Below, piece by piece: positions 1 to 16,729 of a stretch of 16,729 nt of DNA. The stretch lies in assembly GCA_038257035.1 (NCBI GenBank), contig JBBSJT010000050.1, forward strand, positions 1 through 16,729. Reading direction: 5' to 3'. Both the position numbers and the translations under genes were made by a program. How positions within the stretch are numbered: position 1 is the first letter of the stretch; each line of letters begins with the position of its first letter. The notes beneath the pieces were generated by a model that saw only the letters and a list, made by a program, of their open reading frames with translations, did not search any database and was not told the origin of the DNA. Source of the DNA: Chlamydiia bacterium (GTDB lineage: Bacteria > Chlamydiota > Chlamydiia > Chlamydiales > Parachlamydiaceae).

Positions 1-1
1 T

Positions 2-1483
2 AACGATGACATTTTAATTACCGATGCTGCAAAAGCTATTGCCATTGCAGGTGTTATGGGTGGGTTAAATAGTGAAATTAGCGATCAGACAAAAAATATT
101 GTGATTGAATCTGCAATCTTCCACCCGGGAGCCATTCGCAAGACCAGTAAAAGACTAAGCCTTCAAACCGATGCATCCAAGCGATTTGAAAGAGGGACCG
201 ATGCAAATATTGTAATACATTCACTTAACTTATGTGCAAACCTCATCCAGCGTTTATGTTCAGGGAAGGTTGTAAAAGGTTTGATCGATATAAAAGAAAA
301 AGAATTTGATAAGAAAATCATTTCATGCAGGCTTGCTCGAGTGAATGAGATTTTAGGAACACATCTTGGTGTTAGCGAGCTTGAATCCATTTTTAAAAAA
401 TTAGAAATGGAAGTAACAGTAGATGGTAAATCTGTTTTTATGGTCAAGGTTCCAACGTACAGAAATGATGTTCAAACAGAAATTGATCTTGTTGAAGAAG
501 CTGCAAGGATTTATGGATTTGAAAATATTCCAAAGGCTCAACCGCAATATCATGGTTCTACAATCCCTCATTCTCCAATGTACCTGATTGAAAATGATGT
601 TAGAACAAGTCTATTAGGACAAGGTTTGCAAGAATTTTTAACCTGCGATCTGATTGGGCCCAGCGCTTTAAGCGTCACCAATGGTTCTAATATGCCGGAA
701 GATGCTGTTGTCAAGGTGTTAAATCCAACATCGATTGAGCAGTCGATCTTAAGAACGTCTCTTCTGCCTGGACTTCTTCAAACAATCAAATATAATGTGG
801 ATCATCAAAATCACGATATCAGCGGTTTTGAAATTGGACGCATTCATTTTAAAGATAAAGAGAAGTATAAAGAACATTCTGTTGCCGCTATTATTCTTAC
901 GGGCAAAAGCCAGCTTGAATCCTGGAATGACAAACCGGCCGATGTGGATTTTTATGACTTAAAAGGCATCATTGAAAACTTGTTAGATGAAAATGGAATT
1001 AAGGGCTATCAGTTTAGAGAACACAAGCTAAAAACTTTCCATGATGCAAGACAAGCCGGAATTTTTGTAGGCGATCTTGAGATAGGTTCCATGGGCGAAA
1101 TTCACCCTGCAATCATCAGGAAATTGGATGTTACCAAGCGTATTTTATTTGCTGAAATTAGCTTGCATGATCTTTACCCATTAAGAAAAAATGATCAAAA
1201 AATGGCACCTTTACCTGTTTTTCCAAATTCAACCAGAGATTGGACGCTTACAGTTAAGGAAGAGGTGACTTATGAGCAATTGTTAAAGATGATTGATTCA
1301 GTTGATTCAAAGCTTCTTGAAAAAGTCACTTTAATCGACATTTACAGAAGTGAAAAATTGGGTAAAGGATTAAAAAATATGACCTTACGATTTATCTATC
1401 GGGATAATGAAAAAACAGTGTCTCAAGAAAATGTGGATGCAGAACATTCAACCATAACAAATGAAACAATTAAATTTATATGA
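2..1483 (+). CDS. pheT: Phenylalanine--tRNA ligase beta subunit (5'-truncated by the window edge)
   Basis: Frame is open from base 2 (NDDILITDAAKAIAIAGVMGG...). PheT motifs AGVMGG, ESAIF, TDASKRFERG, VPTYRNDV..EIDLVEE..RIYGF, LRTSLLPGLL and a C-terminal FDX-ACB-like segment (FPNSTRD...DIY). Confidence 0.97.
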   Translation, partial: NDDILITDAAKAIAIAGVMGGLNSEISDQTKNIVIESAIFHPGAIRKTSKRLSLQTDASKRFERGTDANIVIHSLNLCANLIQRLCSGKVVKGLIDIKEKEFDKKIISCRLARVNEILGTHLGVSELESIFKKLEMEVTVDGKSVFMVKVPTYRNDVQTEIDLVEEAARIYGFENIPKAQPQYHGSTIPHSPMYLIENDVRTSLLGQGLQEFLTCDLIGPSALSVTNGSNMPEDAVVKVLNPTSIEQSILRTSLLPGLLQTIKYNVDHQNHDISGFEIGRIHFKDKEKYKEHSVAAIILTGKSQLESWNDKPADVDFYDLKGIIENLLDENGIKGYQFREHKLKTFHDARQAGIFVGDLEIGSMGEIHPAIIRKLDVTKRILFAEISLHDLYPLRKNDQKMAPLPVFPNSTRDWTLTVKEEVTYEQLLKMIDSVDSKLLEKVTLIDIYRSEKLGKGLKNMTLRFIYRDNEKTVSQENVDAEHSTITNETIKFI

Positions 1484-1577
1484 ACAAATCCCAATATTTT
1501 ATTAATGCCAAAAAGGCCAAAAAATTAATGAATAGAATAGCGGGATTAAGTTCATAGCATTAAAGGCGAGGATCAAT

Positions 1578-2537
1578 ATGAAAATTCTTAAAATTTCCAC
1601 TCTATTTGCTTTAGCGCTAATCATCAGCGGATGTGAAAAAACAAATTATGGCCCGATCGTTGAGGAAACTTATGTTCATCGATATGGTGTTGAAGTTCCG
1701 GCACAAGATTGGGCGGTCAAAGGACAATCCGGTAAAGTAATTACTACACTAAAAAATGGTGTTGTTTGTACGAAAAACGTTTCTAGCGGTATTTTGGAGG
1801 GGGAGACATCCTACACTTTTCCTTACTCCGAAACTGTACAAAAGGTGGAAAGCTACCAAAATGGAAACCTTGAAAAGATGATGGTCTATTACCGTTCAGG
1901 AAAACCTGCTCAAGAAGTCATTTTTAATGGGCAAACCCGCCACGTTACTAAGTGGTACGAAAATGGGGCTCCGCAATCAAAAGAAGAAATTGAAAATGAT
2001 AAATTAGTCACTGCCCACTATTACAGCCCTAAAAATCATTTAGAAGCCCAAGTAATTTTCGGAAATGGAAACCGCATCCAACGCGATGTTTATGGCCAAA
2101 GTCTTTCTGTTGACACAATTCAGGATGGTGAGATGGTTCTTTGTGCGACAACGCATTCAAACGGTGCTCCAAAAGATTTGATTCCTTATAAAAACCGCGT
2201 TATTGAAGGGGAGTTAAGAACCTATCTTCCAGCCGGAGAGCCCAATACCATTGAAATGTGGTATGATGGTCAAAAAGAAGGTATTACGGTCACTTTTTTA
2301 AACGGTGAGAAATATGCAGAAATTCCTTACGTTTCAGGGCTTAAGCATGGAATCGAAAAACGTTTTAAAGATGGAAGACAAATCATCGAAGAGCTTACAT
2401 GGAATAACGACAAACGCCATGGCCCATCTTACTCTTATATCGGTGATAACAAAAGAACAGATTGGTATTTTCAGGACCGCTTAGTCACAGAAAAGACATT
2501 CGATCTTCTTGATCACGGCAGAACACCCAAAGCTTAG
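1578..2537 (+). CDS. Lipoprotein with MORN-variant (YwqK-like) beta repeats
   Basis: Signal peptide with lipobox IISG-C19. Repeated YYxSG/WYENG/Y..G.K.G units typical of MORN-variant repeats. RBS GAGGA upstream. Confidence 0.8.
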   Translation: MKILKISTLFALALIISGCEKTNYGPIVEETYVHRYGVEVPAQDWAVKGQSGKVITTLKNGVVCTKNVSSGILEGETSYTFPYSETVQKVESYQNGNLEKMMVYYRSGKPAQEVIFNGQTRHVTKWYENGAPQSKEEIENDKLVTAHYYSPKNHLEAQVIFGNGNRIQRDVYGQSLSVDTIQDGEMVLCATTHSNGAPKDLIPYKNRVIEGELRTYLPAGEPNTIEMWYDGQKEGITVTFLNGEKYAEIPYVSGLKHGIEKRFKDGRQIIEELTWNNDKRHGPSYSYIGDNKRTDWYFQDRLVTEKTFDLLDHGRTPKA

Positions 2538-2549
2538 ATATATAGATCT

Positions 2550-2587
2550 TAAGTATCCTGCACCTCAGGGTGTAGGATACTTATTCT
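2550..2587 (+). terminator. Stem-loop, probable intrinsic terminator after the pheT-lipoprotein pair
   Basis: TAAGTATCCTGCACC-TCAG-GGTGTAGGATACTTA: 15-bp stem with one G:U pair, 12 nt after the stop codon. The U-tract is weak (TTCT). Confidence 0.65.
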
Positions 2588-2722
2588 AATTCAACCTGAA
2601 ACTTCAGCGCCAAGTCTAATTAGATTTACCTTATTATTTTTTTTACTGTAAAAAAACCTTTCAATTTTCAATTGTTAGTATGTATCATTTCTTTGTTGAA
2701 AATTTTTCAATTTAAATTGATG

Positions 2723-2752
2723 TTGTTACTATTGTGTGTTAAGTATTATAAT
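2723..2752 (+). promoter_or_regulatory. Putative sigma-70/sigma-66 promoter of the 628-aa gene
   Basis: TTGTTA (2723-2728), 18 nt, TATAAT (2747-2752), 35 nt before the ATG. The AT-rich background lowers specificity. Confidence 0.45.
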
Positions 2753-2787
2753 GTAAATATGTTTAATCATTAAATGGGGGCTTAGTT

Positions 2788-4674
2788 ATGGAAGGAATGA
2801 ATAGTAACTTAACAAGATCGACTAATCAAACTAGTTTATCGACTTCGACTGCTTCAACTACATCAACTACCTCGACTAATTCAATAGATAAAAATCGAAG
2901 TGAAATTAATGATATTGCAAATTCGACGATTACAAAAACTAACATTACTAAAAATAATGCATTAAAGGAATATTTCCCCTCTGTATTCCATGGCAAGATT
3001 GATACAGTTGGGAAAGTTGCGCTAGCAGCTGCAATTTTTGTGACAGCGCCAGTTACTCTCACAGTTCATGCTGTAACTACCGCAATCAAAAGCAGTTTAG
3101 CCAAAAATGAGAACGATGTGCTTCTAGATGAATGGGGTTTAAACCTAAATCCAGGAGAGAAAGCCCCCATCGATTTGGGTCTTAAACCAGAAACTATGCG
3201 ACTTATTAATGGTGAGTTAAAAAATCCAACTATTTCACAGCTAAAAGCTGCAAATACTGATTTAAGCAATACAAAACAAACGACAATTAAGAAGTTTGAA
3301 GATTTAGCTGGTAATCTGAATTTTAATCCTAAAAAAGGGGAGTACCGCACTGACAAAGGGTGTGTTAACCTAAATTTATCTTCGGAAACACTTTCAATAC
3401 TTAATCAAGAAAATAAACTACCTACAATTAAAGAATTAGTTGCTGCAATTTCGGATATAGAAAATGCTAGTATGCAAGCTGATGATCCCGCAACTATAGA
3501 AAAGGAATTAGTCGAATTGAGCAAGACATGGGTAGATAGAGAGTTATTGGGCGACACAGTACCACGCACAGATTTAAAACCGTTAACACTAAATTATTTA
3601 ACAAAAGTTAAAGGACATGAGCTTTCAAACTTAAGTGTGAAAAACAGGGTTCTCATAGTTAATGACATGAAGAGTAAGGCCCCTCAAATGGATATAGTAA
3701 TTTCCGAATTAAAAAAAATCATTCAGGATCCAAGAATATCTGATGAAAGAAAAATAGAAGGCTATACCGCAGACCTTATTAGAAACATTAAAGAGGGTAA
3801 AGATAAGAGCGATTTGGGAATATATATGAAATTGACAGCTGTTACAGGTTTGTTAGAAGCTAATGGTAATATTAAAGACGTGTCAAAAAAACTATCTGAA
3901 GTTAATAGAAATGAATTAGAGACAGCAAAAAGGAGTCTTACTGCTACAATGAAAGAAAGATTCCCTGAAAGCATAGTCAAATATACTCTGAGTACAAACA
4001 AACATTTTATCTTTAACCAAGGAGAGGTCAATAAAGTTTTTTCATCACCTCCAAAGATTTTAAATGCTTCAAATATTAATGATTTTTGTAAGACGTTTAA
4101 GCTTGAGACTTCTCAACGAATGGATGCATTGCGTTTTCGTTCAGATTATGTTTCAACAAATGATTTAAAACTTGCGACGCCTTTATATCAGGAGCCATTA
4201 AATATTGAAAACAGAGCTCGAGTTCAAAAATTGAGCAGTAACCTTCAAGAAGAGCTTAATTTTTATAATGGTGTATTGCAAGCCTTAAAAACCAATGATG
4301 AGAATCAAACAAAATCACTTCACTGGGGAGCAATCAATTCAATTTACAATATAAAACCAGGCTCTGTTAATAATTTGGGTTTGAAAGGTCCAATACCTTT
4401 AAGATACAATTACCCAGATGAAAATGATCCGCTTATGAACCAATGCTTGCCTGATAACTATCCCATCCATATGCCTAATTTATCAAGTCCAAATGGTGAG
4501 CCAAGAATTGAAATAAAAAGTGAAGATGAGTTTAAGCAACTTATTGCAAGTTACAGTACCTATTTTAAAGAGGTTGATGCTGTCATTAAGTCTACAACTT
4601 CGATTATCAGGGATAAAACCTTGATTCAAGCCGAATTAAAGAGGGTTCTGGACATTAAAAGTGAAGAGATTTAA
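2788..4674 (+). CDS. Hypothetical protein, putative type III-secreted effector or Inc-like protein with internal helical repeats
   Basis: 628-aa ORF. Ser/Thr/Asn-rich N-terminus, hydrophobic stretch at aa ~77-100, degenerate ~65-aa repeats. No recognisable enzyme motif. Confidence 0.6.
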   Translation: MEGMNSNLTRSTNQTSLSTSTASTTSTTSTNSIDKNRSEINDIANSTITKTNITKNNALKEYFPSVFHGKIDTVGKVALAAAIFVTAPVTLTVHAVTTAIKSSLAKNENDVLLDEWGLNLNPGEKAPIDLGLKPETMRLINGELKNPTISQLKAANTDLSNTKQTTIKKFEDLAGNLNFNPKKGEYRTDKGCVNLNLSSETLSILNQENKLPTIKELVAAISDIENASMQADDPATIEKELVELSKTWVDRELLGDTVPRTDLKPLTLNYLTKVKGHELSNLSVKNRVLIVNDMKSKAPQMDIVISELKKIIQDPRISDERKIEGYTADLIRNIKEGKDKSDLGIYMKLTAVTGLLEANGNIKDVSKKLSEVNRNELETAKRSLTATMKERFPESIVKYTLSTNKHFIFNQGEVNKVFSSPPKILNASNINDFCKTFKLETSQRMDALRFRSDYVSTNDLKLATPLYQEPLNIENRARVQKLSSNLQEELNFYNGVLQALKTNDENQTKSLHWGAINSIYNIKPGSVNNLGLKGPIPLRYNYPDENDPLMNQCLPDNYPIHMPNLSSPNGEPRIEIKSEDEFKQLIASYSTYFKEVDAVIKSTTSIIRDKTLIQAELKRVLDIKSEEI

Positions 4675-4700
4675 CCTAAACAATCTGATTTATAGCGGCA

Positions 4701-4979
4701 TTATTCAATCTCAATGCTGCCATTAATCGCACACTGACAGGCAAGACGGTAAGCCCCCGGAGGGCATCCTTTTTGTTTAAGAGTGCTTTCCTCATTTGAA
4801 CACATTTTTGTCAGGTTTTCGTTTCCTGAAAGAACGTGAATAACACACACACCACATTTTCCTCGTGTACAACCAAATTTGAGTGGCATTTCAGGATTTT
4901 GCTTTTTTGCTTGAAGAAGTTCAATGCCTTCCGAGACTGTAAAAGTCTGATTTTTTGTTTTGAAGGTTATTTGAGGCAT
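4701..4979 (-). CDS. 2Fe-2S ferredoxin
   Basis: FGCTRGKCGVC (C-X4-C-X2-C) plus RLACQC. Overlaps the end of the upstream gene by 13 nt. Confidence 0.92.
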   Translation of the reverse strand: MPQITFKTKNQTFTVSEGIELLQAKKQNPEMPLKFGCTRGKCGVCVIHVLSGNENLTKMCSNEESTLKQKGCPPGAYRLACQCAINGSIEIE

Positions 4980-5527
4980 AATTCAACCTTTTTAAAGTCT
5001 TGCATATTCCATTCTGTTTCAATTAGGTCTGTAAATTCTCTTAAAGTTTCATCAAATGCATACTTCTTAAACACAATGGGGTGGTTGTTTTGATCAAATA
5101 AAATGACTCCGTCAAATGGATCACCATAGATTTTATAATACATCCGCTGCCTGGAAATAGGAATATTATGAAAAGAGGCAACATGACATTCGGTGCAAAG
5201 ATCATTTTTAAAAAAATAGGTTTCTTTAAAAACCAACCGATCATCTTGATCGCTTAAAAAGCAGATAACTTTTTCAGGCGTTTCGCTAATGGTCTCTTTT
5301 TTCCAAGCACGATGGTCTTCATTTTTCAAATGCCTAAAGTTTAAAAAGGCAGAATCGTATACAATGCTTTCAAAACAATTTTTAGCATATTTTTCAATGC
5401 TTATGTGCTTTCTGTAAGGGTCCATCACAATTTTGTAGGTTTCATTTTCGTTTACCGGTTCCTCAATCTGCCCTATTCCATAGGGGATACCCTCTTTCCA
5501 AAAATAATCTCGATAATGTTTTGTCAC
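4967..5527 (-). CDS. Hypothetical protein, probably co-translated with the ferredoxin
   Basis: 186-aa ORF with GTG start and AGGAG RBS on the minus strand. Aromatic, beta-strand-like composition. No function recognised. Confidence 0.75.
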   Translation of the reverse strand: MTKHYRDYFWKEGIPYGIGQIEEPVNENETYKIVMDPYRKHISIEKYAKNCFESIVYDSAFLNFRHLKNEDHRAWKKETISETPEKVICFLSDQDDRLVFKETYFFKNDLCTECHVASFHNIPISRQRMYYKIYGDPFDGVILFDQNNHPIVFKKYAFDETLREFTDLIETEWNMQDFKKVELCLK

Positions 5528-5584
5528 AGTAGTCTCCTAAAGAAAACAGCATCTCACAAAAGAAAATAATACAAAACATTTTTT

Positions 5585-5601
5585 TTGGCACGGGCTTCGC
5601 A
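5585..5601 (+). promoter_or_regulatory. Sigma-54 (-24/-12) promoter of small protein copy 1
   Basis: TTGGCACGGGCTTCGCA: GG 5587-5588, N10, GC 5599-5600. One mismatch to TGGCACG-N4-TTGC. Confidence 0.75.
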
Positions 5602-5648
5602 TCTACCTAACTATATGAAACAAACGACCGTTAGGATGAGGGGGATAT

Positions 5649-5846
5649 ATGACTAAAAAAGAACTAATGAAACAAATAGCGGGTTTAGAGTCAATTAACG
5701 ATCAACTTATTACAGAACTTCAAATGGTAGATCAACTGATGCGTGATGTGGGCTTCTCAAACGGTTTAGAAACTATTAAGGCTACAGCTCTAGAACTACA
5801 AAATAACCCTGAAGCCTATATGGAGATGGAAGAAGATGAGTCATAA
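5649..5846 (+). CDS. Small helical protein, paralog 1 (LE-x-INDQL...GF-x-x-GLETIK family)
   Basis: 65-aa ORF with RBS GAGGGG, an upstream sigma-54 motif and two paralogs nearby. From memory it resembles the small chlamydial CT652.1/CPn0725-type protein (unverified). Confidence 0.88.
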   Translation: MTKKELMKQIAGLESINDQLITELQMVDQLMRDVGFSNGLETIKATALELQNNPEAYMEMEEDES

Positions 5847-5854
5847 ATCTCTTG

Positions 5855-5871
5855 TTGGCACGCTTTTTGCA
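5855..5871 (+). promoter_or_regulatory. Sigma-54 promoter pointing into non-coding DNA (sRNA copy 1)
   Basis: TTGGCACGCTTTTTGCA is a full match to TGGCACG-N4-TTGC(A/T), 8 nt after the stop of paralog 1. Predicted +1 near 5882. Confidence 0.85.
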
Positions 5872-5881
5872 ACAATATAAA

Positions 5882-6049
5882 TATATTTGACCCCGAGTTT
5901 CTTGTCGGCCTAAGGCCTTACAATACACACGGGGCTGACAACTGTTGACCCCTGCCCGGGGTAATAACAGTTACGGTAACAACTTTGATACTCCTTGTTT
6001 GGTTACCCGGCTAGATGAACCTTAAAAACTTCATCAGCTCGGGTTTTTT
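5882..6049 (+). ncRNA. Candidate sigma-54-dependent small RNA, long form (~168 nt)
   Basis: Bounded by a consensus sigma-54 promoter and an intrinsic terminator. GC-rich relative to its surroundings, four hairpins foldable by eye, no credible ORF. Confidence 0.65.
6005..6049 (+). terminator. Intrinsic terminator, copy 1
   Basis: ACCCG-GCT-A-GATGAA...TTCATC-AGCTCGGGT followed by a T run (6044-6049). Confidence 0.8.
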
Positions 6050-6102
6050 ATTGCAAGGGTGTGTACAGCCATTTTATAAATCTGCAAATCCCACATTTTT
6101 CG

Positions 6103-6455
6103 CTGACTAAGGAAGAGCTAATGAAACAAATAGCAGGAGTATATCATCTCGTTTAAATTGGTAGTTAATATGCTTGTATTTTGCCTCTAGTTTAAGAATT
6201 AAATTTCAATACCATACATTTTTGTAGGATTGAAATTTAATTCTTAAAATAGAGGTGAAAGACAAGTATAGTATCTATCAATTAAAACGATATGATGTAC
6301 AAGAGTCAATTAACGATCAACTTATCACAGAACTTCAAATGGTAGACCAACTCATGCGCGATGTAGGCTTCTCAAATGGTTTAGAGACAATTAAAGCAAC
6401 AGCCCAAGAACTACAGAATAATCCTGAAGCCTATATGGAAGAAGATGAGTCATAA
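6103..6455 (+). pseudogene. Small protein paralog 2, interrupted by a palindromic insertion
   Basis: 6103-6138 encodes (L)TKEELMKQIAG, with CTG in place of ATG. 6303-6455 encodes ESINDQ...EEDES* in another frame. There is an in-frame stop at 6154-6156 inside the insert. ORF 6255-6455 is an insert/gene chimera. Confidence 0.75.
6139..6300. mobile_element. 162-bp imperfect palindromic element (MITE- or RPE-like)
   Basis: 72-bp arms 6139-6210 and 6229-6300 match as inverted repeats at 61/72. Absent from the equivalent position of paralogs 1 and 3. Confidence 0.8.
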
Positions 6456-6463
6456 ATCTCTTG

Positions 6464-6480
6464 TTGGCACGCTTTTCGCA
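6464..6480 (+). promoter_or_regulatory. Sigma-54 promoter (sRNA copy 2)
   Basis: TTGGCACGCTTTTCGCA: GG 6466-6467, N10, GC 6478-6479. Predicted +1 near 6491. Confidence 0.75.
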
Positions 6481-6490
6481 ACAATATAAA

Positions 6491-6561
6491 TATATTTGAT
6501 ACTCCTTGTTTGGTTACCCGAGCTAGATGAACCTTAAAAAATTCATCAGCTCGGGTTTTTT
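6491..6561 (+). ncRNA. Candidate sigma-54-dependent small RNA, short form (~70 nt)
   Basis: Same promoter and 3' module as copy 1, but lacks the segment equivalent to 5891-5988. Confidence 0.5.
6516..6561 (+). terminator. Intrinsic terminator, copy 2
   Basis: ACCCGAGCT-A-GATGAA...TTCATC-AGCTCGGGT followed by a T run. Confidence 0.85.
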
Positions 6562-6658
6562 ATTGCCGCACAAATTTATGCAAAATTAAATTTTTCTTAA
6601 TCCAACGTTAACAACAATCCGTTTTAATTGAGGGCATAACAAGACAAAGAGGTGTAAA

Positions 6659-6826
6659 ATGACGAAAGCCCAATTATTAAAAAAGATAGCTTACCTTGAA
6701 TTCATCAATGATCAACTTGATATGGAAGTCCAATATGTGGACCAGCTCATGAGAATGGTCGGATTTGCACACGGTTTGGAAACAATAAAGCAAACAGCAG
6801 TTGAAATTATCAAGCTTGAAAAGTAG
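6659..6826 (+). CDS. Small helical protein, paralog 3 (55 aa, not in the ORF track)
   Basis: MTKAQLLKKIAYLEFINDQLDMEVQYVDQLMRMVGFAHGLETIKQTAVEIIKLEK*. RBS AGAGG at 6648-6652. Aligns without gaps to paralog 1. Confidence 0.9.
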   Translation: MTKAQLLKKIAYLEFINDQLDMEVQYVDQLMRMVGFAHGLETIKQTAVEIIKLEK

Positions 6827-6852
6827 AAATTATAAATTATAATATTTAGTTT

Positions 6853-6911
6853 AAATCACTAGATTCGATTAAATCTAATATAATAAAAATTGAATTTAGT
6901 GGTTTGTTTTA
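6853..6911 (+). terminator. Long AT-rich hairpin between paralog 3 and the convergent F-box gene
   Basis: 6853-6870 pairs with 6888-6905 over 18 bp. All three non-Watson-Crick positions are G:U on the + strand. Followed by GTTTTT. Confidence 0.5.
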
Positions 6912-6916
6912 ATATT

Positions 6917-8128
6917 TTACTTGGTTGTTAGTTTTTCGATTAAGCTATCTGCAAACCATTGATGTTTCTTGTTGATTTCCCCATGTGGGCAAAATAATTC
7001 TAGCTCTTTGCAGTGATAAAGGAAAAACAAATGAGATTTAAAGGGGCTTTTAAACCGGTAGATTTCACATAATTCCTGTAACAAGTTTTTGGTTTTAGAA
7101 AGACAATCCTCATAAGAAGAATCGGTCATATATAAAATAAAATCTTTAAAATACTTATGTAAAACAACAGAGCATCCCTCTTCTGAGGTGTTAAGTGTTG
7201 ATAATCCGGAATTAAAGGGAAGATGAAAAAATTCTTCGAAAACATGTATTAAAGGTTCCAATTTTTTAAGTTCGTCTTCTGTTAAAGAAGATAAAAGTTC
7301 TACTTTACATTCTAAAAGAGTATAATCTGCTCCCATTAAAATAATTTCTTTAAAATTCATTAAATTCAAGGCAATGCCTTGTAGAGTTCCTTCGCTTAAA
7401 AGTTCAAAAAAAGAAATAAAAGAATGATATATTTTAATCTCATCAGATTTTTGGGCAAGAATGTTGCATTTAAGAACATCTGAAATGGAAAATTCTGAAA
7501 GGTAAATTTTAAATTCCTTGCCTGCTTCAATACAAGCCTTTTCACATAAATCTAAAACGTTGAATTCATGATTTTTTGATTCTGTAAGACATGATTCAAG
7601 AGTTGTTTGAAAAAATTTACGGTTATATTTCATGAAAGCATTAAAACTGCTGTCTTGGAATATCCCATACTTATCTTGGATCGCATGATGTGCAGCGACA
7701 TTAATTTTATGGAACATCAATTTTTTAGGGCCGGTAAACTCAATAGCAAACCATTTTGTTCCTATGGTGTCATAGATACAATTTTTAGCAACAGATAGAA
7801 CTTTAGGAAATATTTCATTTAAATGAAAACATTGGTTAGAAAAAGAATGATTTAAAAGATAAAATTGCTGACAGACTTTTGGTAGAATTGACAACCTTGT
7901 TTTTGGGTCTATTGATTCAAAAATATGCAAATTGATTTCATCAGGAAGTACAAGTTGATTTGATTTTGTATTGAAAATAATTTTCTCAAGGTCTTCAATT
8001 TTTTTATTGGGGTGAGGAAATTCTGGCAAGTTTTTTGTAGGAAATTCTTCAGCTATGCTACTTGAAGATGCGTATCCCGTTAAATAGGAATAGATTTTAT
8101 AAGTGTCTATGTTACGATCATTATTCAT
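6917..8128 (-). CDS. F-box-like domain protein, putative effector
   Basis: LPDEINLHIFESIDPKTRLSILPKVCQQFYLL (from aa 61) fits the F-box pattern LP.E....IF..L....L....VC..(W/F). The remainder is unrecognised and probably helical. Confidence 0.75.
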   Translation of the reverse strand: MNNDRNIDTYKIYSYLTGYASSSSIAEEFPTKNLPEFPHPNKKIEDLEKIIFNTKSNQLVLPDEINLHIFESIDPKTRLSILPKVCQQFYLLNHSFSNQCFHLNEIFPKVLSVAKNCIYDTIGTKWFAIEFTGPKKLMFHKINVAAHHAIQDKYGIFQDSSFNAFMKYNRKFFQTTLESCLTESKNHEFNVLDLCEKACIEAGKEFKIYLSEFSISDVLKCNILAQKSDEIKIYHSFISFFELLSEGTLQGIALNLMNFKEIILMGADYTLLECKVELLSSLTEDELKKLEPLIHVFEEFFHLPFNSGLSTLNTSEEGCSVVLHKYFKDFILYMTDSSYEDCLSKTKNLLQELCEIYRFKSPFKSHLFFLYHCKELELFCPHGEINKKHQWFADSLIEKLTTK

Positions 8129-8147
8129 TTTAAATCCCTAGTTGTTG

Positions 8148-10832
8148 CTATGATAACAAAAATCTAAAGTCATCTTCACTTAAAGCAAGGTCGGCAAGAG
8201 CATCCTCAAAAAGAAGAGAGCCCATTTTTTCTTTATTTTGCTTTATTGTCATCATTTTTTCTTCAATTGTTTCGGCCATAATGTACCGCTTTGCTAATAC
8301 GGTATCTTTTCTTCCAATGCGATGCGCACGGTTGATTGCTTGATTTTCTATTGAATCATTCCACCAAGGATCAAACAAAAAAACATAATCAGCGGCTGTT
8401 AAATTTAGACCAACACCACCGGCTTTTAAGCTGATTAAAAATAAAGGGATACTTGGGTCTTCTTGAAATTGAGTGACCACTTTTTCACGATCTGTTGTGC
8501 TGCCATCGAGGTAGACGTAAGAAAAACTTTTTTCTTTTACAGCTTTTGCAATCAATTTTAACATCCCTGTAAATTGACTGTAGACAAGAATTTTTCTGCC
8601 CTCGGATACGGCAGTTTCAATATCTTCCATCAGGGCCTCAAGCTTTGCGCTTGAAATTTTAACTTCCGTTTCAACTTGTGAAGCTACCAAAATAGGATCG
8701 CAGCAAATTTGACGCAATCTTAAAATAGCCTCTAAAATCTCCATGCGATGTTTGGATATGCCGTCGATGTCGATTTTTTTAATAAGGGAGCCTTTAATGC
8801 CTTTTAAATAATCATCATAAATTTTTCTTTGATCAGATTCCATTTCAACAAAAACTGTTTGTTCGATTTTTTCAGGTAAATCCTTTGCCACATCTTCTTT
8901 TTTTCGTCGTAAAACAAAAGCCCTAATTTTGGATTTGATCTTTTGCAAATATCTGCTATCGGAGCTTGCAGCTTGTAGATCCGCTAAAAAATCTGTTTCT
9001 TTCCCAAGAAGATTGGGCATTAAAAAGCGGAAATGAGACCAAAGCTCTTTTAGATGGTTTTCTATGGGCGTACCTGTCATTGAAAGGCGGAAATTACTTT
9101 TTAGGGCAAAAACAGCCTTTGCAATTTGTGTGTGCGCATTTTTTATGGTTTGCGCCTCATCTAAAATCAGACATTCAAAGTTTAATTGTCTAAAAATACC
9201 TAAGTCCATGCGAAGAGTCGCGTAGGTTGTCAAAATAATATTTGCGTTTGGATTTAAAATTTGTCCTCTTTTAATTCCATGATGGATTAAGACATTAAAG
9301 TGTGGCGTAAAGCGTTTGATTTCCAAATGCCAATTAAAAACTAGGGAAGATGGCAGTATAATCAAAATTGGACGTTCCGTTTTTATTAACGAAAGAAAAG
9401 CTAAAACTTGTACGGTTTTTCCAAGTCCCATATCGTCTGCAAGCATTCCTGAAAATTTAAAATCATACAAGAATTTAAGAAAATTAACACCCTCTTCCTG
9501 ATAAGGCCTTAAAATACCCTTAAAAAGCGGAAATTGCTTAATTGGGCTTTTAAGTTGTTGCATCATTTCTTTTAGTGGCAAATCAAGTTTTACAAATTTT
9601 TCTTCCAACAATTCTTCGATTGATCCAAATTGGTGCCGTTTAATTGTGACTTTGTCGGTGACAACCTCTGCAATTTCCAATAAATTTTCAAAATCTTTAT
9701 TTTCAAAGGTGTCAGGAAATAAGCCTACATGATGTTCAGAAATTTCGATGAAGCGATCTTTTCTGTTAAAAGCACCCACAACATTTCTTAAGTCGACTTT
9801 AAATGTGTCGTAATTTAAATTTCCTTTTACTTCAATGTCTGCAGTCTCACTTGTAAATTCAAGTTCAAATGTATCGTACTTCAAAACCTGTCGTCCTTTA
9901 AAATCCATTATTTTCCAGCCAATTTCCAAGATGAAATTCAAGCTTTTGGCAACGTTATCAAGCGGGCAATAGTAGTGTGAATTAACCATTGGTTTTACTA
10001 TGAAATCGGTTTCAAGTAAATCTTGTTCCAACGCTTTCTCATCATCACTGTTTCTTCTTGCAAAATCATGGTACAAATATTTTTTGTCCCCATCTTGAAT
10101 GTAAAGATCTGCAAAAGCCCCGGTTCTATCTTTTAAAACCAAAATGGGCATCAAAGTTTTTTGTTGTTCTATTGCAAAATGGGATTGCTTTGAAAAATGG
10201 ACTTTTGGCTCATTGTTATCCTCATTGTATGCATCCTTTAAAGCATCAATTTCTTTTGATGTAAAGTCTCTGCGATTTCTGATTGCGTCAAGTTCCTTCC
10301 ATGTCACATCAGTCCCAATTATTTTTAAAATAATACCTTTAATAAACCAATGAGGAGGACCCTCTGATAGAAAATCGCAATCTTGAATAAGAATTTCGTT
10401 TTCACCCCATTTTAATTTTCCCAAAAGTTTAAGTTGATTGGGTTGTTCTGATTCAACGTAGTAAGCAAAATCAGCTTTACTATAAAAATCGCAGGCCAGT
10501 TGTTTTTGATTAAAATAGAGTTTACCGGTAGCTGCCATCAATTTTAAGGCTTGTACAGATTCCTTTGCTGATATATTAAGGATTTGAAGAGAAACATCTT
10601 CTTCTTTTATTAGTTGATTGGATTGTTTTTTTTGATACTTAATTTCTTCTTTAATTAAAAAATTAAGTGCTAGTTTGTCAAGAGCAGTCAATCCTTTTTC
10701 AATGCTTTTAAGAGAAAAAGTTCGAGTTTTATCATCAATTTTGAGATAATAACCCTCTCGGTCGGCAAGGGCAATCCTAATGACAAGCTTTTTTTTGGAG
10801 TCTTTATCGATAATATAGGTAATTTCTTTCAT
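8148..10832 (-). CDS. SNF2-family (SWI/SNF) helicase-like ATPase
   Basis: LRPYQ, LADDMGLGKT, ILDEAQ, MTGTPIEN, LRRKK, SLKAGGVGLNLTAAD, DPWWN and QAINRAHRIG motifs. Confidence 0.96.
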   Translation of the reverse strand: MKEITYIIDKDSKKKLVIRIALADREGYYLKIDDKTRTFSLKSIEKGLTALDKLALNFLIKEEIKYQKKQSNQLIKEEDVSLQILNISAKESVQALKLMAATGKLYFNQKQLACDFYSKADFAYYVESEQPNQLKLLGKLKWGENEILIQDCDFLSEGPPHWFIKGIILKIIGTDVTWKELDAIRNRRDFTSKEIDALKDAYNEDNNEPKVHFSKQSHFAIEQQKTLMPILVLKDRTGAFADLYIQDGDKKYLYHDFARRNSDDEKALEQDLLETDFIVKPMVNSHYYCPLDNVAKSLNFILEIGWKIMDFKGRQVLKYDTFELEFTSETADIEVKGNLNYDTFKVDLRNVVGAFNRKDRFIEISEHHVGLFPDTFENKDFENLLEIAEVVTDKVTIKRHQFGSIEELLEEKFVKLDLPLKEMMQQLKSPIKQFPLFKGILRPYQEEGVNFLKFLYDFKFSGMLADDMGLGKTVQVLAFLSLIKTERPILIILPSSLVFNWHLEIKRFTPHFNVLIHHGIKRGQILNPNANIILTTYATLRMDLGIFRQLNFECLILDEAQTIKNAHTQIAKAVFALKSNFRLSMTGTPIENHLKELWSHFRFLMPNLLGKETDFLADLQAASSDSRYLQKIKSKIRAFVLRRKKEDVAKDLPEKIEQTVFVEMESDQRKIYDDYLKGIKGSLIKKIDIDGISKHRMEILEAILRLRQICCDPILVASQVETEVKISSAKLEALMEDIETAVSEGRKILVYSQFTGMLKLIAKAVKEKSFSYVYLDGSTTDREKVVTQFQEDPSIPLFLISLKAGGVGLNLTAADYVFLFDPWWNDSIENQAINRAHRIGRKDTVLAKRYIMAETIEEKMMTIKQNKEKMGSLLFEDALADLALSEDDFRFLLS

Positions 10833-10859
10833 GCGGATAATAATACATGAGTTTACATT

Positions 10860-11696
10860 ATGAATAAATTAAAACTATGGGACCAGCACCAAACCTTTGA
10901 TGAAGCAGAAAAAGATTGGGAATCTAAAAGTATCCAAGCTGCCTCATGTCATCCCATAAAAAAATTGGGAACACTTCCTAATATGGTGGGAATGACACCG
11001 GAGACTGCAAAAAATTTGAAATGGAAAAGTTTAAAATGGATTGTGAAGGAAGATCGCGATCGAAAAATCTTAAAAAGTATTTTAAAGCATCCCATACGAT
11101 ACTTAAAAGGGTATCTTAAATCTTTTTTTAAGCCAAAACCTTTTAAAAGAGTAGGGGATTTCTTTCTATACGGTGTAGATTCCTTGGATTCTTTTAAAAA
11201 GCTTTTAAAAAAACCAGATAATCTATTTGTTTTAGGCTTCTCTTATTGTCATAAGCCCTTTGAGTGCCCATCCGGGCGATTTACTGACCGTTGCGTACAT
11301 GACTTAAATAACCCTGTCTGCCAACAATGCTTTATTGGAAAAGCCGTTCATGCATTACCTGCAAAACGATCGATCCCCTTATTTATTCCAACGATTCATT
11401 ATATCGGTGGCAAAATTTTTGATATCATTGAAGAAAACCCTGGTAAACAAGTTCTTTTTGTGATTACAGCGTGCGAAATGACGCTCGAAATGTTTGGTGA
11501 TCTTGGAAATATGGTTGATATTAAAGGCGTGGGTGTCAGATTAGATGGCCGTATATGTAATACGATGAAAGCTTTCGAGCTCTCCGAAAAGGGGATAAAA
11601 CCAGGACTTACCGTTGTGCTGGACGACACGCAAAAAGAGATGATGGAAATTATACGTTTACGAAGAGACGTTATAACAAACAAGGAAAATCTATGA
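10860..11696 (+). CDS. Cys-rich hypothetical protein, possibly DUF116-like and metal-binding
   Basis: FSYCHKPFECP...C...CQQC.IG...TACE...RIC cysteine pattern. Stop overlaps the next start (ATGA). The start codon is uncertain. Confidence 0.65.
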   Translation: MNKLKLWDQHQTFDEAEKDWESKSIQAASCHPIKKLGTLPNMVGMTPETAKNLKWKSLKWIVKEDRDRKILKSILKHPIRYLKGYLKSFFKPKPFKRVGDFFLYGVDSLDSFKKLLKKPDNLFVLGFSYCHKPFECPSGRFTDRCVHDLNNPVCQQCFIGKAVHALPAKRSIPLFIPTIHYIGGKIFDIIEENPGKQVLFVITACEMTLEMFGDLGNMVDIKGVGVRLDGRICNTMKAFELSEKGIKPGLTVVLDDTQKEMMEIIRLRRDVITNKENL

Positions 11697-12316
11697 AAAA
11701 AACATGTGATATTTACTTGGTTAGACACGGAGAAACGGACTGGAATAAAGAAAAAAGAATGCAGGGAAGCATTGACATCCCTTTAAATGATGAAGGAAGA
11801 GCCCAAGCTAGAGCCTTACAAAAAAGATTGGAAAATGTCAGCTTTGATGCGGTTTACTCCTCCGATTTGTGCCGAGCAAAAGAGACTGCAGAAATCTTTG
11901 CCCATGGTACAGATCTAAATGTCACAACATCAGCACACCTAAGAGAGCGTTCATGGGGTGATCATGAAGGACAAATATTAACAGAAGTTAAAGCTAAATA
12001 TGGGGCTTCTTTCAAGCCACTTATTGAAGAATTTGACCATCATCAATACGATCAAATACATCCAGACTTCCTACAGGTGGAAAGTTATTCAAGCGCTGTC
12101 AGTAGAGTGCTTCCATTTTTAACAGGCATTAAAGAAGAGGGAAAATCCCTTTTAGTTGTCTCCCATGGTGGTGTTTTAAAAGGGCTGCTACTTTATTTAA
12201 AGCATGAAGAATTTAAATACCCTTACGTCGATAATACAGCCTATCTTCATTTGGAGTTAAGTGAAACCGGCGTTAGATTGAAAGGCTATGAGGGGGTTTC
12301 TTCCAAACCCGCCTGA
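11693..12316 (+). CDS. Histidine phosphatase / phosphoglycerate mutase family protein
   Basis: LVRHGETDWN, QG..D.PL...G..QA, SSDL.RA.ETA, LRE..WG..EG and VVSHGG motifs. Confidence 0.95.
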   Translation: MKKTCDIYLVRHGETDWNKEKRMQGSIDIPLNDEGRAQARALQKRLENVSFDAVYSSDLCRAKETAEIFAHGTDLNVTTSAHLRERSWGDHEGQILTEVKAKYGASFKPLIEEFDHHQYDQIHPDFLQVESYSSAVSRVLPFLTGIKEEGKSLLVVSHGGVLKGLLLYLKHEEFKYPYVDNTAYLHLELSETGVRLKGYEGVSSKPA

Positions 12317-12393
12317 TCGCTTGGGTCTGAATGCTTTTTTCTAACACCGAGATCACAGAGGAGCAAGGGAAGGAGAAGCGAGTTCTTCTTGCT

Positions 12394-12581
12394 AGCTGCG
12401 AATGCAGCGAAAGCATGTAGCCACGGGTTTAAACCCGTGGTATAAAATACAAGATGAAATAGAGCTGCTTAAGCTGCGACAGAAACAAATATCTGTCGCC
12501 ACCTTCGTGGCTCATTTGTTAAAAATGAATTAATCCGCGGGTTTACACTCGCGACTACATGCTTTCGCCGCATTCGCGGCT
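12394..12581. repeat. REP-like multi-palindrome element
   Basis: 47-bp inverted arms 12394-12440 and 12535-12581 (40/47 match). Each arm carries its own sub-hairpin, e.g. CCACGGGTTTAAACCCGTGG. A central inverted pair spans 12462-12513. Confidence 0.85.
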
Positions 12582-12713
12582 TAGTAAAGACTGAACGACT
12601 TATTACCCTTTGCTCTTCTCTTTTTTTACTCTTGTGCTTCTTGGAAAAAATAATATTTCCGTCTCTACTTTGACCTTCGTGGTGAAAGTCCCAATTTGAG
12701 GGATTTTGTACTG

Positions 12714-12743
12714 TTGATTAATAATGTTAATATGTTTTATACT
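12714..12743 (+). promoter_or_regulatory. Putative sigma-70/sigma-66 promoter of the ankyrin gene
   Basis: TTGATT, 18 nt, TATACT, 43 nt before the ATG. Confidence 0.45.
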
Positions 12744-12786
12744 AAATTTAGATCGTAATTATAATATTTTATTAGGGTGGTAAATT

Positions 12787-14421
12787 ATGGAGCCAAATAA
12801 AGGTATAGAAACAGGTAAGTTTTATGATGTTGTTGAAAATAACATCATAAAAACGAATACCCCAACGGATGAGCTTTCCACATTAAATAAAATTGAAAAA
12901 ATGGTCGATAAAGATCGCTTTTACTACAGTGAACCAAAAGTTGCCGAAAAGATATTAAATGTCATCAAAGAAATTAGACAAGAATATCAATCAAAAGCTT
13001 CTTGGTTTTATTCTTATATTTTCGATAATAAAAAGATGAAAGATATTGACGGAGTCTTTTGTAAAATTGAAAATAAAATTCTTGTACCTCCTCAAAAAGC
13101 ATTTCCTATTATTGTTCACGAAAATTCTTTAGAAATTTTAGATTTATTACCTATTAATAGTCTTCATGCTTTTTCTAGCGTTAACAGAGAAGGGAAAAAA
13201 AATGCAGACATTGCAATTATTACACGAGCAAAAGAAGCAGGTTTTAACAGCTCAAATAATGTGGAGGAAGCTCGTAAGTACCTAAATGATCTTTTTAATG
13301 ACATTGATCTTTTTTCCAAAAGCGAACTTGGAAAAAAATATATTGATCTTAAAAATGATGGAAAAATTGATTACGAAAATACATTGAATCATCTAAAAAA
13401 TATAACCACTGAAGATCTTTTTGAATTAGTTTCCATTTATGGATCCTTTGAAAATTTAAAAAATTGCATTCAGTTTCAAGAAAAAAATCGTCCTTTACCT
13501 GAAATTAAACCCCTGCTTAATCAAGAATTGACACTTAAAGGTATTGAAGCAGTTCACAGAGCTTCTTTTGATAAGTTTTTTCATTTAGCTGTCGATCTTA
13601 TTATCAAAAGAGGAGTACCTATTAATAGTGTTCTGAGGTATACAAGCCAAACTTTACTAGAACGGGCTGTGCAGGATAATAATAAAGAAATAGTTTTAAC
13701 TTTACTGAAAAACAACGCAGATACAGCAAACGGATTTTGTTATGTTCAATCTCTGGAATTAGCAAAAATTCTTTTGTCTTCCGGGGCTAAATTAGATGTT
13801 CTTAAACCTCTTGAAGACTCCTCTCCTTTATTTATAGCGATATGTAGAGATAAGATAGAAATCGTAAATTTCTTTTTCAATAATGGAGTAAATATCAATC
13901 CTAGTGAGCGTAAAAAGCTACTTGATTATATCGCTTCATTTGATATGGCCAAATTATTGTTAACTAATGGATTGAAAATAGAAAGGGAAGATCTAATTTC
14001 ATCGATCCATTCCGCAGAAATTGCAAAACTTTTTTTCGACAATGGGGCTGAAATTAACGCTACTAATATTAATGGTACGACACCTTTACATAAGGCTGTT
14101 GAGAATAAAAATTTAGAAGTTATTAAATTCCTCATAAAAAATGGAGCTGAAATCAACGCTGTTAGTAGCGAGGGAAACACGCCTTTTCATTACTTAACTA
14201 ATTCAGATTATAAAATTTATGAGGAACCCTCTGAAGAAATAAAAAAAATAGTTGATTTACTTTTTGAAAGTGGTGCTAAGGTGCTTGATAATAATAAAAG
14301 AGAGAATATTTTAAATTATTATGACATTAGATCAACTTCAAATTTTGCAAAGCCCTCGAAGCTAAATGCTTATATTATTAAAAAATATGAAGAATTGAAT
14401 GGAGAGGAAAGCTCCCTATAG
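12787..14421 (+). CDS. Ankyrin-repeat protein with a degenerate F-box-like segment, putative effector
   Basis: Clear ANK repeats (GTTPLHKAVENKNLEVIKFLIKNGAEINA, GNTPFH, SSPLFIAI, QTLLERAV). F-box-like segment at aa ~106-142. Confidence 0.9.
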   Translation: MEPNKGIETGKFYDVVENNIIKTNTPTDELSTLNKIEKMVDKDRFYYSEPKVAEKILNVIKEIRQEYQSKASWFYSYIFDNKKMKDIDGVFCKIENKILVPPQKAFPIIVHENSLEILDLLPINSLHAFSSVNREGKKNADIAIITRAKEAGFNSSNNVEEARKYLNDLFNDIDLFSKSELGKKYIDLKNDGKIDYENTLNHLKNITTEDLFELVSIYGSFENLKNCIQFQEKNRPLPEIKPLLNQELTLKGIEAVHRASFDKFFHLAVDLIIKRGVPINSVLRYTSQTLLERAVQDNNKEIVLTLLKNNADTANGFCYVQSLELAKILLSSGAKLDVLKPLEDSSPLFIAICRDKIEIVNFFFNNGVNINPSERKKLLDYIASFDMAKLLLTNGLKIEREDLISSIHSAEIAKLFFDNGAEINATNINGTTPLHKAVENKNLEVIKFLIKNGAEINAVSSEGNTPFHYLTNSDYKIYEEPSEEIKKIVDLLFESGAKVLDNNKRENILNYYDIRSTSNFAKPSKLNAYIIKKYEELNGEESSL

Positions 14422-14558
14422 AGGCTTTGGCTTCTGCAAGTTTTCAACTTGAACACTCCATGCTATTGTCTCAATCAAGCTTCTAATTCTTGCAAAAAAA
14501 TTCACTTACCTTTTCTTTTGCTATACTCTATAGGAGTTTAGATACGTTCCGCTTTTTT

Positions 14559-15497
14559 TTAACGGTAGTTATGCAGGCGAAGGAATGGCTTATGGGTCTG
14601 GTGATGGTAGGGTCTTACACGCGGGGCTGACTGGCACTCTTTACTGCAACAACCAGCAAATTCTTTCAAGCAACCGGCACAGCAAATAAATAATTTATTG
14701 CAATCCATGTTGGCACAATTTTTATAGGATTCATAAAGAATGGTGCAATGATGGCATTGGCCAATGACTTTTGTTTCCTGATCAGCAATAGGTACAACTA
14801 GGCGATCATCAAAGACAAAAAGTTTGCCAAGCCAATGATCGGCGCCTTCTTTTTCGCCGTAATTGATGACACCACCATCTAGCTGATACACTTTTTCAAA
14901 GCCATATTCCATTAAAGCAGCAGAATAAAATTCACAGCGTATTCCACCTGTGCAATACATCATGACGGGGGTCTCTTTTGGATCAACTTTGTCTTTTAAT
15001 TCTTTTGCATATTCATCAAATTCGCGAAATGTTTCATAAGGGGGGAGTTCTGCGCCTTCAAAACGTCCAACTTTCCATTCATAGTCATTTCTCACATCGA
15101 TTAAAATTTTGGATTCATCTTTTAGCATTTCCTTCCATTTAGCAGGAGAGACGTGCGTCCCACGTTTTTTCATGTTTACCGGGCGATCATAGGCGACAAG
15201 TTGTTTTCTATATTTAACGACCTTTCTTGGAAAAGCTTGCTCATGGTGAGGCGTTAATTTGAAGGGCATGTCCTTAAATTCTTCCTTTGAATGCATCCAT
15301 TCCATGTACTTTTCTGCACTTATCTGAGATGCGCACATTTGGCCATTGATCCCTTCTTCAGAAATGTAAATTCTAGAAGTTATGTCTTTGTCCTTAAAGA
15401 ATTCTTTATGAGCTACTACTTCTTTTTGAGGATCGCTTAGCGGGGTAATATGGTAATAAGCTAAAACTTTATAGGGGCTATCTTCGGGTAATGTCAT
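14559..15497 (-). CDS. trhO: Rhodanese-domain tRNA uridine(34) hydroxylase (TrhO/YceA/UPF0176 family)
   Basis: RIYISEEGING, IDVRNDYEW.VG.F.GA, YCTGGIRCE, QLDGGVINY and GKLFVFDDR motifs, plus a Cys-rich C-terminus. Confidence 0.92.
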   Translation of the reverse strand: MTLPEDSPYKVLAYYHITPLSDPQKEVVAHKEFFKDKDITSRIYISEEGINGQMCASQISAEKYMEWMHSKEEFKDMPFKLTPHHEQAFPRKVVKYRKQLVAYDRPVNMKKRGTHVSPAKWKEMLKDESKILIDVRNDYEWKVGRFEGAELPPYETFREFDEYAKELKDKVDPKETPVMMYCTGGIRCEFYSAALMEYGFEKVYQLDGGVINYGEKEGADHWLGKLFVFDDRLVVPIADQETKVIGQCHHCTILYESYKNCANMDCNKLFICCAGCLKEFAGCCSKECQSAPRVRPYHHQTHKPFLRLHNYR

Positions 15498-15593
15498 AAA
15501 ACCATCTAAATGAAAAGTTAATAATAAATGATTCTAACTGAAGAAAAGTTTTTTTTCAAGAAAGGAATGAACACTCTATTTTCGGTTTTTAGA

Positions 15594-15622
15594 TGGAAAA
15601 TAAAATCTTTATGCGGTATACT
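15594..15622 (+). promoter_or_regulatory. Putative sigma-70/sigma-66 promoter of trxA
   Basis: TGGAAA, 17 nt, TATACT. RBS AGGAG at 15633-15637. Confidence 0.4.
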
Positions 15623-15645
15623 AAGATTAAATAGGAGATAGCGCT

Positions 15646-15966
15646 ATGAGTAAGAATATTAAATATTTAGATGACACAAACTTTCAAACTGAAACTGCAA
15701 CCGGTGTAACACTTGTTGATTTCTATGCTGATTGGTGTGGACCATGCCGTATGATTGCCCCAATCGTCGAAGAACTTTCTGATGAAATGGAAGGTGTTGC
15801 TAAAATTGCCAAAGTTGATATTGAAAAAGCTCAAGGAGTTACAGCATCGTTCGGCGTTACATCGATACCGACAATTCTTTTAATAAAAGATGGTAAAGAA
15901 GTTCAACGCGTAGTTGGATTAAAAGGAAAAGACGATCTCAAAGCAATGATCAATAAAGCTCTTTAA
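15646..15966 (+). CDS. trxA: Thioredoxin
   Basis: VDFYADWCGPC active site and SIPT cis-Pro motif, 106 aa. Confidence 0.97.
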   Translation: MSKNIKYLDDTNFQTETATGVTLVDFYADWCGPCRMIAPIVEELSDEMEGVAKIAKVDIEKAQGVTASFGVTSIPTILLIKDGKEVQRVVGLKGKDDLKAMINKAL

Positions 15967-15969
15967 TTT

Positions 15970-16044
15970 GATTGGGGCCGGCAGATACCGTACCCAATCT
16001 TTTGTTGTTAATTGGATACGGCAAATACCGTATCCAATTTTTTT
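15970..16044. terminator. Two tandem related hairpins, probable terminator(s) between convergent trxA and trmL
   Basis: ATTGGGGCCGGCAGATACCGTACCCAAT (15971-15998) and ATTGGATACGGCAAATACCGTATCCAAT (16011-16038), each followed by a T run on the + strand. Confidence 0.75.
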
Positions 16045-16495
16045 ATTCAAAATTTTGTTGTCTCCAAGCTTCATAAACAACAATACCTGCGCTTGTTGCA
16101 AGATTTAAGCAACGCACCCCTTCTTTCATGGGAATTGTCGCATAATGTTCTGGCCATTTTTCAAAAAATTTCGAAGGCAATCCTGTAGTTTCCGATCCGA
16201 ATATCAGCCAATCATCTTTAGTATAGGAAATATCTGAATAGCGATTTGTAGCTTTACTTGAAAAGAAGTAAAAATTGCCTTTGGAATCATTCAACAATTT
16301 TTCAAGCTCTTCAAGTTCTTCGATGAGTTGAACGTTTACCCCTTCCCAATAATCAAGCCCTGCACGTTTAAGCATGCGATCGGAAGTTGAAAATCCCGGG
16401 TTATAAATAATCAAATCAGTGCCCGTGACAGCGCATGTTCTGACAATGTTTCCTGTGTTTTGTGGAATTTGAGGTTCAAACAGTATAATTTTCAT
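16043..16495 (-). CDS. trmL: tRNA (cytidine/uridine(34)-2'-O)-methyltransferase, SPOUT family
   Basis: EPQIPQNTGNIVRTCA, LKRAGLDYW, FGSETTGLP and IPM....RCLNLA....IVVYEAWRQ motifs. Confidence 0.95.
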   Translation of the reverse strand: MKIILFEPQIPQNTGNIVRTCAVTGTDLIIYNPGFSTSDRMLKRAGLDYWEGVNVQLIEELEELEKLLNDSKGNFYFFSSKATNRYSDISYTKDDWLIFGSETTGLPSKFFEKWPEHYATIPMKEGVRCLNLATSAGIVVYEAWRQQNFE

Positions 16496-16729
16496 GAATA
16501 TCTTCTTGTAAAATAAAAAATCATAAACTTTTCTGCGATAAAGCGCAATTTAAGAAAACGTTGTGAACAGAGCAAAAGAGCAAATATATATTTCTTCTCC
16601 TTAAAAATTAACAAAATTAAAACAGTCTTTTACTATACCTATACATTTTTTTACAGGATATGCACGATCGCTACGCGGCACGATTAGCACGATAATATTA
16701 ACCTTCGGTAATGCAGGAGGTTGATGATA

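Follow-up and report, generated by a model that had tools for sequence, protein, structure and literature searches.

A candidate small RNA with predicted sigma-54 promoters beside Ctl0021-family genes in the Parachlamydiaceae

A segment of the window (the whole stretch of 16,729 nucleotides of a Parachlamydiaceae genome that was analysed) carries, next to small-protein genes of the Ctl0021/CT652.1 family, a candidate small RNA (sRNA) which has a predicted sigma-54 promoter of its own, an intrinsic terminator and no conserved reading frame. We consider it reasonably likely that the locus represents the Parachlamydiaceae version of a core chlamydial sigma-54 target, with an added regulatory sRNA that pairs to its targets. 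The candidate sRNA, known only from the sequences of three uncultured genomes, appears to be new, as no description of it was found in the literature; the protein locus was already known. The question addressed is how a chlamydial sigma-54 regulon of only two genes, as determined by ChIP-seq (PMC12282069), can influence the late developmental switch, and a sigma-54-driven regulatory RNA would extend the reach of this regulon by post-transcriptional control.

Three motifs of the form TGGCAC-N5-TYGCA are located at 5586, 5856 and 6465, all on the plus strand and within less than 900 bp, and the -24/-12 elements seen there by the first-pass annotation correspond to canonical sigma-54 promoters. 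Promoter 1 (5586-5601, TGGCACGGGCTTCGCA) has a predicted start around 5612 and is predicted to drive gene 1, promoter 2 (5856-5871, TGGCACGCTTTTTGCA) has a predicted start around 5882 and matches TGGCAC-N5-TTGCA perfectly, and promoter 3 (6465-6480, TGGCACGCTTTTCGCA) has a predicted start around 6491. The GG and GC elements of all three show the exact TGGCAC-N5-TTGCW spacing. By chance 0.01 such motifs would be expected in the window instead of the three observed, and none of 200 shuffles contained three or more. Genome-wide (2,366,241 bp) the pattern TGGCAC-N5-T[CT]GC[AT] has eight matches, of which four are intergenic, namely the three in the window and one elsewhere, the other four outside the window being situated within ORFs of at least 80 aa. 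Two of these four intergenic promoters precede a predicted RNA without an open reading frame, and no ctl0052-type TPR gene was found behind a sigma-54 motif among the motif-flanking genes of this genome. Promoter 1 is placed 48 nt upstream of the gene 1 ATG, and its differences among the listed matches to soil contigs (5593-5595) fall into the spacer and none into the GG or GC elements. Promoter 2 starts 9 nt past the gene 1 stop codon. The ORFs at 5649-5846, 6103-6455 and 6659-6826 match the described architecture of a 65-aa gene, a broken copy and a 55-aa paralog. The earlier observation is confirmed, and its interpretation as a whole is partly supported.

The small proteins of the window are, by homology, members of the Ctl0021/CT652.1 (CPn0725) family, whose core was taken as ~55-70 aa with the pattern LE(S/F)xNDQL..E..Y.D.L....GF..GL.T.K. 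The resemblance to this family proposed in the first-pass annotation was borne out by the orthologs listed in Table S1 of PMC12282069, whose sequences when compared by eye have the core LE(S/F)xNDQL...VGFxxGLxTxK in common with the window proteins. Residues L13, E14, E23, D28, G35, F36, G39 and K44 are invariant in an alignment of 42 sequences. Using tblastn, homologs were detected in 51 of 61 genomes of the order (the genome of the window, G000, included), that is in 31 of 36 other genomes of the same family and in 19 of 24 from other families; a 10-sequence family alignment used as query reached no true Chlamydia species. Gene 1 (5649-5846, plus strand; from the ORF list and the homology search) encodes 65 aa, for which AlphaFold2 (42 sequences) predicts two helices (3-33 and 40-52) with a pLDDT of 88. 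Its protein has no Pfam or NCBIfam family, a fold search in the PDB gave no match at E <= 0.001, and a protein atlas search with the family protein matched only unnamed Chlamydiota clusters. Type III secretion is considered possible for the C. trachomatis family protein, which has been described as "possibly secreted" and whose GFP fusion was nuclear (PMC12671076). Gene 2 (6103-6455, plus strand; tblastn E 9.5e-26) is a broken duplicate of gene 1 with CTG at the position of the start codon and no ribosome-binding site. Its reading is interrupted by a repeat element after ~12 codons, and its 3' part (6301-6455) retains 96% protein identity to gene 1. Gene 3 (6659-6826, plus strand; tblastn E 4.1e-15) encodes a paralog of 55 aa that is of the type common in the family and 64% identical to the gene 1 protein.

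In C. trachomatis, ctl0021 is one of only two sigma-54-bound genes according to ChIP-seq and is expressed late according to RT-qPCR, and the Ctl0021/CT652.1 family is regarded as a conserved core target of chlamydial sigma-54 (PMC12282069). The Chlamydia regulon (ctl0021 and ctl0052) and the locus studied here share the protein family, the sigma factor and the two-component activator, and ctl0021 has the same canonical promoter ~50 nt ahead of its start codon as gene 1 (PMC12282069). Analogy with C. trachomatis would also suggest a role in RB-to-EB conversion. Among 30 related loci, 25 carry a strict sigma-54 motif at most 130 nt ahead of a family gene, two further loci (L008, L011) have the ATGCA variant and three (L007, L021, L028) have no sigma-54 motif upstream. 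The view of the paralogs as sigma-54-controlled needs to be divided: it agrees with the position of promoter 1 before gene 1 but not with gene 3, for which no own sigma-54 motif was found on reading the sequence from the RNA_B terminator to the ATG (6562-6658).

The candidate sRNA is predicted to be ~75 nt long, with a single-stranded 5' part (CUCCUU..UUUGGUUA), referred to here as the seed, followed by a strong terminator. The uninterrupted copy, RNA_B (6491-6561, plus strand, ~71 nt; covariance model E 1.9e-14), is composed of the single-stranded CUCCUUGUUUGGUUA at 6502-6516, a terminator stem at 6517-6555 and a U-run at 6556-6561, and the predicted fold of 6490-6566 has -22.7 kcal/mol and a z-score of -4.8. 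RNA_A (5882-6049, plus strand, ~170 nt; E 2.9e-15), which is at the same time the 3'UTR of gene 1, has its seed at 5991-6005, its terminator stem at 6006-6043 and its U-run at 6044-6049. Both copies end with a long hairpin and U6. The transcript starts and ends given here are predicted ones, as no RNA run is among the sequencing runs listed for the stretch. A simple terminator scan of the window returned no sites because the hairpin loops are longer than the limit of 8 set in the scan. RNA_B contains a single ATG, which is placed within the hairpin, lacks a ribosome-binding site and is not found in G002, one of the two other genomes of the genus. Neither RNA was assigned to an Rfam family when the whole window was scanned (E <= 1), which yielded only hairpin artefacts on a MITE, among them matches to plant miRNAs that are spurious and far below the gathering scores, and one unrelated weak match.

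The long and the short RNA had been taken for two kinds, a distinction that did not hold, as the RNA_A sequence is that of RNA_B plus 98 extra bases, a dispersed repeat (5886-5983) inserted between start and seed and absent in RNA_B. This repeat is flanked on both sides by TTTGA and has partial copies on seven other contigs (C14, C25, C1, C137, C65, C134, C88; 12 partial alignments at E <= 1e-4, both strands), and it is missing from a related soil contig, in which 5885 is followed directly by 5984, with 26 letters on the shorter side. Gene 2 is interrupted by a MITE-like element of 162 bp (6139-6300) with terminal inverted repeats and no coding capacity, which matches itself on the opposite strand and of which partial to near-full dispersed copies exist on C13, C5, C37, C24, C122 and C26; soil contigs with other copies of the element diverge exactly at 6138 and 6300. 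At the level of sequence these comparisons demonstrate that gene, sigma-54 promoter, sRNA and terminator were duplicated together in tandem, and that the first sRNA copy was later invaded by the 98-nt repeat and the second gene copy by the 162-bp MITE.

The sRNA was found in all three genomes of the genus (G000 with two copies, G001 and G002), and its absence from the 70 other Parachlamydiaceae genomes was indicated by a covariance model, for which only four copies, all in the genus, reached E <= 1e-12 among the 73 genomes of the family. In G002, seed and terminator are found at the same locus upstream of the gene behind their own TGGCAT-N5-TTGCA promoter, and a second sigma-54 promoter lies between the sRNA terminator and the only gene copy. 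In G001 they follow directly past the stop codon of a paralog, in 3'UTR position, no sigma-54 motif is found ahead of the element, and a repeat element and a promoter separate it from the next gene, so this element may be 3'UTR and terminator only. As had been proposed, the homologs in G001 and G002 are again accompanied by an RNA with promoter and terminator, in one form or the other, and this RNA is confined to the genus. The seed is nearly invariant, with length differences of 2 nt, in the three species, whose proteins are only 70-75% identical, and the letters of the hairpin differ, although all of them fold (-16 to -25 kcal/mol). One of six consensus pairs shows a compensatory change among the four copies, which come from just three species and include two recent duplicates, a set too small for a proper covariation test.

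Searches beyond the genus gave candidates that were rejected. Matches to the seed pattern in the 73 family genomes were regarded as noise because the reversed control gave more of them (36 places versus 16 outside the genus). In metagenome contigs the seed matched at least 118 loci, and among the matches listed none was accompanied by a family gene or by a sigma-54 motif within 60 nt. Five weak matches of covariance model R1 in other genera (E 8e-4 to 0.06) had neither seed nor sigma-54 motif. The only other orphan sigma-54 motif near family genes, in L023, proved to stem from a tandem duplication of 119 bp that covers the promoter and the beginning of the leader and has no terminator. The promoter and the sRNA are also present in related soil contigs, in other arrangements. 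The host itself is a soil chlamydia of an amoeba-associated family (Parachlamydiaceae).

As had been expected from the promoters, rpoN is present in the genome as a 500-aa open frame with a Sigma54_DBD domain (E 2.9e-53), and an AAA+ activator of the CtcC type is encoded as well: a CtcC-like receiver-AAA+ protein of 389 aa (Response_reg, Sigma54_activat with E 5e-72, AAA_lid), the gene of which is preceded by that of a CtcB-like histidine kinase. No HTH or DNA-binding domain was found in this activator by domain search, and no Hfq domain was found in the genome (95.8% complete). Since the activator lacks a DNA-binding domain, the promoters would need no upstream enhancer, which would allow them to be placed immediately behind a stop codon and to be duplicated as compact modules. 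In the mechanism that we propose, the two-component system would activate sigma-54, promoter 1 would give rise to the gene 1 mRNA up to the first terminator, and promoters 2 and 3 would make the sRNA alone. Its unpaired 5' part resembles the anti-Shine-Dalgarno end of 16S rRNA and would pair with the ribosome-binding regions of target mRNAs and repress them without Hfq, such that the sRNA would form the post-transcriptional arm of the sigma-54 signal. The sRNA probably functions in anti-Shine-Dalgarno repression. The further proposal that the CtcB/CtcC-sigma-54 signal, a marker of the late stage in Chlamydia, has two outputs, the conserved small protein and a dedicated anti-Shine-Dalgarno sRNA that works without Hfq and shuts down a number of mRNAs, the CA-rich leaders of the family perhaps among them, is tentative. 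Seed-complement sites with up to three mismatches were not enriched (97 versus 98 in the reversed control). The best predicted site is the ribosome-binding site of a gene that by eye resembles cytochrome oxidase subunit III; it was dismissed since it is conserved in neither G001 nor G002, and the site in an HPr-like gene is kept in G002 only.

Alternatively, the RNA might be a functionless relic, its promoters being left over from a tandem promoter-gene array, the element being nothing more than the end of the preceding gene's transcript (3'UTR and terminator) and the short transcripts, if made, being by-products. It is indeed common for tandem arrays to have a sigma-54 promoter before each copy (L026, L027 and Table S1 of PMC12282069, where four such promoter-bearing copies, spaced at 248 bp, are reported for a Protochlamydia). 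A decayed array of this sort would also leave a promoter just past a stop codon, and in L027 the promoter of the next copy overlaps the previous stop codon. The promoterless element behind the gene in G001, the tolerance of a 98-nt insertion in one sRNA copy and the target search without signal all fit this explanation. However, the element of G002 cannot be the 3'UTR of the gene there because it stands alone ahead of the single gene copy, with one promoter for itself and a second one for the gene. Moreover, the unpaired 5' part is kept near letter-for-letter in three species while the hairpin has changed, the opposite of what a bare terminator, which needs the hairpin only, would call for, and no trace of a coding sequence is left between promoter and terminator. 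We therefore consider a relic unlikely.

The absence of an own sigma-54 motif before gene 3, to which promoter 3 is the nearest, 194 nt upstream and past a terminator, raises another explanation, in which the element acts in cis on the gene that follows (gene 3, or the single gene in G002), as its leader or attenuator, with read-through deciding on expression and CUCCUU possibly masking the downstream Shine-Dalgarno sequence. The upstream position in G002 and the adjacency of RNA_B and gene 3 in related soil contigs (two records) would be in line with it. The G002 gene, however, needs no read-through because it has a full promoter of its own after the terminator, RNA_A is followed by a dead gene, the G001 element lies downstream of a gene with a repeat element and a promoter before the next one, and the minimum-energy structures gave no sign of an antiterminator fold, which together make a leader improbable.

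An autoregulatory sRNA, which would act mainly on the Ctl0021-family mRNAs by pairing at their CA-rich ribosome-binding regions in a feedback loop, was suggested by the family-gene 5'UTR of L030, which belongs to another genus and has at its ribosome-binding site UAACCAAAGGAG, the perfect complement of the seed core. Seed pairing was also stronger for 42 family 5'UTRs than for 655 Shine-Dalgarno-bearing starts of this genome (mean -13.3 versus -10.9 kcal/mol; Mann-Whitney p 4e-6, a value that overstates the case because the 42 UTRs are related to each other), the half of the seed that is not anti-Shine-Dalgarno alone also pairs better with family 5'UTRs, and the ribosome-binding site of gene 3 fits 12 of 15 seed-complement positions. 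We nevertheless find this highly improbable. Pairing within the own genome is ordinary, as among Shine-Dalgarno-bearing starts gene 1 ranks in the top 12% and gene 3 in the top 38%. In G001 the cognate genes form only weak duplexes with the sRNA (-7.5 and -13.3 kcal/mol), base composition could account for the class effect, and the genus of L030 with its perfect site has no detectable sRNA.

A regulatory sRNA that acts on targets elsewhere, the reading that we favour, has partial counterparts in other bacteria. An RpoN-dependent sRNA of Campylobacter jejuni is reportedly encoded behind a sigma-54-dependent flagellar gene, and would resemble the window in its location at the 3' end of a sigma-54-controlled gene and in the production of protein and riboregulator from one signal, but it stems from another phylum and a flagella regulon. 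DapZ and MicL of enterobacteria are 3'UTR-derived sRNAs with an internal promoter, dependent on sigma-70 or sigma-E. Like RNA_A and RNA_B they have a terminator in common with the preceding gene and a promoter just past its stop codon, and in G001 the element is likewise a plain 3'UTR, whereas the window sRNA has a sigma-54 promoter, no Hfq was found, and in G002 the RNA is free of any gene. The Qrr RNAs possess an unpaired conserved region followed by a terminator, are under the control of a response-regulator activator and need Hfq. In Vibrio, Qrr1-5 are multi-copy sRNAs dependent on sigma-54 and LuxO (10.1101/2021.07.01.450815). The window RNAs are likewise short and multi-copy, with sigma-54 promoters, an unpaired conserved region before a terminator and a response-regulator activator, but they have no relation to Qrr in sequence or in Rfam, no Hfq was found here, and the two window copies represent a very recent duplicate, one of them interrupted.

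Within the Chlamydiota, the only earlier suggestion that we found of sigma-54-type promoters before sRNA candidates concerns pCpn56 and pCpn57 of C. pneumoniae (PMC3333780). These candidates have only the minimal GG-N9-11-GC motif and are supported by few reads. Both lie within genes, one antisense to CPn0612 and the other in sense orientation to CPn0657, and they are unrelated to the CPn0725 locus. The paper on the Chlamydia sigma-54 regulon mentions no non-coding RNA, with zero occurrences of "sRNA" or "small RNA" (PMC12282069), in contrast to the candidate in the window. The first-pass annotation did not recognise the locus as a described system, which is too broad for the protein, its sigma-54 control and the tandem arrays, all of which are covered by PMC12282069, and stands for the RNA, for which no description was found.

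If the proposal holds, the sRNA would be the first riboregulator of the Chlamydiota to depend on sigma-54, and a very small sigma-54 regulon could grow via RNA genes, helped by an enhancer-free activator, in which case a regulon size derived from protein-coding genes alone would be an underestimate. Table S1 of PMC12282069 itself contains an intergenic sigma-54 promoter with no CDS behind it, and its 16-mer was found in G093 (C1:784290). A DNA search of four related genomes with the orphan predicted transcript behind this promoter matched its last 50 nt only; the transcript that the G093 16-mer precedes is predicted to be strongly structured.

The cluster of sigma-54 motifs is real and lies far beyond chance: the pattern TGGCAC-N5-TYGCA was found by pattern search three times in the 16.7-kb window (5586, 5856 and 6465, all on the + strand), where 0.01 sites are expected and 0 of 200 shuffles contained three or more. 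The whole assembly holding the window (2.37 Mb, 210 contigs, 36% G+C, 95.8% completeness) has only eight matches to TGGCAC-N5-T[CT]GC[AT], and since just one of the five outside the window is intergenic, the other four lying within ORFs of at least 80 aa, three of the four intergenic motifs of the genome fall in these 900 bp. The layout proposed in the first-pass annotation (promoters, gene, RNAs, terminators, broken copy and 55-aa paralog) was borne out by ORFs, motifs and alignments. Promoter 1 (5586, +) precedes gene 1 (5649-5846, +), a 65-aa ORF, and promoter 2 (5856, +) lies 9 nt past its stop codon and is followed by an ORF-free stretch on the same strand, RNA_A, with a hairpin plus U6 at its 3' end. 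The broken gene copy (gene 2, 6103-6455) is located between the RNA_A terminator and promoter 3 (6465, +), which precedes RNA_B, a shorter ORF-free stretch ending like RNA_A with a hairpin plus U6. No sigma-54 motif separates the RNA_B terminator from the ATG of gene 3 (6659-6826, +), the 55-aa paralog, and a sigma-54 link of this gene would need read-through past that terminator.

The protein half of this finding belongs to a system that has been described before. Homologs of gene 1 occur in 51 of the 61 genomes sampled from the order (its own genome counted): in 31 of the 36 others from its family, Parachlamydiaceae, and in 19 of the 24 from other families. Copies are often found within a few hundred bases of one another. 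A strict sigma-54 motif lies no more than 130 nt upstream of the family gene, mostly at 45-70 nt, in 25 of 30 related loci; two (L008, L011) have a variant with ATGCA as -12 element, and in three (L007, L021, L028) the family gene has no upstream sigma-54 motif. In the tandem array of locus L027 the promoter of the next copy overlaps the preceding stop codon, so for this family a promoter placed right after a stop codon is nothing unusual. According to the accessible parts of PMC12282069, sigma-54 ChIP-seq in C. trachomatis yielded just two bound sites, ctl0021 (= CT652.1) and ctl0052, late in the cycle only, a sigma-54 promoter is present at every ctl0021 ortholog, and one Protochlamydia has four tandem copies with a promoter for each. 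The resemblance to CT652.1/CPn0725 and the association with a sigma-54 promoter, both proposed in the first-pass annotation, agree with these orthologs: those printed in Table S1 share, compared by eye, the core of our 42 extracted sequences, and the C. pneumoniae coordinates are those of CPn0725 in the portion available of the older paper (PMC3333780). The C. trachomatis protein was "possibly secreted" in one of three assays and its GFP fusion was nuclear, as far as the available text of PMC12671076 goes. No Pfam or NCBIfam family was found for the protein, whose AlphaFold2 model (pLDDT 88; long helix 3-33, short helix 40-52, acidic tail) had no structural neighbor in the PDB. In genome G031, a 119-bp tandem duplication (L023:548-690) of the sigma-54 promoter plus leader start results in two identical promoters in series before a family gene, with no terminator between them.

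The two parts of the locus, 5649-6054 and 6103-6566, are tandem duplicates with 96% protein identity over the shared part. Gene 2 has CTG at the former start codon and no ribosome-binding site, and contains a 162-bp MITE-like element with terminal inverted repeats (6139-6300), copies of which lie on six other contigs (C13, C5, C37, C24, C122, C26); contigs derived from other copies depart from this sequence exactly at the ends of the element. The element also gave spurious Rfam matches to plant microRNA models. RNA_A and RNA_B are identical in promoter, first bases, seed (in the conserved unpaired 5' part) and terminator, and RNA_A has 98 additional bases (5886-5983), with TTTGA at each side. 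These are a dispersed repeat: seven other contigs (C14, C25, C1, C137, C65, C134, C88) have partial copies, in either orientation (12 partial alignments, E <=1e-4). In a contig of a related soil population 5885 is immediately followed by 5984, the shorter side being only 26 letters. Repeats of this type are ~60-100 nt long, richer in G+C than the MITE-like element, and fold into two hairpins. Since the additional bases are a dispersed repeat that is bridged in the soil contig, the locus is predicted to encode a single kind of RNA of ~71 nt: of the two RNAs with terminators proposed earlier, both indeed end in a hairpin plus U6, while the longer one is the short one carrying the repeat. With gene 2 broken and RNA_A interrupted, each duplicate thus keeps one intact half, gene 1 in the first and the sRNA in the second.

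In the RNA_B type, folding leaves the 5' part, AUAUAUUUGAUACUCCUUGUUUGGUUA, unpaired and places a 39-nt hairpin and U6 behind it; 6490-6566 folds at -22.7 kcal/mol (z -4.8). A consensus terminator scan of the window reported none because the hairpin loops exceed its limit, and there was no Rfam match for the sRNA. G001 and G002, the two other genomes of the genus, have the element at the same locus; across the three species, family proteins are 70-75% identical. CUCCUU and UUUGGUUACC are kept in all three, with 0-2 extra U between them, and the upper hairpin differs in each and still folds. The expectation of a promoter and RNA beside homologs in relatives held for G002, where the element has its own TGGCAT-N5-TTGCA promoter upstream of a single family gene with a second, separate sigma-54 promoter; it did not hold for G001, in which the element lacks a sigma-54 motif of its own, directly follows the stop codon of a paralog and would form the 3'UTR of a transcript made by sigma-54. 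In two additional soil runs, contigs carry promoter and sRNA in different orders, namely two sRNA copies 42 nt apart and no gene remnant between, and an sRNA, then promoter 1 and gene 1, as in G002. Among 73 family genomes, a covariance model built from the four copies gave E <=1e-12 for these four only; five weak matches elsewhere had neither seed nor promoter and were rejected. Outside the genus the seed pattern search remained at noise level, and a seed pattern scan of metagenome contigs gave nothing relevant among the matches listed. The candidate sRNA is, on this sequence evidence, confined to a single uncultured genus.

Sigma-54-dependent sRNAs are well known in Proteobacteria, e.g., Qrr and GlmY/GlmZ, and the RNA is a plausible candidate for a new member of this class, as far as we found new for the phylum. 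Of the earlier statement that the locus is not a described system, the RNA half stands and the protein half does not (PMC12282069, accessible parts): no description of a sigma-54-driven RNA beside ctl0021 was found among the papers listed on CT652.1/CPn0725 or chlamydial sRNA/rpoN, and "sRNA" and "small RNA" are absent from the available text of PMC12282069. The available part of a C. pneumoniae dRNA-seq study reports two sRNA candidates with a minimal GG-N9-11-GC motif; both are intragenic, map to other parts of the genome and are covered by few reads (PMC3333780). In G093, another genome, the intergenic sigma-54 motif TGGCACGCTTCTCGCA (L237:1501-1516; G093:C1:784290-784305), a 16-mer entered with "no CDS" in Table S1 of PMC12282069 (accessible part), is followed, to ~1690, by 164 nt with a very strong predicted fold (-55.9 kcal/mol, z -5.7). 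This stretch has a possible 40-aa ORF and an antisense overlap with the end of a small Q/K-rich gene on the opposite strand, and just its last 50 nt match in related genomes.

The gene rpoN, whose absence had been named as an argument against the system, is present in the genome. The only strong Sigma54_activat match is to a protein of 389 aa that combines receiver and AAA+ domains and ends with the lid; no DNA-binding domain was found at E <=0.01. A histidine kinase directly precedes it (pair at L227:13-2235, contig C47). CtcC of C. trachomatis is likewise not known to have a DNA-binding domain. Because such an activator would bind no enhancer, promoters 2 and 3 could work with just coding sequence upstream, and the module would be freely copyable.

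The unpaired CUCCUU is similar to the anti-Shine-Dalgarno end of 16S rRNA, and in the simplest model active sigma-54 would lead to occlusion of ribosome-binding sites on target mRNAs by the sRNA. A search of the 95.8% complete genome gave no Hfq domain. Matches to the seed complement were not in excess over a reversed control, with 97 vs. 98 at up to three mismatches and 10 vs. 9 at up to two, the 10 including the two sRNA copies themselves. Over 9,914 start windows the duplex energy averages -11.4 kcal/mol (sd 3.0), and the two best duplexes both reach -27.3 kcal/mol. Neither is a convincing target site (genes named by eye): that in a cytochrome-oxidase-subunit-III-like gene is unconserved in G001 and G002, and that in an HPr-like gene is kept in G002 only. 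Family leaders are CA-rich ahead of the Shine-Dalgarno sequence, and 42 of them, related to each other, pair with the seed at -13.3 vs. -10.9 kcal/mol for 655 Shine-Dalgarno-bearing starts of the genome (p 4e-6); base composition may be behind this stronger pairing. In this genome the cognate genes do not stand out (top 12% and top 38%). The 5'UTR of a minus-strand family gene in G016, from another genus (L030:1656-1690), has UAACCAAAGGAG at the ribosome-binding site, a perfect complement of the sRNA seed core; the sRNA was undetected in G016.

The genome has just one further intergenic sigma-54 motif, TGGCACACCTCTTGCA (G000:C1:13180; L233:81-96), which precedes a 74-aa lysine/alanine-rich protein without Pfam family (ORF L054:233-454). 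In G069, of another genus, a near-identical promoter lies directly behind a stop codon and ahead of a similar lysine-rich small protein (L235); judged from these sequences, the family may have in this gene a second conserved target of sigma-54.

Divergent from promoter 1, a 186-aa gene without family assignment (4967-5527, -) is the left neighbor conserved throughout the genus (three genomes; blastn 74% over ~125 nt). The right neighbor in G001 and G002 is a SNF2-type helicase gene (8148-10832 in the window), from which the locus is separated here by an extra gene with a weak F-box-like match (6917-8128). Eukaryote-like repeat proteins are usual in amoeba-associated chlamydiae, and the window also encodes a protein with a weak MORN-repeat match (1578-2537, +) and an ankyrin-repeat protein (12787-14421, +).

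Follow-up and report, generated by a model that had tools for sequence, protein, structure and literature searches.

A candidate sigma-54-dependent RNA of a Parachlamydiaceae genus, interrupted in one copy by a dispersed hairpin repeat

Analysis of the window (the whole stretch of DNA studied, 16,729 nt, contig C50 of a 2.37-Mb draft genome with 36% G+C in 210 contigs) revealed that positions 5882-6049 carry real sequence features, yet form a composite and not one RNA gene. The last third of this stretch alone is a plausible regulatory RNA. It belongs to a ~70-nt core that we regard as a candidate sigma-54-dependent small or 3'-end RNA, interrupted here by a REP/MITE-type insertion, and we give this reading a probability of roughly 0.55. 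The initial annotation had proposed a four-hairpin RNA of ~165-170 nt behind a perfect sigma-54 promoter. All the motifs that it listed were found in place, and the promoter is indeed perfect, being one of four strict matches in the genome. The length of the proposed RNA as a single entity did not stand, with a conserved part of only ~70 nt, and half of it (hairpins H1 and H2) proved to be a dispersed repeat with 16 matches, an outcome that the initial annotation had itself named as refuting. Since H1 and H2 are a repeat, the "four-hairpin RNA" is not one evolutionary unit.

If the reading is true, the very small chlamydial sigma-54 regulon would gain a non-coding member. Such an RNA would be an output of a kind new to this late-stage regulon and would help to learn what is under its control. 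The locus also offers a natural experiment: one version of the promoter-to-terminator unit carries a mobile hairpin repeat at the 5' end, and others do not. The core moreover comes in three settings, namely behind a promoter of its own, as a stand-alone unit, or solely as a 3' UTR. The organism is known from metagenome-assembled genomes alone, which limits the ease of testing. Below, G000 denotes the genome studied, and G001 and G002 denote two congeneric Parachlamydiaceae genomes. The features of the locus are collected in Table 1.

Table 1. Features of the locus, in window coordinates
Feature	Coordinates	Strand	Basis
P1, sigma-54-type promoter of paralog 1: TGGCAC-N5-TCGCA	5586..5601	+	read from sequence
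Small ORF paralog 1 (ORF1), 65 aa, pan-chlamydial small-protein family	5649..5846	+	family profile
P2, perfect sigma-54 promoter TGGCAC GCTTT TTGCA	5856..5871	+	TGGCAC 5856-5861, TTGCA 5867-5871
Solo full-length copy of 79-nt dispersed hairpin repeat, equal to H1 plus most of H2	5890..5967	+	nhmmer, blastn
98-nt insertion relative to copy 2 and related strain: repeat plus 16-21-nt unique tail (CAGTTACGGTAACAAC...)	5891..5988	+	repeat spacings, X3 contig
Single-stranded segment of core copy 1, candidate seed: CUCCUU-G-UUUGGUUA	5989..6005	+	invariant in 4 copies
Intrinsic terminator of core copy 1: hairpin 6006-6043, U-tract 6044-6049	6006..6049	+	MFE
Small ORF paralog 2 (ORF2), interrupted by palindromic element	6104..6455	+	repeat families, inverted repeat
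Palindromic MITE-like element, 164 nt, 72-nt arms 85% complementary	6138..6301	.	inverted-repeat search
P2', second promoter copy TGGCAC GCTTT TCGCA	6465..6480	+	sequence, repeat alignment
Core copy 2, uninterrupted, ~70 nt: ~25-nt unpaired 5' part with CUCCUUGUUUGGUUA, hairpin 6517-6555, U-tract 6556-6561	6491..6561	+	
Small ORF paralog 3 (ORF3), 55 aa	6659..6826	+	

Hairpins H1 and H2 are a strain-polymorphic repeat insertion

A 181-nt stretch spanning the proposed RNA folds at -53.7 kcal/mol and is more stable than 200 of 200 shuffled sequences (z = -3.21). Three elements of the proposed fold were recovered, H1 and H2 having pair probabilities of 0.77-1.0 and the terminator, with both its hairpin and its U-tract, being present in the MFE structure. 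Hairpin H3, in which GGTAAC (5975-5980) was to pair with GTTACC (6002-6007), is missing from that structure and has a pair probability of only 0.04-0.07. Most of the excess folding energy is due to H1 and H2, that is, to the dispersed repeat. For RNA gene finding, the lesson is that REP or MITE insertions can give strong folding scores in repeat-rich genomes.

The repeat was characterized with a profile built from nine copies and searched with nhmmer at a cut-off of E <= 1e-3. The window copy matches model positions 1-79 with 71.9 bits and is one of the 16 genome matches, all of which are intergenic except two that overlap doubtful ORFs of 81 and 102 aa. When the insert was compared with the genome by blastn, the region ~5890-5970 was matched on seven other contigs, on both strands, with identities of 74-87%. 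Inverted pairs of the repeat occur at four loci (C137 1193-1437, C14 6268-6583, C14 12016-12423, and C1 44425-44533), where they form the ends of palindromic elements of up to ~400 nt; the copy in the window is a singlet. Among the 31 genomes searched, G000 included, the 79-nt repeat was found in none of the other 30, both congeners being without it. Matches to Y1_Tnp (PF01797) number nine in the genome, and none is known to adjoin a repeat.

Comparison of the two tandem copies of the unit in the window revealed the extent of the insertion. The segment 5826-5890 recurs at 6435-6499 (98%) with a start-to-start spacing of 609 nt, while the segment 5984-6054 recurs at 6495-6566 (98-100%) with a spacing of 511-512 nt. 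In copy 2, the promoter is followed by ...ATATATTTGA, which runs straight into TACTCCTT... with no insert; in full, ATATATTTGA is followed by TACTCCTTGTTTGGTTACCCGAGC and then by the terminator. The insertion is bounded by the direct repeat TTTGA at 5886-5890 and 5984-5988, and such a 5-nt direct repeat flanks this copy of the repeat only.

An empty site was observed in the soil run X3, in which a 350-nt DNA contig covers 5563-5885 and then joins 5984. The contig skips exactly 98 nt, with 5 nt that fit either side, and it bears P1, ORF1, P2, and then the core. It differs from the window at 25 positions over 323 nt and comes from a related strain, in which the P2 region (5855-5885) is identical and P1 differs only in its N5 spacer, at 5593-5595. 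The insert-bearing form was seen in a contig of run X1 that covers 5869-6074 with 1 difference; as the DNA studied may itself stem from sample X1, this contig does not count as independent evidence. Copy 2, both G001 and G002, and the related strain in X3 all lack H1 and H2. Taken together, H1 and H2 are a recent, strain-polymorphic insertion that resembles a REP/REPIN or an arm of a MITE.

The conserved core, its promoters and its genomic settings

The core consists of a sigma-54 promoter, ~25 unpaired nt that contain CUCCUU, a 0-3-nt spacer and UUUGGUUACC, and a strong intrinsic terminator. The uninterrupted copy 2 folds at -22.7 kcal/mol, and 0 of 200 shuffled sequences are as good (z = -4.69). 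The versions of the three species all fold as ~25 unpaired nt followed by the terminator (z = -4.7, -3.2, and -2.4), with a stem of 8-15 bp and 6-7 U. Homologous terminator hairpins are present in G001 and G002, and their tops are divergent. The candidate seed segment is invariant in 4 copies from 3 species, save for the 0-3-nt spacer, these being few and closely related sequences; the invariant seed columns contrast with hairpin tops that are unrelated in sequence. The spacer that separates CUCCUU from UUUGGUUACC varies in length, which speaks against a single long, uninterrupted seed. Among six consensus pairs, RNAalifold identified one with a compensatory change (CG to UA) and one with a GU/AU change, and the MAFFT alignment of the 4 core sequences leaves the diverged hairpin arms out of register. 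With four sequences, all from the one genus, no statistical claim can be made, and both conservation and covariation are statistically weak. In the partition function, the seed is mostly >=0.83 unpaired in copy 2 versus 0.33-0.84 in copy 1, so that the insert is predicted to make the seed of copy 1 less accessible.

In agreement with the initial annotation, the region showed no sign of a coding gene or of a known RNA family. Four ORFs of >=20 aa overlap 5872-6056 (48, 26, 31, and 20 aa), of which none is conserved; no ribosome-binding site was seen by eye for these four, and no plausible ORF was found between promoter and terminator. A hidden ORF or micropeptide was rejected as well, as the ATG at 6015/6527 lies inside the hairpin, lacks a ribosome-binding site, and is not kept in G002 or G001. 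Rfam (release 15) gave 0 matches at gathering thresholds. A sub-threshold scan with a permissive E-value yielded chance-level matches only, including miRNA-like ones on the palindromic element, and the best of them on core copy 2 was NsiR1 (18.6 bits versus a threshold of 39, E = 0.75).

The promoter P2 begins 10 nt past the stop codon of ORF1. As the criterion for a sigma-54 promoter, we used GG at -24 and GC at -12 in TGGCAC-N5-TTGCA with a spacing of exactly 5 nt. The 4 strict matches in the 2.37-Mb genome, P2 included, compare with 1 in a reversed-sequence control, and the looser pattern TGGCAY-N5-TTGCW is enriched, with 15 matches versus 1 in the control. From the usual spacing between -12 and +1, transcription from P2 is predicted to start at ~5882. 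The second copy, P2', carries TCGCA in place of TTGCA.

The genome encodes the machinery that such promoters would need. The gene rpoN is present (PF04552 at C11, 180 bits), and a PF00158 match at C47 (241 bits) identifies a 389-aa activator that consists of receiver, AAA+ and lid domains without an HTH; a histidine kinase gene adjoins it. The remaining five PF00158 matches in the genome score 19-31 bits. The pair has the CtcB/CtcC arrangement, with a CtcC-like activator; these names are used in PMC12282069. An activator that lacks a DNA-binding domain can act without an upstream site, so that any good -24/-12 element would be a plausible promoter. We also considered the conserved segment as an upstream activator-binding DNA site, which is unlikely given that the sole strong PF00158 protein has no DNA-binding domain.

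The core adjoins sigma-54-driven small-protein genes in G000, G001, and G002 alike. The profile of the small-ORF family matches 195 of 200 genomes of the class; paralog 1 has no Pfam match, and a single-protein search for related loci returned 2 matches, both from Parachlamydiaceae bacterium. Judging from the description in the available part of PMC12282069, the family is probably Ctl0021/CT652.1. According to the same portion of that study, the sigma-54 ChIP-seq peaks in C. trachomatis lie at ctl0021 and ctl0052 only, the function of both products is unknown, and a sigma-54 promoter precedes the ctl0021 homologues in Chlamydia-related bacteria. In our data, a sigma-54-type promoter lies within ~130 nt upstream of the relatives' small ORF at 9 of 10 loci; the strict pattern was found at 23 of 34 loci, and five more carry an NTGCA variant by eye. 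Upstream of paralog 3, only a decayed sigma-54-like motif was seen by eye (CCGCAC-N6-ATGCA, 6567-6583). The 164-nt palindromic element that interrupts paralog 2 is itself dispersed, with blastn matches on C13, C5, C37, C24, C122, and C26. Among the 21 runs listed, the only one on record as RNA, X17 (share 0.05), covers 6138-6277, which is the dispersed palindromic element only.

The distribution of the core was surveyed at several levels. A search for the motif CTCCTT-N0-5-TTGGTTACC recovered 3 of 73 genomes of the family, all of the genus g1 (two copies in G000 and one apiece in G001 and G002), and 0 of 70 genomes of the other genera. In G002, the sigma-54 promoter TTGGCATGGAATTTGCA is followed by 20 nt, CTCCTTTTGTTTGGTTACCGAGC, a hairpin, and T7; this core sits upstream of the small-ORF promoter and its ORF, and no ORF precedes it. 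The corresponding distance between promoter and CTCCTT in copy 2 of G000 is 21 nt. In G001, TCTCCTTTTTGGTTACCGGG, a hairpin, and T7 lie directly past the stop codon of a divergent paralog, ORFa, which has a sigma-54 promoter; there is none between ORFa and the core. An own promoter together with an intrinsic terminator and no ORF is found in G000 and G002, and the promoter is missing in G001. The core would be under sigma-54 control in all three genomes, directly in G000 (twice) and G002, and through the ORFa mRNA in G001.

Wider searches brought no further homologue. When 5560-6060 was searched as DNA against 41 genomes, relatives were matched over the ORF and P1 only (query 26-265), and the P2 and RNA region had no match. 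The pattern of a sigma-54 promoter followed by CTCCTT within 14-30 nt was found in G002 and 3 others, and the latter were discarded as apparent coding regions without a terminator; G000 itself escapes the pattern, copy 1 through its insert and copy 2 through TCGCA. In the metagenome scan, no further core homologue was present among the matches listed (at least 118 loci), and filtering of those with an available sequence left 9 loci with a downstream T-run, none with a sigma-54 promoter or likeness to the core. By these sequence searches, the core appears confined, to date, to a single genus of uncultured Parachlamydiaceae.

Proposed mechanism and alternative readings

We propose that the sigma-54 RNA polymerase, together with a CtcC-like enhancer-binding protein, would produce a short terminated RNA from P2 and P2', starting ~10 nt ahead of the conserved unpaired CU-rich segment. 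This RNA would be co-expressed with the adjacent genes for Ctl0021-like small proteins. An identical RNA end could also derive from the 3' end of the ORF1 mRNA, as no terminator lies between ORF1 and the core. The unpaired CUCCUU...UUUGGUUA segment may act as a seed that pairs with the ribosome-binding regions of mRNAs, in the manner of other short sRNAs that depend on sigma-54 or derive from 3' ends, a proposal prompted by the resemblance of CUCCUU to an anti-Shine-Dalgarno sequence. In copy 1, a solo repeat arm plus ~19 nt was inserted ~9 nt past the predicted start, adding H1 and H2, and the transcript would measure ~168 nt with the insert versus ~70 nt in its ancestral form. From sequence, we predict an active P2, an RNA that accumulates, and a mode of action in trans.

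A fuller version of this proposal is tentative, and we would not expect all of its parts to hold. In it, the core would be a CtcB/CtcC- and sigma-54-dependent RNA that arises both from its own promoter and from the 3' end of the Ctl0021-paralog mRNA, that acts through CUCCUU/UUUGGUUA on ribosome-binding sites, and that does so at the late, EB-forming stage; the REP insertion would then be an allele with a structured 5' end. A whole-genome blastn-short search with the reverse complement of the seed gave no conserved target. The top candidate (C1:40560-40573, 13/14 nt) falls on the ribosome-binding site of a gene resembling that of cytochrome oxidase subunit III; it was rejected, the extended match being absent at the G001 and G002 orthologues. 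Against the 5' UTRs of the neighbouring paralogs, the seed did no better than shuffled seeds (44-243 of 300 shuffles as good).

The alternative that survives best, which the initial annotation had also raised and which we consider doubtful, is that the core does no more than end the small-ORF mRNA, as its 3' UTR and intrinsic terminator, with P2 weak, fortuitous, or redundant, and with the conserved segment retained because it aids termination or stabilizes the 3' end of the mRNA. The continuity between ORF1 and the unit, with no terminator between them, is consistent with it, as are the promoterless element directly past the ORFa stop in G001 and the failure to find target complementarity. 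The unit in G002, however, has a consensus sigma-54 promoter and no preceding ORF, and so cannot be a 3' UTR there. Both tandem copies in G000 also keep a consensus-grade promoter, 20-21 nt from CUCCUU as in G002, and a terminator alone leaves unexplained why 17 unpaired nt are invariant beside a diverged hairpin top.

It is unlikely that the core serves as a cis-acting 5' leader or attenuator, with P2 and P2' driving ORF2 and ORF3 and the terminator gating read-through. The arrangement would allow it, in that the core lies upstream of a small-ORF paralog in the same orientation in every genome, and in G000 neither ORF2 nor ORF3 has an intact sigma-54 promoter of its own (by eye, 6056-6122 and 6562-6658). 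In G001 and G002, however, a separate consensus sigma-54 promoter, located past the terminator, serves the downstream paralog. The terminator is strong in all versions, no alternative antiterminator pairing was seen, and the seed shows no preference for the downstream 5' UTRs over that of shuffled seeds.

A single structured sRNA of 165-170 nt, with the four hairpins as one functional fold, is very improbable and largely refuted by the repeat and the empty site: the folding score, the stability of H1 and H2, and the ~168-nt product that P2, if firing, would yield from copy 1 all speak for it, but H1 and H2 are a dispersed repeat missing from copy 2, both congeners, and the related strain, H3 hardly pairs, and Rfam holds no matching family.

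Comparison with known systems

In the literature covered, which left most subscription journals outside, no report was found on this particular RNA, nor on sRNAs or REP/MITE elements of Parachlamydiaceae. The repeat and the core were compared with better-known systems of other bacteria and of Chlamydia. The inserted repeat shares with REP/REPIN sequences and MITEs (PMC3337134, PMC3184786) a short GC-rich hairpin form, an intergenic location on both strands, a frequent occurrence as inverted pairs around a spacer, species specificity, and presence/absence polymorphism. It differs in that the window copy is a singlet with a ~19-nt unique tail, has no known tie to a particular transposase, and is the only copy with a 5-nt flanking direct repeat. 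The core itself has possible counterparts among chlamydial RNAs, sigma-54-dependent sRNAs, and 3'-end-derived sRNAs.

IhtA and other Chlamydia sRNAs are short regulatory RNAs tied to the developmental cycle. The core differs from them in its promoter class, and it matches no chlamydial Rfam family. Also comparable are the sRNA candidates pCPn56 and pCPn57 of C. pneumoniae: of the 531 start sites mapped in PMC3333780, just two are reported to have a sigma-54-like promoter, both belonging to these candidates and both matching only the minimal GG-N9-11-GC. Like the RNA predicted here, these are chlamydial non-coding transcripts behind sigma-54-like promoters, and their starts were mapped by experiment. 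As a speculation, pCPn56 and pCPn57 could instead be unannotated small ORFs of the Ctl0021 type.

Besides the Qrr RNAs, GlmY, CrcZ, and NrsZ are sigma-54-dependent sRNAs. Transcription of Qrr requires LuxO and sigma-54, according to the available text of bioRxiv 10.1101/2021.07.01.450815. The core resembles Qrr1-5 of Vibrio, whose activator is LuxO, in its consensus -24/-12 promoter, the short non-coding RNA that it would encode, its intrinsic terminator, and its conserved unpaired segment. It differs from Qrr-type sRNAs in that it has no sequence or Rfam similarity to them, its activator has no DNA-binding domain, and it is shorter (~70 nt) and confined to one genus.

Among 3'-end-derived sRNAs, which arise with or without a promoter of their own, are those of the DapZ/MicL and CpxQ/SroC types. 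The core resembles this class (reviewed in PMC9438474) in sharing the terminator of an upstream protein-coding gene, and it would span the range of arrangements by itself, with an internal promoter in G000, a stand-alone unit in G002, and no promoter in G001. It departs from the class in that its promoter lies just past the stop codon and not within the coding sequence.

The small-ORF family and its surroundings

Analysis of the class showed that the small ORF, a pan-chlamydial small-protein gene with three paralogs in the window, is nearly universal (195 of 200 genomes). Its products share the pattern MTKxxLxxKIAxLESxNDQL...GFxxGLETxKxTA, and tandem arrays are frequent, with up to five copies. 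The sigma-54 motif TGGCAY-N5-NTGCA usually lies upstream, and an SNF2-helicase gene is often convergent with the small ORF. In the window, the 403-aa ORF sits between the array and the SNF2 helicase gene; it is missing from the corresponding position in two congeneric genomes (G001 and G002). This ORF is one of five sizeable window ORFs for which Pfam returned no match. Upstream of paralog 3 (window 6562–6658), the sole sigma-54-like motif is a decayed CCGCAC-N6-ATGCA with spacing off by one, and this paralog may rely either on transcripts that pass the core terminator (that of the adjacent candidate RNA unit) or on another promoter.

A 361-nt contig from soil run X1 joins window 5869–6074 to 6323–6477 and jumps from 6477 to 5869, going back 609 positions; 22 nt at the junction fit on both sides. 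This contig represents either a strain with a single unduplicated insert-bearing unit or a tandem repeat collapsed in assembly.

Coordinates of the features discussed
Feature	Location	Details
Small-ORF paralogs	window 5649-5846, 6104-6455, 6659-6826	relatives' loci L002-L012, L160-L193
Palindromic MITE-like element	window 6138-6301	164 nt; 72-nt arms, 85% complementary
Pfam-unmatched ORFs	window 1578-2537, 2788-4674, 4967-5527, 6917-8128, 10860-11696	319, 628, 186, 403, 278 aa
Larger palindromic elements	G000 C137:1193-1437; C14:6268-6583; C14:12016-12423	79-nt module as outer arms
Histidine kinase, then receiver-AAA+ sigma-54 activator	G000 C47, locus L144 13-2235	347 aa, 389 aa

Palindromic elements and candidate mobilisers

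Paralog 2 is broken by the MITE-like element, with 3 nt of reading frame replaced. Related copies occur on contigs C13, C5, C37, C24, C122, and C26 of the draft genome (G000), and a metatranscriptome contig of run X17 matches this element only. In Rfam, the element attracts matches to miRNA precursors that stay below threshold.

Inside the larger elements, whose outer arms are the dispersed 79-nt hairpin module, there is a second, inner inverted pair, GCCCCGG.AGGGGTGTAAGAAT ... ATTCTTACACCCCT.CCGGGGC, with an AT-rich, variable centre. The C14 copies are flanked by another hairpin repeat, GGGRACGGTT.... Nine matches to Y1_Tnp, the IS200/IS605 or RAYT-type transposase, were observed in G000 (C29:9113–9457, C119, C105, C7, C25, C48, and C68), and these proteins are candidate mobilisers of the hairpin repeats.

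The sigma-54 regulatory system

The histidine kinase and activator on C47 are a CtcB/CtcC-like pair, in which the activator terminates at the lid domain and HTH_8 is absent. The small ORF itself is compatible with the published C. trachomatis sigma-54 target Ctl0021/CT652.1, as described in PMC12282069.
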